This document shows, one piece after another, positions 1-64,000 of a stretch of 64,000 nt of DNA. The stretch is taken from the IMG/VR virus record IMGVR_UViG_3300033068_002024, positions 580-64,579 of that record, one strand, 5' to 3'. Position 1 is the first letter of the stretch; each line of letters starts with the position of its first letter. A model generated the notes under the pieces. That model ran no database searches. It worked only from the letters and a program-made list of their open reading frames with translations, and was not told the DNA's origin. The position numbers were made by a program, and so were the translations under genes. This DNA is from a virus.

Positions 1-913
1 CTGCCCAGAGTTCGGCGTGCTCAGCATCGTTTTTCGCCCAGCGATCTTCATCGTCTTTAGTTTTGCCATCGTCGTCCGGATCTTCATCCTCGGTTTTCTT
101 TTCCCCGTCGTCCGGGTCCTCGTCGTCGGTCTTTTTTTTCTTGTCGTCCGGATCTTCATCATCCGTTTTCTTTTCTTTTTCGTCGGGGTCGCTGTCTTGA
201 CCATGGATATGAATATGGGTGTCTGCGCCGCCGAGTTCTTCCGCTGCTTCGTCGGTAATCTTTTCGAGCTCTTCAGCGGAGTCGCGTGAAGCAATGGCGC
301 GTGCGATGAAAGCAGCAATTTTGCCTTTCTTAGAAGAGGGAGCAGCCATGGTATTGTCCTTTGCAAAATGTTTGTGGTCAGCGATGGAGCAACGGGATCC
401 GCATCTTCCACTACCAACCAACGCACCGTGATTGATAATGATATTTTTCTGCTTACCCATACCCGGTCCGGTTTCTTCGTAATCAGCGTCGTATCCAAGG
501 CTGATTTCAACTTTGCCGTTTTCCTGAATTTCATAAATGCCTTCTGCATCGGTAATCAGAAGGTCACCCAACAACAAATCGTCTTCTATTCCTAAGCCAC
601 GGCGTACGTTTAACATGACGCCAATAGCAAGTTGTTTCCAAGTCTCCGGTGTAACGTCATCATCCGGATGATTGTTTGTTACCGGCTTACCTTGGGCGCT
701 ACCAATGGTCGCATCGGTAAAAACGTCTTCCGCTTCGCGAAAGATTTTAACTATGCCTTCTGGTCCAGGTTCAATCGGGGCTTCGTCTGGTCCGTAAACC
801 ATCATCCCCAATCGGGCAAGCGGCACATCTTCGCAAAGCAAGAAACCTTCGGGGGTCAGACTTCTTTTTGGACCCAGCTTCGCGACAGTGTAAAACGTAT
901 ACCGCTTGCTCAT
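1..913 (-). CDS. DUF2213-family prohead protease/scaffold (3' end truncated by the window edge)
   Basis: Hand translation from ATG at 913: MSKRYTFYTVAKLGPKRSLTPEGFLLCEDVPLAR...GKPVTNNHP...EISLGYDADY...NHGALVGSGRCG, then an acidic scaffold region with KTDDEDPDD repeats. Missing from the ORF track because no stop lies inside the window. Confidence 0.85.
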   Translation of the reverse strand, partial: MSKRYTFYTVAKLGPKRSLTPEGFLLCEDVPLARLGMMVYGPDEAPIEPGPEGIVKIFREAEDVFTDATIGSAQGKPVTNNHPDDDVTPETWKQLAIGVMLNVRRGLGIEDDLLLGDLLITDAEGIYEIQENGKVEISLGYDADYEETGPGMGKQKNIIINHGALVGSGRCGSRCSIADHKHFAKDNTMAAPSSKKGKIAAFIARAIASRDSAEELEKITDEAAEELGGADTHIHIHGQDSDPDEKEKKTDDEDPDDKKKKTDDEDPDDGEKKTEDEDPDDDGKTKDDEDRWAKNDAEHAELWA

Positions 914-923
914 GGAACAGCCC

Positions 924-1373
924 TTACAGGTTCGGAGCAGGGGTGCCGGAAGTTGCTACTGCACTGAAGTTGCAGGTTGCAGTCAAAGCCGTTACATTCA
1001 AACGCGCAGCGCGAGCGCCGGCAACGTTTGCCCGGTATGCCCCAGCGGCGGAAATGGAAGCGGCGGCGGTAATTGTGCTGGTCACCACAGGATAAACGTT
1101 GACTGCTCGCCATGTGGTGCCGTCGACTGAGACTTGGACTGTTGCCGCGAGGCTGGTGCAGGTGCCGTTAATTTCGAAGGCAATGATGCCCGCGTTTTGC
1201 AGCGTTACCGAGTAAGTGGTTGGCGCCGAGGCAGTAGCAACCGGCGAAATAGCCGAAGGGATGTAGACCGAGTTCTGATAAGGGTAAGCGGCATCGGCGC
1301 TAACCATTGGAACGTTGAAAATAGTGGCGGCGCATACCGCAATAAAACTGAGCAAGCTGAGGAGTTTTTTCAT
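924..1373 (-). CDS. Putative virion beta-sandwich protein with an N-terminal Sec-type signal peptide
   Basis: MKKLLSLLSFIAVCAATIF leader; beta-rich body with ATVQVSVDGTTW motif; lies in the head module. Confidence 0.55.
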   Translation of the reverse strand: MKKLLSLLSFIAVCAATIFNVPMVSADAAYPYQNSVYIPSAISPVATASAPTTYSVTLQNAGIIAFEINGTCTSLAATVQVSVDGTTWRAVNVYPVVTSTITAAASISAAGAYRANVAGARAARLNVTALTATCNFSAVATSGTPAPNL

Positions 1374-1496
1374 CGCCGGACCTTTTGATTAGTCGAAGAC
1401 AGACCAAATATGAGCATTCGGGATAAATATTAGTCCTCAGCAGAACATCAGCGCAACAATTACTTCAATAAAAGGATCAAAAAAGCTATTGAATTG

Positions 1497-1829
1497 TTAC
1501 TTTGGGCTAAAACCGCAAAACAGACTTACCTTTGCATCAGTGCCGGTAATATCCATAACTCTGCCCCGGCAGAAAGGAAACGTGCTGGCTAAAAGAAAAC
1601 CAACAGGAATAGACGCAAGCCCATGCGCCCTATTTGTTCCCGTTAATTCAACCACACCAATTGGATCCCAATCAATTCGGTTGAAGCTAACTTCGATCGC
1701 AACAGTTGCGGAAACAGCTCCGTCACCAACTATAACGGCTTGGAAACTTTGTTCAGAAACCGGAATTGAAACTGTTTCTCCCGGCCCATCTGCCGCAACT
1801 TCATCAAGTAACATTGCAACGTTGATCAT
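1497..1829 (-). CDS. Putative virion beta-sandwich protein, related to 924..1373
   Basis: GGAG RBS before MINVAM at 1829; ATVAIEVSFNRIDW resembles the neighbour's motif. Confidence 0.5.
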   Translation of the reverse strand: MINVAMLLDEVAADGPGETVSIPVSEQSFQAVIVGDGAVSATVAIEVSFNRIDWDPIGVVELTGTNRAHGLASIPVGFLLASTFPFCRGRVMDITGTDAKVSLFCGFSPK

Positions 1830-1845
1830 TTTAAATCTCCAAAAG

Positions 1846-2418
1846 TCAGTAAATCTTTCGCTCTTTATGTTCTTGCGGACCCATTTCAAATTCGCGAGCA
1901 TTCATCCAATCAGACGATCCGTCCACGCGAATTTTATCTCCTTGGACCTCCGCAACGGTGTAAATAGTGCGACCTGAAAAATGACGCACTTTATCACCTT
2001 TCTTGAAATGGGTAGCATCCTTCGCCGCCCTCCCGCCTTGGCAGGTGCAGTCTTTGGCTTTGGCCGAATCTTTCCAAGAAACTTTATACAGCTTGCTGCC
2101 GCCCAGCGATTTAGTTTCTTCGAATTTGGGGTCTTTGTTTTCTTGTTTGAGCTTTCTCCATAAGCTCATTGCTTTTTCGTGCTCTGGAAATGTTTCGTAT
2201 TTTTCAAGAGCATCTTTGGACTTACCTTCCAGCTTAGCCAGCTCCGCCTCAAGCTCTTTCAGCCGTTCCTTGAGCTTAACTTTATCCTTCAAAGGAGCTT
2301 GCGAAGAAAGAGTGCTTATTTGGTTTTCAACGGTTTTGATCTTTCGCCGGATTTCTTCGGTACTACCGGCGTCTTTGGCTTTCCCGGGTTTGCGATGAAT
2401 GTGGACATGAATGGCCAT
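1846..2418 (-). CDS. Lys-rich putative internal head protein
   Basis: MAIHVHIH N-terminus; repeated xAKD/xSKD motifs; coiled-coil segment and C-terminal SH3/KOW-like FKKGDKVRH segment. Confidence 0.55.
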   Translation of the reverse strand: MAIHVHIHRKPGKAKDAGSTEEIRRKIKTVENQISTLSSQAPLKDKVKLKERLKELEAELAKLEGKSKDALEKYETFPEHEKAMSLWRKLKQENKDPKFEETKSLGGSKLYKVSWKDSAKAKDCTCQGGRAAKDATHFKKGDKVRHFSGRTIYTVAEVQGDKIRVDGSSDWMNAREFEMGPQEHKERKIY

Positions 2419-2419
2419 T

Positions 2420-3220
2420 TTAAATCCCCAAGATGCGATCGGATAAAATAGGAGAAGGCCAGCATCGGCAATTCACGAACTGGCCAGCATGATAATGTTT
2501 GCCGGGGTCAACTTCCGGCGGTTCGGCCCACGCAATCACTTGGCCATTCATAACTTTGTGGCTTGGCCGAACATCTGGATCATCGCTGGTCATCCAAGTA
2601 TAATGCGTTGATCCTATTGCTTGTGCCCGAACCATGGTCAAACCGGAAGCAACCCTTGCGATTTCCGTGCGAGCTATAACTTTAGCTCGCCCTTCCGTTA
2701 TCTTTCCAGTTTGCATTACTTGCTTCGCAATTTCACTGGATCGCTTGGAATGATATAAGTTTTCCACAGTGAGCTCGCCGACCCGCTGAGCAGCATCTGC
2801 GGGCAGGCTTTGAATGAGCTTCACTTGCTCTTTAACGAAACTTGTTAGGGCTTGGCCAACCGGCGCATGTTCTATTTCTTGGCGTAGCGATAGCCCCATC
2901 TCCCGGCTTAGCTGAAACCAAGCCGCCGATTCCTTGCGTGCAACCCTCGCCACCATCTTTTCAGCTACCGACTTGGCCCAAGGCGTAATGGTCTTTGAAT
3001 AATCCCTTAACACGCGTTGCAGCTCGGCACTATTGCTTAAATCGCCACCCGGCGCCATCGTTTTTACAATTTGGTCAATCTGCCGAGTAAGGTAACGCAT
3101 GCTGCGCATATACTCGGCTTCAAGTCTGTTAGCAACTGCAAAGCGCTCATGGGCTGCTCGCCGTTGCTCCTTTTCGGTTAACGCGTCACGAACTCTTTTT
3201 TGAAGAACTAGGCAAGTCAT
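2420..3220 (-). CDS. Head morphogenesis protein (SPP1 gp7/MuF family)
   Basis: RAKVIARTE, YTWMTSDDPDVRPSH and AGQFVNCRCWPSP motifs; downstream of the portal. Confidence 0.9.
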   Translation of the reverse strand: MTCLVLQKRVRDALTEKEQRRAAHERFAVANRLEAEYMRSMRYLTRQIDQIVKTMAPGGDLSNSAELQRVLRDYSKTITPWAKSVAEKMVARVARKESAAWFQLSREMGLSLRQEIEHAPVGQALTSFVKEQVKLIQSLPADAAQRVGELTVENLYHSKRSSEIAKQVMQTGKITEGRAKVIARTEIARVASGLTMVRAQAIGSTHYTWMTSDDPDVRPSHKVMNGQVIAWAEPPEVDPGKHYHAGQFVNCRCWPSPILSDRILGI

Positions 3221-3293
3221 TTCTTAACCGGCGGCGCTGGTGCCGGCTTGGTAATTTTCAAACCTTTGCCATTCTCAACAAATTTATCCTTGC

Positions 3294-4010
3294 TCATCCT
3301 GCATACTCCACATGCACAATTCGTTTGCCGTCTGCTTCGCTAATTCCAGTTACTTTAAAACTACCGCCCCGATTTAAAAGAACTTCTTGCTCATTTTCAT
3401 ACTCGCTAACGCCTGCAACAGAGATTGCCTTTGAGCCTTTCGGAACATTGATCTCCATCACGGTCTTACTCTTGCCAGAAAATTCAGAAGCAATTGATTT
3501 CTCGCTGGTTGTCGAAACAAATCCGCCATCAGTAAAACTTGCTCCTTCGGAGAGCTGATTTGCAAAATCATCATCCAAACCCCGATAAACCTTAATTGCT
3601 TTTTCGGTCGAAGCAGAAGCAAATACTTCATCCATTTGAGCAACTGTTTTCTTCAAATGAGCCGGAGGATTTGCCCCGTTGCGTAAATTTTGGTTTATCT
3701 CCTGATAAGCCGGTTTGAATTGACCTTTTTTAGGATCAGTTTTATCCGACGAATAACTGGCGATTGCCGACTTTTCTTTTGCGCTGAATTTACTCTTAAC
3801 CGCCGCATGCACTTCTTTACCAAAAACCGAAGAGGTGCTTGCTTGCGAAGAAGATCCTTTGGAAGCCGAAGAAGATCCCTCTTTCTTTCCATTTAGCTTT
3901 CCACCCGCTCCGGCAACAATTTTGCCTTCTTTAACTAAGACTTTTGCGCCATGAACCGTAATCCAAGCTTCTTCCTTGTCGCGCACTTTATAATGGATAT
4001 GCAAAGCCAT
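3294..4010 (-). CDS. ADP-ribosyltransferase, VIP2/C2-like (R-S-E class)
   Basis: YQEINQNLR, VYRG, GFVSTT and ENEQEVLLNRG (ExE) catalytic motifs. Confidence 0.9.
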   Translation of the reverse strand: MALHIHYKVRDKEEAWITVHGAKVLVKEGKIVAGAGGKLNGKKEGSSSASKGSSSQASTSSVFGKEVHAAVKSKFSAKEKSAIASYSSDKTDPKKGQFKPAYQEINQNLRNGANPPAHLKKTVAQMDEVFASASTEKAIKVYRGLDDDFANQLSEGASFTDGGFVSTTSEKSIASEFSGKSKTVMEINVPKGSKAISVAGVSEYENEQEVLLNRGGSFKVTGISEADGKRIVHVEYAG

Positions 4011-5558
4011 TTATGACAATCCGTTTTCTTCAGGCATCTGTTTTTGCTTTGACGCAGTTGGGCCTTTGGAGATCGCAGCAGGCTTGCCGCCTTCCGGAGT
4101 TTCTTCCTCTCCGCCTTCCGGGTCGTCTACTTCGCCTCCAGGAAGCGGCGGTCCTTCTGCTTCAGCCTCGTCAATCATCTCATCGGTAATATTGCTAAAT
4201 ACTCCAGTCACCATGCTGGATTGCTTCAGCTCCCTCAAAGCAGTTGCGCGATCAATAAGACCGCTTTGCTCTGCGCTTCCAACTGCGCTTCCAACCGACA
4301 TAGCAACATTGGCCTTGTCGGTATCGCTAAGCTGCCAAAGGCTCTTGAATTTGATCTTGGTCCCATCGGGGATTTCAATCCCCTTAGACGCAGCAACACA
4401 CCGCGTAATTGTGGTCAACGGCACGCGCAACTCTTGTTCTTGCTTCTGGTTGACAGTATCGTAATAGTTGCGAATATCGGTATCGCCAGTGCTAAAGCCT
4501 GCCGGCGATTGGCCAAACATGCGCACTAAAGGGATCTGCAATGCGCCGGAAATCTGCTGACCGAATTGTTGAAGTGCATCCGATAAGCCGGAGAAAGCAC
4601 TGTGCGACTCGGCGGTATATTCGTCTTCGCCATCCAGAAGCGTGATGCCTTCAATGCCTTGGAAGCGGCGCATCATATCAACATATTTGATCAGACCGGC
4701 TTGCGCTTCGCCGCCCGCCGCAATGATCTCGCGCATACCTTTGATCTTGACGGTGCGCAGATAGGATTTGTATACGAGCTGGGCTGCGCCGGTGGAAGCG
4801 CTATCAAATGCAACCATGCGGTCGTATAGACGCTCCAAAATAGACAGGCCCCACATGTTTTCCATGAGCCGCTGCCAGTAGGGGAGGCGAATACCTTCCA
4901 GCCTTACAACGCGCGAATAATGGATTTTGCGGCGGGCCATTGCAGGGGCCTGAGCAGTGACCGTATAGAACTTTGGATTGCCTAGGTTTGGCCCAAGCTC
5001 GGTAATGAGGTCTTCCATGCTCGGCTCAACCATCCAGCGGTCGAGAGGGAGCAAACCTTTGAATTGGTTCTTGCGAATTGTATTGAGGCGAAGCGGCGTC
5101 GCCATATCTTGGCCGTCAATCAAAAGAACGGCTACGGCGCCGCCATATAAGCGCGCCCATTTAATGGTGTCGTTAAGACAATTCCAAATGCCAAGTTCAA
5201 CAAACGCTTCTTCAATTTCGGAAATGTCTTCCGGCGGCATCTTACCGCTGATTTCCATACCGGCACGCGTCATGTCATCAGCAATAACATCAACTGCAAT
5301 GCCGCCGAGCCAACTGCCCCGGTGAATCCATTCCAAAAGGGATCGATTGCGCGTTACCGGATTGAAGCCGTAGGAGGCCCCGGATAGCGCGTTGTCCGTG
5401 CCAATGCCGAAATTCTGCGAAAAGTTTACAAAGCTGTCGTTCGCTTTTTTGGTGATAGCTTTCTGACCGGCTACTTTTTGACGTGCCTTAGCATCCGCGG
5501 TCCTTGCAGACTGCGCGGTTCGAACTACGCTCTTTGATTTTGGCGGCAAGGATGGCAT
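4011..5558 (-). CDS. Portal protein (DUF1073 family)
   Basis: VDVIADDMTR, WARLYGGA, IPLVRMFGQSPAGF and DIRNYYD motifs; follows TerL. Confidence 0.9.
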   Translation of the reverse strand: MPSLPPKSKSVVRTAQSARTADAKARQKVAGQKAITKKANDSFVNFSQNFGIGTDNALSGASYGFNPVTRNRSLLEWIHRGSWLGGIAVDVIADDMTRAGMEISGKMPPEDISEIEEAFVELGIWNCLNDTIKWARLYGGAVAVLLIDGQDMATPLRLNTIRKNQFKGLLPLDRWMVEPSMEDLITELGPNLGNPKFYTVTAQAPAMARRKIHYSRVVRLEGIRLPYWQRLMENMWGLSILERLYDRMVAFDSASTGAAQLVYKSYLRTVKIKGMREIIAAGGEAQAGLIKYVDMMRRFQGIEGITLLDGEDEYTAESHSAFSGLSDALQQFGQQISGALQIPLVRMFGQSPAGFSTGDTDIRNYYDTVNQKQEQELRVPLTTITRCVAASKGIEIPDGTKIKFKSLWQLSDTDKANVAMSVGSAVGSAEQSGLIDRATALRELKQSSMVTGVFSNITDEMIDEAEAEGPPLPGGEVDDPEGGEEETPEGGKPAAISKGPTASKQKQMPEENGLS

Positions 5559-5623
5559 ATTAGCTCCCAAAGGCTTCTGGATTATAGGTAGATAAATTAA
5601 TAGACCAAACCTGTACTTTGATC

Positions 5624-7069
5624 CTATGCTGCTCGGCCCAGTTTTTGCCAGATTGACAGGTTTGTACGGGTTAACATGTTAAAAGCACCGGCTGCTGCGT
5701 CCACTTGGTCGTCATGGCCTCCGACGCCACCGAATTGTTCATGCTCTGCAAGAAATTGCTCATTCCAAGGGCCGTAGTACAAATCAATGTTCCCTGCTTG
5801 CCATTGAGCCGCATAAGCGTCCGCGCGAACAAACTTATCGCCAGTCTCGCGCATGGTTTCCACAGTGTATCCGGCAAGCTCTTTGGTGTAGCTTTCTGCC
5901 TGCTCTTTGCCGGCCTGTCCCGGGTCCTGCGGGATGCCAATCTTGACGGCATAGGAATCGTTGTTTGCAACCCGCTTAACCAGCTCTCTTACTTTGGAGC
6001 TCTTCCAGCGGCCATGTTCGCAGTGCAAGATGATATAGCGCCCGTTGCGACGCAGCCCCATGCATACGCCGGCAGTGTAGTCGGGGTTCGGGTTTTCTGG
6101 CGATGGCTCGGTGGCTGCCAAGTCCCACCGGCGTACAATTTTGATAATGTCGTCTGGCAGCTCGCGCAAAATAGTAACTTCGTTGCGCTTGAAGTACATA
6201 CCAGCAGCCGGACGGATCTTCCAGTTGCCGCCGAGCAGGCGTTCCCGCTCCACGAGCGACAGTGCCATCAAGTTCGCTTTATAGTCCGGGTCGGCGGCAA
6301 GCAGAGCTTTGTTATCGCTTAGCCGAGCAGGAATGAAAGTAAACGATTTAGGACGAATTTGGTCTTCGTGGTCATCGGGAAGGAAGTTGCCGTCTCCATC
6401 TTTCAAGCCGTGCTTTTCAAACAGCTCTTCGCGGCTATCCCCCCAAGTGATCGTGTCGCTAACCCGAATGAACCAGCGGATAACTCCACTGCGCTCCCAA
6501 ATCGGGTAGCCGGTATTTTGGTCAATCCACCATTCGATAAATGTTGCAACCCAGCTGTCCGCATCCGGGTTAGTACTTGCTCGAATGTAAGGGCGCACGC
6601 CGCAAGCCGAGCGGTTACGCGACATCATATAGAAGAACTGAGCTTGCGAGAAGTGAGTTAATTCATCGAAGCAAATGAGCGGGATTTGCGAGCCTTGCCA
6701 ATCCAGCACAGTGGATTCCAAGTCTAAGTGCGCAAACTTAACCTTGCCGCCCGCTTTCCATTTCCACTCCAGATTGTGCGCGGATGGCTTGCCTCCAGCA
6801 GCCGGGAAGAGCTGCATTGACTCGTCCCATAGGCCACCGGGATTCTTTACTTGGGTTGTATTGCGTCGGAAAATAACGGCTGCAAACTTTGGCATCTTGG
6901 TTACGAAGCGCAAGGTTTCCAGCAGCATCGCAAAGGTCTTGCCTCCGCCAGCCGCACCGCCGTATATTACAATGTCTGCCGAACTAGATAGGAACTGCTC
7001 TTGCGGCCCCTTCTGAGGAGCAATGCGTTCTATTTCTTGTTTAATCGCATCCGACAATGCAGAGCTCAT
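5624..7069 (-). CDS. terL: Terminase large subunit
   Basis: Walker A GGAAGGGKT, Walker B CFDELTHF, nuclease motifs WDLAAT/DYTAG/HDDQVDA. Confidence 0.95.
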   Translation of the reverse strand: MSSALSDAIKQEIERIAPQKGPQEQFLSSSADIVIYGGAAGGGKTFAMLLETLRFVTKMPKFAAVIFRRNTTQVKNPGGLWDESMQLFPAAGGKPSAHNLEWKWKAGGKVKFAHLDLESTVLDWQGSQIPLICFDELTHFSQAQFFYMMSRNRSACGVRPYIRASTNPDADSWVATFIEWWIDQNTGYPIWERSGVIRWFIRVSDTITWGDSREELFEKHGLKDGDGNFLPDDHEDQIRPKSFTFIPARLSDNKALLAADPDYKANLMALSLVERERLLGGNWKIRPAAGMYFKRNEVTILRELPDDIIKIVRRWDLAATEPSPENPNPDYTAGVCMGLRRNGRYIILHCEHGRWKSSKVRELVKRVANNDSYAVKIGIPQDPGQAGKEQAESYTKELAGYTVETMRETGDKFVRADAYAAQWQAGNIDLYYGPWNEQFLAEHEQFGGVGGHDDQVDAAAGAFNMLTRTNLSIWQKLGRAA

Positions 7070-7665
7070 TGCTCACTCACAACCGTATCATCGCGGCCAT
7101 TATCTGGCAGGTAGAATTGAACAAGCTGTTGCCCAGCTTCGCGGTTTCCTGTCGGGTCAGTGTTGGCGACTTTGGTGGGGGCATCCAAACCATTGAGCTT
7201 GGCTCGGCGATCGGAAATGGCAAGTAGGACTTTGATGGCTGCTAACCGCGGACCCGCGTCGCCAAGGGCTTGGGTAACTACTTCGCCATCTGCATCCAGG
7301 AGCGGACGGCCGAAGCTATCTTCCACAATGGTTCGAACGACGCTCCCTGAGCTAACATAGGGATGGAACGCGGTCAAGATTTCCATCGCATGCTGTTGCA
7401 TAATGTCCAGCCGCTCGTTCTCCAACGTGCGCATTTCTTCAACGCCGGGAGTAATGATGGCCGCCATTGCTTGGAGGTACAGCTTGCGGGCATACAGTTT
7501 GGATATGCCCATATCGTCAGCCATGCGCTGAAACGAATAGCCTTGCGCCCGAAGTTCAAGCGCGCGGGCTTGCTTCAGGCGTGTTTCGGGTTTGACTTCG
7601 TGCAGGAAGACAGGCGCATGCGGTTTAATGTGGACACCGCGCAACCAATTGGGCGGACCGGCCAT
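7066..7665 (-). CDS. terS: Terminase small subunit
   Basis: HTH (ALELRAQGYSFQRMADDMGIS) and RRAKLNGLDAP; ATGA overlap with terL. Confidence 0.8.
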   Translation of the reverse strand: MAGPPNWLRGVHIKPHAPVFLHEVKPETRLKQARALELRAQGYSFQRMADDMGISKLYARKLYLQAMAAIITPGVEEMRTLENERLDIMQQHAMEILTAFHPYVSSGSVVRTIVEDSFGRPLLDADGEVVTQALGDAGPRLAAIKVLLAISDRRAKLNGLDAPTKVANTDPTGNREAGQQLVQFYLPDNGRDDTVVSEQ

Positions 7666-7899
7666 ATAAAGTTCCCTTTGACAACATATGCCAAGAGGAT
7701 AACTTGGTACCCAATAGTCCTCAATAGGATCAGAGATCCTATGCCTTATTCGCTAGCTCTTCAACAGTCCTTTTCTTATCTTCGAAAACTACGGCTTCGT
7801 TGAAACCTCGCTCATTGGCCATGTCTGCAAACCCATCGTCGTACCCTTTTTGGTAGGCTTCCGAGAGCAGCTCCTTCAACTGCGCTTCCGATAAACATT

Positions 7900-8322
7900 T
7901 CATGATTGCACCAGACCTATTGGAACTTCAATCTCATAGCCGTATTCTGCTACGATAATGTTAAGTGCTTGGGCATGTAGACGGTTGCGGCCATGCGTAA
8001 GCAGGGTGCCATCGTAAGACATGGCCCACCATTCGGTAAGCGGCGTTACCGGGGCCGAACAATAGGCGTTATATGCATTCCATGCGCCGCTGCTCAGCTT
8101 GTAACGATCCGCGAGCATTGCCCCAAAGATAGGGTTGGTGCACGGCGAAAACGGGCCTCTATACGGTATACTAACCCCAATATCGAAGTTTTCAACCAAT
8201 AGGAACGGCTTGCCCTGATCCTCCATCAATTCCGGGACCAGCGCCAGCAACTTGGCTAAGGTCCAATCCAGCATAAGGTAAGACGCTTCCGAAACTTGGA
8301 CCTTGGCTAGCTCGTGGATCAT
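7900..8322 (-). CDS. DUF2591/NinX-like protein
   Basis: LDWTLA...FSPCTN...G.NRL.A...IVAEYGYEIEVP pattern. Confidence 0.6.
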   Translation of the reverse strand: MIHELAKVQVSEASYLMLDWTLAKLLALVPELMEDQGKPFLLVENFDIGVSIPYRGPFSPCTNPIFGAMLADRYKLSSGAWNAYNAYCSAPVTPLTEWWAMSYDGTLLTHGRNRLHAQALNIIVAEYGYEIEVPIGLVQS

Positions 8323-8554
8323 GGAACGGCACTCCGATGGCCATAAGCGTGATCTTAGCGGCAATTGCGGACGGACCTTCATCCGTTTCTGCAATGCCTT
8401 GCACGCAGGTGATCAAGAAATTGTTTGCATTCAGCAAAGGCTGAATGGAATTGAGAGCGGCCAACAGGCTGTTCGGCCGAAGCACCATCATAGCCAATTG
8501 TTCGTCCGAAACGCCTTCGCAAATTGCGAGGCAGAGCTCTTCACGAGTACTCAT
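8192..8554 (-). CDS. Hypothetical protein
   Basis: GGAG RBS; downstream of the 8724 promoter; overlaps the next gene by about 130 bp. Confidence 0.45.
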   Translation of the reverse strand: MSTREELCLAICEGVSDEQLAMMVLRPNSLLAALNSIQPLLNANNFLITCVQGIAETDEGPSAIAAKITLMAIGVPFHDPRASQGPSFGSVLPYAGLDLSQVAGAGPGIDGGSGQAVPIG

Positions 8555-8723
8555 GTTTTGCCCGTTCTTTTCTCCGATGAATCCGGAAGGCCAAAGCCAC
8601 GGTTAAACCAATTGCAATTACCAAAATGGCGGAAGCGTCCATGATTATCTCCACAGGATGCAAATGAGCAGCATTAACAGAAACAGCACAACGAACATAA
8701 CGTTCTCCTAGTTGTGCTGAGTA

Positions 8724-8751
8724 TATTAAGCCGCTCCGCCCTTAATTGCAA
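8724..8751 (-). promoter_or_regulatory. Sigma70-like promoter
   Basis: TTGCAA-N17-TAATAT on the minus strand, intergenic. Confidence 0.5.
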
Positions 8752-8769
8752 CACCTTTGTTCAGAGTCT

Positions 8770-9066
8770 TTAGGACTCCATTATCAGCATGCGCTTCCCG
8801 TAATGCGCTACCTTTTCAGCGTCGCGGAACGGAGTATTGCCTTCTTTTGCAAGCCCCAAAGTGCGCTCGGCTGCCTTGCGCCAGATGGCTTTGAAGGCTT
8901 CCCCCTCGTTGAAATCCATGCCAAGCGCTTCGATAATATCGGAGCATTCGGCTTGGTACGGCCCTTCGATCTGGTTGGGCCTTTGCACCTGCACCAAATA
9001 GTAGGATACCGGGCCACCGGAATTTTCCCCGGCAGGTTTGCGTCTTGGAGCTTTGCGGCGAGTCAT
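8770..9066 (-). CDS. DUF3310-like protein (possible nucleotide kinase)
   Basis: ECSDIIEALGMDFNEGEAFKAIWR...DAEKVAHY motif; adjacent to thyX. Confidence 0.55.
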   Translation of the reverse strand: MTRRKAPRRKPAGENSGGPVSYYLVQVQRPNQIEGPYQAECSDIIEALGMDFNEGEAFKAIWRKAAERTLGLAKEGNTPFRDAEKVAHYGKRMLIMES

Positions 9067-9083
9067 GGTTGCTTCTCCAGTGG

Positions 9084-9827
9084 TTACGTTCGGATCAGTT
9101 CTTTGTAGAGCCCCATAAGACCGGGGATGTGCGGCTCCAGAAGACCAACCACCGCATTGCCGTAAGCACGCGCTTCAATCTGTGCATGGTTGTCCTCGCG
9201 CAAGGAAAGAAAGTGCATCAGATTGCGAAGGTCCTGTTTCCAGAGCCAGTGGGTGTAATGGTTCAGGTGCAAGAACATGCGAGCGTGCTCCGGCGCTACG
9301 CCAAGCTCAATTGCATCCAGATACATTTCGTAGCTGATTCGGCATTGCTCGTTGAGCTGCAACTTAAAGACGGTTTGCACTAACCAATCCAAGTTGTCCT
9401 CTTGCCCTTGCTTCGCGTTCGGGGCCTTGCCGCCAACTACCTCGGGGATATACCATTCAGCTGGCAGCGTAACATAACGGCCGCTAACCTCATTGAGCGA
9501 AGTTGTGCGATGGCGAACGAACTGACGCGCGGTAAAGATGGGAAGCTTCATCTCCAACCATACTTCAATGCTTTCAAACGGCGTCATGTGCTTGTTTTGC
9601 ATCAGAAACCGGTTGAGCTTCATCTCGATTTCGTAGGTGCGCTCCAGGTCGCTATTATCGAAAGACATGCGAGCGCTGTTGGCAACATCAACGTCGTCGG
9701 CGTCGAAAGGGCGAATAGACTCGATAATTGAATTCCCATAATTAATTCGATTAACCGGACGCCGCGTCGGCCCGGCCATATTGCGAAGGATAACGAAGCC
9801 GTGATCCAAAACATTTGCTTTGAACAT
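9084..9827 (-). CDS. thyX: FAD-dependent thymidylate synthase
   Basis: HMTPFE, RHRTTSLNEVSGRY signature, HAQIE. Confidence 0.95.
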   Translation of the reverse strand: MFKANVLDHGFVILRNMAGPTRRPVNRINYGNSIIESIRPFDADDVDVANSARMSFDNSDLERTYEIEMKLNRFLMQNKHMTPFESIEVWLEMKLPIFTARQFVRHRTTSLNEVSGRYVTLPAEWYIPEVVGGKAPNAKQGQEDNLDWLVQTVFKLQLNEQCRISYEMYLDAIELGVAPEHARMFLHLNHYTHWLWKQDLRNLMHFLSLREDNHAQIEARAYGNAVVGLLEPHIPGLMGLYKELIRT

Positions 9828-9872
9828 AGTTATAAGCCTTGGAAGATGCCGGGGCGGACCCCGGCTGAGCAA

Positions 9873-10844
9873 TTACTCGCCGGCTGGTTTGTCGGCGCGA
9901 TCAATTGCCTGTTGATCGGTATAGCGACCTTGGGCATACCGGGCGCGCTTGCCATTCTCACCATACAGGAGCTTGTCCATGTTGGCGCGGCGGATATCAT
10001 CGATCGAGAAGCCGCCTTTCGCGAGCAGTGCAGCAAACGCGAAATACAGCTCGCCAAGCGCAGTCAGAATTTTCGGCAGAAGATCTTCTTTGCAGTAGAT
10101 GGCTTCTTTCTTCACCAGATCGGTAAGATCGCCGAGCGCCTGATTGAAAGCGCGAAGCACGTAGCCGCCATGATCGGTTTTCGGGCGCGGCAGCATAAAG
10201 AGCTGGACATTGTAGGCTTGCGCAATGCCTTCCATGTAGAAATGGAAGTCGCCGCTTTCTTCGCGGAAGTTAACCTTGTCCATCGCGTTGTACGCGGCGG
10301 TCAGCTCGAAATACTCGCCATTCAGGCCGATCAGCATGTGCAGTTTGTGGCAACCTGCCGGAGTCATCGAAGCCAGAATAACTTCGCCGGGTTTGGCCAG
10401 ACGCGAAACCATTTCGTTGTAGGCGTCGATCGAATAGTCGTTGCTGAAGATTTCGACCGGCTTTTCGTCTCCAACCTTGTTGTCGGTGACTTTGTTGTCG
10501 GTTTCCTTGGTCAGCGGCTGCTCCGGTGGCGGGGCATCGCAATAAGGGTCTTTGAGCTGTTGTTCATTGAATGGTGGCATGGTTTCATTCTCCGCTTTGT
10601 TTGTTTTGGGTATTGTGGTATGACCATTGCACGAAATTTGCACTCGGCGCCCCGCCGGAAAAGTGCCGTGCGTATTATGGACGCGGACGCCATTGGCGTC
10701 GAAGCGAGCAAAGATCTTAGCCGTATCGCCACAGAGGTCGCCAAGGTGCCAACAGGTTTTGCAAACGCATTCCTTGTGGACAGCTTCGCGAATAGGACTG
10801 CTCAGGCTATAAACTTGGTTGCCTTCTTTCGTAAGTTCGGTCAT
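9873..10844 (-). CDS. MazG-like nucleotide pyrophosphohydrolase (possible internal start at 10580)
   Basis: HMLIGLNGEYFEL, EESGDFHFY, LGELYF, RANMDKL...RY. Confidence 0.7.
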   Translation of the reverse strand: MTELTKEGNQVYSLSSPIREAVHKECVCKTCWHLGDLCGDTAKIFARFDANGVRVHNTHGTFPAGRRVQISCNGHTTIPKTNKAENETMPPFNEQQLKDPYCDAPPPEQPLTKETDNKVTDNKVGDEKPVEIFSNDYSIDAYNEMVSRLAKPGEVILASMTPAGCHKLHMLIGLNGEYFELTAAYNAMDKVNFREESGDFHFYMEGIAQAYNVQLFMLPRPKTDHGGYVLRAFNQALGDLTDLVKKEAIYCKEDLLPKILTALGELYFAFAALLAKGGFSIDDIRRANMDKLLYGENGKRARYAQGRYTDQQAIDRADKPAGE

Positions 10845-11119
10845 CCGACTATCCCATGAGTGTAATCAAAGGTGCGCATGAGCCAATCGTCGTCTTCCCC
10901 GCGCGATTTAAGTTTAAGCGTTGTGCTTTCACCATGGCAAGCAGGACTTAGTTCCATGCTGTTGACGAACCCGGCGCTTACCGGTTTGGCATGCCGCAAC
11001 TCAGGCAGCCGCGTCAATACTTCGGCAACATCAATGTGTACCAGTGCATCCGGGAAGATGATTGGCATTTCCCGACTCAGGTTTGGACCCATCGGCACCG
11101 ACAGCACAATGTATTTCAT
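10841..11119 (-). CDS. Hypothetical protein
   Basis: 92-aa ORF with ATGA coupling on both sides. Confidence 0.6.
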   Translation of the reverse strand: MKYIVLSVPMGPNLSREMPIIFPDALVHIDVAEVLTRLPELRHAKPVSAGFVNSMELSPACHGESTTLKLKSRGEDDDWLMRTFDYTHGIVG

Positions 11120-11331
11120 TGGGCAGCCCTCGGAAGGGCCTTAGCGCGCTTGGCGTTGCGCATGGCACGCTTGTTTACAGCGGCGTCACGAAAGGCTTGG
11201 GATTCGGCAGGAGTACGTAAATACTTCTGAGGGACTGCATTGCGGGCGCTGTTCTCGTCCAAGTAGGAGTTCGGATTTTGCAGCCCGTAAAACATGTGAG
11301 CCGCAAGCGACATGTTTGGCTTATTGTCCAT
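11116..11331 (-). CDS. Hypothetical protein
   Basis: 71-aa ORF coupled to the next gene. Confidence 0.5.
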   Translation of the reverse strand: MDNKPNMSLAAHMFYGLQNPNSYLDENSARNAVPQKYLRTPAESQAFRDAAVNKRAMRNAKRAKALPRAAQ

Positions 11332-11345
11332 ACCTATGTCTCAAT

Positions 11346-11420
11346 AAAAAAGCCGTCTAATGGATTTGGAAGTAAACCTAGAAGGGGGAAGGCGGTTCCA
11401 AACTTAATCCATTAAACGGC
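11346..11420 (-). terminator. Long stem plus U-tract downstream of tRNA-Pro
   Basis: GCCGUUUAAUGGAUU...AAUCCAUUAGACGGC-UUUUUU on the minus strand. Confidence 0.6.
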
Positions 11421-11432
11421 AGGGGATATAAA

Positions 11433-11509
11433 TGGTCGGAACGGCAGGATTTGAACCTGCGACATTCTGGTCCCAAACCAGACGCGCTACCGGACTGCGC
11501 TACGCTCCG
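11433..11509 (-). tRNA. tRNA-Pro (UGG)
   Basis: CGGAGCGTAGCGCAGTCCGGTAGCGCGTCTGGTTTGGGACCAGAATGTCGCAGGTTCAAATCCTGCCGTTCCGACCA: full cloverleaf, TGG anticodon, encoded CCA. Confidence 0.97.
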
Positions 11510-11519
11510 AAATAATGAG

Positions 11520-11810
11520 AGGCATGGATAACCCTTCCAATTTAAAACGCCACAGTTCAACTTGGCGCTACCTCTACAACACAGCTGGGACGGCAGTCCG
11601 CTGTATCGGAAGGGCCTCTGGTCCCAGCGCTAAGGTTTGCAACCCGTACCCGAAGGCCGGAGAGTTCGCCGTTTGGAGCCAAGATGCAGAGGCACTTCCG
11701 ATACCGACTCGGGAGCTGTGCGGGGCAGCGAGTCGGCACGGGAGCGTTTTAGGTTTAGCAAGAGGCAGGTCGTCCCGCCCACGGAGCCGAGGGGTTACTC
11801 ATCCCCTCTG
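11520..11810 (-). ncRNA. Putative structured non-coding RNA upstream of tRNA-Pro
   Basis: Several long stems, a pseudoknot-compatible pairing, a cUUCGg loop, its own promoter and no convincing ORF. Confidence 0.55.
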
Positions 11811-11816
11811 AAACCA

Positions 11817-11844
11817 ATTATACGCCACCAGCCAGATAGGGCAA
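11817..11844 (-). promoter_or_regulatory. Sigma70-like promoter for the ncRNA/tRNA unit
   Basis: TTGCCC-N16-TATAAT on the minus strand. Confidence 0.65.
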
Positions 11845-11849
11845 GCGGT

Positions 11850-12329
11850 TTATTGAACCCCTACTGCATCGTATGATCGCTCGCAGGTAATGCCAGCGAG
11901 GTATGATTGGTCAAACGCTGCTGCCAGCTCTCCCGCAGTTTCGTTAATCCTTGCAAGCACGTCGGCGAGCACCACGACGGGGGTGCCTTCTGGCGGGCTT
12001 CCACCGGTAATGGGGGCACTTGGGCAGGCGGTACGGACAACGCGTCGTGCGGCGTCATACAGCCGCTCAGAAGCAGCATTGGCAGCACCAGCATCTTTTT
12101 GGTTCTGTAAAGCCTTCTTGTAAGCATCTTCGCGAGCCTCGTCGATCTTGCTTGACCACAGTAGTTCGGTCTTGCGGTTAGTTGCTTCGCGCGCCGCTTG
12201 CGATTTCAGGTCGGCTTTATCGCGCTCGTCCCACTTATTTTGCCAGAGCATACTGCTGGTCCAAACTCCAGCACCAAAAGAGAGCGCTAGAGCTACAATC
12301 CCGCCAGTGACATATGGATTCAGGTTCAT
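11850..12329 (-). CDS. i-spanin (Rz-like, DUF2514-like)
   Basis: AGGAG RBS, N-terminal TM helix, coiled coil, C-terminal AGITCERSYD. Confidence 0.8.
   Translation of the reverse strand: MNLNPYVTGGIVALALSFGAGVWTSSMLWQNKWDERDKADLKSQAAREATNRKTELLWSSKIDEAREDAYKKALQNQKDAGAANAASERLYDAARRVVRTACPSAPITGGSPPEGTPVVVLADVLARINETAGELAAAFDQSYLAGITCERSYDAVGVQ
11861..12127 (-). CDS. o-spanin (Rz1-like lipoprotein), embedded out of frame in the i-spanin
   Basis: Lipobox LLLSGC followed by a Pro-rich region with WCSPTC. Confidence 0.8.
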   Translation of the reverse strand: MLTRRLYRTKKMLVLPMLLLSGCMTPHDALSVPPAQVPPLPVEARQKAPPSWCSPTCLQGLTKLRESWQQRLTNHTSLALPASDHTMQ

Positions 12330-12330
12330 G

Positions 12331-12882
12331 CTATTCTCCTGCGAACCATAAAAATCGGCACAAGACCAATTCAGCACGTACTTGCATGAGCAGATGGCCA
12401 AAGCGATTCTCGCCCTTGTGGTTACAAACACCCCAATAGGTGTCATTCCACGTGTTACCTTCCACCAACATTCGCATGCCAGTATCGATTAAGTCCAACC
12501 CCAAAATCGAGCTGAAAAATTTCTGACGCAGCAGGTTGAGCATGATTTCATCTTTAACCTGCGGCTGATCCCAATCTTTACGTTTGGTAACGCGTTGCCC
12601 AATGCGCTTCGCAGAACGCGGCGTGGTCGCATCGCGGACCATTTGACGCTCTTTCGGATCTTCCGTCTTAGCTGCTTGATACGCATGCTCAATCGTGCGA
12701 TACCGCTGGCCACCGAGATCCACCCATACCGGCGAAAAGTTGCTCAAGAACGAATAGTAGCCGCTGAAGGAAGTGATCGGCGGCTCGTAGCCAAACTTTT
12801 GCCGTTCGGCAAACATGGCCTCGGTTTCGTTGCTCATGCGCACTGCCGTCTTCAGCTCAGGCAGGATGTGGTTCAGGTCCAT
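12331..12882 (-). CDS. NADAR (YbiA-like) family protein
   Basis: FLSNF, EHAYQAAK, LRQKF, LVEGNTWNDTYWG and GENRFGHLLMQVR motifs. Confidence 0.92.
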   Translation of the reverse strand: MDLNHILPELKTAVRMSNETEAMFAERQKFGYEPPITSFSGYYSFLSNFSPVWVDLGGQRYRTIEHAYQAAKTEDPKERQMVRDATTPRSAKRIGQRVTKRKDWDQPQVKDEIMLNLLRQKFFSSILGLDLIDTGMRMLVEGNTWNDTYWGVCNHKGENRFGHLLMQVRAELVLCRFLWFAGE

Positions 12883-12903
12883 GATTTCTCCGTTTGTTAT
12901 AAA

Positions 12904-15507
12904 CTATTGAATAATTGCGCCCAGCTTACCAAGCGACGTATGCAACTGCCACGTCGCATACGCGAAGAATAAAATTGACGCCACTGACACTAGTATAGCA
13001 GCGTAGCACAGCACTTTTAACCCCGGAGGTAGACCCCGGAAGTTGTCGCGCCAGCCATGAAAGAGGAGGGCCAGCGATCCAACTTGGATTAGCAAGGTGA
13101 GCCCGTAGAAGATGATGAGAGCGTATTGAAGATTCTCAATCATAATTCAATTGTTCCTTCAGACGTAACCCATTTGAACGGTTCTGCAAAGCTGTAACTG
13201 GTGCGAATGGTAAGTTTGCCATCAACAATTACATGTTCCATCTTTGCAATTTGAATACCCGAAAGCGCAGTAGTTGCGCAATCCGGAATGCGGCTATCAA
13301 CAGTGAAACCGCGTCGGCGCAACCATTCGGCGCTAACCAGATCTGTGTCCTCAGTCATTGAGAAGCTCCGCAATAACACCCAACTCAGCTTTGATGCTTT
13401 CTGCAACTTCCCCGCGCCAACCATGAGCATTGGCAAGAAAGTTTGCAACTACTTGGCCACCAAGCGGAGTTATTTTTCCGTTTTCTTCGCCAAGCTCATC
13501 TTCCATATCTTGCAAGGCTGGCTCAGCGAACAAAGATACACGGGGCCAGTTTGCACGAATCTCGGCGGCAATGACTTTCAAACTACGCGGATCTGTTGCT
13601 TGAGCTGCTTTCGGCATTTGGTTTACCCCTTTGTCGAATTCGTTTTAATAACTTGTGGAGAGCAATCTCTACCGCAGACACCGGAAAGCAATCAGCTTCC
13701 ACATAATGGTATCCGCGGTACTGAATCGAGAAGAAAACCATTGCTGGATACGCTTTGGGATATCCGCAAAGATCGGCATCTTTATAACTGTCAAAATCGT
13801 ATTCTTTGCAATACTGCTTCAACGCTTTGCGAAACCCGGCTTGCGTTGTAACTATATAACAGTTCGACGCCACGTGCAACATGTTGTTTGGATTTTCGGC
13901 GGTCATTTGCTTCTCCGATAACCCAACAGCAATTCGCGGATAACATCTGTGCCGGGCATGGCAAGCACTGTGTATTCTTGTCGGCAAGCTGCGCCGTTGG
14001 CTCCTCCAATCAAGTATTCGACTTTGTAAGTGTGACGGGTTTCAGTGGCCATGAAATCAACCGGGCCAAATGGAACAGGAGTACCGTCCGGCGGCTTCGG
14101 ACGTTCCAAAACCTGAACATATTCCATACCTTCTTGCACCTTAATGTAATCCCCGGCGCGCGGGCCGCCTACGCAAAGCAGTCTCATTTCTTCTTCTCCC
14201 CGGTTGGCTCCAACCCGCAAATCTCGCAAGCGGTGCGGAATGCTTCCATTGTGCGGCCTTCGCGCCGACGCCATCCACCAGACAAGCCGCCAATATGCTT
14301 CAGCTGCTTATGGAATTCAGCTTCCAGGTTCTTCGGGGTTTCCACAGGGGTGGATGGGAAGCGCGTGCCGGTTTCAATATCAACATAAACCCACTTGAAT
14401 TCGCGACCGATCTTTTCCAGAGCAGCTGTCATCTCGGGGATTCGCTCGTCCGGGTTGTGCCCAAACACCCAAATGCCAACGAGGTTAAACCAGCAATCAA
14501 AGGTCATCGCACGCTCACTTGATAAAATAAATGTCGTAGTCGCTCAGCTTGGCTTTGCCGCACTTGCTGCACGGCATATCGAAGCAAGCGCGATCAATCA
14601 ACATCTGCGGGACCAAATGCCCGCACTCCGGGCATTGTCTGAGCTTTACCCGGCGTTCTGCAATAGGGAATGGGATGACAGGTGCGCGCTTCATAGCTTC
14701 TCCCGTGCGGCTGCTACGGCCTTATCGAATTCCGGGTTGCGCCCGGCCTCATGGGTCAGCGTAGCGCGGCGCGTTTGATAAACGGTGCGCCAATGCTCCT
14801 TTCGCTGGCCAGTCGCTGGCATTTTGCGTTTGACGGCCAGTGCGCGATCGCCCGCGAAGGTAACGCGATAGGCGCCCACGTCAATGTACGTGAATGGAAG
14901 TGCCATTACTTAATCTCCCTGAAGATCCGGATAGCGTCCATTGCACCGACAATTTGCTCAAGCTCGGTAACTGCTTGCCGGAGCTGCTGCGCGGCGTTGC
15001 GCAGCTCTTGAACATCCAGACTTGCCCGAGCCGGACCAGCAAAGGTCGGCTCAATGATGTTGTTTGCGCTGAGCATGTGGCGGCTCGCCTCGCGCAGTTT
15101 CAAACGCAGCGTTTCGCGAATCGTTTCGATGTTCATTTTGCCCCCCCCCCCCTAAAGTCCGCAATCTGTTTGCAGCGCTTCCATGATGGCCAGCGCTTGT
15201 GAATTATCTTCGGTTTCTTGATACTCCTCAATCAGAAGATCAAGGAGCGCCTGATATGCATCTTGGATGGCTTGCTGGCGCGGAGTCATTTTGCGTTCCA
15301 ATCGTAGTAATACCAGCCCGGCGTTTTGGCATCGGTAAGGTAAGCAGTATTGAGAGTGCGCTTGCCCTTGAGGAAAGTTGGGTCGCCATGTTTGGTCCCA
15401 ACGAGCTCTTGGCTGCCTTCGAAGTAGGGGCACGGCTGGGCCTTATCAATATCAAATTGGCGACCGTTGACCATGATGAAAGTGCCTGCTTGGAAGTTGG
15501 TTTTCAT
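12904..15507 (-). other. Cluster of about 11 small, translationally coupled hypothetical ORFs
   Basis: Examples: 12904..13143 (2 TM), 13351..13617, 13583..13906, 13903..14187, 14184..14507, 14515..14694 (CxxC..CxxC), 14691..14906, 14906..15136, 15152..15289, 15286..15507; many stop/start overlaps. Confidence 0.65.
15141..15152. repeat. C12 homopolymer (G12 on the coding strand)
   Basis: Direct count of 12 C. Confidence 0.9.
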
Positions 15508-15543
15508 TTCCGCTGCCCCTTGGCATCGCTTAATCATGAAGCA

Positions 15544-15657
15544 ATTATGGGCTTGCTAGAGCTGGCTGGCAACAGGATCTTTAGACTAATTCGGATGCCT
15601 CGGATGAAGCTAGAATCCAAAGTAGTTGGTGCAGGGATCTAAGGCGGGTGCCATAAT
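15544..15657. promoter_or_regulatory. Divergent sigma70-like promoters
   Basis: Minus strand TTGCCA-N17-CATAAT; plus strand GTGCAG-N17-CATAAT. Confidence 0.55.
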
Positions 15658-15700
15658 AGCTCATGGTTCGGGGATTGGCCCCGGCAGAGGAGAAACGAAA

Positions 15701-15928
15701 ATGGCAATTAAACTCGAAAAGAAAGTTGGCTTCTTCACCGCCGAACAAATTCGCGAACTGGCTGACAAGATTGTTGCCAGCGCGCCAAAACAGGCTAAAG
15801 CAGAAGCGATTTATAAAGAGCACCAGGTTTCGATAAATACTATCAAAGGCGTGGTTTTCAATGCCTACCAAACCCAATCCGTCTGGTGGGAAATCGAAGC
15901 TGATAAAGGTTTGCTAACCGCAGTCTAA
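15701..15928 (+). CDS. Hypothetical early protein
   Basis: GAGGAG RBS and own promoter; 75 aa. Confidence 0.7.
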   Translation: MAIKLEKKVGFFTAEQIRELADKIVASAPKQAKAEAIYKEHQVSINTIKGVVFNAYQTQSVWWEIEADKGLLTAV

Positions 15929-15970
15929 CAATCCCGCGCCACGGACGGCGCCTAGCTTGGGAGCTTTATC

Positions 15971-16132
15971 ATGGGATACGCACTAATTGCAGCCATAGTA
16001 GCTATTATCGTTCTGCTTGTTCTAAATTCAATTAACGCTGAGGCAGCTCGCGAAGAGCGCAAACGCGCAAATCAGGCAGAGAGCATGCTCTACAACGCTC
16101 TGCACCGGATAGCGTTAAAGCAACTACGTTAA
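15971..16132 (+). CDS. Small single-TM protein (53 aa)
   Basis: Hand translation MGYALIAAIVAIIVLLVLNS...; GGGAG RBS. Confidence 0.55.
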   Translation: MGYALIAAIVAIIVLLVLNSINAEAAREERKRANQAESMLYNALHRIALKQLR

Positions 16133-16140
16133 CGCATCTG

Positions 16141-19100
16141 CTAAAGTTTGGCTTTCAACAACTCTTTGAACTGCGCGTAAGTTTTCTTACTGCGCACTTC
16201 TCCGCATCCTACTCGATCGACGAATAGCTGCATTGCCTTTTCCAACTCTTCAATCCGCGCACGGGCTTCATCCCGCTCCTTCAGGAGCCTTGCGCACAAG
16301 CCTCCCCAGAAACCAGTTCGACCGGCATTCAGGATAACTGCCTTTTCAATAGCTCGAGCGAAGTCAATCTTGTTATGGGAGGAGGATGGGCAGCCGCTCA
16401 GCACTGCGCGAATCTCTTCATCCGTCAGCACCGTTTCGTACTTTTCTTCTTGTTCGCTCATTTTCCAAACACCTGAATACTTTTCCAAACTACTTCGTTG
16501 CAGCTCTGGCAATAGCGGCCTTCCTGAACGTCAATGACTACTTCAACGCTACGAGGCGACGAGAGCAATGAATCTCCAATAACCGAAACAGTTTCTTGGA
16601 CTTGTCGATGGCAGCACACTGGACTAGTGCGCTCGTGTTTGCATTCTCGGCTCACACTGCACCTCCCAGTTGCATTCGAATAGCTGCATACCGAGCCACT
16701 ATGTCTGGCGGCAGGTCTGGCTGTTCGCGGCGAATCTCCAGAGCAATAAGCGTCCGGGTTTCGTTGACTTCGCCTTTGGTGTTAATGTTTGGGTCGCGGG
16801 GAGGGCGGCCAACCGGACGTTTCATAGCTACCTCCAGTACAAAGCAACAAGGAGCCCGACGGCCAGCAGTAACCACAGGAGGCTTTCGGACTTGGCGTTG
16901 CGGCTCATTGCGGGCGCTCCTGTTTCACGCAAACGAAACGAACCCGCCAGTTATAACCTCCCGGTCTTGTAACTTCCTAACGTCAAGTCCAGCCTCAATA
17001 CACTCCCGCTGACTTTGAAAGCCCGGCACAGAGGTTAAAGCAGGACCATAATTCTGTACATACAGAATGAGAATCCAGGTTATCATACCGGCACCTGTAC
17101 GGCGTCGCCGAATTTGGCTGCCCCGCTTAGCTCAGCGGTTTCTTGTTCGATGAACGGGCTCATTTCAACCTCGAATAATGACAACAAGCACACCGTAGTA
17201 TACAATAACGCCAATCGCAAAGGCGGCAATGCCTATCAGTTCTGCGCGGCTCATTTCAACAGCTTCTGCGCGGACTGGATGTCGCGAATGGCTGTGGTGA
17301 GCAGAATGTTTACCCCACTCAGCAATTCGCGCTCTTCGCTGGTCGGAGTGGCCAGAATGAGGTTGTCCAGCATGCGGCGCTCAGCATTCGGGCCGTCGAG
17401 CAGGTTTTCGTATTTGCTGTTGACAACCTCCTTCGACAGCCGACCCGGAGTGCGCTTTCTTGGCGGCGAAGAGTGGTGATCGCTCGGAATGTCATAGCCC
17501 ATGTTACCATCTCCATCCAGTGGGTTTCATTGCAGCCTCGACGCTATCGCAAGCCGTCATGAGCAGGTTCGCGGTATTGCGCTGCTCTTTCTTGTGCTGC
17601 TTCTGGACCATCTTACGCTCTTTCTTTTCGCGACGCAACTGCTTTTCGACTCGCGCTTCATCCCGGGTGCCGATGGGCTCAGCGTTCAGCATTGCTTGAC
17701 CGATACTGATTTTGTGCTTAACGCGATATTGGAACGATTCGTCGCTTTCGCCCAGCATACGAGAAGTATAGAAGCTTTTGGTTTGATCGGCAGAAATTGA
17801 AATACTCACTTCTTCCGGTTTGGTCGCATACAAATAGCCGGTGGAAATGTTCAGCGTGCCGGACGTCAAGCGCTCCATGAACTCTTTGTCCCATACATCA
17901 TCGCTAACCCCAGCCGGCTTAGTCTTGGCTCTCAACTCAGCAATTGGAAGGTTTACTATGCCTCCCATACAACCGAAACTAAAGTGGTCCGGTGGCAAGT
18001 CGGGGACGAGGCCAAGCTTTCCAACACCGGCATTGCGGGCCGTCCTGTTACGCTCCCGTTCGTCCTTCATATCTTGAACGACTTTGGAAAATCCCTTACT
18101 GTCGAGAAACGACTTGCCTTGCCGACGACCCGCATCGAACAAACGAACGCGAGCTGGATTATCTTGTCCGACGCGCTTGTCGAACTGCGCCCAAGACTCG
18201 CCCGGCATTGGCTCCATGTTGGCACGCTGGCGAGCGGTCAACTGTTTAAGCGAATCGCGAAGGCATGCTTCGTGCTCCCGAGCACGATCATACACTTGTT
18301 TCATGTCTTCATACACTTGGTTGGAAGACACCTTATCCCACTTGATTTCTATGTTCGGTAACTTTGGATACAGCATGGTCACTTCTTCGCGATAACCAGC
18401 GAAGTCAATGCCACTAAAGCCTTTGGAGTCGTCATACGGGATCTTTGCCGGAGCGTCGTCAAACAGCTTCTTGGCGGCACCCTGCAAATGCTGCTCCAAT
18501 TCCGAAACAGTAATAGGGTCTTTGCACGGCTCTCCTTCCGGCCACTCGATAAAACCGCTCGGCGCCTCCATGTCAAGCTGGGCCTGAGTTTTGACCGGCA
18601 CCAGCTCTTGGAATTCGAAGCTGAAGCCAATGCGAGTAGCGTCAAGGTTCTGATGAATCTTCCAAGAGCGAATACCCGGGATGACACCGCCCAGCATCAA
18701 ACGCGCTAAGAAGAACGTTTTCCATGAGCGCGGGCTTTCACTAAGCGGCAGCGTGCGCTTCATGGCGTCTTCGACTTCTTGCGAAGGCTGGCCGTACTTC
18801 TTCAGGAACAGTTGGGCGGCTTCAGCATCCGATGGCGGTGCAAACGTGCCCAAGTACTGCTCCTCGAACTGCTTGTTGGTCATGCGAGCATAATGTTTGC
18901 GTTCGCTCGGGTTGATCCAAGCATTGCCCGCATTGATTTCGGTTTTGTCAGTCATGGCGCGCCTCTCGCAAAGCTCAGGTTGTCCTATTGCGGCAGCATA
19001 GCATTTGCCGGCCTCGTCGCAACCCATGCCCATGTTGCAAGTGGTCATTGGATCTTCACAACCGTGCCATGAGCACTAACAACGGCAACATTGATCCTTT

Positions 19101-21028
19101 TGCCATCTTCGACAATGTAAAACGTCTTGTCGCGTTTGCGCTCGTACATTGGAATGCCGCACCGGTAAACTCGGCCTCGTTCGGTCTGAACGTAATAGCC
19201 AACCGTTGGAAAATAGAACGCTTGTCGATGCTTGCTCATTTCTTCTCAGCCGCCTTCCAGCTCATTCCAAATGGAGTGGTGCAAAACTTGCACGCCTTCT
19301 GTGCAATCGGGGCATAGCAGCCGCACACCATACACATCTTGGTTGGGACTGTTCCTTTCGGTCTGCCGCCCATCACGTCTCCTCGCGGGCTTTCTTCCAA
19401 CCGCTTAAGTGAGCCTCGCGAAGCGGGCCTTCCGGCATGAGCCGGGCAGTGCAGTCCATAGGGCTGGGACAGCATCCATAGCGCACCCAAAGCTCGACGA
19501 ATTCATCATAGCCGGCCTGATGAGCGGCAGCTATCGCTTCGACGCTGGCTTCGATTTTCTGCTTATTCGTCTTCATAATCCGTCCGCAATCCTTTTCCGC
19601 TGAAGCGTCAGCGCCTCGACAGCCAGCCGCACTTCTTGTACCATGAACGGGTGCATGAAGAGCGTCTTGCGACTTTCCGCAACAATGATCTTGCGGCTCG
19701 GCACTACCTCGGTACGGAAAGAGTGGGTGCGCCACGGCTGCCACGGCAACGAGAACAGGCGCTGCTTCCAAGTACGCGACTCACGATGCGTTATGGTATC
19801 GGTCAGCAGCGAGGTCACTTGAATGTTGTAACCAGCGAACATGAGCATAGCGGCTTGTTCTTTATTCATCTTTCTTCACTCAAAGGAATATGCAATCGGG
19901 TTTCACTACTCGCACTTATTATCTCCTGCTCTGACACAGGCTGGCAAGTCCCCATCTGATACATGTTCTTACCGCAAGAATGGCACGGGAATTGATCGTT
20001 GCTCTTGACCCGCTCAATGCGAACGTCATAGTTGCGCGTACCGCAGTGCGGGCAGATTTTCATTTCGGTACTGTTCCTTCTTGATGATATTGGAGCAAAG
20101 CCTTCGCCAGTGCGAAAGCATCGTCGGGTCTAAGAAAAACGGAGCTTTTATCGCTACGGCGATCACCGCCGCTATTTTCAGAAGAAGTCAGGATAAGCGA
20201 GCCGTGCAAACCGCCACCCTGAGCAACCTGCAATTCAAGGTAGTTCTGCTTCTTACTTGCGCACTTGATTTTCATGATAATCTCCGAAGTGCTTCTTGCC
20301 GCATCTGCTTAGCCTGCATCAAGCGACTGGTGTAAATACCGATCTGCCGGTCTTTGCGGGCAATGAACGATTCCAGTGCCAGCACCCTAGTAGAGCACGC
20401 AAAGCGCTTTATGGCACTATTCAGCACGAACCGTTTCCGACCATAAACGTCGAGCCATACTCCTTTCGGAGTATGCTTGATCACTCGATACTGGCGGCAT
20501 TCCAGTTTCACCTCGCTACCGAATATCTCTCGGTCCGCATCAATGATAGTGGAATAAGAACGATCTTCATAGCGATACCAGAATTCTTCGCTCATTCCCA
20601 ATGCCTCTTGAACTGGAGGGTCTTAACGTAGCACTTGCGGGAGCCATGATAGCGCATGTTGGCCGGCGCAAGCTCCATGTATTGCTTCAGGTCATTAGAT
20701 GCCTGTGGCATGGAGACGCCATAGTAATCCATGATAGCGCTCCGGTTAACGCTGCCATACTGATGCAGCAGAAAGTCAATGAAGCGCAACCGTTGTTCAA
20801 CTGCGTACGTGATGGCCATTACTTCTCCAATACCGAAAGTTGCCCATGAACATTAACTGCCGATACCGGGCAGTTGGTTTTCAGCCGGCGCATAACAAAC
20901 CAATGCCCTTCGAACTCAGGATGGCTTGCAGTGCCTGTATGATAAGCAGGATAGTAAAACCAATCCTGCTTATAGCGACCAGACTCATTAAGCTCAGTTG
21001 CCTTTTGCACTGCCTCTGCCGGGGTCAT
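16141..21028 (-). other. Cluster of small hypothetical ORFs, including Zn-ribbon proteins and a 514-aa ORF (17504..19048)
   Basis: Chain of coupled ORFs such as 16141..16461, 16458..16655, 16652..16825, 17251..17502, 19045..19239, 19373..19576, 19573..19869, 19866..20063, 20060..20275, 20272..20601 and 20819..21028. Confidence 0.6.
20592..20819 (-). CDS. Stand-alone winged-HTH resembling the N-terminal domain of CapW/BrxR WYL regulators
   Basis: EQRLRFIDF...G.VNRSAIMDYYGVSMPQASNDLKQYMELAPANMRY..S.K.Y motif. Confidence 0.75.
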   Translation of the reverse strand: MAITYAVEQRLRFIDFLLHQYGSVNRSAIMDYYGVSMPQASNDLKQYMELAPANMRYHGSRKCYVKTLQFKRHWE

Positions 21029-21031
21029 GCT

Positions 21032-21559
21032 TCACCACTCCAAATAGTTGCGTACAGCATCTGCTGCCTCGCGCCATGAATAACACACTATCCAACCATA
21101 ACCTACTCTGCGGGCATACGCACCAAATTTCTGTTGCTCTTCGCTCACGCCACCAGCACCACTTCGTTTAGGTTTCTGGTCAGGTTTTTTCATTTCGATA
21201 TAGAGGCCGCACCAGCGGTAAGTCGGACAGCTAGTCCGTGTCTCGCCAATTGAAAGTTTCGGCACCGGTAGAAACGTGTCTGGTATGCCTGCACGAACTC
21301 CGCCGGCTTTTTCACGCGCGCCGCGAATTTGCGCACTCTTGACATTGTCGGCCCGCGCGCCGCCCTGCGGGTTGGCATGCAACCATTCTAGCTCCGGAAC
21401 TTTGTATCCCATCTCCGGACGCCATTCAAGTGTCCCGCCTCCTTTCTCCCACTTGTCCGCTTCCTCGAATCCATGCAACCGAGCATAACCACAGTAAGCG
21501 AAGAATGCAACTTGATGGGCGTGTTCGGTCCCACTCGCCGCTAACGCATCTGGCAACAT
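21032..21559 (-). CDS. VRR-NUC domain nuclease
   Basis: EHAHQ, GVRAGIPDTFLP, GLYIEMKK and SEEQQKF motifs. Confidence 0.85.
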   Translation of the reverse strand: MLPDALAASGTEHAHQVAFFAYCGYARLHGFEEADKWEKGGGTLEWRPEMGYKVPELEWLHANPQGGARADNVKSAQIRGAREKAGGVRAGIPDTFLPVPKLSIGETRTSCPTYRWCGLYIEMKKPDQKPKRSGAGGVSEEQQKFGAYARRVGYGWIVCYSWREAADAVRNYLEW

Positions 21560-21599
21560 AATCTACTCTCCAACTGGTTCCGTCTATTCATCAAGTTAA

Positions 21600-21868
21600 G
21601 CACTAAACAGCGCCTCTACTCCGTGCTTCTACTCAGCTGTTAATGCGTTTAATAATGTTAAGGCTAGAATTAACCTTGAAAGCCTTTAGATATTAATAAG
21701 TTATAGCAATGTTAATAATGTTAATAATATATAAGGGGGAGAAAATATTTAGTCTAACTTGCATCCAATAAATGGCATAAATATAGCTAAGGGCATTAAC
21801 TCATTAAACGCTTTAAATTCAAAGGCTTAGCCATTAACAGCGCATTAACAGCATTAACAGTAGAAGCG
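21600..21868. other. Putative replication origin
   Basis: AT-rich non-coding stretch with GTTAAT repeats on the left and CATTAAC repeats on the right (inverted), immediately downstream of the primase gene. Confidence 0.6.
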
Positions 21869-24136
21869 CTACCAATGCGAGCTAAGTACGAAAGCTTGGC
21901 CTGAAAATTGGTATTTCTGTGCTAGAGTAGCCTTGGGAACCTCCAGAAGCATTCCCATGTCCAGCATAGTTTGTACAGATTTGCGAAGCGCACTACTGGA
22001 ACCGTTCTTGTCTGTCCGGAAGCTAGCGAGGCCGGCGGTTTTCTTTTGGAGGTAAAGGTATGGCACAATGCGATCTGCGCACATAATACTTGGCACCCCA
22101 TACTTGCCCAAAGTCGCCTTGTCGCTTTTGAAATAGCTCTCCACTACCTTCTTCAGGTCGGCTAGCTGCTTATTGTCGCCGCGCCCAATGTCGCCGCTCA
22201 TAAACCGCTTTGACATAGCCGTAACTTCGCTTTCAATGAAGCGTATGGCCCATCGGGCTATTGGGCCAGTAACTACCGGGGCTTGTGCGTGCACGCCGAC
22301 GGCTACGAGGCCGGCCAGCCGCAATACTTTCAAGTGCGCCCTATTCCATAGTTGGTGCTCGACCGTGCTCTGGTCCTTGTGGTTAATGTGTGCGTCGCAA
22401 AGGATGTCGAAGTCCTTGAGCAGTTGCTTAGCCTCGGCGTCTTGCTTGATGGGATAGCAGGTGTTGTTATTGTTCATGGATATGGAGGATACTGCAAGGT
22501 CGCTAAATCTTTGGAGCAATGGCTTGGAGGGCGGGAAGCCGGCCTGCTCGTTAGTTGGCATGCGCGGCCCGAGGTATTCGATAATGGTGAAGCGCGGTAT
22601 AAGACCCTCGGCGATATGGGTGGCGTCCAATTCCTCGAAGAAGGTTTCGGGCACCGTCTCGCCTATGATGTTAACATTGGGTGCGCGCACTGGGTCAGTG
22701 TTCTTTTCGCGATCGCTGTAGACGCTGCCTTGCAATGAGCGGGTTGCCCCGGATTTGCCATAGAGGTCGAGCAGCATTTTCTTGAGCATCTTGTCGGCGC
22801 TGTTGGCACGTGGGTCGCTGATTTGGTTAAGCGTGATACCAAATTCGCCGAGCACGGAAATGAAGCAAGGCTTATCCACCAGTATCTTGGCCAGCCCTTG
22901 ACCGGAAGCGAATACCGCCGGGCCATAGTAATCCATGATCATTGGAATGGTGGGTTGCAGCGCGCTGAACATGCGCTCAATGTTGTGCGCTATCTCCTCT
23001 TTGCCGGAGCCTGTGCGAGCGAGCAGAATGATGTATTGGTTAAGCCCAGTGTTGGATATGTTGTATGAGCGCGAGCATACTCCTGCAACTGCTGCGATTG
23101 CAGATGCAAGCGCAATAATTCGCACCGGACGTTGTGCGGAAGCATAGAAGTATTCTGCGAGCTCGCCAATGAGGCCCGGTGGGAAATCGCCTTCCGCGGA
23201 TACATATTCGGGGATAGTTGGTATAGAAGGAATAGCAGGGATTGGCGGAGGAGTAGGCTCTGGTTCACTTTCTTCAATCATTTTCTGCACGTTGAATTCA
23301 AGCTGACTGAAATCGATGGGCGGCGGCTGCTTCCCGCGCACTAGACCAAGCGTGAAATTGAGGTAGGTGTTATTGCGAATGGCCTTCTCGCGCTTGCCAA
23401 GACCGCTCATGCGGAACAGGCGTCTGCATTGCTCATTGTCCGGCGAATAGAATGCAAGCATAGCCATAAGCGCTAAATCAGCTTCCGACTGGCTAGTGTA
23501 TTCGTGCTGCCATTCGCCACGACAAAGTGAATTGAATTTGTCGGCATTTGCCGCATTGCTTGCCATCTCTATTAGTGCTGCATCATCGAGCAAGCTTTCT
23601 CGATCTTCAAGTTCGAGCCGCGCGTCTTCTATTGGGCGCATCTCATCATAGAGCCTGCCAATCAGCTCGTTGTAATCCATGATGGGCAAATTGCGAATAA
23701 CGTCGCCGGTGAACACCATGAAGCGCCCATCGCAATAGAGCTCGACATGGTCGCGGTTGGTCCCGGTCGGCACGATGCCTTTAACCACAATATGAACGCC
23801 GGTCTTGGAAACGCTGCGTTCGGTATAGCTATTAAAGGCATTATAAATCTTGGTATGGCGTTCGAGCTCTTGCTCGGTGCAAGGATCGGTTGGTTTGTTG
23901 TCCAGATCAATAATGGAGTAGCCTAAATGCTTCTGGAGGACAAAGCCTATGCCGCTATAATGCGGCGCGGCAGCTACGGCCGCTTCGAAGGTTGACCAAG
24001 TGGCTGGGTTGTTTGGCTCCGCAACTTCGCCATTAACTTGGAATGGTATTTTGGTAGTCTTGCCATTACGCTTAGCATAACGCCAGACAACCCAGTTTGG
24101 GAGAGCGCGCAGCTCTGCCGGGATATTCAACAGCAT
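21869..24136 (-). CDS. Primase-polymerase (NrS-1-like AEP) fused to a P-loop helicase (DUF3987-like)
   Basis: IPAELRALPNWVVWR, IDLD, YTERSVSKTGVH, SQSEADLAL; ARTGSGKE P-loop. Confidence 0.88.
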   Translation of the reverse strand: MLLNIPAELRALPNWVVWRYAKRNGKTTKIPFQVNGEVAEPNNPATWSTFEAAVAAAPHYSGIGFVLQKHLGYSIIDLDNKPTDPCTEQELERHTKIYNAFNSYTERSVSKTGVHIVVKGIVPTGTNRDHVELYCDGRFMVFTGDVIRNLPIMDYNELIGRLYDEMRPIEDARLELEDRESLLDDAALIEMASNAANADKFNSLCRGEWQHEYTSQSEADLALMAMLAFYSPDNEQCRRLFRMSGLGKREKAIRNNTYLNFTLGLVRGKQPPPIDFSQLEFNVQKMIEESEPEPTPPPIPAIPSIPTIPEYVSAEGDFPPGLIGELAEYFYASAQRPVRIIALASAIAAVAGVCSRSYNISNTGLNQYIILLARTGSGKEEIAHNIERMFSALQPTIPMIMDYYGPAVFASGQGLAKILVDKPCFISVLGEFGITLNQISDPRANSADKMLKKMLLDLYGKSGATRSLQGSVYSDREKNTDPVRAPNVNIIGETVPETFFEELDATHIAEGLIPRFTIIEYLGPRMPTNEQAGFPPSKPLLQRFSDLAVSSISMNNNNTCYPIKQDAEAKQLLKDFDILCDAHINHKDQSTVEHQLWNRAHLKVLRLAGLVAVGVHAQAPVVTGPIARWAIRFIESEVTAMSKRFMSGDIGRGDNKQLADLKKVVESYFKSDKATLGKYGVPSIMCADRIVPYLYLQKKTAGLASFRTDKNGSSSALRKSVQTMLDMGMLLEVPKATLAQKYQFSGQAFVLSSHW

Positions 24137-24150
24137 AAGGCGATCCCTAA

Positions 24151-24321
24151 TTAAACGAGAGTTTTGTTGGTCAGCGTTTCGTATATGTATTGGATTCGAT
24201 TGACCGAGGGATTCTTGAATTCCATTCCAATGAACTTGGATAGCCAGAAAAAGGGAACAGTGGTCTTGATGTGCACTTCCAGCACGCCATGCTCCCTTAT
24301 AAGCTCAATAGTTTTGAGCAT
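24151..24321 (-). CDS. Small HTH-like protein
   Basis: WLSKF...NPSVNRIQYIYE pattern; lies at the divergence between the two arms. Confidence 0.5.
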   Translation of the reverse strand: MLKTIELIREHGVLEVHIKTTVPFFWLSKFIGMEFKNPSVNRIQYIYETLTNKTLV

Positions 24322-24544
24322 CAGTGCGCCCGGCTGATCATACGGCTCGTTGCGGGTGCTGATTTTTGTCTTAGGCGAGGTATGCACGGGTCTACTCCAA
24401 CTATAAAAGCAGGCATTAATATAGCCGCGCATTTCCTTATCCTGCAACCATTATTCCGGGAACATAAAAGGTATTTGCTTTGCCCCTTGCCTCCCTATAA
24501 TGGGGGCCAGCCCAAGGCGCCCCATTAGAACCTAGGAGTTAAAT

Positions 24545-25159
24545 ATGATTGACCAGACCAATTCGACCCCTGAGCAACATTTAGAGTATGAGCTTGAACA
24601 GGAAAAGGAAAAAAAGCTCAATCAATGGTATGCGGCGCAGCAGGCATTGGTTAAAGGCATACCGATCACCTTCGATGATGTGGCCAAAGTCATCGACACC
24701 CTCGAAGATGAGCATATCCGCACGCAGCTCCTTGCACTCCCGACGCATCTGGTTATGGCCATGCTGGATGTTTGCAACAAAGTGCCAGCCCCCAGCGTTA
24801 AGGCGCTCGTCGATGCGGAAATGGCAGCGCGCAAGGCAGTAGTTGCGGTATGGTTTCCCAAGCCCAAGGAAGGCACTGATAACAAGGCGGAACTCGGCCA
24901 AGGCTGGACGCTCAAATATACCCACAAGATCGATCGCACGGTGGATGAGGCAACGGTTGCCGCTACCAAAGACCGCTTGCGCGAAGAATTCAAAATCAAT
25001 CCGGACACGCTATTTAAGGTGGAGCATACGCTGGCCATCAAAGAATTCCGTGCGCTTGAAAATATAAACGAGGAGGCTTTCAAAGCGTTACAGGAATGCC
25101 TCACCGTTAAACCCGGCAGTCCTAAGCTGGAAGTTATCCCACCCAAAGAAGAGGAATAG
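24545..25159 (+). CDS. Hypothetical protein of the replication module
   Basis: AGGAG RBS, upstream TATAAT; C-terminal FPKPKEGT...KPGSPKL. Confidence 0.7.
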   Translation: MIDQTNSTPEQHLEYELEQEKEKKLNQWYAAQQALVKGIPITFDDVAKVIDTLEDEHIRTQLLALPTHLVMAMLDVCNKVPAPSVKALVDAEMAARKAVVAVWFPKPKEGTDNKAELGQGWTLKYTHKIDRTVDEATVAATKDRLREEFKINPDTLFKVEHTLAIKEFRALENINEEAFKALQECLTVKPGSPKLEVIPPKEEE

Positions 25160-25161
25160 CG

Positions 25162-25371
25162 ATGGGCGAGCAGGAGGAATATAGTGCGGTTGAGATGGGC
25201 GCGGGTTTGGTAGCATTGGGGCAGGTAATGATCCTGTCTAATGCCATGCCAGACGAGATCCTTAATGGGGATTTCTACCGGGCAGACATCATCAGCCGCA
25301 TGACGAAAAATGGCATCGACGGCGATCGGGCTGGGGTGCTGTACACTCACATGCAAAAGGAGCTCATATGA
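25162..25371 (+). CDS. Hypothetical protein
   Basis: Coupled 69-aa ORF. Confidence 0.55.
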   Translation: MGEQEEYSAVEMGAGLVALGQVMILSNAMPDEILNGDFYRADIISRMTKNGIDGDRAGVLYTHMQKELI

Positions 25372-26210
25372 GCATACTTTCACAAGTCTCTGCATCCACT
25401 AACAAAGTGGGTATTCGCGCTGCTATATCTGGCATCGAAAAGGTGGGTAAGACGACCTTTGCCTGTTCGGCGCCGCGCCCTTTGCTGGTGCCATTGGAGC
25501 AAGGCTTCTCCGGCGTCAAGGTAATGCATACGCCGCTTCTCAATTCCATGGTTGAGGTATGGGGCCTGTTCGACGAATTGTTCGCGCAGGTGCAAGCGAA
25601 AGCCCTGCCATACCAAACGATCATTTTCGATAGCGCCACTGCGCTCGAGCGTCTGATCCACGATGCAGTGTTGCGCACTGACCCGGCCTACATGAAGGAC
25701 AACAAGAAGGCCCTCACCATGGAGTCGGCGCTCGGCGGGTATGGCAAAGCCTACCAGTACGCAAACGAGCTGTTTGGCAATTTCCTCACCCGATGCGATT
25801 GGCTGGCCACCTACGCCAATATCAACATCATCCTGACTTGCCACGTATTTGCCGCGAAGGTTATCGATCCGGCATTTGGCGAGTATGATACTTGGGATTT
25901 GCTGTTGCACTCTCCCAAGAACCAGAAAGCCTATGGTAAGCGTGAAATGCTCACCCAATGGGCCGACTTGGTGGGCTTCCTGCACGAGCCACTGTTTATC
26001 ACCGAAAACGAAAACAGCAATCTGCAACGCGGCATTTCGGCTAACCAAGGTCGCATTCTGGCGGTAAACCGCAAACCCGGCTATGTGGCCGGCAACCGGT
26101 ATAACGTCCAACAGGATATCCAAATTCCCCGCGAAGGCGGCTGGAATCAACTGGCGCATGCGATATATAATGCAACGCCGAATAAACTTGACTTTTTCAA
26201 CCGGGACTGA
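25368..26210 (+). CDS. Sak4-like AAA ATPase / ssDNA annealing protein
   Basis: GIEKVGKTT, IIFDSATALE, GYGKAY, WADLVGF. Confidence 0.85.
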   Translation: MSILSQVSASTNKVGIRAAISGIEKVGKTTFACSAPRPLLVPLEQGFSGVKVMHTPLLNSMVEVWGLFDELFAQVQAKALPYQTIIFDSATALERLIHDAVLRTDPAYMKDNKKALTMESALGGYGKAYQYANELFGNFLTRCDWLATYANINIILTCHVFAAKVIDPAFGEYDTWDLLLHSPKNQKAYGKREMLTQWADLVGFLHEPLFITENENSNLQRGISANQGRILAVNRKPGYVAGNRYNVQQDIQIPREGGWNQLAHAIYNATPNKLDFFNRD

Positions 26211-26214
26211 AACC

Positions 26215-26400
26215 ATGAAGAACATTCAAATGACTCGCGAAGGCGATACCCTCACCATCAAAATCGATCTGACCAAGCGCGGCAACAAGAGCACTTCCGG
26301 CAAATCGATCAGCATCGCCAGCACCGGCGGCAACGTGTCGGTGGAAGGCCCCGAAGGCATCAAGCTCGGCGTCAACTGCTACGTGCCGGTTGGCGAGTAA
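26215..26400 (+). CDS. Small beta-rich hypothetical protein
   Basis: MKNIQM...SGKSISIASTGGN...LGVNCY; codon usage like highly expressed genes. Confidence 0.65.
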   Translation: MKNIQMTREGDTLTIKIDLTKRGNKSTSGKSISIASTGGNVSVEGPEGIKLGVNCYVPVGE

Positions 26401-26455
26401 GCAATACCTGTTTAAACCCCTGACCATTTGGTCGTCCACAAGAGAGAAATGAACC

Positions 26456-27277
26456 ATGGATCTCAACTTTAACGCAAGCACAGTGGCACCCGCAGTGCCA
26501 TTCGAAACTGTTCCGGCGGGCTGGTATACGCTCATCATGACCAAATCGGAGGAAACTCCGGTTGCCAACAAGCCGGATAACAGCTATCTGGCGCTCGAAT
26601 ATACCATCCAAGCGCCCGAGGAATTCAAGGGCCGCAAACTGTTCGACCGCCTGAATCTGAAAAACGACAACCCGGTGGCGCAGGAAATTGCGTACAAGAC
26701 GCTTTCCGCCATCTGCCACGCGACCGGCGTGATTCAGCTGCAAAACTCGGCACAGCTGCACAACCTCCCGCTCGAAGCAAAGGTATCGCTGGTGCCGGCT
26801 GGCCCCGGTAACGATGGCAAAATGTACGATGCCAAAAACGAAATCAAAGGCTACCGCAAACTCGGCGCCGACGGCGCAACTGCCGCCGCGATCCCGGGCG
26901 CCATTCCGCCCGCTGCAACTAGTGGCCCGGGTGCATTGCCCCCAGCTCCCACCCCAGCAGCCGCGCCAGCGCCTGTCCCTGTTCCAGCCCCAGTGCCCGC
27001 GCCTGCACCGGCCCCCGCCGCTGTTCCGCCGGCTCCGGCTGCTGCGCCCGCTGTGCCCGAGGTATTCCCGCCGGCTGCAAGTGGCTGGCTGGTGCATCCG
27101 CAAGGCGGTGGCTGGTTCTACAAAGGCTCCGAAGTACTGAACGAAGCCGATCTGCGTGCTCGCCTCGCTGCTGAAGCGCCGGCTGTTCCCGCTGCACCCG
27201 CAGTGCCTGCCGCTCCGGCAGCAACCCCGGCAGCCGCACCCACCGGTGATCTGCCGCCTTGGGCACAACCGAAGTAA
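26456..27277 (+). CDS. ssDNA-binding protein (DUF669-like) with a Pro/Ala-rich tail
   Basis: VPAGWY, GRKLFDRLNL, LSAICHATG, NEIKGY; PPW near the C-terminus. Confidence 0.8.
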   Translation: MDLNFNASTVAPAVPFETVPAGWYTLIMTKSEETPVANKPDNSYLALEYTIQAPEEFKGRKLFDRLNLKNDNPVAQEIAYKTLSAICHATGVIQLQNSAQLHNLPLEAKVSLVPAGPGNDGKMYDAKNEIKGYRKLGADGATAAAIPGAIPPAATSGPGALPPAPTPAAAPAPVPVPAPVPAPAPAPAAVPPAPAAAPAVPEVFPPAASGWLVHPQGGGWFYKGSEVLNEADLRARLAAEAPAVPAAPAVPAAPAATPAAAPTGDLPPWAQPK

Positions 27278-27299
27278 TCCCATCCAGAAGGTCGTTTAG

Positions 27300-27323
27300 G
27301 GGAGCCGCTTGGCTCCCTTTTTT
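27300..27323 (+). terminator. Rho-independent terminator
   Basis: GGGAGCC-gctt-GGCTCCC-TTTTTT. Confidence 0.8.
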
Positions 27324-27338
27324 CCTGCGAGCATAACA

Positions 27339-27593
27339 ATGCAAACTCGTTTTGACTTATTCATGGAAGCATTAGTCAATCTTTTGATTGGCTTTATAAT
27401 CACTGTTATTGCTAACCTATTCGTTTACCCGGCGTTTGGCGTCATTGTTCCGTTCCATACGAACATGGGCATTACGTTGGTCTTTTCACTCATTTCAGTA
27501 ATACGATCCTATACGCTGCGCCGAATCTTCAATGGGCGCCCCATCTGGCTGACCATGAAACAGGCATACCTCAAACATGCAAATCGCGTATAA
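27339..27593 (+). CDS. Small membrane protein
   Basis: Two hydrophobic segments; SVIRSYTLRRIFN. Confidence 0.65.
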   Translation: MQTRFDLFMEALVNLLIGFIITVIANLFVYPAFGVIVPFHTNMGITLVFSLISVIRSYTLRRIFNGRPIWLTMKQAYLKHANRV

Positions 27594-28536
27594 GACTCTT
27601 GCAGCGGTGGAAGCCGCCTTCCAAGCAGACCAAGGTGCGCGCTATCGCGGCATACTGCGCGAGCTCATGCCGCTGGCTGAAGATGCATACAACGACAAAG
27701 AAGAAGACTTTCGCAACCACTTGGGTGCCTCGCTCATTGGCAGCGAATGCGATCGCGAAATATGGTATTCATGGCACTGGGCCATAAAGCCGCGCTTCAC
27801 CGGACAAGAGCTACGCCTATTCAATCGCGGCCATCTGGAAGAGCCGCGCATGCTTGCGCTCATGAAAATGCTTGGCATTGAGATTTGGTTTCAAGATGCC
27901 AATGGCAAGCAATTTCGTATTCATGGCTACCGCGGTCACTATGGCGGCGGTATGGATGGCGTAGTGCGCGGCATCCCAGAGCTGCCAAACATTGCCATCC
28001 TTGGCGAATTCAAAACGCATAACCTTAAATCATTTACCGCGCTGGCCGGCGCACCCAAAACGTGGCGGCTGCATCTGGAAGACCCAACCAAGAACCCTTT
28101 TCTTGGCCAAGGTGTAAAGACATCTAAGTGGTCGCATTACGTCCAGATGCAAGAGTACATGGCCTACAACAACTTGACGCATGCGCTCTACTGCGCAGTG
28201 TGCAAAGATACTGATGATGTTTATATGGAGGTTGTTGAATACGATGGCTTTGCGCACCGGCGCACCGAAGCCCGAGTAATCTCCATTGTGGATAGCCCCA
28301 AGCCGCCGGTGAAGATCAATGACAGCCCGGCATACTTCTATTGCAAGCACATGTGCGATTATGTTGGCGTTTGCCACAAGAAAGAAGTTCCTGAGCGTAA
28401 TTGCCGCACTTGCGTACATGTTTCTGTTGCTGATGGAGGCAAGTGGGTTTGCGAAAGGTTTAACGAAGAATTAAGTCCGCTCGAGCAACGTGCCGGGTGC
28501 GATTTCTATCTATTACTTCCGAGCTTTAACGGCTGA
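27577..28536 (+). CDS. Cas4-like PD-(D/E)XK exonuclease
   Basis: GASLIGSEC.R.IWY, DG...EFKT, QMQEY and C-terminal Cys clusters. Confidence 0.85.
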   Translation: MQIAYKTLAAVEAAFQADQGARYRGILRELMPLAEDAYNDKEEDFRNHLGASLIGSECDREIWYSWHWAIKPRFTGQELRLFNRGHLEEPRMLALMKMLGIEIWFQDANGKQFRIHGYRGHYGGGMDGVVRGIPELPNIAILGEFKTHNLKSFTALAGAPKTWRLHLEDPTKNPFLGQGVKTSKWSHYVQMQEYMAYNNLTHALYCAVCKDTDDVYMEVVEYDGFAHRRTEARVISIVDSPKPPVKINDSPAYFYCKHMCDYVGVCHKKEVPERNCRTCVHVSVADGGKWVCERFNEELSPLEQRAGCDFYLLLPSFNG

Positions 28537-30266
28537 TGTTGATCCCACGCGATTACCAAGCATCCGGGCGCGCGGCGCTTTGGACCTTCTTCGAAGAGCA
28601 AGATGGGCATCCTATTGTTGCGATGCCAACCGGCACCGGCAAAAGCTTGGTCATAGCAGACTTCATTAAAAGCGCGTTCGATAAGAATCCAGCCTATGCG
28701 CGTTCCTTGATGATTACGCATGTCATGGAGCTCATTGACCAAAACTTTGACAAACTAATGCAGTACTGGCCAACGGCGCCGGCTGGCATATACTCGGCGG
28801 GGCTTGACCGCAAGGATGTCGGCTATCCAATTACTTATGCAGGTATTGCAAGTCTAAACCAATCCGATCTTTCGCTGTTTGGCAAAATCGATTTAATCTT
28901 CATCGATGAATGCCACTTGATTTCGCCTGATGAAGCCACCATGTATCGCAAGGTAATTGCATTCTTCATGGCACTGAATCCTTTCTTAAAAGTGATAGGA
29001 TTAACCGCTACGTATTGGAGGCAAGGGCAAGGCTTACTCACCGAAGGCGACAACGCGCTCTTCACTCATATCGCATTCAATGCCTGCGTCCCGGAAGCAT
29101 ACAATTGGTTCTTTGACCAAGGCTACTTGATTAAGCCGGTGCCAAAGAAAACTAAAACCGAATTTGATATCAACAAGCTTCGCACTCGTGCCGGGGATTA
29201 CCGCGAAGATGATATGCAGAAGCTGTTCGGCGATGATGCCCAAACAATCGCCGCTCTTGAAGAGATCATACAGGAAGGCGAAAACCGCGATTGCTGGCTC
29301 ATATTTGCCAGCGGCGTGGACCATGTTGAGCAAGTGTCGCGCCTCCTGAATTCTTACGGCATTCCCACTACCTTCGTGCATTCGAAGATGAAAGGGAAAT
29401 CCAAATCAAAAGAGCGCGAGCAGCGCATCAAAGATTTCAAAGCCGGCAAATACCGGTGCATGGTGAACAATGGGGTTTTAACCACAGGGTTCGATCATCC
29501 GCCCATCGACCTGATTGCCGTTCTGCGTTCGACCAAGGTTTCTTCGTTATGGGTGCAAATGGTTGGCCGAGGCACGCGCCCGGATTACGCGCCCGGGTTT
29601 GACCTTAGCACGCAAGCGGGTCGCCTGAGCGCTATCCTTGCAAGCAACAAGCACGATTGTCTTGTGCTTGATTTTGGCCAGAACCGACGCAGGCTTGGCC
29701 CAATCAATGATCCTGTTATCCCGCAAGCCAAAGGCAAGAAGCAGCCGGGCGATCCACCCACTAAGATTTGTCCTGTTTGCGCGAGCTATGTATTTGCCGG
29801 AGCCAAGTTCTGCGAATTCTGCGGCCACGAATTCCCGCGCCACTTGAATATAGTAGAAGGCGCCGAAACCACTGAGCTTGTTAAGCCGAAAGATCCCGAC
29901 GAGCAAATGCCGCTCAATGTCCCCATATTTACGGTGGACCGGATTACCTATGACCGTAAGTTTCAAACTGGCAAGCCGCCGAGCATAAAGGTAAGCTATT
30001 ACTGCGGCATGCGGAAGTTCCAAGAATTCGTGTGCCTAGAGCATCCCGGCTACGCTGGCACCAAAGCTCGCAACTGGTGGGCCGAGCGAAGTAATGCCTG
30101 TACCCCGGCTACCACTTCCGATGCAATGGCTCTGCTAGATACGCTTAAAAAGCCAGTGCAAATTATGGTTTGGATCAAAAAAAGCGAGAACAAAATCGTA
30201 GGTTACGATTTCACTGGGCATGAATTTTACAAACCTGATGAGGATTTGAAAGATGCCAGCGCATGA
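28536..30266 (+). CDS. SF2 DNA helicase (RadD/YejH-like) with Zn ribbon
   Basis: PTGTGKS, DECH, GLTAT, QMVGRGTR, CPVC..CEFC. Confidence 0.93.
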   Translation: MLIPRDYQASGRAALWTFFEEQDGHPIVAMPTGTGKSLVIADFIKSAFDKNPAYARSLMITHVMELIDQNFDKLMQYWPTAPAGIYSAGLDRKDVGYPITYAGIASLNQSDLSLFGKIDLIFIDECHLISPDEATMYRKVIAFFMALNPFLKVIGLTATYWRQGQGLLTEGDNALFTHIAFNACVPEAYNWFFDQGYLIKPVPKKTKTEFDINKLRTRAGDYREDDMQKLFGDDAQTIAALEEIIQEGENRDCWLIFASGVDHVEQVSRLLNSYGIPTTFVHSKMKGKSKSKEREQRIKDFKAGKYRCMVNNGVLTTGFDHPPIDLIAVLRSTKVSSLWVQMVGRGTRPDYAPGFDLSTQAGRLSAILASNKHDCLVLDFGQNRRRLGPINDPVIPQAKGKKQPGDPPTKICPVCASYVFAGAKFCEFCGHEFPRHLNIVEGAETTELVKPKDPDEQMPLNVPIFTVDRITYDRKFQTGKPPSIKVSYYCGMRKFQEFVCLEHPGYAGTKARNWWAERSNACTPATTSDAMALLDTLKKPVQIMVWIKKSENKIVGYDFTGHEFYKPDEDLKDASA

Positions 30267-30468
30267 ATGGTTTAATATTGAAAAGGTAAGCAAGCCTGCG
30301 CGAGAGGCGCTACATCAGTACTTAATCCAAACGCAAGCGGTGCAAAGTTGCCTTAATTGCGAGTTTAGCGACCAAGAAAATAATATTTGCACTAGATATA
30401 ATGTTCCGCCGCCAATGAAAGTAGCAGTTTATGGATGCGAAGGTTGGGAAGGCGAAATCCCTTTTTGA
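30253..30468 (+). CDS. Small Cys-rich protein
   Basis: CLNC...C...C; ends in GEIPF. Confidence 0.6.
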   Translation: MPAHEWFNIEKVSKPAREALHQYLIQTQAVQSCLNCEFSDQENNICTRYNVPPPMKVAVYGCEGWEGEIPF

Positions 30469-30568
30469 TCTAAACGAGCCTTGGTTTCCCATTCGTTCAG
30501 GGTTAGGATTGAATTGTGCTGCTAATTAAGGTAGCGCGACTAACCCTTAACGAAATGGAGAAATTCCC

Positions 30569-31003
30569 ATGATCCTCGCAATCTTTGATGTATCCGGAAA
30601 ACGAGTGGTGGAAGTTTCCGCTATTTCCGGGGCTCGCGATGTGGCAGAAAACAACAATCAAACCAACATGGAGGAACTTGCCAAGTTTTTCGTGGAGCTC
30701 ACCGGATCTGAGCGGAAATTCAAATCGGTGGCAGCAATAAAGCAAGCCATCGGGCGAGCGTTGACAGCGAAGGCTTTCGGCGCAGAAGAAAAGGCTGCCA
30801 CGGCTGGTAACAAGACCGGAGCAGGCCCCAGAAAGGTCAATGGCCCCGTAGCCACTGTGCGACGCATTTGTGGCCAAATGAAAGGCCGTCCGCGCTGGGA
30901 GGTAATCGAGGCATGCGCGCGGGCAGGCGTTAAACGCTCTACGGCGGCCACGCAATATCAGCACAACAAAGAGGTGATCCCACCAATCCCTCAAACCCAC
31001 TAG
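30569..31003 (+). CDS. Paralog family member 1 (HTH-like domain)
   Basis: R.EVIEAC...GV..STAATQY. Confidence 0.7.
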   Translation: MILAIFDVSGKRVVEVSAISGARDVAENNNQTNMEELAKFFVELTGSERKFKSVAAIKQAIGRALTAKAFGAEEKAATAGNKTGAGPRKVNGPVATVRRICGQMKGRPRWEVIEACARAGVKRSTAATQYQHNKEVIPPIPQTH

Positions 31004-31024
31004 TGGTGCCTTTATATAGGTCCC

Positions 31025-31051
31025 AAGCCCCGCTTCGGCGGGGTTCTTTTT
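31025..31051 (+). terminator. Rho-independent terminator
   Basis: GCCCCGC-ttcg-GCGGGGT-TCTTTTT. Confidence 0.8.
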
Positions 31052-31099
31052 GCCTCACATTTCAGTCTATCAAAGTATAAGCCGTTCTGCAAAAATTGG

Positions 31100-31127
31100 T
31101 TGATACCCGATCAGGCTCCCCCTATAA
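31100..31127 (+). promoter_or_regulatory. Sigma70-like promoter
   Basis: TTGATA-N16-TATAAT. Confidence 0.6.
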
Positions 31128-31189
31128 TTTCAACATGGCTAGGGGGAAAGGCCCCCAGCCAACCAAACTCAAACATAGGACGGCAGACC

Positions 31190-31897
31190 ATGAAAACTTA
31201 CACCACTCGCTCCAATGCAAAACGCGCCGCTCAATCGCTGGCCAAAAAATTCTCCTTCATCGCTGAAGCTGGCTCCATCCCCAGCGATAGCAATGAGGCA
31301 TTCCTCCCGCACGTTAAAGTGAATTGCCTTCGCGCAGCAGTGCCCGCAGAGCTGTTCGATGTTGCGGTTGTTGATCCGGTAGATGCGGATGCTTGGGCCT
31401 TGGAGCTTCAGCAAATTGAAGTTGCAATGAATGCGTCGGTCGGCGCAGTTGAAGAAACTGACCCGGCAGCAATCGAAGAAGCAATCGCCGAAAGCCAAAG
31501 CGCAGATACCGATCCGGCGCTGTATCCGGCTCCTGAAGAAGATATCGAAGCCGATAATCGCCGCGAAGTGGTATATAACGAGGCTGGCGACCCGGTTGAT
31601 CCGCTGGTTCAGCAAAAATTCGACGAAATGAAGGCTGAAGACCAAGCCAAGGCAAACGAGGAAGACCGGGTTGTTGTGCCGGACGGCATTATCCACAAGA
31701 GCCAAATCGAAAACCCGTGCCGCGTGGTTTGGGAAATCGCTGGCCGGATGCTTGCCGAAAACCCGAGCGTTAAACGCAAGGACGTGCTCGCAGCCTGCAC
31801 CGCCGCCGGCATTGCTTACTACACCGCCCGCACCCAATACCAGAGCTACCTCACTGCGGTTAAGGCGATGAACAATGCCGCTGCTGCGAAAAAATAG
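31190..31897 (+). CDS. Paralog family member 2
   Basis: VWEIA...RKDVLAAC...GI...TARTQY; acidic middle region. Confidence 0.75.
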   Translation: MKTYTTRSNAKRAAQSLAKKFSFIAEAGSIPSDSNEAFLPHVKVNCLRAAVPAELFDVAVVDPVDADAWALELQQIEVAMNASVGAVEETDPAAIEEAIAESQSADTDPALYPAPEEDIEADNRREVVYNEAGDPVDPLVQQKFDEMKAEDQAKANEEDRVVVPDGIIHKSQIENPCRVVWEIAGRMLAENPSVKRKDVLAACTAAGIAYYTARTQYQSYLTAVKAMNNAAAAKK

Positions 31898-32065
31898 GAA
31901 GCGCCGCCCGGAGTCCGTCCCCAAAGTCAAAAAGGCTTTGGTGGGCGGGCCTTGGCACAACGAGCAGGTCTGGCTAACTAATGGTCATACCTTAACCTTT
32001 CGAATTGGACATAAATGGCGAGGGCGCTACGAGAATTGGGAATGGCGCCCCATGTGAGATGAATC

Positions 32066-32671
32066 ATGGCTACATTATACGCAGTTATCGATTTAACCAA
32101 CGTCAAGGAGTCCAAAATCCTTCACGTTTGCGATATGGAGCGTGCGATCCATTGGGGCCGCATCTATGCCGGGCAAGGCCGCAAGGTAATAGCTCCGGCA
32201 CTTGCTGGCCGGGCCTTCACGGCTCTGGAATCAACGCTCGCGCTTCAGTACCTCTACTGGAATACCTTCGCCAAAACGCCGCCCGAAGATTTTGGCGAAC
32301 TGGTTAAAGCGTGCAAAGAAGCCGCTTTGGCGCTGCCGGCCGACACTACTGATATACGCTGGCTGGAACGTGAGGGTGAACGCTATGCAGCGGCCCCCAC
32401 GCAATATGACGAGGCCGGGTTGCCCATAAGCAAGCCCCGCGCCCCAGCGGCCCCAAGGGCGCCCGGCGAGCCTGCTGAACGGCCGCGCAATGCCGGGGCC
32501 ACACAAAAGGTTTGGGACGTTGCGGATGCAATGAAGGTGAGCAATAATGGGCAAATCCCGGAGCGCAAGCTGGTAATCGAAGAATGCGTGCGCCAAGGGA
32601 TCAACGCGGCTACGGCCAGCACCCAATTCAGCAAATGGAAAAACCATCATGTACGTCCTGATCAACTGTGA
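32066..32671 (+). CDS. Paralog family member 3
   Basis: RP..AGAT.KVWDVAD...GINAATASTQFSKW. Confidence 0.75.
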   Translation: MATLYAVIDLTNVKESKILHVCDMERAIHWGRIYAGQGRKVIAPALAGRAFTALESTLALQYLYWNTFAKTPPEDFGELVKACKEAALALPADTTDIRWLEREGERYAAAPTQYDEAGLPISKPRAPAAPRAPGEPAERPRNAGATQKVWDVADAMKVSNNGQIPERKLVIEECVRQGINAATASTQFSKWKNHHVRPDQL

Positions 32672-33209
32672 CGCCATGCGGTTTGTAGCCCGAGGGGACT
32701 ATCGTGCCCTCGCGGCTCAAGCCGATGCCAAGATGCCCGAAGCGTCCTATCTTATAGGGCCTGCGGACCAGCCCAGCACTTATCGCGACTTCACCGAAGC
32801 CGAGCTGAAGCTGCTGTACGATAACACCATGGAAGGCGTGCCACCTATCCCGGGCGCGCCCAAGCCCACCAAGTGGGAGCTGCCAAAGCTATGCCTTGCG
32901 CTGGCCACCAATGCGCCGCTAACCGGTTTCAAGGTGCCGCTTGAATCTCAGCATGCGGCATACCAGCCCCCTGTGGATGAGCAAGACGCTCGCTGGACTC
33001 CTCCTGCGCCGAAGGCTACCTTGCGGCCCAAGGCGGGCACCGCTACTGCCAAAGTATGGGAGATTGCCGATGCTCAGCGCGCCGCCGATCCAACTGCTGA
33101 TTTTAACGGTAAGGAATTTCGCGTTGCAGTAGTAACGCTTTGCGAAAAGGAAGGGATAAATAGTTCTACCGCTCAGGTTCAGCTGAGCAAATGGCGAAAG
33201 GAACAATAA
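32649..33209 (+). CDS. Paralog family member 4
   Basis: RPKAGTATAKVWEIAD...GINSSTAQVQLSKW. Confidence 0.75.
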   Translation: MYVLINCDAMRFVARGDYRALAAQADAKMPEASYLIGPADQPSTYRDFTEAELKLLYDNTMEGVPPIPGAPKPTKWELPKLCLALATNAPLTGFKVPLESQHAAYQPPVDEQDARWTPPAPKATLRPKAGTATAKVWEIADAQRAADPTADFNGKEFRVAVVTLCEKEGINSSTAQVQLSKWRKEQ

Positions 33210-33315
33210 AGCTACAGAAAGCTGTTGCAAAGAGTAGTTCCCAACATTAATATTGCACTTGCTCGTGCCTACACACGAATTCAAACAAACCTGCTGACCG
33301 CACCGGAGAAATATC

Positions 33316-33711
33316 ATGCCCGAAGATCAAGCTCAAACCGCCGCACCCGTAGCCGAAAAACCCGCGAAAATCGAACAGAACGGCGTCGTTCGCCCGAAAG
33401 CCGGCACCGCTACTGCCCGTATCTGGGACATTGCCGATGCTCTTTCCGCCGCTGCCGGCCACCCGACCGCCCGCGCTCCGGTGCTGGAAAAAGCCAAAGA
33501 AGAAGGTCTGAACCAAGCTACCGCCGCAACTCAATTCGGCCGCTGGTGCAAGTTCTACGGCGTCAAGCCCGAGCCGAAACCGAAAGTCGAAAAGCCGAAG
33601 AAAGAAAAGGCTGAAGCCGCCCCGAGCCCGGCACCCGCCGAGGCTCCGGCACCCGCCGAGGCTCCGGCAGCCGAAGCCCCGAGCCCGGCACCCGTCGAAG
33701 CTCAGGCATAA
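33316..33711 (+). CDS. Paralog family member 5
   Basis: RPKAGTATARIWDIAD...GLNQATAATQFGRW; Pro/Ala/Glu tail. Confidence 0.8.
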   Translation: MPEDQAQTAAPVAEKPAKIEQNGVVRPKAGTATARIWDIADALSAAAGHPTARAPVLEKAKEEGLNQATAATQFGRWCKFYGVKPEPKPKVEKPKKEKAEAAPSPAPAEAPAPAEAPAAEAPSPAPVEAQA

Positions 33712-33743
33712 GACATCCAGGTCGGCTCCGGTCGATGTAAGAC

Positions 33744-33768
33744 AAAAGGGCGCTTCGGCGCCCTTTTT
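33744..33768 (+). terminator. Rho-independent (bidirectional) terminator
   Basis: AAAAGGGCGC-ttcg-GCGCCCTTTTT. Confidence 0.85.
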
Positions 33769-33791
33769 GTTGCCTCTGGTTCAAGCGGGTA

Positions 33792-33820
33792 TTGCATGTG
33801 CAAACCTAACCAAATATAAT
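33792..33820 (+). promoter_or_regulatory. Sigma70-like promoter of the que/dpd operon
   Basis: TTGCAT-N17-TATAAT. Confidence 0.65.
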
Positions 33821-33845
33821 AAGGTCACCCAATACGGAGAAAATC

Positions 33846-34547
33846 ATGAATAATATCCAGCCAGCCGAAAAACAGGAACATTGCTCCAACGGGACGCTGG
33901 ACGTCTTCAAGATTTTTCCAACCATTCAGGGAGAAGGTCCGTTCGCCGGCGAAAGAGCTATTTTCGTGCGGCTGGCCGGTTGTAACCTTGCCTGCCCGCT
34001 TTGCGATACCGATTATACTTCCCATCGTAATTTGATAAGCCCAAAGGATCTTATACAGATCCTGAAAATGCATAGCTCAATGCGACGCGAAGAATTGATA
34101 GTGATTACTGGCGGAGAGCCATTCCGGCAAAACATTGCCACCGCTATCGAAATGCTTCTCGATGCAGGCTTCCGCGTGCAAATCGAAACTAATGGCACAC
34201 TGTTCCAAGAGCTGCCATATGACAATCCGAACCTGACGATAGTGTGCAGCCCGAAAACGGGATCAGTGCATCGCAAGCTTCAACCTCACATTGCCGCCTA
34301 CAAATACGTTGGGAAGAGCGACAATATATCCACAGTGGATGGCCTGCCCATGACCGCCCTTGACCATACCGCGGTGCCAAAGCTGGCTCGGCCGCACGCA
34401 GGCTTCGAAGGGACTGTTTACTTACAGCCAGCAGACGAGCAGGACGCCATCAAAAACGAGCAAAATACCAAGGCTATTGTCGATAGCGTTATGCGCTACG
34501 GGCACCGGCTTTGCCTTCAAATGCACAAGCAGATCGGAGTTGAATAA
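33846..34547 (+). CDS. queE: 7-carboxy-7-deazaguanine synthase (radical SAM)
   Basis: IFPTIQGEG, FVRLAGCNLACPLCDT, ITGGEP, IETNGT, CSPK, LQMHK. Confidence 0.95.
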   Translation: MNNIQPAEKQEHCSNGTLDVFKIFPTIQGEGPFAGERAIFVRLAGCNLACPLCDTDYTSHRNLISPKDLIQILKMHSSMRREELIVITGGEPFRQNIATAIEMLLDAGFRVQIETNGTLFQELPYDNPNLTIVCSPKTGSVHRKLQPHIAAYKYVGKSDNISTVDGLPMTALDHTAVPKLARPHAGFEGTVYLQPADEQDAIKNEQNTKAIVDSVMRYGHRLCLQMHKQIGVE

Positions 34548-35356
34548 TGAAACGAGCTAAAGCACTGGTGGTTCTTTCCGGCGGACAGGATAGCGTAACG
34601 TGCCTGTTTCTGGCCTTGCGCACCTTTGGCGAGGTGTATGCGATTACTTTCGATTATGGCCAACGCCATAAAATCGAAATCGAAGCAGCGATCAAAGTTG
34701 CCCAGATGGCGGGCCTTGGCGACCGGCACAAGATCGTCAATATCCCCGACATTCTCGTCAGCACTTCGCCGCTCACTTCCGCCGCTCCCCTCGAGCAATA
34801 CGAAAATGCCCAGCAAATGGAAGAAGTCATCGGCGATCGTGTGGAGCTCACCTTTGTTCCCATGCGAAACATGCTGTTCCTGACCATTGCCATGAATCAT
34901 GCCGTGGCGCTGGGCTGCGATCATGTCGTTACCGGCATCTGCCAAGAAGACAACGCCAACTATCCGGACTGCCGCGCAGAGTTTAAAAAGGCATTCCAGA
35001 ACACGGCAAACCTTGCGCTTGGCACCGAAGGGCAAGGCAACAACCCGGGACGCTTCGAAATACACGCGCCGCTTATGTACTGCGACAAGGCTCGCACCGT
35101 CAAGCTGGCTGCCGAAATTCCGGAATGCTGGCATGCGCTTGCCTACAGCCATACCAGCTACGATGGCACATTCCCGCCGACAGACATGAACCATGCCAAT
35201 GTGTTGCGCGCTCAAGGCTTCGAAGACGCCGGCCTGCCCGACCCGCTGGTAGTGCGCGCATGGTACGAAGGCAAAATGCCGCTGCCGGTAACCGCCAACT
35301 ACCAAAACCAAGGCGAGCTCGACAAAATCCTTGAAATGCTTTCCGGGGGTGCGTGA
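34547..35356 (+). CDS. queC: 7-cyano-7-deazaguanine synthase-like protein lacking the Zn-binding cysteines
   Basis: VLSGGQDS, FDYGQRH, TFVPMRN, YPDCR. Confidence 0.9.
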   Translation: MKRAKALVVLSGGQDSVTCLFLALRTFGEVYAITFDYGQRHKIEIEAAIKVAQMAGLGDRHKIVNIPDILVSTSPLTSAAPLEQYENAQQMEEVIGDRVELTFVPMRNMLFLTIAMNHAVALGCDHVVTGICQEDNANYPDCRAEFKKAFQNTANLALGTEGQGNNPGRFEIHAPLMYCDKARTVKLAAEIPECWHALAYSHTSYDGTFPPTDMNHANVLRAQGFEDAGLPDPLVVRAWYEGKMPLPVTANYQNQGELDKILEMLSGGA

Positions 35357-35775
35357 TGCCAATAACCGCTGAGCGCTATCACGATATCTCCTGTGGTCAT
35401 CGGGTGCATGGGCATGAGTCCAAATGCGCCAATTTGCACGGCCACAACTACCGCATTCATTTCGAGGTTGATTCCCCGGAGCTGGATGCGGTAGGCCGGG
35501 TGCTGGACTTCTCGGTTATCAAATCGCACCTGTGTATGTGGTTGGAAGACAACTGGGATCATAAGTTTTTGGTCTGGGCTGAAGATCCCATGCACAGCTA
35601 TCTCAAAGATATTGATAATGAGGTAGTGGTAGTACCTTTCAACCCGACCGCCGAAAACATGGCAAAGTATCTGGTTGAAGTGGTGGCGCCTTACCAGCTT
35701 ACCGGCACCGGCGCCCGCCTGATTCGCTGCACTATCGAAGAAACCCGGAAGTGCTCCGCCTCCTATAAAGTTTAA
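35353..35775 (+). CDS. queD: 6-carboxy-5,6,7,8-tetrahydropterin synthase
   Basis: CGHRV, C.NLHGHNY, DHKFL, NPTAENMA, EET. Confidence 0.93.
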   Translation: MMPITAERYHDISCGHRVHGHESKCANLHGHNYRIHFEVDSPELDAVGRVLDFSVIKSHLCMWLEDNWDHKFLVWAEDPMHSYLKDIDNEVVVVPFNPTAENMAKYLVEVVAPYQLTGTGARLIRCTIEETRKCSASYKV

Positions 35776-35784
35776 GGATCAGAC

Positions 35785-36819
35785 ATGTTGAAGTTGACTG
35801 TTCTTCAGGTTATGGGTTTGGCTACCACTTTGGCCAAGGAAATGAACGACATATATCGCGGGCGCTATGTTGGCCCGCCGAAGGCATTTGCAATTCCCCG
35901 TGGCGGGGTGCCGGCCTTATACGCGCTCATTGCAGCGGGCGCAAACCTGATAGCGGTTGACAGTCCGCACGACGCAGATATTTTCGTCGATGACATTATT
36001 GATTCTGGCTCCACCATGGAACACTGGAGCGACGAATACCCCGGCAAGGCGTTCTATGCGCTCGTCGATAAAACTGATCCTCAAAGCCCGTTCCGGGAAA
36101 AATGGGTGGTGTTTCCTTGGGAAAATGGCAACGAAGAACGCAGCGAAGACGACACGATCGTTGGCACTATTACCAACCGTATCAAAGCAGCCGGCGAACC
36201 CTTTTTTGCCAACGATAACATCGCACGCTTCATTCATGGCGAGCTGGAATTAAGCCTGCTGGAAAACGAACTGGAAAGTCGCATTGGTCGGGTGTTGGAA
36301 GGCTTGGTAATCGATACCGCCAATGACCACAATACGCAGGATTCCGCTCGCCGCATCGCCAAGATGTATTTACATGAAGTGTTTAGTGGTCGGTATGTGG
36401 TGCCGCCAGAAGTAACTTCGTTCCCGAATGCAAAAGCGCTGGACGAGATGTATACCGTTGGTCCAATATCCGTTCGCTCGCATTGCGCCCATCATTTCTT
36501 GCCAGTGACTGGTCAGTGCTGGGTCGGCGTTGTGCCCGGCGAACGCGTGATTGGCCTGTCCAAGTTCAATCGGCTGGTCGATTGGGTGTGCAGCCGCCCG
36601 CAGATACAAGAAGAAATGACCATGCAAGTGGCCGATCTGCTGGATGGCATCGTGCGTCCGGAGGGCCTTGCAGTGTTTATCAAAGCGCATCATGGCTGCA
36701 TGACCTGCCGAGGCGTGCGCGAATCCACCGAGGCAGAAATGAATACCTCGGTAATGCGCGGCGTATTCCGGGACAAGCCTGAAGCGAGGGCTGAATTCTT
36801 CAACCTGATCAAAAAGTAA
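35785..36819 (+). CDS. folE: Purine phosphoribosyltransferase-like domain fused to GTP cyclohydrolase I
   Basis: N-terminus: IPRGG, VDDIIDSGST, WVVFPWE. C-terminus: CAHHFLP, GLSKFNR, RPQIQE, HGCMTCRGV. Confidence 0.9.
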   Translation: MLKLTVLQVMGLATTLAKEMNDIYRGRYVGPPKAFAIPRGGVPALYALIAAGANLIAVDSPHDADIFVDDIIDSGSTMEHWSDEYPGKAFYALVDKTDPQSPFREKWVVFPWENGNEERSEDDTIVGTITNRIKAAGEPFFANDNIARFIHGELELSLLENELESRIGRVLEGLVIDTANDHNTQDSARRIAKMYLHEVFSGRYVVPPEVTSFPNAKALDEMYTVGPISVRSHCAHHFLPVTGQCWVGVVPGERVIGLSKFNRLVDWVCSRPQIQEEMTMQVADLLDGIVRPEGLAVFIKAHHGCMTCRGVRESTEAEMNTSVMRGVFRDKPEARAEFFNLIKK

Positions 36820-36825
36820 AGCGCC

Positions 36826-37752
36826 ATGAAGATCTTTATGGCGGGCTGCTTTACCAACGGCATAGCTGACGTTAACGGCAACTTGTTTACCAAGCTGACG
36901 GATATTGAGCGGAAGATATGCCAAGCAGTTCCGCATCATTTGGAAAGCTACCACTACATTCATAACCCGCGCAAAGTTGAAATGATTCGCGCTAACGGCA
37001 AACAGGTGTTCCTTGACTCGGGAGCGTTCTCCGCCTTCACCAAAGGAGTTGAAATTGACCTCCCGGGATATTGTAAATACATTCAAGACAATGAAGACAT
37101 TATCCTCCGCGATGGGGGAGATCTTGTTGCGTCCGTGCTGGACGGTATTGGAGACCCGCTCAAGACATGGCGAAATCAGTTGGCTATGGAAAAGCTCGGA
37201 GTTCGCCCTCTCCCCTGCTTTCACTATGGGGAAGACGAACGCTACCTTGAATGGTATATTGAGCGATACGAATACATCACCATTGGCGGAATGGTGCCGA
37301 TCGCTAAGCCCCAGCTATACTACTGGCTTGATACAATATGGGAAAAATATCTCACTGACGGCTCAGGCAGACCTCGGTTAAAGGTGCATGGCTTCGGCCT
37401 CACTACCGAAGGGCTCATGGCTCGCTATCCTTGGTGGAGCGTCGATAGCTCGTCATGGGTTCAGAGCGCGTCCAACGGCAGTATTCTAATGCCTAGCCGT
37501 GGCTTCAAGACGGTTAGCGTTTCGGATAATTCTCCAGCGCGCCGCCAATTCAATCAGCATATCAATACCATTTCCGAAACCGAGCGCACAGTTCTGGTTC
37601 AACAATTGGAAAAGGAAGGCTTCTCATTGGACCGCTTACAGCGGGAATACGTTTCGCGCTGGGTGTATAATTTGCACGCTTACCAAGAAATGGGCAAGAT
37701 ATACAACAATCCCGATCCCCGTTACGAAGTTGACCAACAGGCGCTCTTCTAA
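36826..37752 (+). CDS. dpdA: TGT-fold DNA 7-deazaguanine transglycosylase (DpdA-like)
   Basis: FLDSGAFS, LDGIGD, PCFHYGE, IGGMVP, VHGFG, SVDSSSW; in an operon with queE/C/D and folE. Confidence 0.8.
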   Translation: MKIFMAGCFTNGIADVNGNLFTKLTDIERKICQAVPHHLESYHYIHNPRKVEMIRANGKQVFLDSGAFSAFTKGVEIDLPGYCKYIQDNEDIILRDGGDLVASVLDGIGDPLKTWRNQLAMEKLGVRPLPCFHYGEDERYLEWYIERYEYITIGGMVPIAKPQLYYWLDTIWEKYLTDGSGRPRLKVHGFGLTTEGLMARYPWWSVDSSSWVQSASNGSILMPSRGFKTVSVSDNSPARRQFNQHINTISETERTVLVQQLEKEGFSLDRLQREYVSRWVYNLHAYQEMGKIYNNPDPRYEVDQQALF

Positions 37753-38024
37753 TGAAAAAGCATCTTGTTTATGATTTGTATGGCGCGCATCTCGATTCGA
37801 ATGAAATTCGCCATGCTCAGATAGTCGTGAAAGAGCTCGGAATAACTTACCAGCACTCAACGCCGCAATCTATGAATGATACGTGGATGTTCTGGAATTG
37901 CGAAAACGTTCCGGAGCAATTGCCACCATACCTTAAAGTTAAAGATCTAGATCCTATGGAGTGGATTGGATACGGCCTGAGCAAGGAAAACGCCATTGCT
38001 ATTCAGGAAGGCCAAAATGCTTGA
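37752..38024 (+). CDS. Hypothetical protein
   Basis: 90-aa ORF coupled by TAATG. Confidence 0.6.
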   Translation: MKKHLVYDLYGAHLDSNEIRHAQIVVKELGITYQHSTPQSMNDTWMFWNCENVPEQLPPYLKVKDLDPMEWIGYGLSKENAIAIQEGQNA

Positions 38025-38964
38025 GACCCTCAAATTCGTTCAAGGCGCAGTGGCCAAGAAAGACTTTGTGCCGGTGCTAATGCACTTCCATATCAAGAAC
38101 GGAATCATCTGTGGTTACAATGGGCGCCTCGCGCTCAGCAGCCCAATTGACCTTGATTTGGATTGCTGCCCCTTGGCCAAGCCGTTTGTAAAAGCGATCC
38201 AAACGTGCAAAGATACTATTGAATTGCACATGACTGCTGCCGGGCGCCTATCTGTTAAATCTGGAAAGTTTCGCGCCTACGTGGATTGCGTGCAAGAGGT
38301 CTTTCCGGACATCAAGCCGGAAGGCGAAATAGTCGAACTTCAATCCGGCTTTTTGGATACCTTCAAATTGCTAGCGCCCTTCATCGCCGAAGACGATTCT
38401 AAGCAGTGGGCTCGCGGGATTCTTCTGCGCGGTCAATCGGCATACGCGACCAACAATATTATCCTGATCGAAAAATGGATGGGCTCTCCCTTTCCAGTGG
38501 AGGTCAATGTGCCGGCCAATGCAGTAGCCGAATTGCTGCGCATTGGCGAAGATCCGATTAGCCTCCAAATGAATGAAAACAGCCTTACTTTTCATTATTC
38601 GAGCGGGCGCTGGCTTCGCAGCCAACTGCTGTCAACCCAATGGCCCGATGTTGGGGCCATCCTTAGCCGGGAAAGCGCGCAGGAGCCAGTGCCGGAGGGC
38701 CTATGGGCTGGTTTGCAGGAAATTAAGCCCTTCGTTGACGACCTTGGCCGCGTATGGATTCGCCCCGGCAAAATCAGCACGCATCTTGATGAAGGCATTG
38801 GCGCCAGTACGGAAGTTCCAATGACCACAGTGGGTTGCTTCAATCTTGAACAGCTAGCCCTGCTTGAATCAGTTGCTACCTCAATAGATATCTCGGCGCA
38901 TCCGAGGCCCGGCTTGTTCTATGGCGACAAGTTGCGCGGGGCTATCGTTGGGATTCGAGTGTGA
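38017..38964 (+). CDS. DNA polymerase sliding clamp (beta-subunit-like)
   Basis: LKFVQGAVAKKDFVPVL.H, FP.I, GILL, ATN, QWPDV; upstream of the polymerase. Confidence 0.8.
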   Translation: MLETLKFVQGAVAKKDFVPVLMHFHIKNGIICGYNGRLALSSPIDLDLDCCPLAKPFVKAIQTCKDTIELHMTAAGRLSVKSGKFRAYVDCVQEVFPDIKPEGEIVELQSGFLDTFKLLAPFIAEDDSKQWARGILLRGQSAYATNNIILIEKWMGSPFPVEVNVPANAVAELLRIGEDPISLQMNENSLTFHYSSGRWLRSQLLSTQWPDVGAILSRESAQEPVPEGLWAGLQEIKPFVDDLGRVWIRPGKISTHLDEGIGASTEVPMTTVGCFNLEQLALLESVATSIDISAHPRPGLFYGDKLRGAIVGIRV

Positions 38965-39311
38965 AAGAGCGCATCTTAGTTTGCGGCGGTCGAGAATATC
39001 ATGACCGCCAATACTTTTTTGAGCGCATGAATTACGCGAAGCAATGGTTCGCAAAAGAATTTTGTATTATTCACGGCCATGCGCGCGGAGCGGATATGCT
39101 TGCTCACGTTTGGTGTTTTGAAACCGGCTGCGCCACCATGTCCATGCCGGCCAATTGGCATTATTACGACAAACGAGCCGGACCCATCCGCAACCGTTGG
39201 ATGCTCAAGTGGGGCATGCCAGATTTGGTCATTGCTTTCCCGGGTAACTCAGGAACAGCTGATATGGTATCTATAGCTACAAATGCCAACATAGATGTTT
39301 GGAAGCCCTAA
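38961..39311 (+). CDS. SLOG-superfamily protein (DUF2493/YspA-like)
   Basis: LVCGGR, IHGHARGAD, AGPIRN, AFPG.SGTADM. Confidence 0.85.
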   Translation: MKERILVCGGREYHDRQYFFERMNYAKQWFAKEFCIIHGHARGADMLAHVWCFETGCATMSMPANWHYYDKRAGPIRNRWMLKWGMPDLVIAFPGNSGTADMVSIATNANIDVWKP

Positions 39312-41368
39312 TGCCTCGTGCTGATTTAGATGGCATGTTTTGGGACGAAAGAGTTCCGCCCAAGCCGCCCAAAAAAGAAAAACCAAAGCCTGTTCCTCCG
39401 GACCCGGTATGGCTTCTGCCCGGCTACCTTCCGGGCCTCGCTCAAGCGCTGGCCATGAAGCCGGATCTTTTTACCGACGCAGAGCTTGTAGAAGCCCAGC
39501 GCAATGGCGAACAGCTGGTATGGGATATCGAGTGCTATCCCAACTATTTCCTTGTAGCCTTTAAATCCATTCAAAGTGGCAAGGTGCTATTGTTCGAAAT
39601 GGACGATGAGCATGAGCTTGACCGGGCAAAACTCGAATGGGTTCTGCTCAGCTTCTGTATGGTGGATTACAACGGCAATAATTACGACTGCATCATTGCA
39701 TCTATTGCGCTGGCCGGGCGCACCTGCGAAGAGCTGTTTGAAGCCACAACGCAAATCATTGTTTATCAAGTTCGCGGACGCGATGTGCTAAAGCACTTCA
39801 AAGCTCCGCGCGTGCCGATTAACCATATCGACTTAATTGAATTGGTGGCTCTGAGCCCTTCGCTGAAGTTGCTCTCCGGTCGCGTGCATTCCAAGAGGAT
39901 GCAGGATCTACCGTTTGCACCGGGCACCTATTTATCGTTCGAGCAAAAAGCAATCACGCGATGGTATTGCGTAAACGACCTTGACAACACTACTGACGTG
40001 CGCAACGAACTGTTGCCAGATATCCAATTGCGCGAGCGCATGTCCGTTCGCTATGGTATGGATTTGCGCTCGCATTCCGATGCACAAATTGCCGAAGCAA
40101 TCATCATATCACAAATCAAAAAGCTCACTGGCAAGAAGTATGTGCCGCGCGCAACCGTTGATCCCAATGCCACCTATCGCTACAAAGCGCCTTGGTTTAT
40201 CAAATATCGCACGCCGAGGCTTAACCAGATTCTTGAAGTTGTTACAAATGCTTGGTTTACTTTGCAAGCCAATGGCAGCGTTAAGATGCCGGAGGAAATT
40301 GAAAGCCTCCAAATCGAAATTGCAAATTCTGTTTATCGCATGGGCATTGGAGGCTTGCACAGCTCCGAAGAAAATGCAGCGCACTTCGCAGACGAAGACA
40401 CTGTTCTTTCCGATCGCGACGTGGCCTCCTATTACCCGCGTATCATTTTGAATTGCGGCTTAGCTCCGGTCCACCTCGGCCGTCACTTCCTATCCGTTTA
40501 CCATGCGATTGTAGATGAGCGGCTAGCAGCCAAAGCGCGCGGCGATAAAACCGAAGCAGACGGCCTGAAGATTGTTGTCAACGGCTCCTTTGGCAAGCTG
40601 GGCAGCATGTACTCGGCGCTGTATTCGCCAGACCTGCTCATTCAAACCACCATTACTGGTCAGCTTTCGCTGCTCATGTTAATTGAGCGTCTGGAATTGT
40701 TCGGCATCCCTGTGGTAAGCGCCAATACCGACGGCATCGTAATCAAGTGCCCGAAAAAGCATATCCCGCACATGAATGCAATTGTTCGCGAGTGGGAAGT
40801 TGAAACTGGTTTCGAAACCGAAGAGACCCGTTACAAGATGCTGCTTAGCCGCGATGTCAACAATTACTTTGCAGTCAAAACCAAATACGATAAAGCAACT
40901 AAAACTTGGACCGATGAAATTGATGATTGCAAAGTGAAAGGGGTCTATTCGGAAAAAGGCTCTAGCCGCAACAGCATCCTATCCAAGAATCCGACTGCGC
41001 TCATTTGCAGCGACGCGATTATGAAATATATAACCACGGGGGTGCCGATTGAGCGCACTATTCGCGAATGCACTGACGTGCGCCGCTTTGTTAGCGTTCG
41101 CACTGTGCGCGGCGGGGCTTTCAAAGGCGAGTATCTCGGCAAGGCCATTCGGTGGTATTATGCCGCCGGAGAAACCGGGACTATTGTGAACGCTAAATCC
41201 GGCCATACTGTTCCTCGTTCGGAAGGGGCAAAGCCGCTCATGCAGTTGCCGGATGAGTTTCCCGGCGATATGAATTACGAATGGTACGAGAAAGAAGCTA
41301 ATAAAATGCTCGTTGAAATTGGCTATCTTAAAGGAACGATTGAGAGCGAAATAGAGGAGTGCGCTTAA
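39311..41368 (+). CDS. Family B DNA polymerase
   Basis: Exonuclease WDIECY and YNGNNYD; polymerase DVASYYP, KIVVNGSFGK, NTDG. Confidence 0.92.
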   Translation: MPRADLDGMFWDERVPPKPPKKEKPKPVPPDPVWLLPGYLPGLAQALAMKPDLFTDAELVEAQRNGEQLVWDIECYPNYFLVAFKSIQSGKVLLFEMDDEHELDRAKLEWVLLSFCMVDYNGNNYDCIIASIALAGRTCEELFEATTQIIVYQVRGRDVLKHFKAPRVPINHIDLIELVALSPSLKLLSGRVHSKRMQDLPFAPGTYLSFEQKAITRWYCVNDLDNTTDVRNELLPDIQLRERMSVRYGMDLRSHSDAQIAEAIIISQIKKLTGKKYVPRATVDPNATYRYKAPWFIKYRTPRLNQILEVVTNAWFTLQANGSVKMPEEIESLQIEIANSVYRMGIGGLHSSEENAAHFADEDTVLSDRDVASYYPRIILNCGLAPVHLGRHFLSVYHAIVDERLAAKARGDKTEADGLKIVVNGSFGKLGSMYSALYSPDLLIQTTITGQLSLLMLIERLELFGIPVVSANTDGIVIKCPKKHIPHMNAIVREWEVETGFETEETRYKMLLSRDVNNYFAVKTKYDKATKTWTDEIDDCKVKGVYSEKGSSRNSILSKNPTALICSDAIMKYITTGVPIERTIRECTDVRRFVSVRTVRGGAFKGEYLGKAIRWYYAAGETGTIVNAKSGHTVPRSEGAKPLMQLPDEFPGDMNYEWYEKEANKMLVEIGYLKGTIESEIEECA

Positions 41369-41434
41369 ACCCGCTTTACGTATAATGTCGCATGGCTCGA
41401 GCGTCCTCGAGCTCCCACCATCGGAGAATCCAAT

Positions 41435-42886
41435 ATGTCCCGCGCTTGGTCCGCTAATCAAAACCAAATTTTCGATTTTGTCAGGAGTGGTTCTGGCAAT
41501 GCAATTGTTGAAGCTGTGGCCGGCTCCGGCAAAACCACCACCATGGTGGAAGCTCAAAAGATCGTCATGCATCAAAACAAATCCAACGTATTTCTGGCCT
41601 TTAACAAGTCCATTGCCGAGGAGCTCAAGCAGCGCGGCGTTAACGGCCGCACCTTCCATTCCATCACCTATTCGCCGGTAACACGCCACAAAGGCGTGCG
41701 CGATATTGCCGACGATAAAATGCACCGCATCTGCAAAGCCAAGCTCAGCGGCGATGAGATGGCCATGTACGGCACGTTCATTAATCGTCTGGTGGGGCTG
41801 GCCAAGCAATCAGGCATGGGTCCACTTCTGGCCGATACTCAAGCCAACTGGATGGGGATCGTTGAATATCACGATCTGGAATTGGAAGATGATAACGCCG
41901 AGCTCGGCGTTGCGGTAGATCTGGCGCGCGAAGCGCTGCACTGGTCCAACGAAAGCCCACTGGTTGATTTCGACGATTTGCTGTATTTGTCGGTAAAAGA
42001 AGGGCTTACGCTGCCAAAATTCGAATTTCTTTTCGTTGACGAGGCGCAAGATACCAACGCTATCCAGCGGGCTATCCTTCGCAAGATGCTGCTCCCAAAT
42101 TCCCGCATCGTTGCGGTGGGCGACCCGGCTCAGGCCATCTATGGTTTCCGCGGAGCTGATTCCAACTCGCTCTCGTTAATTGCTCGAGAATTCAGTTGCG
42201 AAAGCTTGCCGCTGACCGTGACCTATCGCTGCCCCACGAAAGTAGTGGAATACGTGCACCAATGGGTAAGCCATATCCAAGCGGCGCCGGGCGCCCCGGA
42301 AGGCGAGGTCATGAATCTGGGCCAAGCTTGGGATCATTCCATTTTCAATCCCCAAGATCTGGTAGTATGCCGCACTACCAAGCCGCTCATTGCACTGGCT
42401 TTCCAAATGATCAAACAGCATCGGCCAGTTTTCGTTATGGGCAGCGAAATCGGCAAACAGCTGAAAGGACTCATCAAAAAGCTGAAAGCAAACAGTTTGG
42501 AAGAGCTGGAAGCCAAGCTCGAAATCTGGGAAACCGCTGAAGTAGAAAAGGCAGTTGCCCGGCAAAAAGATTCCAAGGTAGCCACCATTCAGGATAAGGC
42601 GGCTACTATCCGGTGCCTTATCGAAGGCATGGATGATGGTAAGAGCATTAACGACCTAAACTTGGTCATTGACCAAATGTTCATTAATAAGGCAGATGCC
42701 ACCATCCTCGCTACTATCCACAAGGCTAAGGGCTTGGAAGCCAACCGCGTCTTCTGGCTTAACCGCTCGGCTTGCCCTTCCAAGTGGGCGCGTCAGGATT
42801 GGCAGCGGCAGCAAGAGGATAACCTGTGCTACGTGGCGGCTACCCGGGCCATCAAATCTTTGGTCATGATCGAGGAGCAAGACTAG
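41435..42886 (+). CDS. SF1 UvrD/Rep-like helicase
   Basis: AVAGSGKTT, VDEAQD, VGDPAQAIYGFRGA, TIHKAKGLE, YVAATRA. Confidence 0.93.
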   Translation: MSRAWSANQNQIFDFVRSGSGNAIVEAVAGSGKTTTMVEAQKIVMHQNKSNVFLAFNKSIAEELKQRGVNGRTFHSITYSPVTRHKGVRDIADDKMHRICKAKLSGDEMAMYGTFINRLVGLAKQSGMGPLLADTQANWMGIVEYHDLELEDDNAELGVAVDLAREALHWSNESPLVDFDDLLYLSVKEGLTLPKFEFLFVDEAQDTNAIQRAILRKMLLPNSRIVAVGDPAQAIYGFRGADSNSLSLIAREFSCESLPLTVTYRCPTKVVEYVHQWVSHIQAAPGAPEGEVMNLGQAWDHSIFNPQDLVVCRTTKPLIALAFQMIKQHRPVFVMGSEIGKQLKGLIKKLKANSLEELEAKLEIWETAEVEKAVARQKDSKVATIQDKAATIRCLIEGMDDGKSINDLNLVIDQMFINKADATILATIHKAKGLEANRVFWLNRSACPSKWARQDWQRQQEDNLCYVAATRAIKSLVMIEEQD

Positions 42887-42965
42887 CCGCCTTTAGAGCT
42901 AACTAGTTAGTGCTGGATTTGGCTAGTTAGCTCATAATTGCCTTGTCTTAATCAAGGAGCCAATC

Positions 42966-43724
42966 ATGAGCAACGAAAATGATATTGACGGCGTTTTGCG
43001 CCGCATTGAAAAACTTCTGGCAATCGCCAACTGCCCCAGCGCCGACCCGAACGAAGCGGCTGCCGCTGCCGGCATGGCCGAGCGCATCATGCGCAAGTAT
43101 CAGGTGGAGCACGCTGACATTATCATGGCTTCGCTCAAGCGTGGCGAGGACATGGTTCAAGAGGATATTGTAGTAACCGCCAAAACCAACGGCACCCGCG
43201 TCTTGCGTGTTCCAACTTGGGCAAACATCATTTCGACCGAAATTGCAAGGTTCTGCGGGGTTGGCTCAGCTCTTTCGTGGAACCAAAGCGAAGAAGCCTG
43301 CGTTCGGTTCGTAGGATTTAAAAACGACGTTCTAATGGCACGTTGGATGCTAGACTACCTTGCCGGCACCGTAAATGCCTTTTCGCTGGCTTTCAGGTCT
43401 GACCCGCGCTATGCGCTTGGCGGGCGCCGGGCAATGAACTCGTACCGCGATGGGGTAGCCTTTGGCATCTGCTCCAAAATCCATGCTCTGACTAAGCAGA
43501 AGGAGGCTGAGACCAAAGTTGATCAAGTTGGAACGAACTTGGTGGTGGTTAAAGATGCTGCTTTGCGGGAGAAGTATGCAGCAGTGTATTTCGAAACAAA
43601 AGAACTTACTACCCGCAACAACCACCAGAATTCCGCTTTCGCGGATGGCTGGCGCGATGGGCACAAAGTAGCTGTTGATCGGAAGCCGCTAGAAGGCGCA
43701 AACGCACCGCTGAGACTGAAATAA
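42966..43724 (+). CDS. DUF2786-domain protein
   Basis: LRRIEKLLAIA...NEAAAA...AERIMRKY N-terminal motif. Confidence 0.8.
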   Translation: MSNENDIDGVLRRIEKLLAIANCPSADPNEAAAAAGMAERIMRKYQVEHADIIMASLKRGEDMVQEDIVVTAKTNGTRVLRVPTWANIISTEIARFCGVGSALSWNQSEEACVRFVGFKNDVLMARWMLDYLAGTVNAFSLAFRSDPRYALGGRRAMNSYRDGVAFGICSKIHALTKQKEAETKVDQVGTNLVVVKDAALREKYAAVYFETKELTTRNNHQNSAFADGWRDGHKVAVDRKPLEGANAPLRLK

Positions 43725-43774
43725 AAAGCGACCCGGGAGACCGGGTCGAAGGCTTGCCACCACAGCAAGCGGAG

Positions 43775-43936
43775 TCAAAATCCAAAGCCAAAGGCTATCA
43801 GGATGCTCCGGAGAGCGTTTATAAACGGCTCGGCTGGAGCAATTCCTGCAATCACTAAGCCGCCCCATACCAAAAACACAACTGTTACAATTGCGAATTT
43901 GTACTGCGACTTTATTCTTAGTAGAATATTTTTCAT
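43775..43936 (-). CDS. Small membrane protein after the endolysin (53 aa)
   Basis: Hand translation MKNILLRIKSQYKFAIVTVVFLVWGGLVIAGIAPAEPFINALRSILIAFGFGF; TAATG coupling to the endolysin. Confidence 0.65.
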   Translation of the reverse strand: MKNILLRIKSQYKFAIVTVVFLVWGGLVIAGIAPAEPFINALRSILIAFGFGF

Positions 43937-44436
43937 TATGCACCTTTCAAGATGTCATATTTATTCAAGTTATACTTATTTATGATCTGTTGAATTTTTA
44001 CCACATAGTTTGGATCAGTAGCATACCCGCCGGCAACGATGAGTTGGCAGAAGCTGGCACCGTCAATATCGTGCCCGCGAACAAAAGCCGGGGCATACCG
44101 CGGAAGCGAAGTTAAAACCTTCTCGCGATCGGCAATGCATTCGGCAAAGTTGGCATACTTACGCCACTGGGCCGGAACTTGGTACGCGTCATCTTTTTGG
44201 CCATCGCCATCCAGATCGGCGTACTCTGTGGTCATAAGGACCAGCTTATCGCCTTTCCAGTTGGAGCCAGCCTTGACACCGAACAAATTGCGAGCTTCGC
44301 GGGCAAGTTTGGAACGACCCCAGCCGGATTCAAGCGAAGCCTGAGCAATGGTGAAGCTTGCAGGAATACCAGCGCGCTTCCAGCTCTCAACGGCTGCCGG
44401 AGCAATGGCGTTAATGAATATTTCTTGCTGGTTCAT
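43936..44436 (-). CDS. Endolysin, GH73 glucosaminidase (FlgJ-like)
   Basis: AQASLESGWG, NLFGVKA, TTEY, GYATDPNY. Confidence 0.92.
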   Translation of the reverse strand: MNQQEIFINAIAPAAVESWKRAGIPASFTIAQASLESGWGRSKLAREARNLFGVKAGSNWKGDKLVLMTTEYADLDGDGQKDDAYQVPAQWRKYANFAECIADREKVLTSLPRYAPAFVRGHDIDGASFCQLIVAGGYATDPNYVVKIQQIINKYNLNKYDILKGA

Positions 44437-44762
44437 AAATCAAGATCCTTTATCTTTTTCTCAAAATATTTTTCAACATATCGCTCCCAAAGGAACAGGA
44501 GCCGGGTCCCCATATGCCCGCCAACGCCGGCCATAGCTGCGCATAAGCCTAGAGGGCATCCAAGGGCTGCAAGGCCCATGAAGGTGCCGATGCCAACTAC
44601 TGCAGAAATGACAATTTCTCCGATAAATTGGAAAATACTAAAAGCTCGGGTATTGCCGTATTTAAACTTAGTGTACCAGTTCACCAGTCCACCTCCGACA
44701 GCCATGCCCATTCCAAGCGCCCAAGTTGCCAATCCCCAGGTAGTCGGGTCTTTTTCTAACAT
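44433..44762 (-). CDS. Holin
   Basis: Three hydrophobic segments, basic C-terminus, ATGA overlap with the endolysin. Confidence 0.85.
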   Translation of the reverse strand: MLEKDPTTWGLATWALGMGMAVGGGLVNWYTKFKYGNTRAFSIFQFIGEIVISAVVGIGTFMGLAALGCPLGLCAAMAGVGGHMGTRLLFLWERYVEKYFEKKIKDLDL

Positions 44763-44793
44763 GATCTTATTTCCTTACAGCAATGAGTTAGAA

Positions 44794-45216
44794 TTACCCT
44801 ACTATTGGTCTTGCCGGAGGTTTTGGCATTTCTACAGTTAAAAGTTCGAATGAAGACGGGGGCGCAAGTAATCCTTTTTTGATATTGGAAACTATCTTGG
44901 AAGCCCATGTCCAAACCGAGTCTCGCCAGCCAATTAAAGCCGCTGCCTCCATTCGAAACTGATCAACTGAACTAGTTGAATAGCTGGCAGCAGATACAAT
45001 CGAATTGTATCCCCAGCTTTGAGCATAGGCATCAATTATCTGATCTAATTTCAATTCATATGAAGAAATCAAGTCATCCAGATCGGAAGATGGGGGCCAT
45101 TCTCCGGTTATCTCTTCCCATCCGGAGTCAATAGCCTTTAACATGTATGGAATTTGGTCTTGCATATTTTCATCATATGCAAAAGTCTGGCCTGAATGAC
45201 TTTTAAAATATCGCAT
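44794..45216 (-). CDS. Tail fibre assembly chaperone-like protein
   Basis: Follows the fibre gene; GYNSIVSAASY...EA..L..WRDSVW motif. Confidence 0.65.
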   Translation of the reverse strand: MRYFKSHSGQTFAYDENMQDQIPYMLKAIDSGWEEITGEWPPSSDLDDLISSYELKLDQIIDAYAQSWGYNSIVSAASYSTSSVDQFRMEAAALIGWRDSVWTWASKIVSNIKKGLLAPPSSFELLTVEMPKPPARPIVG

Positions 45217-45227
45217 GGTAAAATCTC

Positions 45228-46073
45228 TTAAAGGAACTCGTACCATTGGACAATTGCAACGTTCGATGCTCCTGAGCCAACCTGATAAACCTGACCAGCA
45301 GGTACGATAAAGGTTAGAAAAGCTTGGCTACTGTTGGCAACGGCAACGTTTGCACAAGCCGGAACACCATTAACATATGCAATCACGCCTCGCGTTCCAT
45401 TGGTGGATTGAAAGGTAACGTTAACTTGCATTGGTCGAGAACCACTATTGGTATAAGCCGTATTGAAAAATTTTGCCCCAGTTCGTTCAACGTAGCCATA
45501 TGGAAATAAAACATTTGAACCAATTGCGGTAATAAGAGCAGTATTGGCGGAATTCTGTGCGTTATTAGCACTTGACTGCGCAGTGTTAGCAGCATTGAGC
45601 GCATTTGACGCTACTTGGTTTGCAGTATTTGCAGTAGCCTGAGCTTGGTTTACCTGCGCAATAGTTGCAAAATTACCAGCGACCTGAACCGCTGTGTAAT
45701 AGCTCGCCAAGTTGTTTTTTACATATGCGGTAGTTGCAATTTTAGTGCTATTTTCTGTTGAAGCATGAGTTGGCGCTACAGGGTTGCCAGTTAACGTGCA
45801 GTCATGGCTAAAGGCTGCCAGTAAATTGGTCGCAAGTGTTGTAATATCGCCGTTATCAAGTGCGTCTAAATCCGGACGACGAGTAACTACTATTTGGCCC
45901 ATTGCGGCAGCAACGGCGGAGGCTTGCCGCCATACTTTGTTAAGCTGCACTGATTGGGCTGTGCCCGCGTTGAAACCCGCTGCACGCGCTGCTAAGGCCG
46001 CATAGCTGGCTTGTGGGAGGACATTTGCGCCTACCCCCGTGCCAAATGCTAAAAAGTCATTTACTCCGGCCAT
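45228..46073 (-). CDS. Tail fibre protein
   Basis: NDFLAFGTG.GANV...LNKVWRQ N-terminus, GNPVAPT..KIATTAYV, coiled coil, YTNSGSRP...FIVPAG tip. Confidence 0.85.
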   Translation of the reverse strand: MAGVNDFLAFGTGVGANVLPQASYAALAARAAGFNAGTAQSVQLNKVWRQASAVAAAMGQIVVTRRPDLDALDNGDITTLATNLLAAFSHDCTLTGNPVAPTHASTENSTKIATTAYVKNNLASYYTAVQVAGNFATIAQVNQAQATANTANQVASNALNAANTAQSSANNAQNSANTALITAIGSNVLFPYGYVERTGAKFFNTAYTNSGSRPMQVNVTFQSTNGTRGVIAYVNGVPACANVAVANSSQAFLTFIVPAGQVYQVGSGASNVAIVQWYEFL

Positions 46074-46083
46074 CGCCTAGTCC

Positions 46084-46647
46084 TCAAAGATAAACGATAT
46101 CATAAGTAAAGCCCGCAGGCTTCGGAATCATGAGACCGTTGTCGAGCAAAGTTTTTAGGATCAAGGGAACGCTTCCGGAAACCTTGACCGTAAATGTTTT
46201 ATCCTGGTTATCGACCGCGTAAGCCGACACTCCTGAACCATCAAACACTTTATCCATGATGGCGTTAAAATCCACTGCGGTCGAATCCCAGTTATTGATC
46301 CCTACTTTGGCCTTTAGCAAGCGGCGATAAGAATCATCGTCCAGACGCGTTGTTCCGGATACAGGATCGAATGGAGCGAACCAAATGCCTTCGTCAAATC
46401 CAAGATCTTCTGTATCAAACGAAAAATAAATATCTAATGGGATATCAACATACCTTTTAAATCCCACCCATTCTCCAATGTAATCCAGCATCAGCCCTTC
46501 GGAGTTATCAATATCATAAACCATTTGGTCCAGGACATTTTGATTATCCACAAAGGGCTGCACTGCTATCGCAACTACCTTCATGAACTTGGGCTTATTG
46601 GAATGCGCCGAAGTTATCTTGCTCGTGTAGGTCTCCAAATCAGCCAT
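46084..46647 (-). CDS. Baseplate wedge protein (DUF2612-like)
   Basis: LDYIGEWVG, LDDDSYR.LLKAK, DNQD, PKPAG. Confidence 0.85.
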   Translation of the reverse strand: MADLETYTSKITSAHSNKPKFMKVVAIAVQPFVDNQNVLDQMVYDIDNSEGLMLDYIGEWVGFKRYVDIPLDIYFSFDTEDLGFDEGIWFAPFDPVSGTTRLDDDSYRRLLKAKVGINNWDSTAVDFNAIMDKVFDGSGVSAYAVDNQDKTFTVKVSGSVPLILKTLLDNGLMIPKPAGFTYDIVYL

Positions 46648-46654
46648 GGTTCAC

Positions 46655-47842
46655 CTATGCGGTAACAATGACAATATCGGCAACTTGGCAAGTAGCAATT
46701 TGGTTGTATCCAATAGTGATATCGGATGTTCCAACTGCTGCCGGATAGATTGAGCCTTTGATGGTGACGATTTCAAAAGTTAGAGAATCCGGCGCGCCGT
46801 ATAACTGAGCTGGTACTTGCAAGCGCGGTAGCATAATTTTGTTGCCGATGGTGAGACCATTGATATAATCTGCAACTGCTTGCTTCTGAGCAGCACCAAT
46901 ATTGGTATTGTAACCAACCAAACCATGCAAGGTGATTTCGACTTTAATCCTCTGAGGAGCTGGGACGGAATAATTAATATCGTTCGGCTCGCCTTTGGAA
47001 TCGTAAACCGTAATTGTGGTTGATCCGTAAGTTGGAGCGCCAAGTGTTTTCTTCAGGTTGATAGTGGTGGCGATTTCAGATGCAATGCCACCGTCCACTA
47101 CCATTGCAATTGCTCCGGCGGGGATGCCATTTTCATCAGTAGAACCGGAGTCGTTTTCATAACCTCGCACGGCGGTTACTCCGGTTAAATTGCGAATAGC
47201 GCCTTCAATACCTTCCAAAATGGTGAGAGAAGACTGTGCAACTGAATCCTCGCGTCGTAACCTTAACCTAGGATCTGTTTCAACTGGTTGGCCCGCAACT
47301 GCTGCGCTTGCATTAGTTACTGATTGCCACCCTTGTTGTGGGGTAGCGATCGAATTGACAGCGCCAGCGGCGGCGGGAATAGCCCCGGGCTGCTGCGCAA
47401 TAGCAGTAACGACAATTTGACCTTCTGGCGGAATTGTAACACTTGCAGGAAGATTCCATTTATTACCAGAAGTATCGGCAGCCACCCCGTTAACAATGAT
47501 TTTGCCAACTTGGCCAACCACTGTGACATTGACCGTTGAATTGCTTGAGGAAAGGCGTTCGATTCCATTGATCTTAACAGCAGCAGAAAGAGCGTTACCC
47601 ACTGCATAACTTGGCGAATAATTATGGAACGTTTTTATAGTGCCTTTATTTGAATCGTCAATGGCTTTTGCCAAAACAGCGATCCATTGGCCGTCTTGAC
47701 TATCTTCGGCAAGATAGCAATCGGCGCCGTAAATTTCTTTGTAGGAGGCTATAAGGCTTTGGTAAATCTGATCGTACGGAGGTGCAGAAATCCCACTCTC
47801 ATCAATGGTAGGGCCAAGCGTAGCGAGCGGGTATGTTGGCAT
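46655..47842 (-). CDS. Baseplate J-like protein
   Basis: DSQDGQW, G..VETD..LRLR, VVDGG. Confidence 0.9.
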   Translation of the reverse strand: MPTYPLATLGPTIDESGISAPPYDQIYQSLIASYKEIYGADCYLAEDSQDGQWIAVLAKAIDDSNKGTIKTFHNYSPSYAVGNALSAAVKINGIERLSSSNSTVNVTVVGQVGKIIVNGVAADTSGNKWNLPASVTIPPEGQIVVTAIAQQPGAIPAAAGAVNSIATPQQGWQSVTNASAAVAGQPVETDPRLRLRREDSVAQSSLTILEGIEGAIRNLTGVTAVRGYENDSGSTDENGIPAGAIAMVVDGGIASEIATTINLKKTLGAPTYGSTTITVYDSKGEPNDINYSVPAPQRIKVEITLHGLVGYNTNIGAAQKQAVADYINGLTIGNKIMLPRLQVPAQLYGAPDSLTFEIVTIKGSIYPAAVGTSDITIGYNQIATCQVADIVIVTA

Positions 47843-47850
47843 CTCGGTCT

Positions 47851-48204
47851 CTACAAAACAGTCTGGACGGTAGCTGGGCCATAGAGCGTGTCAATAGTGC
47901 AAATCACTTGCGCGTTTCGCGTATTTTGATCCACTCCGCTTTTGTAATCGGTCATCTGCTGGAAACCCGGCGTGCCGATGATCCTTTGCTGGATCGCAAG
48001 ATCATAAGAATTAATTGTACCTGCGCCTAATATTTTTGAATTATATTGGGTGCCAGCATACTTATCAAGAAACCACTCCCCTTCAATAAGGCGCAAACGC
48101 GTATCAATAGCTTGTGCAACGGCTTCGGGTTGATCCTTATAGAAGTTACCGTCGCCTTGGCCGAACACATAATCACCGTTTTCATCAAGTCTGCGATATT
48201 TCAT
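47851..48204 (-). CDS. Baseplate wedge/sheath initiator
   Basis: YRRLDENGDYVFG, AVAQAI.TRL.L..GEWFLD, IDTLYG. Confidence 0.8.
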   Translation of the reverse strand: MKYRRLDENGDYVFGQGDGNFYKDQPEAVAQAIDTRLRLIEGEWFLDKYAGTQYNSKILGAGTINSYDLAIQQRIIGTPGFQQMTDYKSGVDQNTRNAQVICTIDTLYGPATVQTVL

Positions 48205-48875
48205 GGCACCTTGCCTCCGGTGTTCCCGCCACCTGTTTGCACGCCGCTATGGCGGTGAATGGTATAGGCTTCGCCATTAATGTACAGCACGCCATTCAAA
48301 TCAATTCTGGCGCCATCTAGCTTTATATTGCCAGATGCTATAGCATCAATGTCCCCTGAAGTTTGAACCCGAACTTTATGGGTTGTTGGATTAATTGTAA
48401 TTACTGCTTGTCCATCGTTGCTTCGCAACTGAGCCTCAGCAGTGGAAACATTTGGGCTTAAAACATTGGGTAAGGATCTTGGTCCCACAAACACAAAACC
48501 ATCGGATAGGTCATGCATCCGAATGCGATCTGGATTTTGGACCCCGCCTTGTTGCCACCAAGTATCAATAGAGCGGTTGGCGAAAACCACAATAGCCTCG
48601 TCGCCTGCTTTGATCGGAAATGTTAAAGTGCAGCCGCCGCCAGATTGGAAAAAGACTGGACAATCAACCAGCAGAGGAAGAGTAATCCATTTTTTTGTTC
48701 CATCTGTGGGGGAGGTATATTGGCAACGAGTAGCCGGCTGAATCGCGCACGTTTCAGTAGCGGGATCAAAAGATTGAACAATGCCTTGCACAGAGGTCCA
48801 TATATCGGCCTGCAAACCTTCGAGCGCTACGAGGAGCGCTGCATTTAATTCGTTTAATCGTTCTTGTCTATCCAT
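48201..48875 (-). CDS. Baseplate central spike
   Basis: LVDCPVFF, RMHDLSDG, C-terminal HRHSGVQTG metal-binding tip. Confidence 0.88.
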   Translation of the reverse strand: MDRQERLNELNAALLVALEGLQADIWTSVQGIVQSFDPATETCAIQPATRCQYTSPTDGTKKWITLPLLVDCPVFFQSGGGCTLTFPIKAGDEAIVVFANRSIDTWWQQGGVQNPDRIRMHDLSDGFVFVGPRSLPNVLSPNVSTAEAQLRSNDGQAVITINPTTHKVRVQTSGDIDAIASGNIKLDGARIDLNGVLYINGEAYTIHRHSGVQTGGGNTGGKVP

Positions 48876-49819
48876 TATTGGGGGCTCACAGATTTATCAC
48901 GAGGCGAGCTTCTATCTACCGCCAAACAAGTAATGTGGCTATACCATGCGTTCCCCCGGGTATCCCCCTCGTGCTCGACAACATATGCCCTATAAAACCC
49001 GTCCGGCGACAGAGGAGCTAAAGGTTGGAAACCTGCCCATTGGTTGAAGGGGATGGGCGCTGCATCTGGATTTTGTTGAAGCAGTTGGACAATTTCGCTA
49101 TTGTTTAAATGCACCAAACCGCCAATGCGGAGACGGCTGTTCAACAAGCATGAGACTTTAATTCCTTCATCAGTTTGTTGAGGAAAACCCACCTGCCCCG
49201 AGGCAATATTAATTTCAACTGCTTCTCCTTCTGCATAACCGGTGTTATCCATAAAAACTACGCGGCCGTTCTGAATCGACCAGCTGGCATCAAGATTTGA
49301 TGCTAGATTGCGCAATCTAGCCCGAGCCATGCCAAATAAAACCGTACCTCGAATGCTCGGGACATGTTGTTTATCAATTAAAAGATTTTCAGTACTAACG
49401 CCTTGACTATCTGGCAAGTCCTTTGCAATCGTTTCAATTGCAGTTAGAGGCGTTTCTCCTTTTGCAATTGTGGCGCTAACAATTCCTTGGTTATAGGATA
49501 TATCTCCATCTGCCGCCAAGATATCTAAAAATGAATCGGTGGAATTAAGTTTCCCAACTTTAAACTGTTTAATAGTGCCTTGGAAAATAACTCCGTAATT
49601 GCCTTGTTCATATCCAGCATTTAAAACTACTTGGCTAAATTCGCCACGAATTTTTTTTACCGTATTTGGCGCAAGGTTATAAACACGAATAACCGCATTG
49701 TTTGGCGATTCTTGATCAGCGTTTTGAACGGAGAACTCGATTTTATAGGCAGATAAATCCAAGCCGTCCTCGCCAGCAAAGACTATCAGCCCTATCTTTC
49801 TTCCGAATTGATTATTCAT
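48875..49819 (-). CDS. Baseplate hub protein
   Basis: IRVYNL, LNAGY, IFQGTI, HEGDTRGNAWY. Confidence 0.8.
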   Translation of the reverse strand: MNNQFGRKIGLIVFAGEDGLDLSAYKIEFSVQNADQESPNNAVIRVYNLAPNTVKKIRGEFSQVVLNAGYEQGNYGVIFQGTIKQFKVGKLNSTDSFLDILAADGDISYNQGIVSATIAKGETPLTAIETIAKDLPDSQGVSTENLLIDKQHVPSIRGTVLFGMARARLRNLASNLDASWSIQNGRVVFMDNTGYAEGEAVEINIASGQVGFPQQTDEGIKVSCLLNSRLRIGGLVHLNNSEIVQLLQQNPDAAPIPFNQWAGFQPLAPLSPDGFYRAYVVEHEGDTRGNAWYSHITCLAVDRSSPRDKSVSPQ

Positions 49820-50124
49820 GGGGTTATAAAATACAAATGCGAGAGAGTGCCCAAATTTTCATAAGTTGCTTCTTCATCTGGAGCTCCGTCGGTTTGCAGC
49901 ACCAATTTTCCTCCCAAATTAAGGTAGCTATAAGGCGCAAGGAGGTCGCTATTGGCCACCAGCGGAATACTGCGGATAATCGGCGTTCCGTCATTGCTGC
50001 TGAGCCCCAATGTCCACAAATTGGAAATACTGTTGAAAGTCAAATCGCACTGATACGTAATGCCAGCCAATTGAATGGAAAAAGTCTGTGCTTCTGGGGA
50101 TAAGGGGATCTCGTATGTTGCCAT
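49816..50124 (-). CDS. Small baseplate protein
   Basis: YEIPL..Q.F.IQL, IPLV...DLL; position in the module. Confidence 0.7.
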   Translation of the reverse strand: MATYEIPLSPEAQTFSIQLAGITYQCDLTFNSISNLWTLGLSSNDGTPIIRSIPLVANSDLLAPYSYLNLGGKLVLQTDGAPDEEATYENLGTLSHLYFITP

Positions 50125-50855
50125 TACCAAAGCGCCTTCAAGTTTGGCATCCAGATCGGTTTGCTCGGGAGCGCAGATTTAATACCGTTGCTTATTGATG
50201 ACGCAGTCTCAGCCGGGTTTACTTGAACATCTTTAATCAGCGAAACAGCTTGAGTATTGACAATAATAACCTGTTTGCAAAGAACAGTTGCAAAGAAAGC
50301 ATTTTCGGTTTTGTAGTCGTTTGGGCTACTGATGATTTTAATCATCATGTTAGTGTACATCCGCTTTCCGGTGTACAAATCAAAAATTGCCTTTGCCGAT
50401 TGAAGCTGGCGCAGTTTGTTATAGATATCGACCATTTGGCCAACGGCAGTTCCGTTGAGAGAGGCTTGAATATCGCGAGTAAGAGAGACCGCGCCGGAAA
50501 TGATTCCCGCTGCATTAGAAATGGCTCTTGCAGTTTCATTATTAGCGGTAATGGCCCCCACTCCGGCAGCTATCAGTCCGCTGTCTTTGTTAGGGCTATT
50601 TGACCAGCCAAGGTACAGCGCAATTTCCGCCGGGCGGCTATACGCATGATCAGAAATTGGAGCGCCCTGTTCTAGAGGATGCTCTGTGATTTCAATTTCA
50701 TCGTGGTAGTTTTCTTCAATAGTTGCATGAGCGATGATATCATCGGAAGTAGTGCCATTCGCGTTTTGAATGTTAAAGAAACCTCGCTTGGGCTTAACCA
50801 AAATCGATTGAAGCCCAATCTGGATTCCTGCCTGTACAAAACCAGTATAGCTCAT
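50124..50855 (-). CDS. Tail tube initiator/Dit-like protein
   Basis: EITEHPLEQGAPISDHAY, TGKRMYTNM; follows the TMP. Confidence 0.75.
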   Translation of the reverse strand: MSYTGFVQAGIQIGLQSILVKPKRGFFNIQNANGTTSDDIIAHATIEENYHDEIEITEHPLEQGAPISDHAYSRPAEIALYLGWSNSPNKDSGLIAAGVGAITANNETARAISNAAGIISGAVSLTRDIQASLNGTAVGQMVDIYNKLRQLQSAKAIFDLYTGKRMYTNMMIKIISSPNDYKTENAFFATVLCKQVIIVNTQAVSLIKDVQVNPAETASSISNGIKSALPSKPIWMPNLKALW

Positions 50856-52348
50856 TTCAATGGCGTCCGAAGATTTCTTACCAAGTCGGCATTAGCGCGC
50901 CCCTGACCTTTTTCAACTTCCGAAGCAACTCTGCGCGGGCTCTCGCTTCCATTAACATTGATTTCGGTTTTAGCGTGGACATTAATCGTTTGGCCAGCCG
51001 CACCCCCAAGCCGAGCCGCATTTGCACTTTGCAAAGCTTGACCGTATTTACTTTGCTCAATACCGGCTTTAATGTCATCATAATTAACCCATGCGCTTCC
51101 CTGTTCTTTCTTGGCAATAGCGGCCATCACCTTGGCCATTTGATCAGGGTCGCTTTCAATGTTTAAAGGCTGGTCGCGCTTCGTTTGAAGCCATGCTTCA
51201 AGATCGCGAATATATTGCTCAGTATTATTTTCCTTTTTTCCGTTTACAGTTGACGGAGCATATTTTGAAACAATGCCTTCAATAGTATTCAAATGGTCTC
51301 TGGTGGCGTACAAATTAAGTTGATTGGCAAGGGCAGCATATCCTTGCCGCATATTGCCAAAGGATGCAAAGCGCCCTTCGCCTTTTTCCCTAGTTGCTCC
51401 AGCTTGCCCAGCATATTCTAGATTACCCGGATTATTGTTACGCATGCCGCGCGGATGAAGCTTTTCATCAATCCATTCTTTAGTTTTGACAGAGGTATCT
51501 TTAATTAACCCTGCTGCAATTCCAAACTTACTTTTCTTTACAAAATCCGGCGTGAGAGTATCGCCAAGAGCGTCTAAAGTATATTTATCAATAATGACCG
51601 GAGTTTTGCCATTAATGATCTTTGTCCAAGTAGTAATTGCTTTTAAAATATAATTGGTGGTTTCTTTAAAAAAGGGTTGAAGCGCCACCAAAGCAGATTG
51701 CCCAAGGACAGAGAGCCGTGCTTGAAGTTCATCCAAGGCAGCAGTGTATTCAAGCAGCGTCTTTTTCGCTGCATCCGGGTCAAGACCGGTATCGCTGTAG
51801 ATGCTGAGCATTTCTTTTTTCTTTGCACTTATCTCATCCATGTGGTTAATCATTTGATGGTAAGTGTCTGGGTCGATCCCAAATAAACCTGCGTACTGCG
51901 CTCCAGCAAATTCAGGCATCTTACTCAAAGCCCGAACATAATCCTCCATCACATCGCTAACGTCGCGTCCTTCAACTTGAATTCCAAAACTTTCAACCAA
52001 GCCTTGCAAACCCGGGTTAAGCCGCATAGCCTGCGCCATATTGTGGATAGCGGCCCCCATTGCCTCCCCTTCAATGCCAAACTGTTTGCCCGCATACTGG
52101 AGAGCTTTTATGTTTTTAACAGAGGATTGCGCGAGCTCCGACTCAAAATATACTTTGCGCATCGAATACGCAAACGCAACAGACGCGGATTCAACAGACG
52201 CGATCAGCCCCATTACCGCAGTTCCGGTACGGAAGAGCTTTTTGTCCACAGAGGTGAGGGTTTCTTCGAACTTGCGCTCAGAGACCGCGTCGACCGCATA
52301 GCCGAGCTTTACAAGATATTCTTGGAGGACTTCGGAGCTGCCTAACAT
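50852..52348 (-). CDS. Tape measure protein with a C-terminal lysozyme-like domain
   Basis: EYLVKLGY N-terminus; RGMRNNNPGNL...KYAP...ENNT..Y. Confidence 0.85.
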   Translation of the reverse strand: MLGSSEVLQEYLVKLGYAVDAVSERKFEETLTSVDKKLFRTGTAVMGLIASVESASVAFAYSMRKVYFESELAQSSVKNIKALQYAGKQFGIEGEAMGAAIHNMAQAMRLNPGLQGLVESFGIQVEGRDVSDVMEDYVRALSKMPEFAGAQYAGLFGIDPDTYHQMINHMDEISAKKKEMLSIYSDTGLDPDAAKKTLLEYTAALDELQARLSVLGQSALVALQPFFKETTNYILKAITTWTKIINGKTPVIIDKYTLDALGDTLTPDFVKKSKFGIAAGLIKDTSVKTKEWIDEKLHPRGMRNNNPGNLEYAGQAGATREKGEGRFASFGNMRQGYAALANQLNLYATRDHLNTIEGIVSKYAPSTVNGKKENNTEQYIRDLEAWLQTKRDQPLNIESDPDQMAKVMAAIAKKEQGSAWVNYDDIKAGIEQSKYGQALQSANAARLGGAAGQTINVHAKTEINVNGSESPRRVASEVEKGQGRANADLVRNLRTPLK

Positions 52349-52351
52349 AAA

Positions 52352-52510
52352 TCACTCCTCGGAAAGCCTTCTTTGGTTTTCAGCTTCCACGTCCAATGCC
52401 TCGTTCATTTTTGCTATGTGCATTAGACTTAAAGAGCCGTCAAGGAGGGATTCAAATTTGCACATGCCTCTCGTCACCGGACGCAATAGCCAGTCTTCTT
52501 CGCTGGCCAT
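52352..52510 (-). CDS. Tail assembly chaperone, C-terminal (frameshift) segment
   Basis: Hand translation MASEEDWLLRPVTRGMCKFESLLDGSLSLMHIAKMNEALD...; in the -1 frame relative to the upstream chaperone. Confidence 0.75.
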   Translation of the reverse strand: MASEEDWLLRPVTRGMCKFESLLDGSLSLMHIAKMNEALDVEAENQRRLSEE

Positions 52511-52521
52511 CGTTGCAAGGA

Positions 52522-52932
52522 TTACTCCGGATCCTTTGCCTTTGCTTGTTTGTCCAAAGTGTCGAGGGCTGTACGAAAAAAATCGCCAAGGTTCTCTTCG
52601 ATGACTTCGAGGGTTAGCTTCAGAAGGTCTGCTAGCTCAATGTCGTCATACATGAGGCTGTCTTTAACAAAGACAGGCGCGGGATGGCCAGTTTCATCAA
52701 CTCGAAGAACAACGCCGAGGCACTGCTTCATGATGAATTCGCTATCCGCATCGCTAACATGCGACAGCATAATCACCGTCAGCAAAGTGCGATCCTTGTC
52801 TTTGTTTTTCAGCGCAACCAAACCCTCCACTACTGGGATAGCTGGGGCCAACTTACGACTGATCTTGAGCTTTGTAAAAGCGTCCAGCTTGCCCGAAGTG
52901 AAGTATTTGATTCCGCCAATTTCCTCGTGCAT
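52522..52932 (-). CDS. Tail assembly chaperone
   Basis: Between tube and TMP; ends ENLGDFF with a T7 slippery run. Confidence 0.8.
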   Translation of the reverse strand: MHEEIGGIKYFTSGKLDAFTKLKISRKLAPAIPVVEGLVALKNKDKDRTLLTVIMLSHVSDADSEFIMKQCLGVVLRVDETGHPAPVFVKDSLMYDDIELADLLKLTLEVIEENLGDFFRTALDTLDKQAKAKDPE

Positions 52933-52936
52933 CTAA

Positions 52937-53380
52937 TTAACCCCCGGAGCCCAGAACTGGGTCCATTTTGCCAATGTTGAAGGTCCATTCGACCATGCCG
53001 CCATCTTTGGCGTAGCCGAGGTCCGGAATTCGTTTGAACGCGCACAGCCGGCAAGTAATAAGATCGCCGAGCTGGTTGTTCGAAAGCGAAATGGTATTCC
53101 GCCCGAAAGTTGCGCTTGAGGCACGTTGGAGCTGTGCCATCTGCATGAGCTTTTGATTTACCGGCGAAGTCTTCAGCAGGCGAACGGTTGCCGTGCCGCT
53201 GCCGTTGGCATATAGCGAATGCATTGGCGTACCGTCGGCAGCAATATCCATTTTGCCCATATCTTCGCTCGGGGCAAAGGTAATGCCTTCATCTGTCGGC
53301 GCGGCTCCTTGGCCAATATTGATTGAACCGCCGGGGCCGGTGATGGAGCAGTTGTTATCTAAAAAAGAGTAAGTGCTCAT
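52937..53380 (-). CDS. Tail tube protein (DUF3277-like)
   Basis: TYSF.D, EGIT, ADG..MHSL, LLKTSPVN, EWTF. Confidence 0.85.
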   Translation of the reverse strand: MSTYSFLDNNCSITGPGGSINIGQGAAPTDEGITFAPSEDMGKMDIAADGTPMHSLYANGSGTATVRLLKTSPVNQKLMQMAQLQRASSATFGRNTISLSNNQLGDLITCRLCAFKRIPDLGYAKDGGMVEWTFNIGKMDPVLGSGG

Positions 53381-53392
53381 TGGTCAAGCCTC

Positions 53393-55204
53393 TTAGCGGT
53401 TGACGTTAACAATCACGTCGATAGTGTGAATGGCTCCGGCCAGCTTGGCCGCAACTTGGAAGGCGACCGATTTACGGGCCGCGCGATCAGCAACTGGCTG
53501 CAATGCAACCGGCGGCGCATAAACGTAAAAACCAGCAGGCATGAAGTCGCCAGTGTTAAGCGAACCGATTGGGCCAGAAGTCCAAACCCCCGGAGCCAGC
53601 AAGCCATTGTTAACCGCTTGCGAACAGCGATTCATGATGACGGTTGCCAGCGTATGGTTTCCATCATCGGTTTGCGGGATTTTTGTTGGCGACAGATAGA
53701 GCGCATTATAAAGGTCGGTTTGGATGGCGAGCGCCAGCCAGTCTGTGCCGAATACTTCATCGCACCAGTTGCCGCTGGACATAACTCCCGGTTCGATGAT
53801 TGCGGTGTCGTTGGAGTATTCGACGAACACGTTGCAATTGTTGCCTTTGAGCGCCGCCATCTGGTTGGAATCGAGGCTTTCCGGTACAATGCCCGGCTCT
53901 TGTTTGTACATGAGCGTAATAACGGAATTGTTGGCCGCATAATTTGTGGTCATGATGCGAGCCATGAGCGAGCAAACCGCATAAGGCGTTTTGCTCGAAT
54001 ACTGCACAACTGTTTTCTTGTACTTGGCTTGTTTGAGCAGGTATGCGACGTTGGTGGTATCCGATGCTACCAGCACGCCGCCTTCTTGAGTAGTGACACC
54101 TTGCACATGCTTGTTCACGCTGCTTTCGACTGCCGGAGCGATTGCCAGAATATCATCGTTGGTGGCGCCCAGAGCAAAGACGCCATACCATTTCTGACCG
54201 TATTTCAAGTCGAAGCGCAATTCGCATTGAACTGCGGTCTCTGCAAGGGCGCCTTGGGCCACGTATGCGCCAGACGAAGCTTGGGTAGCATTGACCATGC
54301 CCGAGATATCGGTCGCCGAGCCACCGGACAGTGTGGCGCCGGATACCGTAATGTTTGCCCCAGCTTTGGCAATGGTCAGCGCATTGCCGCCAGCGCCAGT
54401 GGTAGCCGAGTAAACGTAAAAATAATTGTCGACCACAGTGTAGCGGAATTTAACTAATTGCACATCTTGCGAGGCGGTGGCGAAAGTGCGGAGGTTTGCC
54501 AAAGTCTCGTTCAGGTTGGCTCCAATCAGGACTTGGTTGCCAACCGGCGCTCCTGCGACAAAAGTGATCGCGGTGCCATTGAGAGTGATGCTGTCGTTCG
54601 AAGCCGGTTGATTGGAAAAGTTAAACGAGCCGGATGCGGTTGGTGCAGATATAAACGAAACCGAAGAAGCTTCGCCGGTGGCGCCGGAATCGATTTCGAA
54701 TCGTTGATAGGTGCCGTTGTAAAGGGCGGTTGCTCCAAAACTCTTAGCCGAGAGGGCTGTTTGGATCAGAAGCGCAGCGTTATTCAGATTGGTGCTGGCG
54801 CCGAAGTTTAGGCCGGTGATTGACAGCGGCACGTTGTTCATCAGCATGAAGAACCCGCCAGCCGTTACTGCATTCCAGTTGGAAATCAGTTGCTGGTTCG
54901 CCATGAGGATGGCACCGACTAAGCGCGCCTTGGTTGCCGTTTTTGCCCAGCGGCCGACCATGATTTGTTTCGGACGAGGCGTTTGTTCGAACCAGAGGAC
55001 CGACGCTTTATAGGCGGGGTCTTGATCGCCGAGCGCCTGAGCAACTTCTGCGTCTCCGGGGAAGAGGCGATATTGCTCGGTCATGTCGATTGCCGGATTA
55101 TCCGACAGCAACAGCAGAGTAGAAATGTCTTGAGCCTGAGCCGCTTGCGGCTCCAGATTGATCGTTACGGCAATGAGGCGGGAAATTGGAAGCACGGCGC
55201 TCAT
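53393..55204 (-). CDS. Tail sheath protein (DUF3383-like)
   Basis: FEQTPRP...GRW, TLMYKQEPG, GTDWL, KIPQTDDG, AGAIH. Confidence 0.92.
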   Translation of the reverse strand: MSAVLPISRLIAVTINLEPQAAQAQDISTLLLLSDNPAIDMTEQYRLFPGDAEVAQALGDQDPAYKASVLWFEQTPRPKQIMVGRWAKTATKARLVGAILMANQQLISNWNAVTAGGFFMLMNNVPLSITGLNFGASTNLNNAALLIQTALSAKSFGATALYNGTYQRFEIDSGATGEASSVSFISAPTASGSFNFSNQPASNDSITLNGTAITFVAGAPVGNQVLIGANLNETLANLRTFATASQDVQLVKFRYTVVDNYFYVYSATTGAGGNALTIAKAGANITVSGATLSGGSATDISGMVNATQASSGAYVAQGALAETAVQCELRFDLKYGQKWYGVFALGATNDDILAIAPAVESSVNKHVQGVTTQEGGVLVASDTTNVAYLLKQAKYKKTVVQYSSKTPYAVCSLMARIMTTNYAANNSVITLMYKQEPGIVPESLDSNQMAALKGNNCNVFVEYSNDTAIIEPGVMSSGNWCDEVFGTDWLALAIQTDLYNALYLSPTKIPQTDDGNHTLATVIMNRCSQAVNNGLLAPGVWTSGPIGSLNTGDFMPAGFYVYAPPVALQPVADRAARKSVAFQVAAKLAGAIHTIDVIVNVNR

Positions 55205-55207
55205 GGA

Positions 55208-55804
55208 CTATTCCTCTTCAACGGAAAGTTGGGTTTCGTATTTTTCATTGTTGAGAACGCCATGCGCAGAAGCTATTGTCTCAACGCCGTACTTGCGAAT
55301 GACCTGACGTTTAATGATCATTTCCATATCGCAACGGTTGTACCATTGCGCTTTTAAAAATTCTGGAAACTGAACAATTCTTCCAGTTTCTTTCAAGCCC
55401 ATTGCGTTCAGGGATAGGAATTCGCGGTTCTGCGCAATTTGCATCCCATCCCGAAGCTTTTGCATGTAGCCTCTTGCCTTCGGACCATAAGCAGTCAAAA
55501 GGAATCTAATTTCTTCGTGCCGCCGCAGTTCATTATAGCTATTAGCGCCAGCGACATGCAATTCGGCACCATAGGTATCAGGATCACTTTCCTTAATACA
55601 AAAGCTTATCCAATCAACGCTACTAGGCGGAATATTGGCAGGTTCTGTTTGCGGCTTAGCCGGTCTGACCATAGTTTCCGGCAATTCTACGAGAGCAACG
55701 AGCCACGGCTGCAAAAAACGCAGCAGCTCATCATCTTCGAGAACCGGATGATTGGGATCATTTAGCGGGGTTAAAATATCGCCAGTGGCACTCGAGGTTG
55801 CCAT
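55208..55804 (-). CDS. Tail terminator/neck protein
   Basis: Position before the sheath; RRHEE...YGP.A, QNRE.L. Confidence 0.7.
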   Translation of the reverse strand: MATSSATGDILTPLNDPNHPVLEDDELLRFLQPWLVALVELPETMVRPAKPQTEPANIPPSSVDWISFCIKESDPDTYGAELHVAGANSYNELRRHEEIRFLLTAYGPKARGYMQKLRDGMQIAQNREFLSLNAMGLKETGRIVQFPEFLKAQWYNRCDMEMIIKRQVIRKYGVETIASAHGVLNNEKYETQLSVEEE

Positions 55805-55805
55805 G

Positions 55806-56135
55806 TCACCACTCTCTCGCGGTATAGGCGTCGCCGCCTTGACCCATTATTGAAATAGCGTTGGTCGTAACGCCATAACCCAACGGCGGAAAAAATTCAC
55901 CCGGGTTAATAACAAAAGATCCTGCTCCAATCGCAGCGTTCCCCACGTCACTCAGGTACATTGGCGACTGCCCGCAATTTTGCAACAGATAACCAGAACG
56001 ACCCGGATTGGGCTGAATTGCAATTTGGGAAGATCCAGAAGTATTAATTGTGCCAGACGAATCGCGCAAAGATTCTTGCCCTTGTATAACCGCGCGTTGC
56101 TGGTTGCCATTGGCATCTAAAACATCAATAAGCAT
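55806..56135 (-). CDS. Putative virion protein
   Basis: Beta-rich coupled ORF in the neck module. Confidence 0.55.
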   Translation of the reverse strand: MLIDVLDANGNQQRAVIQGQESLRDSSGTINTSGSSQIAIQPNPGRSGYLLQNCGQSPMYLSDVGNAAIGAGSFVINPGEFFPPLGYGVTTNAISIMGQGGDAYTAREW

Positions 56136-56602
56136 TAGAAAAGCCTCATAAGTGGGATATAACCCGAATTAACTGGAGTATTGAAAGCTAATTGTGGCGG
56201 GTTATCATCTGGAAGAAAAACGCCGTCCACCGCTTCAATACTATGACAAATTGTTTCATAAAACCCGGGGCCAAATTGCGGGTAAGGGTTAATGCTCATA
56301 ACGACGAAGTTGCTTCCTCTCCACTGAACTACATCCGGCTTGAAACTTTGGCCATTAAAAATCGACTCGCCGCGAAGCGGAAAATTGCTGATAACTGAAA
56401 TAGCGAACGCGGTAATATCAAATTTTTGATCGCGATGCAATTCATTATCCGAAACTGTAACCACCCCAATCACTTGTGGATATACGCTGGTAATTACTTT
56501 CGATTCGCCAAAGTTATTGATGATTTCTTTGCGACGAACGACTTTAAAGTGGTCCGTGAAATCAGGATCGTTTAAAATTTCATGTACGCTAATTAGAGCC
56601 AT
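56135..56602 (-). CDS. Head closure protein
   Basis: L.DPDF.D.F.V.R, PDVVQWRG..F.V; position. Confidence 0.7.
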   Translation of the reverse strand: MALISVHEILNDPDFTDHFKVVRRKEIINNFGESKVITSVYPQVIGVVTVSDNELHRDQKFDITAFAISVISNFPLRGESIFNGQSFKPDVVQWRGSNFVVMSINPYPQFGPGFYETICHSIEAVDGVFLPDDNPPQLAFNTPVNSGYIPLMRLF

Positions 56603-56603
56603 T

Positions 56604-57131
56604 TCATCGTTTCCGGGTCACATAGGTAACCGCATTTCGCATTTGAGCTGTAACCACAAGGGGTTTGATTGTTTCAAAGCCGCGTCTTTTCCTATCTGCA
56701 ATGGTAGCCGGAGCAAGCGGAGGCGGAGGCCCTTCATTTATTCTTTTGCGAATTGACTCCTGAGCAGTTATCCCAGCCGCATTGTACGCAATATTTGGAG
56801 CATCTTCGTTTCCAGACAATACTCCTTTGGCTCCCGCCTTGAAAATATTAATGATGCGCCCCTTGACAGCTTGAATACCAGGATTCATTACGGGGCGCGC
56901 TGGTATGCCTGCCGCTGCTGAACCATTGTCATGAATGTACAACAGCGCTGCGTTGTTGATATTTTCTTTTTGCGGTGGCCCGATAAAATTTTCTTCTTCA
57001 AGAGTTTGTTTTCTACCGGCCTTTTCGTTTGGAACGCCAACATAAACATCGCGGTCGGTTAGCTGATTAAAAGTGCGTCTCACCTTTGGCAAGTTATCGA
57101 TAATTTTTTTGATTCCCCATTTGCTGGCCAT
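56604..57131 (-). CDS. Neck/tail completion protein
   Basis: VYVGVP, IHDNGS...IPARP, PLAPATIA.R...KPL..T.QMRN. Confidence 0.8.
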   Translation of the reverse strand: MASKWGIKKIIDNLPKVRRTFNQLTDRDVYVGVPNEKAGRKQTLEEENFIGPPQKENINNAALLYIHDNGSAAAGIPARPVMNPGIQAVKGRIINIFKAGAKGVLSGNEDAPNIAYNAAGITAQESIRKRINEGPPPPLAPATIADRKRRGFETIKPLVVTAQMRNAVTYVTRKR

Positions 57132-57132
57132 G

Positions 57133-58758
57133 CTAGCTCCCAAACGAGGTCATACCCGGAGTAGTGTCGGGACCGGGCCAAGCCAAGCCAGAGTACGGAG
57201 GAGCCAAATTCGGACCGCTTACCTGAATAGGTCCTGCGCCAAAGAGCAAAATCAGTCGATACAAACGCGTTCCATAAGTGGATAAGTTCCAGTAGCCGGC
57301 CCCTTGCTGTGTGCCAGTGCTGGTGTCGTAGCCAGCCGATACTTTATCGACTGACTTTGAGCTTAAAATCCCAACGCTTTGACCGGGCACGCCTCCATTT
57401 TTAGCTTCCATAACTGCTCGCCTTTCAAGCACAAGGTTATGGGCAACATAGAGTGCAACCGCCATTTGCCATTGTTTACCCCACCGGCATTCTGGAAGCA
57501 TGCCGGTGGCAAACTCATGCCAAAATTCAACTACTGGCGTCGGGTAGAAAGCAGTGCTTGCAAATTCTGGGAAAACGCCTCTGAACCAAGTAATCCATAC
57601 TTGGTTGCTTGGATTTGTCGGAGTAGGGATGGGCGCCGGACCAGTTGAAACAACTCCGGTGGAAATCGTTGTATCTGGCAATTCTTCGGCAGCATTGCCA
57701 GACCCAGTGATTGTAACGCCGCCTGATACAACCCCGCTTCCAGCAGTAACGTCTTGCCAAACTTCTTGAGCATTTCCAGAACCCGCTATGTCAACAATGC
57801 CCGCGCCAGCCGCAGTGTCGGGTACGGTTTCAATGATTGCTCCGATCCCAGCAATAGGAACGGTGCCGGAGCCAGCTGCTGTATCCGGGCCTGCTTCAAC
57901 CGCCGAGCCAGAACCCGGAAGAAAAGTGGTGCCGGTTGCGCTAGCGGTATCCTGTCCTTCAATGGCTGCGCCGGTGCCGCTGCTAGAAACAGTACCGCTA
58001 CCACTTGCTGTTCCCGGACCGGGCTCAACTGCCGAACCAATACCCGTAGCAACAGGCGTGCCGCTGCTTGAGGCCGAATCTCCAGCGGGTTCAATAGCAG
58101 CGCCAGTGCCTGCGATAAGCACGCTACCAGATCCGCTTACAGTGTCTGGGCCGGATTCGGTGGTGGCTCCAGAACCTGCGATACCAATTGTGCCGCTACC
58201 AGCGGCGGTGCCCGGACCAGATTCAGTTGTAGCACCGGAACCGATGCTAATCAAGCTACCGGATGAAGAAACGGTATCTGGGCCGCCTTCTGTAGTTGCA
58301 CCAGAACCTGGAATGGTTGCGTTCGCGCCGCTCGTGCTGAAAGTTCCAGTTAGCCAAATGGTACTATTGTAATACATGTATGGCAAGTTAGTGGATTGCC
58401 CAGACCCGGCCATGTTAGAAATTCGGCCGGTAGCATTCCCATTAACATCCAATTCCCATTGAATAGACTGGACGGTGGAATCGGCAGGGTCTATATACGA
58501 AGTTGGCAAAAGCCAGCGGTCGGTAGCTAAAGAGGTGCCAGTAAGCTGAATGCCCAAGGAATCTGTGCTAAACCGAATAATGGTGGCAGGATTAACCCCA
58601 TACATCCGCATGTTGTTGGTGGGGCTATAGAACCCATTTGCAGCAGCAGAATCGCCACTTGCTTCCGTGGTCGCACCTGCCCCTACCGGTCCCGGTGTGC
58701 CAAAGTCAATTAGTTGTCCTCCAAAAAGGACCTGTGACCCACCAAAAGTAACCAGCAT
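57133..58758 (-). CDS. Head-tail adaptor (DUF4054-like C-terminus) with a long repeat-containing N-terminal extension
   Basis: C-terminal FR..FPEF...LYVAH...SSKSVDKVS.GYD...WNLSTYG; ten tandem ~22-aa repeats. Confidence 0.85.
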   Translation of the reverse strand: MLVTFGGSQVLFGGQLIDFGTPGPVGAGATTEASGDSAAANGFYSPTNNMRMYGVNPATIIRFSTDSLGIQLTGTSLATDRWLLPTSYIDPADSTVQSIQWELDVNGNATGRISNMAGSGQSTNLPYMYYNSTIWLTGTFSTSGANATIPGSGATTEGGPDTVSSSGSLISIGSGATTESGPGTAAGSGTIGIAGSGATTESGPDTVSGSGSVLIAGTGAAIEPAGDSASSSGTPVATGIGSAVEPGPGTASGSGTVSSSGTGAAIEGQDTASATGTTFLPGSGSAVEAGPDTAAGSGTVPIAGIGAIIETVPDTAAGAGIVDIAGSGNAQEVWQDVTAGSGVVSGGVTITGSGNAAEELPDTTISTGVVSTGPAPIPTPTNPSNQVWITWFRGVFPEFASTAFYPTPVVEFWHEFATGMLPECRWGKQWQMAVALYVAHNLVLERRAVMEAKNGGVPGQSVGILSSKSVDKVSAGYDTSTGTQQGAGYWNLSTYGTRLYRLILLFGAGPIQVSGPNLAPPYSGLAWPGPDTTPGMTSFGS

Positions 58759-59210
58759 TGGTTATACCTTATGCTGCGACAATAGAGTTGTCGTAAAAAG
58801 TCCGCCAATTAGTGCCATCGGCCCATACTGGGCAGCCTGTGCCCGCCCCTAAGCCCTGACCAGAACGGCGGCCGTCTGTTGCGTAGGCAATCCGGAAAGC
58901 GGCCTTGGACACGCTGGCAAGCGCTGCCACCGTGCCGCTACCGGCATAAATCAAAGCTAGAATACCGGCAGGCGTTGCCGATTTTGCAACTCCGCCATCA
59001 CCAATGGCCAGAAACTCATTCCCAACCAAAGGCGATTTAATCGTTAGCGCGGAAACATCGGTGGAGGTTGGCGATGCTACCGTGCCTGATCCAGACGCTG
59101 TTCCGGGGCCAGCCTCAGTCGTTGCTCCAGAGCCAAAAGTTGGTACCAATCCAGATCCGCTTACAGTGTCTGGGCCGGATTCGGTGGTGGCTCCAGAACC
59201 TGCGATACCA
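58127..59210. repeat. Exact 60-bp direct repeat (58127-58186 and 59151-59210)
   Basis: ccagatccgcttacagtgtctgggccggattcggtggtggctccagaacctgcgatacca occurs in both genes. Confidence 0.9.
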
Positions 59211-59785
59211 TCCGCAGCTTCGTTGAAATCCAGCTGTGCGATTTTAGCGTAACCCAGATCCGGAGTGTACTCTCCAAAAGCCGGGGAAAGGCTTGCTTCT
59301 GCTGCATAAAGTAAATCGGGGGAAGCACCGACTGCCGGGATATTAATCCCGTTGATATAGAGTAAGATTGCACCGGTAGTTTTGTAATACCAAACTTCAA
59401 CCTGATCAGTTGCAACCAGAGTAGTTGCTAGCGTGGCTGTACCGCGCGGGGTCATTACCTCTGCGGCTGTTTCGGATTTGAATTGGACGCTAGTACCCTG
59501 AATGTGAACTCCAACAATGCAGTTGGCATTCGCTCCGGTTCTAACGCCGAAAATAATTTGAAGGAGATCATCTGGGCCAGCGTCTTGGCCAAGCGTGATT
59601 TTAGATTTTAAAATGTTTTGAGTGTAGGTGGCATTATGGGCGCAAAGAAAGCCCGTGGCGGATCCAATAGTGTAAAGACCGGCTCCGTTAAGGTTGCGCA
59701 TTTGCCCAACAAGCATTACCAACCCAGCGGGCAACGCTGGAGATTCGGTTATTGCAGCGGCAGCATTGTAGCTAAAGCTAGTCAT
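58769..59785 (-). CDS. Putative neck/appendage protein with two GSGATTE repeats
   Basis: Shared repeat; C-terminal GTG.PVWADGTNW. Confidence 0.65.
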   Translation of the reverse strand: MTSFSYNAAAAITESPALPAGLVMLVGQMRNLNGAGLYTIGSATGFLCAHNATYTQNILKSKITLGQDAGPDDLLQIIFGVRTGANANCIVGVHIQGTSVQFKSETAAEVMTPRGTATLATTLVATDQVEVWYYKTTGAILLYINGINIPAVGASPDLLYAAEASLSPAFGEYTPDLGYAKIAQLDFNEAADGIAGSGATTESGPDTVSGSGLVPTFGSGATTEAGPGTASGSGTVASPTSTDVSALTIKSPLVGNEFLAIGDGGVAKSATPAGILALIYAGSGTVAALASVSKAAFRIAYATDGRRSGQGLGAGTGCPVWADGTNWRTFYDNSIVAA

Positions 59786-59796
59786 TTGTTAAAGCC

Positions 59797-61197
59797 TCAA
59801 ATTGGGCGGTATTCAACGAATGAGTTTCCAGCGCTATCGACAGCGCAAACCCAATCGCAATCTGTTGGCGCTCCAGCTTCGCTAGCGGGGTCCCAGAACC
59901 AATCTGCACCAGAGAAAGGTGCTATTGGTTTTAACATAAACTTCTTAGTAGCTGCTGCCAAAGTTGAAGCATTAATACGGCAAATGTGGCCGCCGTAAGT
60001 GTCTGTATAGACGCGGCTAATTGCATAATCAAATTCGCCCGGGTTTCCATCCAAATCAAGAGACGGGATAAACTGAACGAAAGATAAATCTTCATCCGCA
60101 GTTGTTTTAACCGGAACTGCGGTACGGTTATGCTGCACGTAACCGTTCGTTATCATTTTGCATAAGCCATTTGCGACCGCCGGGCTTATGGTATTTAATT
60201 TGTAATGAGTTTCCGTGCAGACCCAATTTGCAGTAGCGTCTATATCGGGTTGTGATCCCGGGGCCACTGGCGTGCCGCCATATCCAGTTGAATCTGGCGT
60301 AAGCCCTATGTGCTGCAACGCGGCATTTTGCCATTCAGCGTGAACAGAATTTTCGCCAACATTCTTCGGTGGATAAATATAAATCGACGGCATAAACTTA
60401 GCTTTTGTCGATGCGTAATCTTCAATTGGGCCAATATTCGTTCTAGTTCCAGCGCGGCAAAATTTAAGTTGACGGAACGGCTGCGAGGTTGATCCGTACA
60501 ATTTAAACCAAAAATAAATGTGCAATTGTTGCGTGCCGCTTGGAGTATAAATTCCAATATGTGGAAATGCATTGTTAGCAACCTGCGGATCACAACGCAG
60601 GCTACCTCCACCAACTCCATCTAGCAAAGTTACTTTTTCTCCACCGCGATTAACCCAAGAAGTAAAGCCTGCTGCAGTTGGAGTGGCTCCTTCTGCAAGA
60701 CCTACAAACGGTTGAAAGAAATACGGTTCGGCGGTAGGTCGATCAACCATTCCAGTGGGGGTGATGCTATTTGCGGAAGCGCTTGCAGATGCAACGTTGC
60801 TATTTGTCGAACCCGCGCTATTAGCAACGGTAACATACAAATCGGCATTGCCACCTGAGCTAACCGCTAAATCGTAGAAGGTTGCATCTAATGCCAAAGC
60901 AACGGGAGCACTATAAGCCCCTGAGCCTGATGGAGTACGGTATCTCACCTGAAGTAAGGTTATTCCCCCGTTACCAGAGGGCCAATTCCAAGAAAAACGA
61001 ACTGAGGTATTTGTGATTCGGCTGCCGGTAACCACAGGGGCTATGGGCAATCCAAGGTTTCCTGATCCAGCCGCTGCGCCCGGGCCGGGTTCGACAGCTG
61101 CTCCTGATCCTGATCCTTGAGGAAATGAAGACCAGCCGCCGCCGAATCGTGGCAAAAGAATAGGATTCCATCCAGATCCTGCGGCGGTTACAGTCAT
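59797..61197 (-). CDS. Putative appendage protein: repeat, FN3-like domain and lectin/lyase-like domain
   Basis: TNTSVRFSW...VRYR...VTVANSAG (FN3-like); WV..E.HYKLNT...NG jelly-roll pattern. Confidence 0.6.
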   Translation of the reverse strand: MTVTAAGSGWNPILLPRFGGGWSSFPQGSGSGAAVEPGPGAAAGSGNLGLPIAPVVTGSRITNTSVRFSWNWPSGNGGITLLQVRYRTPSGSGAYSAPVALALDATFYDLAVSSGGNADLYVTVANSAGSTNSNVASASASANSITPTGMVDRPTAEPYFFQPFVGLAEGATPTAAGFTSWVNRGGEKVTLLDGVGGGSLRCDPQVANNAFPHIGIYTPSGTQQLHIYFWFKLYGSTSQPFRQLKFCRAGTRTNIGPIEDYASTKAKFMPSIYIYPPKNVGENSVHAEWQNAALQHIGLTPDSTGYGGTPVAPGSQPDIDATANWVCTETHYKLNTISPAVANGLCKMITNGYVQHNRTAVPVKTTADEDLSFVQFIPSLDLDGNPGEFDYAISRVYTDTYGGHICRINASTLAAATKKFMLKPIAPFSGADWFWDPASEAGAPTDCDWVCAVDSAGNSFVEYRPI

Positions 61198-61222
61198 GAT
61201 GACATCTCACTTCCGGGGTAAA

Positions 61223-61666
61223 TTAGTAGTGAGTGAAGGTCATGCTGTTGATGGTCACGGTCTGGCCGGAGCTGACCGAAGTGCTATTTAGGTTGATGTC
61301 GCTTCCCGATGTGCCCACAGTGAGGCCGGTAATGACGTCGGTGCCGGACGAATTCTTGACCGAGGCAGCAGCAGCGGTGCCGGAAGCCGAAGCGGTACAG
61401 GATTTCGGAAAGCCGCTGAGGGTCAATACCGAGCCGGACACGGTGCCCGCTGGGTTGTAGTTCAGGGTCAGGGTGCAGAGCGTGGTTGCCATACCAGAGG
61501 TGCCGATAACCAGCGAACCAGCAGCGCCGCCGCCATCCACTTGGGTAACAACGACTTGCATGCGGGCGGTTTTGGTAGCGGCGTTATAGACGGGTGCAGC
61601 CGAAGCCAGCGATACCAGCGCCAGCATCGACAAAGCAGTTGCAAAGCTACGGAACAGTTTGTTCAT
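61223..61666 (-). CDS. Putative virion beta-protein with an N-terminal signal peptide
   Basis: AGAGG RBS before MNKLFRSFATALSMLALVSLASA; the longer track ORF is an artefactual extension. Confidence 0.7.
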   Translation of the reverse strand: MNKLFRSFATALSMLALVSLASAAPVYNAATKTARMQVVVTQVDGGGAAGSLVIGTSGMATTLCTLTLNYNPAGTVSGSVLTLSGFPKSCTASASGTAAAASVKNSSGTDVITGLTVGTSGSDINLNSTSVSSGQTVTINSMTFTHY

Positions 61667-61749
61667 GATGAATCCTCTTTCAAGGTGGAAAATGATTAAA
61701 GCGCAGAGTTCACCACCTTGATTCCCCCGGCGCTTGGGTTTTTGGATTT

Positions 61750-62220
61750 TTAGTGCGGTCGATATTGGGTTACGCCTTGAGCCTTGACATACCAGTGCTC
61801 GGCGTAGTCCAGACGCATCTCTTGTATGCCTGCAACGATCTTGATTTCTACGCCTTGCTCCGGACGGAAATTGAAGCCTTTTGGCACCAGAACAGTTACT
61901 TCGGGCAGCTTTTCGCTTGCTTCTTGTAAAGCTGCAACCGGGGCATCGGCAACCGGGGCAGCTGGCGTTTCTGCCGCTCCATTGGCTTCGGTAGGCTTGG
62001 CAGCAGTTTCCGCAGTAGCCGCCTGTATAGGCGTGCCCACGCCTAAAATTTCGGGGGCAGCTGGCGCAGCCGGAGCTTGGGGTATGGCCGGAGGGGTTGG
62101 GATACCGGCTTCCGGAGCTTGCGGGGCAACTGCGGGAGGGGCAGCAGTCATTTCGGCAGGCATTTGCGTAGCCCACGGATTGGCTTGAGGTGGTGGCAAC
62201 CCAGAAGTATCTTCGCTCAT
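61750..62220 (-). CDS. Pro/Ala-rich protein downstream of the MCP
   Basis: C-terminal AEHWYVKA motif; GGAG RBS. Confidence 0.65.
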   Translation of the reverse strand: MSEDTSGLPPPQANPWATQMPAEMTAAPPAVAPQAPEAGIPTPPAIPQAPAAPAAPEILGVGTPIQAATAETAAKPTEANGAAETPAAPVADAPVAALQEASEKLPEVTVLVPKGFNFRPEQGVEIKIVAGIQEMRLDYAEHWYVKAQGVTQYRPH

Positions 62221-62260
62221 TTCTATTCTCCGCTATCGTTATGCAACGCCGATTTGATCG

Positions 62261-62289
62261 AAAAAGCCCTTGAGCAATCAAGGGCTTTT
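62261..62289 (-). terminator. Terminator after the major capsid gene
   Basis: AAAAAGCCCTTGA-gcaa-TCAAGGGCTTTT hairpin. Confidence 0.8.
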
Positions 62290-62308
62290 GCAACAAACTG
62301 GCTTTGTA

Positions 62309-63427
62309 TTACAGGCCGTCGAAGTAACCCAGCGTTTCCGGATAAACGACTTCCACTTCGCCGAGGCGGCAGTAGTAGGTTGTTTTGTGATAAATGCTGT
62401 CGTACTGGATCGGGGTGCGTTGGAGCAGGGTCATCGGGTAGCGCAGACGATCCTTTTCCTTGGTGTAAACGACCGCACGGTCGATCGAGTTCAGCTGGCC
62501 GAGCGTGCCGCCAACGCCGCCGCCGATCAGCCACTTGAGCGGCAGGATTTCCAGTTTGCCGCGACCCGAGGTGGTCAGCAGGTTATTGTCCTGGATGTAT
62601 TTCAGGATCGACACGTTGCCGGCCTGCGAAACTTTCTGGGTGCTGATATAGCCGAATTGAGCCGGCGGCAGCATCAGACGCGTTGGCATGACTGCCCATG
62701 CCGAAGCTTGCCACACGCTGGTCAGCATGAGGTTGACGTCGGCCAGAATCTCGTCGGCCGTTTTGGTCTGCCAGCGAGAGAAGCCGCTGACGCCGGCTGG
62801 CAGGTTGCCAACGTTGGTAACGCGAGCGCTGTTGATCATGCCGGTGGAGCCGGTGGACGAGTCGCCAACATAAACTTGCTCGTCGATATCCATCTGGTGC
62901 TTGAGTTGCAGACCTTCGTATTTTTGCGAATCGATGGGGCGACCCAGTTTGGCAGCGCTTTCCAGCTCGAGGATGGTGTACTTGATTTCCATACCCCAAG
63001 GGAGCAGTTGTTGCGGCACTTTCGCGATATCCGCGGAAACACCGGTTACTTGCGTGCTGTCCTTGCCGATCCATGCTTTGCCGGTGCCGATACCGTTGCC
63101 GGTGCCGAGTCCGCCAGCCGAAGCGAAGCTGGACAGCGTAAAGCTGGACACTTCATCGGCAATGGTGACATCTTCGCGGAGGTCGATATCTCGACCCCAC
63201 GTGACCGCTGCCAGCGGCGCGTGCAGCGTCATGTCCAGCCGCTCCAGTTCGCCAACCAGAAAAGCGCCGGTGCTGTCCACAGTGCGGCCATCGTGGGTCT
63301 TGAAGGCGTTGCCGAGTGGGCGGCCGTGCATGTTGCCGGCTGCGTCGATGGTACGATAAGCCGAATCGAAAGTCATATTGTCGCGAGTTTTGCGACGGAG
63401 GTGCGTTGGAAGAATCAGTGCGGACAT
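62309..63427 (-). CDS. Major capsid protein (DUF2184-like)
   Basis: GAFLVGELERLD, TWGRDIDLRE, GRPIDSQK, MDIDEQVYVGD, G.VEVVYPET. Confidence 0.9.
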   Translation of the reverse strand: MSALILPTHLRRKTRDNMTFDSAYRTIDAAGNMHGRPLGNAFKTHDGRTVDSTGAFLVGELERLDMTLHAPLAAVTWGRDIDLREDVTIADEVSSFTLSSFASAGGLGTGNGIGTGKAWIGKDSTQVTGVSADIAKVPQQLLPWGMEIKYTILELESAAKLGRPIDSQKYEGLQLKHQMDIDEQVYVGDSSTGSTGMINSARVTNVGNLPAGVSGFSRWQTKTADEILADVNLMLTSVWQASAWAVMPTRLMLPPAQFGYISTQKVSQAGNVSILKYIQDNNLLTTSGRGKLEILPLKWLIGGGVGGTLGQLNSIDRAVVYTKEKDRLRYPMTLLQRTPIQYDSIYHKTTYYCRLGEVEVVYPETLGYFDGL

Positions 63428-63475
63428 TTTTGTAATCCTCGAAAAGTTTCGGATTCGGTTACCGTTCAGTTGCTG

Positions 63476-64000
63476 TTAAACGTTGAAGCAGATTTCGACG
63501 TTGCCGTCGGCGTCTGGCGTTCCGTTGAAAGTTGCGTTTTTAACCGGGTTGGTGTTGCCTGCCGAAGCAGTTGCTTCGAAACCCGACTGGATGTGGGCGC
63601 CGCTGTTCGCAGTTGCCCAGACGTACACCGGATCGCCTTTTTTCGGGTTCTGACCGACCGGAAGCTTGGTCATGATATAGCCGGAGCGAAGGACGTCGGC
63701 GGTGCCGCGTGCAGCGGGAACAGCTGCGCCGAAATCAGCTTGGCCGAAATTCGAAGCGGACGATTGCTGGATCGGGTATGGACGTACCAGGATGCCATAA
63801 CCGATAGCAGTCGCATCGCTTTGATCGCCGGCAATGACCTTGCGCACGCCTTGGGAAGTGGCAATCATGACCAGATGGCCATATGCCAGCGGCGGGTTGG
63901 TGGTATCGATCAGCACCGGTTCGATGGACGCCGGATGGGTGCGATTGACATCGCCGGGGAAGCCCGCGCCCATGCGAAAGTTGTAAGCAACATCACGGGT
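63476..64000 (-). CDS. Head decoration/cement protein (true start may lie beyond the window)
   Basis: Frame is open to the window edge (TRDVAYNFRMGAGFPGDVNR); GILVRPYP, DVLRSGY, DADGNVEI. Confidence 0.8.
   Translation of the reverse strand, partial: TRDVAYNFRMGAGFPGDVNRTHPASIEPVLIDTTNPPLAYGHLVMIATSQGVRKVIAGDQSDATAIGYGILVRPYPIQQSSASNFGQADFGAAVPAARGTADVLRSGYIMTKLPVGQNPKKGDPVYVWATANSGAHIQSGFEATASAGNTNPVKNATFNGTPDADGNVEICFNV

Follow-up and report, generated by a model that had tools for sequence, protein, structure and literature searches.

The closest described enzyme, XGPRT/Gpt, is a free protein of 152 residues, which assembles as a tetramer. It is represented by the enzymes of Escherichia coli and Yersinia pestis (PDB entries 1NUL, 1A95-1A98, 4JLS, 4JIT, 5XTK and 6KP5), in which a flexible loop II (residues 52-72) is present. 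The HGXPRT of Sulfolobus solfataricus (GpT-2; PDB entries 4Z1O and 5BQP) is also a free enzyme, of 179 residues, and this loop is kept. When considering the gene context, the closest described systems are TubE and ToyH, of the tubercidin and toyocamycin clusters in actinomycete secondary metabolism. TubE, a free protein of 194 residues, is a proven CDG-specific phosphoribosyltransferase (PRTase), and ToyH is a proposed preQ0 PRTase; by the published description the gene neighbours of both include FolE, QueD and QueE homologues, in a setting described without a transglycosylase (PMC6112128; for ToyH also 10.64898/2026.04.15.718813). The fusion of an accessory domain to a core cluster enzyme is described for Gat-QueC of phage 9g, where the Gat domain alters the final product (PMC6884629, PMC10516641).

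The window analysed here is a stretch of 64,000 nucleotides of a phage that is known solely as a metagenomic record (IMG/VR record IMGVR_UViG_3300033068_002024, complete, 64.6 kb). In this window, a Gpt-like PRTase domain is fused to FolE, unlike the free Gpt protein, with which it shares ~20% identity and from which it differs by the missing loop II. Whereas the Gat domain acts on the final product of its pathway, the PRTase domain is located at the pathway entry. A Gpt-derived PRTase is a sixth recurrent cluster component, fused or adjacent to FolE in most loci, and its carriers include siphophages with partial modification as well as phages replacing every G. No published description of the PRTase-FolE pairing was found, although such PRTases may be annotated in the gene sets that Hutinet 2019 and Cui 2023 tabulate phage by phage.

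Gene architecture and the modification cluster

The coordinates of the fusion gene, of its parts and of the neighbouring genes are collected in Table 1. As judged from sequence, all five dPreQ0-type genes are present and adjacent, arranged as queE-queC-queD-folE-dpdA. Neither a guanylate kinase nor a PRPP synthetase is encoded in the window.

Table 1. Features of the PRTase-FolE gene and its cluster, in positions of the window
Feature	Position	Strand	Basis or remark
queE	33846..34547	+	phrog_2076 E 6.1e-50; Pfam Radical_SAM 38.6 bits
queC, preQ0 synthase, 269 aa, without Gat domain	34547..35356	+	PF06508 175 bits; TIGR00364 163.2 vs 150.3
queD, CPH4 synthase	35353..35775	+	PF01242 87.4 bits; phrog_2389 E 3e-52
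AAGGA, Shine-Dalgarno-like, 6 nt ahead of the PRTase-FolE ATG	35774..35778	+	sequence inspection, presumed role; overlaps queD stop
ORF PRTase-FolE	35785..36819	+	344 aa, ATG start, single frame
XGPRT/Gpt-like type I PRTase domain, residues 1-115, without flexible loop II	35785..36129	+	profile, model, Foldseek
PPi loop (loop I), P38-R39-G40-G41	35896..35907	+	alignment A4; R39 = E. coli Gpt R37
Short turn replacing loop II, residues 54-65 (NLIAVDSPHDAD)	35944..35979	+	profile-XGPRT alignment, A4
PRPP/5'-phosphate loop, V68-DDIIDSGS-T77	35986..36015	+	alignment A4
K96	36070..36072	+	alignment A4; = Gpt K115; K in 63/75, R in 4/75 members
Hood motif W107-VVFPW-E113	36103..36123	+	W107 = Gpt W134, W112 = W139, E113 = D140
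Acidic linker, residues 116-124	36130..36156	+	full-length model, low confidence
Long (E. coli-type) GTP cyclohydrolase I, complete, residues 125-344 and stop	36157..36819	+	PF01227, PDB FolE
dpdA, DNA guanine transglycosylase	36826..37752	+	phrog_887 E 8e-73; under NCBIfam DpdA cut-off

An earlier note, made from the sequence alone, had described an in-frame fusion of a Gpt-like PRTase with FolE in the modification cluster, and the profile, the fold and the alignment agree with this description; the motifs that it quoted (PRGG, VDDIIDSGST and WVVFPWE) are all found where it had placed them. It had also called the domain compact. The small size is correct, but its cause had gone unnoticed: the domain is compact because the flexible loop II (Gpt residues 52-72) is missing.

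The C-terminal part matches Pfam PF01227 with 156.9 bits (cut-off 27, residues 170-342), and its closest PDB match is the FolE entry 4du6 (E 7.7e-36, residues 153-342). The NCBIfam FolE equivalogs score lower than their cut-offs (NF006824, 160.4 versus 202 bits; TIGR00063, 154.6 versus 181.6 bits). Residues ~125-344 align with long GTP cyclohydrolase I (PDB entries 4DU6 and 1FBX) over the entire enzyme, including the N-terminal helix. The phage FolE shares 50-58% identity with its cyanobacterial and betaproteobacterial counterparts, and its CAHH motif aligns with CEHH in the solved enzymes. C234, H236, H237, H303 and C305 are shared by all 32 sequences of alignment A1, and we take these columns to be the Zn-binding and catalytic residues. 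The alignments with cellular FolE relatives start at residue 108-129. Unlike the phage protein, the 80 best cellular relatives are without an N-terminal PRTase domain, as none of these closest FolEs covers residues 1-107.

In the full-length model the junction is weak (residues 111-120 have pLDDT 64), and at a pTM of 0.65 it gives no confident placement of the PRTase domain with respect to the FolE domain.

Identity and active site of the N-terminal domain

Single-sequence searches detect the PRTase relationship poorly. Pfam PF00156 (Pribosyltran) matches residues 1-130 with 14.5 bits (E 0.022), which is under its gathering cut-off of 26.3, and a six-frame search gives 10.8 bits for the same family; precomputed PF00156 matches exist for just three of the 120 best full-length homologues. 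The NCBIfam equivalog of XGPRT/Gpt, NF006613, reaches 18 bits against a cut-off of 138 (E 0.0016, residues 65-114 only). With the N-terminal domain as query, a single-sequence PDB search stays at noise level (E >= 0.85), with the S. solfataricus enzyme at E 0.85. Within phage protein families, phrog_8995, annotated as 'phosphoribosyl transferase', is matched at E 2.3e-5.

A profile and a fold search were needed because the single-sequence hits are at noise level. The profile built on 75 family members aligns end to end with PDB XGPRT at E 1.5e-10. The AlphaFold model of the PRTase domain has a pLDDT of 92.6, and the alpha/beta core fold of type I PRTases is seen in this predicted model. XGPRT is the top match of both profile and fold, with Z scores of 11.5-12.3 for the E. 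coli and Y. pestis entries in the structure comparison (VIA; Z up to 12.3) and a Foldseek E of 2.3e-5 for entry 4jls. The tightest superposition is with S. solfataricus HGXPRT (Z 11.7, rmsd 2.4 A over 107 residues). Foldseek returns 96 matches at E <= 0.001, and among the matches listed all are purine PRTases. OPRT, UPRT, APRT, PurF and ComF were also considered as identities for the domain and lead no list, APRT and PyrR reaching just Z 9.2-9.4. Clearly, when the family profile and the confident predicted model are considered together, the domain is Gpt-like. Some PDB entry titles among the Foldseek matches name the 'invariant aspartic acid in HPRTs'.

The features in common with XGPRT/Gpt are the N-terminal helix, the SRGG/PRGG loop, the DD..D.G.T loop, the lysine, the stacking tryptophan and the PW(D/E) ending; with S. 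solfataricus HGXPRT the ending 'KW[IV][IV]FPW[DE]' is common. The acidic pair and the D-[ST]-G-x-T signature of type I PRTases are present as VDDIIDSGST, where D69/D70 correspond to Gpt D88/D89, D73 to D92 and T77 to T96. These positions are preserved in a family whose 75 compared members are just 28-45% identical to the domain of the window. In loop I, R39 is conserved in 72, G40 in 74 and G41 in 75 members, and in the PRPP loop D69 is conserved in 75, D70 in 74, D73 in 69, G75 in 74 and T77 in 73. In the hood motif, W107 is found in 72 members, P111 and W112 in all 75, and E113 in 72. Lys115, Trp134 and Asp92 (E. coli Gpt numbering) are, we assume, the purine-site residues, with Lys115 presumably contacting the exocyclic O6 of the purine; their counterparts K96, W107 and D73 occur in 63, 72 and 69 of the 75 members, respectively. 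By alignment, every mappable purine, PRPP and catalytic position of XGPRT is retained. The exception to this similarity is loop II, where a gap of 21 residues leaves E. coli Gpt residues 52-72 without a counterpart.

Distribution of the fusion and stand-alone phage relatives

The fusion is found in 77 of 80 related IMG/VR loci. An assembly artefact or chimera is ruled out by these loci, by 34 isolate phage records and by a contig from another assembler, which is identical across positions 35400-37200 and may share its sample of origin with the window. No RNA record is given as carrying the stretch. The same 80 loci contain QueE in 77, QueD in 74 and DpdA in 66 cases, the last count being obtained by profile iteration; a single-sequence search finds DpdA in 60 of the 80 and misses the phrog_887 protein of locus L051. 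Of the 14 loci without DpdA, 12 end at a contig edge, with a flank of less than 4 kb. The architecture fractions are taken from these 80 DNA loci and not from 150 representatives, among which motif rules detect FolE in 53/150 and phmmer in 38/150; many of the representatives are contig-end fragments, and single-sequence phmmer misses short-type FolE.

Among 405 FolE-bearing phage records, 34 match across at least 80% of the PRTase-FolE protein. Hits to the N-terminal domain number 39, with none from the 41 Escherichia records among the FolE hits; the E. coli Queuovirinae, for example 9g and CAjan, are apparently without the domain. At the DNA level, a phage search matches just 98 nt, in four records. 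The domain family comprises 451 clusters at 50% identity (E <= 1e-3). In six loci (L068, L165 and L167-L170) the two proteins are split, with the PRTase directly upstream of folE, and a fusion to DpdA is seen in a single chimera (P0167). The PRTase-FolE pairing is widespread, and the domain is genetically tightly coupled to folE and to DpdA clusters. Cultured carriers exist (NP1, PaMx25, JG012, Quinobequin-P09, VpKK5 and immuto_2-6A), which make the question of what the PRTase domain does directly testable. In the Atlas structural rows, one is mostly cyanobacterial and another mostly of Pseudomonadota.

The stand-alone phage PRTases of phrog_8995 are homologous to the domain of the window: in addition to the match of the window itself, L169 matches at E 2.6e-24 and phiST has 41% identity over the C-terminal half. 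They differ in being separate genes, in passing the PF00156 cut-off (30-52 bits) and, for phiST, BUCT-ZZ01 and L169, in keeping loop II with a WQTRDG motif. In Flavobacterium phage immuto_2-6A, the PRTase gp211 is encoded directly upstream of FolE gp210, with DpdA as gp206; Brevundimonas phage MaInes has its 'XPRT' beside folE, and this pair adjoins ribonucleotide reductase and dNMP kinase genes; in Synechococcus phage BUCT-ZZ01 the 'XGPRT' is two genes from folE; and in Cellulophaga phage phiST the PRTase copy, CGPG_00045, does not adjoin folE. QueE is present in all four of these isolate genomes, and the PRTase is inside the FolE/Que cluster in three (immuto_2-6A, MaInes and BUCT-ZZ01). A search with phrog_887 (DpdA) gave no match in the four genomes and none in any control either. 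For P0183, a stand-alone protein, a search of viral contigs gave no relatives. It can be argued that the ancestral role is catalytic, since full-size, loop II-bearing, Pfam-passing relatives occur in the same clusters.

Possible roles of the PRTase domain

From the sequence and the predicted model we infer catalysis, a substrate and a physiological role for the domain. The explanation that we prefer, tentatively and at somewhat less than an even chance, is a joint one: residues 1-115 would be a reduced 6-oxopurine phosphoribosyltransferase from the XGPRT/Gpt lineage, flexibly linked to FolE, which turns guanine and PRPP into GMP and so recycles the guanine released by DpdA. The exchange of preQ0 for DNA guanine by DpdA would yield one free guanine per event. 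The PRTase domain would convert this guanine with PRPP into GMP, host guanylate kinase and nucleoside-diphosphate kinase would convert GMP into GTP, and the fused FolE would commit GTP to the QueD-QueE-QueC path, which leads to preQ0. The net purine cost of the modification would then be zero, free guanine, a rival DpdA substrate, would be cleared, and the fusion would provide a 1:1 ratio of the GTP-consuming and the guanine-recapturing enzyme. With the composition of the window, replacement fractions from the literature (16.5-32%) and otherwise assumed inputs, 100 genomes are estimated to release ~0.9-1.8 mM guanine in a volume of 1 fL. If the explanation is true, the phage could turn millimolar GTP into DNA bases while replication is not starved and the cell is not flooded with guanine.

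Guanine salvage had already been suggested in the earlier note. In its favour are the conserved active-site positions, the presence of DpdA in most of the loci and the PRTase genes of phiST and immuto_2-6A, two phages which replace all G in their DNA (PMC10516641). The missing loop II stands against it: in T. cruzi HPRT, the engineered removal of seven loop II residues cuts kcat 380- to 840-fold (PMC9536471). The domain is also under the PF00156 and NCBIfam XPRT cut-offs, and the apparent absence of the domain from E. coli Queuovirinae (9g, CAjan) counts in the same direction. GMP is not a FolE substrate, so the fusion cannot channel and two host kinases must intervene; fusion to DpdA, of which P0167 is the single example, would suit guanine removal more obviously.

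It is less probable that the domain is a non-catalytic sensor. The loop-less PRT fold would still bind a ligand (PRPP, GMP/GTP, guanine or (p)ppGpp) and would adjust the activity or assembly of FolE, such that the phage draws on the GTP pool solely at times of ample purine supply; among regulators, PyrR and PurR offer a comparable use of the PRT fold. The deletion of the catalytic loop II fits this possibility, as does the choice of partner, which is specifically FolE, fused or adjacent, and not DpdA. PyrR (Z 9.2) and the ppGpp-bound structure 5vog of N. gonorrhoeae (Z 10.8) are among the structural neighbours of the domain model, and (p)ppGpp is reported to bind HPRT and XGPRT in their active sites (PMC6783271). 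However, mere binding would not need D73, the Asp that aligns with the general base and is kept in most members, and enzymes that keep the loop and pass the Pfam cut-off are encoded at the same genomic position. Because no confident interdomain contact is seen in the full-length model, with its weak linker, an allosteric route is not evident.

The other suggestion of the earlier note, the conversion of a 7-deazapurine into a nucleotide, is unlikely. Here the substrate would be CDG, preQ0 or a derivative, ribosylated with PRPP as by TubE, and the product would start a pre-replicative modified-dNTP route, or the reaction would drain or store the free base. The TubE/ToyH precedent, encoded with the same FolE, QueD and QueE homologues, gives this suggestion its substance; the PRTase genes of the two fully G-replacing phages and the position of the MaInes pair beside ribonucleotide reductase and dNMP kinase are also in agreement with it, and K96 and W107 would fit 7-deazaguanine too, in which O6 is retained. 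It is nevertheless the less likely of the two suggestions, because a transglycosylase is seldom absent and the domain keeps the Asp at the purine N7. DpdA, which uses the free base, is found in most of the loci, 12 of the 14 others having a short flank, and Cui et al. report DpdA in every such virus (PMC10516641). The conserved Asp probably faces N7, which a 7-deaza base lacks, and XGPRT is ranked first by both profile and fold. In the window, dpdA is directly downstream of the fusion gene, and the guanylate kinase as well as the kinase and reductase genes that would take a ribotide to a dNTP are absent, at odds with a nucleotide-level pathway of the TubE/ToyH type. It is quite unlikely that the PRTase domain and its phiST- and immuto-type relatives ribosylate a 7-deazaguanine base in a nucleotide-level, pre-replicative route beside DpdA transglycosylation, comparable to TubE in tubercidin synthesis; such a route would reopen the published view that all such modifications are post-replicative.

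It is very unlikely that the domain is a decayed remnant, a former Gpt fused to folE which by now serves folding, solubility or oligomerisation only and has lost any ligand function. The loss of loop II and the scores under the Pfam and NCBIfam cut-offs would be expected of such a remnant, but the ligand and catalytic positions are near-invariant across the divergent family members, the 451 clusters describe a large family, and the domain also survives as a separate gene adjoining folE. For enzymology, a natural type I PRTase without loop II, whose active site is predicted to be otherwise intact, provides a test of the purpose of this loop.

The PRT-FolE protein and its gene cluster

The window spans nearly the whole of a 64,579-bp IMG/VR virus record, which is rated complete by CheckV. 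The ORF is found in it within a tight co-directional block, in the order queE, queC, queD, PRT-FolE, dpdA, followed by genes for a sliding-clamp-like protein, a small SLOG-family protein and a DNA polymerase of family A. This order is also seen in Vibrio phage VpKK5 and is described for Queuovirinae in passages of PMC10484667. The queC gene does not encode a Gat domain, and QueF is not seen; dPreQ0 is therefore the predicted product of the cluster, according to the rule of Hutinet et al. (passages of PMC6884629).

Positions in the window (nucleotides) and in the PRT-FolE protein (residues)
Feature	Position	Strand	Remark
ORF 5' of queE	32649-33209	+	
ORF 5' of queE	33316-33711	+	
queE	33846-34547	+	co-directional block
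queC	34547-35356	+	co-directional block
queD	35353-35775	+	co-directional block
PRT-FolE ORF	35785..36819	+	344 aa, ATG start
dpdA	36826-37752	+	co-directional block
YspA/SLOG gene	38961-39311	+	116 aa
E. coli Gpt R37	R39		alignment
E. coli Gpt D88 / D89	D69 / D70		alignment
E. coli Gpt D92	D73		alignment
E. coli Gpt T96	T77		alignment
E. coli Gpt K115	K96		alignment
E. coli Gpt W134	W107		alignment
E. coli Gpt W139	W112		alignment
E. coli Gpt D140	E113		alignment

The start of the ORF is sound, because the ATG is preceded at 6 nt by AAGGA and alignments with homologues begin at residue 1. Residues 170-342 match Pfam GTP_cyclohydroI (156.9 bits), and the alignment with a solved FolE begins at residue 153. 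With cellular FolE relatives it begins at residues 108-129; the FolE part is therefore judged to be a complete enzyme of the long type (about 220 residues), with residues 1 to about 115 as the extra domain (N-domain).

The two ORFs just 5' of queE have the motif RPKAGTATA[KR][VI]W[ED]IADA in common and resemble each other over a C-terminal stretch, with a Pro/Ala-rich tail at the end of the second; neither matches a Pfam family, and they look like paralogous small proteins. The YspA/SLOG gene (PF10686, 47.8 bits; phrog_289, E 1.7e-24) overlaps both the clamp-like and the polymerase gene between which it lies, and among the 80 related loci a single-sequence search finds its product in L020 only. 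Nucleotide binding is a property of SLOG/LOG folds and could be relevant next to a cluster that handles purines.

Fold and active site of the N-domain

Taken by itself, the N-domain sequence does not make a convincing case for kinship with Gpt: as a single sequence it matches Pfam PF00156 with E 0.022, NCBIfam XPRT with 18 bits (cut-off 138), PDB entries with E of at least 0.85, and PHROG 8995 'phosphoribosyl transferase' over residues 64-116 only (E 2.3e-5). A homologue search of 1.84 billion representatives gave 451 clusters with E of 1e-3 or lower, 115 of them with E of 1e-10 or lower, and 74 short members (28-45% identity to the window domain) were aligned with it. The profile of this alignment (A2) matches XGPRT of Y. 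pestis and E. coli end-to-end, with E 1.5e-10 to 2.7e-9 and one 21-residue gap. With the AlphaFold2 model obtained from A2 (pLDDT 92.6, pTM 0.83), E. coli XGPRT is the top Foldseek match (E 2.3e-5); in VIA-align comparisons, XGPRT entries (Z 12.3-11.5) and S. solfataricus HGXPRT (Z 11.7, rmsd 2.4 Å over 107 residues) are followed by other 6-oxopurine PRTases and PyrR (Z 9-10). The predicted fold is thus that of an XGPRT derivative. The earlier note had called the domain Gpt-like, quoting the motifs PRGG (residues 38-41), VDDIIDSGST (68-77) and WVVFPWE (107-113), all of which are present; the likeness is borne out by the profile and the predicted fold, the single sequence being insufficient.

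The E. coli K-12 Gpt sequence used for the alignment was taken from the genome record. Its tabulated residues, which we take to be catalytic or binding residues, have equivalents kept in 63 to 75 of the 75 A2 sequences. The flexible loop II of Gpt (residues 52-72) is unmatched both in the profile alignment and in that with E. coli Gpt, and residues 54-65 of the N-domain form only a short turn there in the alignments and the predicted model. The N-domain therefore retains every mapped residue for binding and chemistry, without the lid. The earlier note had described a compact domain of about 110 aa and had missed the deletion of loop II. In T. cruzi HPRT, deletion of seven loop II residues reduces kcat 380-fold for IMP formation and 840-fold for GMP formation (passages of PMC9536471).

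Fused and separate PRTases in phage loci

When searched by tblastn, the whole protein matches 405 phage records, at least 80% of it being covered in 34 (hosts: Pseudomonas, Vibrio, Stenotrophomonas, Variovorax, Xanthomonas and Sphingomonas); the annotated ones among these 34 are named GTP cyclohydrolase only. The N-domain alone finds the same 34 and 5 Cellulophaga phage records. At least 90% of the 344-aa query is covered by 118 of the 120 best database clusters. In 77 of the 80 IMG/VR loci found with the N-domain profile, the domain and FolE are in a single frame. Of the other three, L029 is truncated where the contig ends, L030 has the domain without FolE, and in L068 the two are neighbouring genes. 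Over 35400-37200 an identical sequence is present in a contig (depth 754) that was built by another assembler, possibly from the same sample. Clearly, the fusion reported in the earlier note is not an assembly artefact. The 80 cellular FolE genes that are closest all lack the N-domain, and its Atlas look-alikes are mostly viral.

Iterated profiles detect QueE in 77, QueD in 74, QueC in 59 and DpdA in 66 of the 80 loci. QueC varies: it is plain in some loci, has the size of Gat-QueC (frames of 414-531 aa) in 11 and is lacking in 21. DpdA is not detected in 14 loci; at least one flank is shorter than 4 kb in 12 of these, and the remaining two, L030 and L068, have flanks of about 5.8 kb each. L030 is the sole full-flank locus with the PRT domain alone (208-aa frame, 5794-6417), and no FolE, Que or DpdA gene is found within about 5.8 kb on either side of it.

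In L068, L165 and L167-L170, folE is directly preceded by a separate PRTase gene. Flavobacterium phage immuto_2-6A has the gene order queD, queE, two small ORFs, PRTase (gp211), FolE (gp210), three genes, DpdA (gp206), a small ORF and DpdN (gp204); that of Synechococcus phage BUCT-ZZ01 is queE, 'XGPRT', one ORF, queD and folE. Brevundimonas phage vB_BpoS-MaInes (L175, locus positions 651-5465) has RNR, dNMP kinase, FolE and 'XPRT', with QueE 8.5 kb from the FolE-XPRT pair and small ORFs beside it that match no Pfam family; this setting is one of nucleotide metabolism rather than a compact Que cluster. The Cellulophaga phiST copy is near ribonucleotide reductase, away from folE. According to passages of Cui et al. 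(PMC10516641), in whose main text 'phosphoribosyl' does not occur, phiST and immuto_2-6A replace all G.

The stand-alone phage PRTases exceed the PF00156 cut-off (30-52 bits). Loop II, with a WQTRDG motif, is kept in the phiST, L169 and BUCT-ZZ01 proteins and is absent from the immuto_2-6A, L068, VpKK5 and window forms. The motif is common to the loop-bearing PRTases of L167-L170 and L172, unlike loop II of E. coli Gpt, which lacks it. The contig of L169 is T4-like, carrying genes for late sigma factor, UvsY and helicase; the order in L169 is queE-PRT-folE, and the DpdA profile detects no DpdA there.

Some stand-alone copies already carry the automatic label 'phosphoribosyl transferase', so the gene is known and its link to the 7-deazaguanine pathway is new; no PRTase, whether fused or separate, is described for the 7-deazaguanine clusters of phages in the literature searched or in the key-paper passages.

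Unusual arrangements are also seen. The proteins P0133 and P0184 (about 583 aa) and locus L022 are PRT-FolE fusions with an intein and HNH endonuclease (Intein_splicing 56.7 bits, HNH_3 up to 37.8 bits) splitting FolE at profile position 70. In P0167 (264 aa) a loop-less PRT domain precedes a stretch like the C-terminal half of DpdA (residues 121-189 versus window DpdA 148-211, E 2e-7); this single case may be a deletion chimera. In the viral cluster of ESM Atlas row 7, every protein (277 aa) has ParB_N, and the first 122 residues are similar to the predicted mini-PRT model (TM 0.73). Bacterial dpd systems pair DpdA with the ParB-like DpdB.

Possible role of the PRTase domain

The domain thus combines an XGPRT-derived fold, conserved mapped sites with loop II lost, an intact FolE partner and tight coupling to folE in DpdA clusters. 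It is quite possible that it recycles guanine, a reading in which we infer catalysis, substrate and role: guanine expelled from DNA by DpdA would be converted with PRPP into GMP, and host kinases would convert this into GTP, feeding the fused FolE.

The missing lid and the specific partnership with FolE favour a sensor, in which the PRT fold would tune FolE by binding alone, with PRPP, guanine nucleotides or (p)ppGpp as ligands. This is rather unlikely, however, as the general-base Asp is conserved, loop-bearing relatives occupy the same genomic position and the full-length model has no confident interdomain contact (pTM 0.65, linker pLDDT 64). A 7-deazapurine PRTase like TubE has a true biochemical precedent (passages of PMC6112128), and the occurrence of PRTase genes in phages that replace 100% of G is suggestive; nevertheless, DpdA is rarely missing and the Asp that faces N7 is conserved, which makes such an activity improbable. 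That the domain is an inert remnant is hard to reconcile with the observed conservation and is most improbable.

Guanine recycling would depend on the host, since neither guanylate kinase nor PRPP synthetase is encoded by the phage. For this genome (51.2% G+C), the published G replacement of 16.5-32% (iggy, 9g, CAjan) corresponds to about 0.9-1.8 mM guanine freed, with 100 genomes and a 1-fL cell as assumed burst size and volume. On this scale, recycling makes sense. With a FolE turnover of only a few per minute, a lid-less PRTase, slowed several hundred-fold, could still match the fused FolE.

Follow-up and report, generated by a model that had tools for sequence, protein, structure and literature searches.

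The question raised by this locus is whether a short repeat shared by three phage proteins serves as a docking site for a small protein encoded beside them, and if so what is built. The stretch analysed (64,000 nucleotides, hereafter the window) comes from a complete 64.6-kb environmental myophage whose genes run from cement and MCP, through the adaptor and Neck1, to the terminator and sheath. Four minus-strand open reading frames, confirmed with the boundaries first assigned to them, encode proteins of 147, 466, 338 and 541 aa. The answer favored here, which we hold with moderate confidence, is that the cluster encodes a chain-like (beads-on-a-rope) fiber system mounted on the neck.

A common 22-residue unit in three proteins

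The 22-aa tandem unit of the 541-aa protein (57133..58758) has the consensus GSGAATEAADTASGSG. Aligned in register, this protein contains ten tandem units with a spacing of 22, 21 or 26 (residues 147-372, nt 57643-58320; 147-369 in the register alignment) and one further copy at residues 22-43. A regular expression for the motif found eight copies in the 541-aa protein, two in the 338-aa protein (residues 192-235, nt 59081-59212) and one in the 466-aa protein (residues 26-47, nt 61057-61122), and none in the 147-aa and 156-aa proteins. A repeat HMM was built from ten of these units and searched against 845 six-frame segments of at least 40 aa covering the whole window. Seven units of the 541-aa protein were recovered at a domain E value ≤ 3e-8 and three more weakly (E 5-55), together with the two units of the 338-aa protein and the one of the 466-aa protein, while the best score elsewhere in the 845 segments was only E 1.8. 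The HMM is circular for its own member units; it is informative because nothing else in the window was matched and because the unit was recovered independently in 12 other proteins of a 5.8-billion-protein database. The counts given in the initial annotation (ten in tandem plus one in the adaptor, two and one in the neighbors) were confirmed.

At the DNA level, no array was detected by Tandem Repeats Finder and the 66-nt units were 32-67% identical in pairwise comparison, indicating that the units are old. The exception, adaptor unit 3 versus the first unit of the 338-aa protein, reached 91% because of a 60-nt stretch that is 100% identical between 58127..58186 and 59151..59210. At the protein level, G, E and D were invariant or nearly so in the 88 units compared, which come from 19 proteins, and about 16 conserved residues make up the docking unit, with two GSG half-sites flanking an E..D core. 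The profile of these 88 units was mirror-symmetric about position 12.5, with a score of 3.40 against 1.89 ± 0.27 for column shuffles (0 of 2000 reached 3.40). At the profile level, such symmetry is what would be expected of a unit that meets a two-fold bead dimer. Among four repeat proteins tested singly it was significant in two; it was not significant in the 541-aa rope alone (one centre, reached by 150 of 500 shuffles) or in a Rhizobium phage repeat protein alone.

The rope is fused to a head-to-tail adaptor

The 541-aa protein matched DUF4054 (PF13262) in Pfam with an E value of 2.6e-19 and 69.8 bits, against a cut-off of 23.9, and its adaptor part matched the solved chain 8fvh_N (E217 gp27) at E 4.5e-5. 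From Pfam, the solved adaptor and the gene position, it was assigned as a head-to-tail adaptor of the DUF4054/E217 gp27 type. The adaptor domain spans residues 392-503 and on to the C-terminal end. Ahead of it lie the N-terminal rope unit, an N-domain without assigned fold (residues 44-146), the ten units and a Pro-rich linker; in the AF2 model of the whole protein, the N-domain and the adaptor tail were poorly modeled. Adaptors of 73 relatives measure about 145-180 aa, with a maximum of 287 aa, versus 541 aa here. The same adaptor fusion was found at 50% identity in homologue P0002, and in homologue P0003 the same N-domain and rope are fused to the tail sheath. The N-domain and rope appear to be a portable module, with a layout of terminal domain, rope and virion anchor as in the Pseudomonas podophage A1002. 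Judged by sequence, a putative rope with several tandem docking sites, which may be extended in the virion, is present on a ring-forming virion protein as ten units, plus one, N-terminal to DUF4054.

The 147-aa protein is a putatively exported member of a bead family

The 147-aa protein (61223..61666) matched phrog_3758 at E 1.7e-13 and PDB chain 9rkv_A at E 9.3e-5 on its own and 4.5e-6 with the bead-family profile A5. The same profile found gp012 (5e-12) and gp014 (2e-8) in the genome of Agrobacterium phage 7-7-1 and, weakly, 44nx_B (A1002 gp40; E 0.017). Identification of the 141-aa chain of 9RKV as 7-7-1 gp014 rests on a length match, a genome match and residue arithmetic; gp014 is named as a garland protein of this phage in the accessible part of its description (PMC12796354). 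PDB searches with the 147-aa protein gave no sequence match to the Bas63 gp5 or GP4 gp80 beads. The 147-aa protein was assigned by these matches to the garland/chain-fiber-dimer family of beta-sandwich beads, which has 1026 library representatives at E ≤ 1e-3. Its gene is the only bead-family member in the genome. In one library homologue, P0157, the bead domain is duplicated in tandem, and the repeat was absent as a fusion from the best 150 bead homologues.

The first 23 residues (nt 61598-61666) show by inspection K3/R6, a 14-residue hydrophobic core (Kyte-Doolittle maximum of 2.33 in a 10-residue window) and an ASA/AP cleavage site, giving a mature start of APVY. A Shine-Dalgarno-like AAGAGGA lies 7 nt upstream of the start, and the predicted cleavage leaves an N-terminus where the homologues begin. 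Residues 1-23 were assigned as a putative Sec (signal peptidase I) signal peptide, and two cysteines, C64 and C90, lie in the mature part. The signal peptide and Cys pair described in the initial annotation are therefore present, and both are confined to a minority of the bead family; none of three garland homologues examined had a signal peptide. This combination is unusual, being absent from most homologues, and would imply loading after lysis. About 30 N-terminal residues of A1002 gp41 are absent from the map and may be cleaved, according to the accessible text of that report (PMC13730344).

Predicted binding of one unit across one bead dimer

A complex was predicted from two copies of bead residues 24-147 (with a 100-row alignment) and adaptor residues 169-256, which hold four units. 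The bead dimer/rope complex gave ipSAE values of 0.87, 0.86 and 0.85, while the best of three controls scored 0.00. In the calibration of the tool, 116 of 157 solved complexes and 2 of 215 mismatched pairs attained that mark; the present job departs from this calibration in its own alignments and its two bead copies. The bead copies folded together at pLDDT 95-96, and the rope alone was scored. The confident interface comprised rope residues 169-194, a single unit touching both bead copies symmetrically: bead residues 123-125 and 138-145 of copy 1 contact rope residue G175, and the equivalent residues of copy 2 contact rope residues 185-189. Contact agreement among the three runs is at least 0%, with the rope partner at pLDDT 45-49, and the pass may partly be recall because similar complexes have already been solved. 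The predicted interface was no better conserved than the rest of the bead (mean top-residue frequency 0.594 versus 0.555), with 6 of its 21 columns at or above 0.8.

In these models, one docking unit spans one bead dimer by beta-augmentation. The pairing of the mature 147-aa protein with repeat units, proposed from the sequence at the outset, was thus reproduced at 0.86 against 0.00 for the controls. The wider claim, in which the repeats act as docking strands that receive the small subunit, is in line with both this result and the solved bead-rope family, as a prediction. "Pilus-like", a further term of the initial annotation, is loosely apt: the rope would lie across pre-formed dimers, and the subunits do not donate strands to each other.

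Lectin-like and lyase-like proteins carry the same unit

In the 466-aa protein (59797..61197), a short N-terminus is followed by a single rope unit, a weakly FN3-like stretch and a possibly PL14-like C-terminal domain. Its fn3 match in Pfam (E 0.0095, 16.6 bits) fell under the 25-bit cut-off. The C-terminal region (~150-466) gave an ESM Atlas feature score of 0.92 and TM values of 0.59-0.65 to PL14-bearing clusters, with a pLDDT of only 0.55 for the Atlas model, and residues 150-466 had no Pfam match to a polysaccharide lyase family. A resemblance of this domain to PL14-type polysaccharide lyases is put forward as a lead. Fourteen homologues, 44-53% identical, cover the C-terminal 57-68% of the query, and all five of those examined have a signal peptide where the 466-aa protein has the rope unit.

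The 338-aa protein (58769..59785) is modular, with a ConA/LamG-like N-domain (residues 1-190), the two units and a conserved C-terminal domain (residues 241-338). Its structure neighbors in the Atlas were 3keto-disac_hyd and ConA-like domains at TM by query of 0.44-0.47, a lead toward a lectin-like domain. The AF2 model of this protein was unusable at pLDDT 33 and left the two units as coil. Of the original description "FN3 plus lectin/lyase-like" for the 466-aa protein, the lectin/lyase part stands as a lead and the FN3 part stays below the cut-off.

Distribution among relatives

Neither the bead nor the rope nor the two accessory proteins were found in any of 80 related loci, whose MCPs are 63-83% identical; among related loci these genes occur all or none. 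Only one other near-complete viral genome was recovered via the repeat (G001, 96% complete), and it has a bead-family gene (E 1.7e-13). A bead gene was lacking from two more repeat-bearing viral fragments, whose completeness is only 39% and 14%. In Rhizobium phage TM3_14A, the bead homologue is followed directly by a gene whose product has about five 21-aa units in tandem, built round an [IV]xEGxD core. On the other hand, none of three phage records with bead homologues gave a rope match at E ≤ 1. With repeat HMMs, Milano gp126, 7-7-1 gp013 and the Rhizobium protein were not above background. A by-eye likeness of the unit to the N-terminal strings of Milano gp126 and 7-7-1 gp013 was dropped, as neither HMM rose above background over 14,309 segments.

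No related DNA was present in the phage collection, and single-protein or A2 queries of IMG/VR returned no relatives of the adaptor fusion or the 338-aa protein. Further IMG/VR scanning yielded one 5.5-kb fragment, too small for use, and otherwise no match. Metagenome scans gave no match, and the scan of genome contigs gave merely short matches to the C-terminal motif in three MAGs.

Comparison with known neck and chain-like fibers

The fibritin whiskers of T4 and the gp12 neck appendages of phi29 project outward from the neck, where they serve adsorption or fiber control. They are trimeric coiled-coil or beta-helix proteins, bound to the neck as separate subunits, with no rope-and-bead build. 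Fibritin is also mentioned in an account of the A-1(L) neck fiber, in its accessible part (PMC10966104). The bead-chain neck fiber of A-1(L) itself was considered as a model and set aside, since it is differently built, from trimers head to tail with no rope (PMC10966104).

Closer likeness was found in the chain-like fibers of A1002, Bas63 and GP4, where beads of similar structure are threaded as dimers along an extended rope, as far as the accessible portions of their reports describe them. In A1002, 11 dimers sit by beta-sheet augmentation on the N-terminal rope of gp39, a rope of ~300 angstrom (PMC13730344). The gp40/gp41 beads on nozzle-rope gp39 (PDB 44NX) resemble the present locus in that the rope is the N-terminal part of a ring-forming virion protein with a small terminal domain at its end, and in that, as proposed here, about 11 tandem sites each take one dimer of a 147-171-aa bead. 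The carrier differs, being a myophage head-to-tail adaptor here (12 copies, at the neck) and a podophage nozzle in A1002 (6 copies, along the tail), and the single bead gene found here contrasts with two in A1002. Unlike in A1002, the rope here is an overt sequence repeat and the bead has a putative signal peptide.

The Escherichia myophage Bas63 has 12 neck whiskers, in which each collar-protein rope carries two dimers, the rope completing incomplete sandwiches; the dimers wrap end to end round a rope that runs through the groove of each monomer (PMC12609058). The present locus would share with it neck-mounted beads on a string. In Bas63 the N-terminus of an Ig-like collar protein, distinct from the adaptor and disulfide-linked to it, serves as the rope and takes two dimers; here the rope is fused to the adaptor. 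Fiber-1 of the Ralstonia podophage GP4 likewise has a separate rope protein, bearing five dimers (PMC13730344), in contrast to the fused rope with 10-11 sites proposed here.

The closest relatives of the 147-aa bead by sequence are the garland proteins gp012/gp014 of 7-7-1 and gp125/gp127 of Milano, both Agrobacterium phages. Garland proteins are small dimeric beta-proteins with genes beside fiber genes, and in both phages the garlands surround the distal ends of baseplate fibers, whereas a neck position is proposed here (PMC12796354, PMC10811340, accessible parts). The Milano dimers are similar to two proteins that make up beads on a string, T4 gp8 and A511 gp105, and the authors, in the available text, state that the string of the garland is not known (PMC10811340). 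Candidates for it are Milano gp126 and 7-7-1 gp013. The Milano garland proteins have no cysteine, while the 147-aa bead has a Cys pair.

Proposed assembly and alternative readings

The adaptor fusion, the common unit and the bead-family membership are apparent in the protein sequences, and the threading of beads on ropes is taken by analogy from the structures of other phages. In the proposed fiber, the rope would be the adaptor's own N-terminal extension, with ten 22-residue units and one more ahead of the small terminal domain. E217, a related phage, has a dodecameric adaptor, so that twelve ropes would leave the neck. The bead would be the 147-aa protein as a dimer, predicted to bind the adaptor unit, and each unit would cross one dimer, with its first and second GSG half-sites placed on different subunits and packed against the C-terminal strands. 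By analogy with A1002, the beaded rope may be a stiff chain of about ten dimers, roughly 30 nm in length. The 338-aa and 466-aa proteins may also take beads, because they carry two and one of the same units. Glycan-binding and glycan-cutting heads would thereby be tied into the same appendage, which might make the first contact with the host surface polysaccharide. We infer the copy numbers, where the two accessory proteins sit and that the appendage acts in adsorption. The initial annotation put glycan-binding or glycan-degrading domains at the filament tips; the two are separate proteins with one or two units of their own, and a place at the tips is conjectural.

The signal peptide bears on this reading in two ways. 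As it lies on the only bead gene, bead and rope would be made in different compartments, which counts against a bead-on-rope fiber. By the same token, the beads may mature in the periplasm and be loaded at lysis. The neck fibers would then be finished outside the cytoplasm: a Sec-exported bead, oxidized and dimerized in the periplasm, would snap onto twelve bare ropes at lysis and likewise load the lectin and lyase ropes. We offer this more specific scheme tentatively and consider it rather doubtful.

The main alternative is that the repeats fold by themselves into a stalk in the form of a single-chain beta-solenoid, each unit giving one 22-residue coil, that holds the distal domain off the neck (or off the sheath in P0003), the 147-aa protein being an unrelated exported accessory or a bead for another partner such as a tail fiber. 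AF2 of the repeats alone did give a solenoid with three strands per unit over residues 146-345, at a pLDDT of only 55-72, so that the repeats folding without the subunit, which the initial annotation held to speak against docking, was seen in a weak form. A Foldseek search of this model against the PDB gave no significant match (best E 0.9); its top rows were beta-helix proteins (SufB/D, RTX, polygalacturonase and Hbp) at E 0.9-6. A separate search gave a weak match to the ice-recrystallization-inhibition solenoid 3ult (E 0.41). An architecture of globular head, repeats and anchor recurs in P0003-P0014, and the putative signal peptide would separate the bead from cytoplasmic assembly. However, the model is of low confidence, the one or two coils of the 466-aa and 338-aa proteins are too few for a stable solenoid (AF2 leaves the 338-aa units as coil), and a stalk gives no reason for the mirror symmetry inside the unit. 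The complex prediction passes with controls at zero, and the published ropes of chain-like fibers are extended chains in the accessible parts of their descriptions (PMC13730344, PMC12609058). We initially read the repeats as a portable stalk that folds by itself, the small protein being unrelated; this reading was demoted after the literature and the complex prediction, and we now consider it unlikely.

The cluster could also be a cargo island at an insertion hot spot, holding a secreted small protein, a captured bacterial lyase and a lectin, with the Gly/Ser/Thr-rich repeats as flexible linkers without a specific partner, used mainly as joints where recombination shuffles domains. The gap from MCP to adaptor varies from 300 to 2399 nt in 73 relatives, some of which have GIY-YIG/NUMOD3 homing endonucleases there; each half of the 338-aa protein has been exchanged independently of the other in homologues P0030-P0034, two genes share the identical 60-nt stretch, and signal peptides are present on homologues of the 466-aa C-terminal domain. 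The units, though, are kept as protein, with near-invariant G, E and D, while their DNA fell to 32-67% identity, a constraint not expected of free linkers. The conservation of the adaptor fusion in P0002 at 50% identity and the passed complex prediction also argue against a cargo island, and we regard it as improbable. More improbable still is that the units bind one another, those of the 466-aa and 338-aa proteins stacking on or intertwining with adaptor units to dock lyase and lectin without the 147-aa protein: in the 466-aa protein ~50 residues with little besides one unit, hence its most likely virion anchor, replace the signal peptide and TIG-like N-terminus of bacterial-type homologues, and the first 338-aa unit is nearly identical to adaptor unit 3, yet no precedent was found in the accessible literature on chain-like fibers, and the adjacent bead-family gene and the mirror symmetry would be left unexplained.

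Implications

The docking idea is largely supported in silico. Beads-on-rope fibers have already been solved in a few phages, and what is new here is the rope fused to the adaptor. Only a handful of solved virions have shown such fibers, and a sequence definition of the rope has so far been lacking; this locus offers a searchable docking unit, which may allow ropes and their bead partners to be annotated in uncultured phages. Here the rope is joined without an intermediary protein to the head-to-tail adaptor, and elsewhere to a tail sheath. The presence of the same unit on lectin-like and lyase-like proteins points to a modular attachment of glycan-binding and glycan-cutting heads to the virion. 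If the signal peptide works, the question becomes whether a tailed phage could complete its virion after lysis. If this were true, it would be a tailed-phage virion with an outer appendage assembled after release from a structural subunit matured in the periplasm.

A repeat unit is shared by three proteins of the neck cluster

The four minus-strand genes of the cluster encode proteins of 147 aa (61223-61666), 466 aa (59797-61197), 338 aa (58769-59785) and 541 aa (57133-58758). The 541-aa protein is an adaptor fusion. Its DUF4054 domain (PF13262, residues 392-503) scored 69.8 bits against a Pfam cut-off of 23.9, and the protein matched the E217 head-to-tail adaptor gp27 (8fvh_N) with an E-value of 4.5e-5. 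N-terminal to DUF4054 are ten tandem repeat units (residues 147-369), preceded by an unassigned domain (residues 44-146) and a single motif copy (residues 22-43). The initial annotation had reported this 22-aa repeat, with ten tandem copies and one more in the adaptor fusion, two in the 338-aa protein and one in the 466-aa protein, and motif and HMM searches confirmed it. No units were found in any other six-frame segment of the window (HMM, 845 segments; best E 1.8). At the DNA level the units are 32-67% identical to each other, and no array was detected in the repeat region by Tandem Repeats Finder; the protein pattern is therefore, judging from sequence, maintained by selection. Unit 3 of the adaptor has one 60-nt stretch in common, without a mismatch, with unit 1 of the 338-aa protein, pointing to recent exchange.

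Fourteen homologues of 328-393 aa, at 44-53% identity, matched the last 300 residues of the 466-aa protein. All five homologues examined (5/5) carried N-terminal signal peptides in place of the approximately 50 residues with one unit, which in the 466-aa protein are followed by a weak FN3-like stretch. In the ESM Atlas, its C-terminal domain lay near polysaccharide-lyase clusters, PL14 among them (features 0.92; TM 0.59-0.65), a modeling lead that the domain may be polysaccharide-lyase-like. The 338-aa protein has a modular build: an N-domain, common to the database homologue P0030, with ConA-like/3-keto-disaccharide-hydrolase structural neighbours, and two units plus a C-terminal domain that were also found in four proteins with unrelated N-domains. 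Within this C-terminal domain (58772-59065, minus strand), some 50 aa follow the pattern Y-A-T-D-G-R-x-S-G ... C-P-V-W-x-D-G-T-N-W-R; this motif, assigned to no family, recurred in two phages (Acinetobacter phage ABPH49 and a Leptolyngbya phage), in three MAG contigs and in the protein P0035.

The 147-aa protein belongs to a garland protein family

The 147-aa protein (hereafter the bead) matched phrog_3758 and, with an E-value of 9.3e-5, one chain (141 aa) of PDB 9RKV, the tail-fibre model of phage 7-7-1 (PMC12796354). In that paper, the garland protein is gp014, which forms dimers around distal parts of the fibres, and the name is given to gp014 only, not to gp012 (PMC12796354). Two 7-7-1 proteins, gp012 and gp014, were detected by a profile built from 100 family members; the profile also matched 9rkv_A at 4.5e-6 and A1002 gp40 (44nx_B) at 0.017. 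Family representatives numbered 1026 with E ≤ 1e-3, 270 of them with E ≤ 1e-10. In both 7-7-1 (L094:4387-5765; gp014-gp013-gp012) and Milano (L095:1978-3353; gp125-gp126-gp127), a 165-aa protein whose N-terminus is a Pro-rich string is encoded between two bead-family genes. Among library representatives, P0157 (264 aa) has a tandemly duplicated bead domain and so amounts to a covalent dimer, and P0139 (541 aa) combines one bead domain with an unrelated one of roughly 410 aa.

The fold of the Milano garland proteins is described as resembling that of T4 gp8 and A511 gp105, whose dimers are beads on a string, each crossed by the extended chain of another protein; the string of the Milano garland was not known to the authors (PMC10811340). 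In phage A1002, eleven gp40/gp41 dimers are carried on the N-terminal rope of the nozzle protein gp39 via beta-sheet augmentation, and GP4 has a separate rope bearing five dimers (PMC13730344). The twelve neck whiskers of myophage Bas63 are described as dimers around the N-terminal rope of the collar protein, with the incomplete sandwich of each monomer completed by the rope (PMC12609058).

The bead has 23 extra N-terminal residues, readable as a Sec signal peptide, and a good ribosome-binding site; homologue N-termini (M-x-x-V-Y) aligned with its residues 24-27. Among the best 150 bead representatives, seven full-length members had a signal peptide, all with at least two Cys (7/7), and 127 of the other 140, which lack a hydrophobic N-terminus, had none or one. 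The C64/C90 pair was found in 2/7 signal-bearing alignment rows versus 0/92 of the others. In sequence terms the bead looks exported, and no second bead gene was found in the genome. If bead and rope (the repeat units of the adaptor fusion) pair, loading would have to wait for lysis.

Predicted binding of the bead to the rope

The initial annotation had proposed that the repeats are docking strands for the bead. Given the published Milano, A1002, GP4 and Bas63 accounts, this is how rope-and-bead fibres of this type are known to work. The multimer check of the idea, with two mature bead copies and four adaptor units (residues 169-256), also came out in its favour: the predicted complex scored 0.87, 0.86 and 0.85, compared with 0.00 for each of three controls, in two of which the partner and in one the receptor was unrelated. 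The score mark was calibrated as reached by 116/157 solved complexes and 2/215 mismatched pairs, in a set-up other than the one used here, and similar complexes had already been solved. The confident predicted interface was one unit (169-194), with its first GSG contacting residues 124, 142 and 143 of bead copy 1 and the second GSG region (185-189) contacting residues 123-125 and 138-145 of copy 2. The runs had at least 0% of contacts in common, with partner pLDDT of 45-49; different units being chosen in each run could explain this low agreement.

The unit profile was mirror-symmetric, G-S-G-A-A-T-E-A | A-D-T-A-S-G-S-G (88 units from 19 proteins; score reached by 0/2000 column shuffles), which is in line with a two-fold partner. 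In the per-sequence test, two of four repeat proteins were significant, and the window's own rope showed no significant symmetry. G001, 96% complete and the sole other near-complete viral genome found via the repeat, has units of the form G-T-L...L-A-G and a bead-family gene 17 kb from them, in which no signal peptide was found. Two results count against the pairing: the window's rope was matched in 0/3 phage records with bead homologues, and the bead gene was absent from two repeat-bearing viral fragments (39% and 14% complete). The gene that immediately follows the bead homologue in Rhizobium phage RHph_TM3_14A (L006:7394-7942) encodes an unannotated protein of 182 aa with some five 21-aa units in tandem, F-x-[IV]-x-E-G-x-D-[IV]-x-x-F. 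The repeat HMM score of this protein was at background; judged by its sequence, it is a candidate for a rope in a phage that has been cultured.

The rival explanation is that the repeats fold alone, as a single-chain beta-solenoid stalk, which had been named beforehand as an outcome speaking against docking. AlphaFold2 of the repeats alone did give a solenoid of three strands per unit, at pLDDT 55-72. This model had no significant fold match, and in the 338-aa protein AlphaFold2 left both units in coil form.

Genomic context and distribution

The window covers nearly all of the 64,579-bp IMG/VR virus record (CheckV completeness 100%). PHROG and Pfam scans identified a lytic myophage with a structural module of the E217/XM1/7-7-1 type. 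The minus-strand order is terminase, portal, head morphogenesis and, continuing past the ends of the record, cement protein and major capsid protein, followed by a 156-aa Ala/Pro-rich protein, the four cluster genes, Neck1, head protein, terminator, sheath, tube, tape measure, baseplate and short tail fibre. An encoded Rz-like spanin suggests that the host is Gram-negative, with two membranes. The portal gene is separated from the head-morphogenesis gene by a 238-aa ADP-ribosyltransferase-like gene (3294-4010, minus strand; phrog_3895 E 5e-16, also Alt-like phrog_802), whose product may be a packaged or ejected enzyme. Moreover, QueE-like radical SAM, GTP cyclohydrolase and queuine tRNA-ribosyltransferase-like genes follow each other at 33846-37752 (plus strand), the usual signature of 7-deazaguanine DNA modification.

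From a capsid-protein search that yielded 269 related stretches in IMG/VR, the 80 best (63-83% identity) were used for comparison. In these 80, no tblastn match (E ≤ 1e-4) was found for the 147-, 466- and 338-aa proteins or for the adaptor N-domain and repeat region. Across the 73 loci with both capsid and adaptor genes, the adaptor ORF was typically 145-180 aa (maximum 287), and the capsid-to-adaptor gap was 300-2399 nt, versus 3551 nt in the window. The adaptor fusion is unusual within this phage group, and the gap is a variable cargo site. GIY-YIG/NUMOD3 homing endonucleases occupy it in some relatives (L019:3757-4446, L039:11172-11915), together with unassigned cargo.

In a database of 5.8 billion proteins, the identical fusion layout was found in one protein, P0002 (536 aa, 50% identity), and, besides the sheath fusion P0003 described below, ten further proteins had the repeats behind other globular heads, one a Laminin_G_3 domain. 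On an IMG/VR fragment, a 5′-open ORF (L098:3-1868; 621 aa or more) consists nearly entirely of about 25 units of the cluster's repeat and is followed immediately by genes for an Ig-like protein and head-tail connector-like proteins.

On the evidence as a whole, we lean towards reading the locus as a neck-mounted rope-and-bead fibre system. Fibres of this kind are already known and were recently solved; new here are the adaptor-fused rope, the sequence-defined docking unit, the two accessory proteins bearing the unit and the exported-looking bead. In the metagenomic protein P0003 (818 aa), the same N-domain and about seven units stand N-terminal to a DUF3383 tail sheath, a fusion that would imply beaded ropes along the whole contractile tail.
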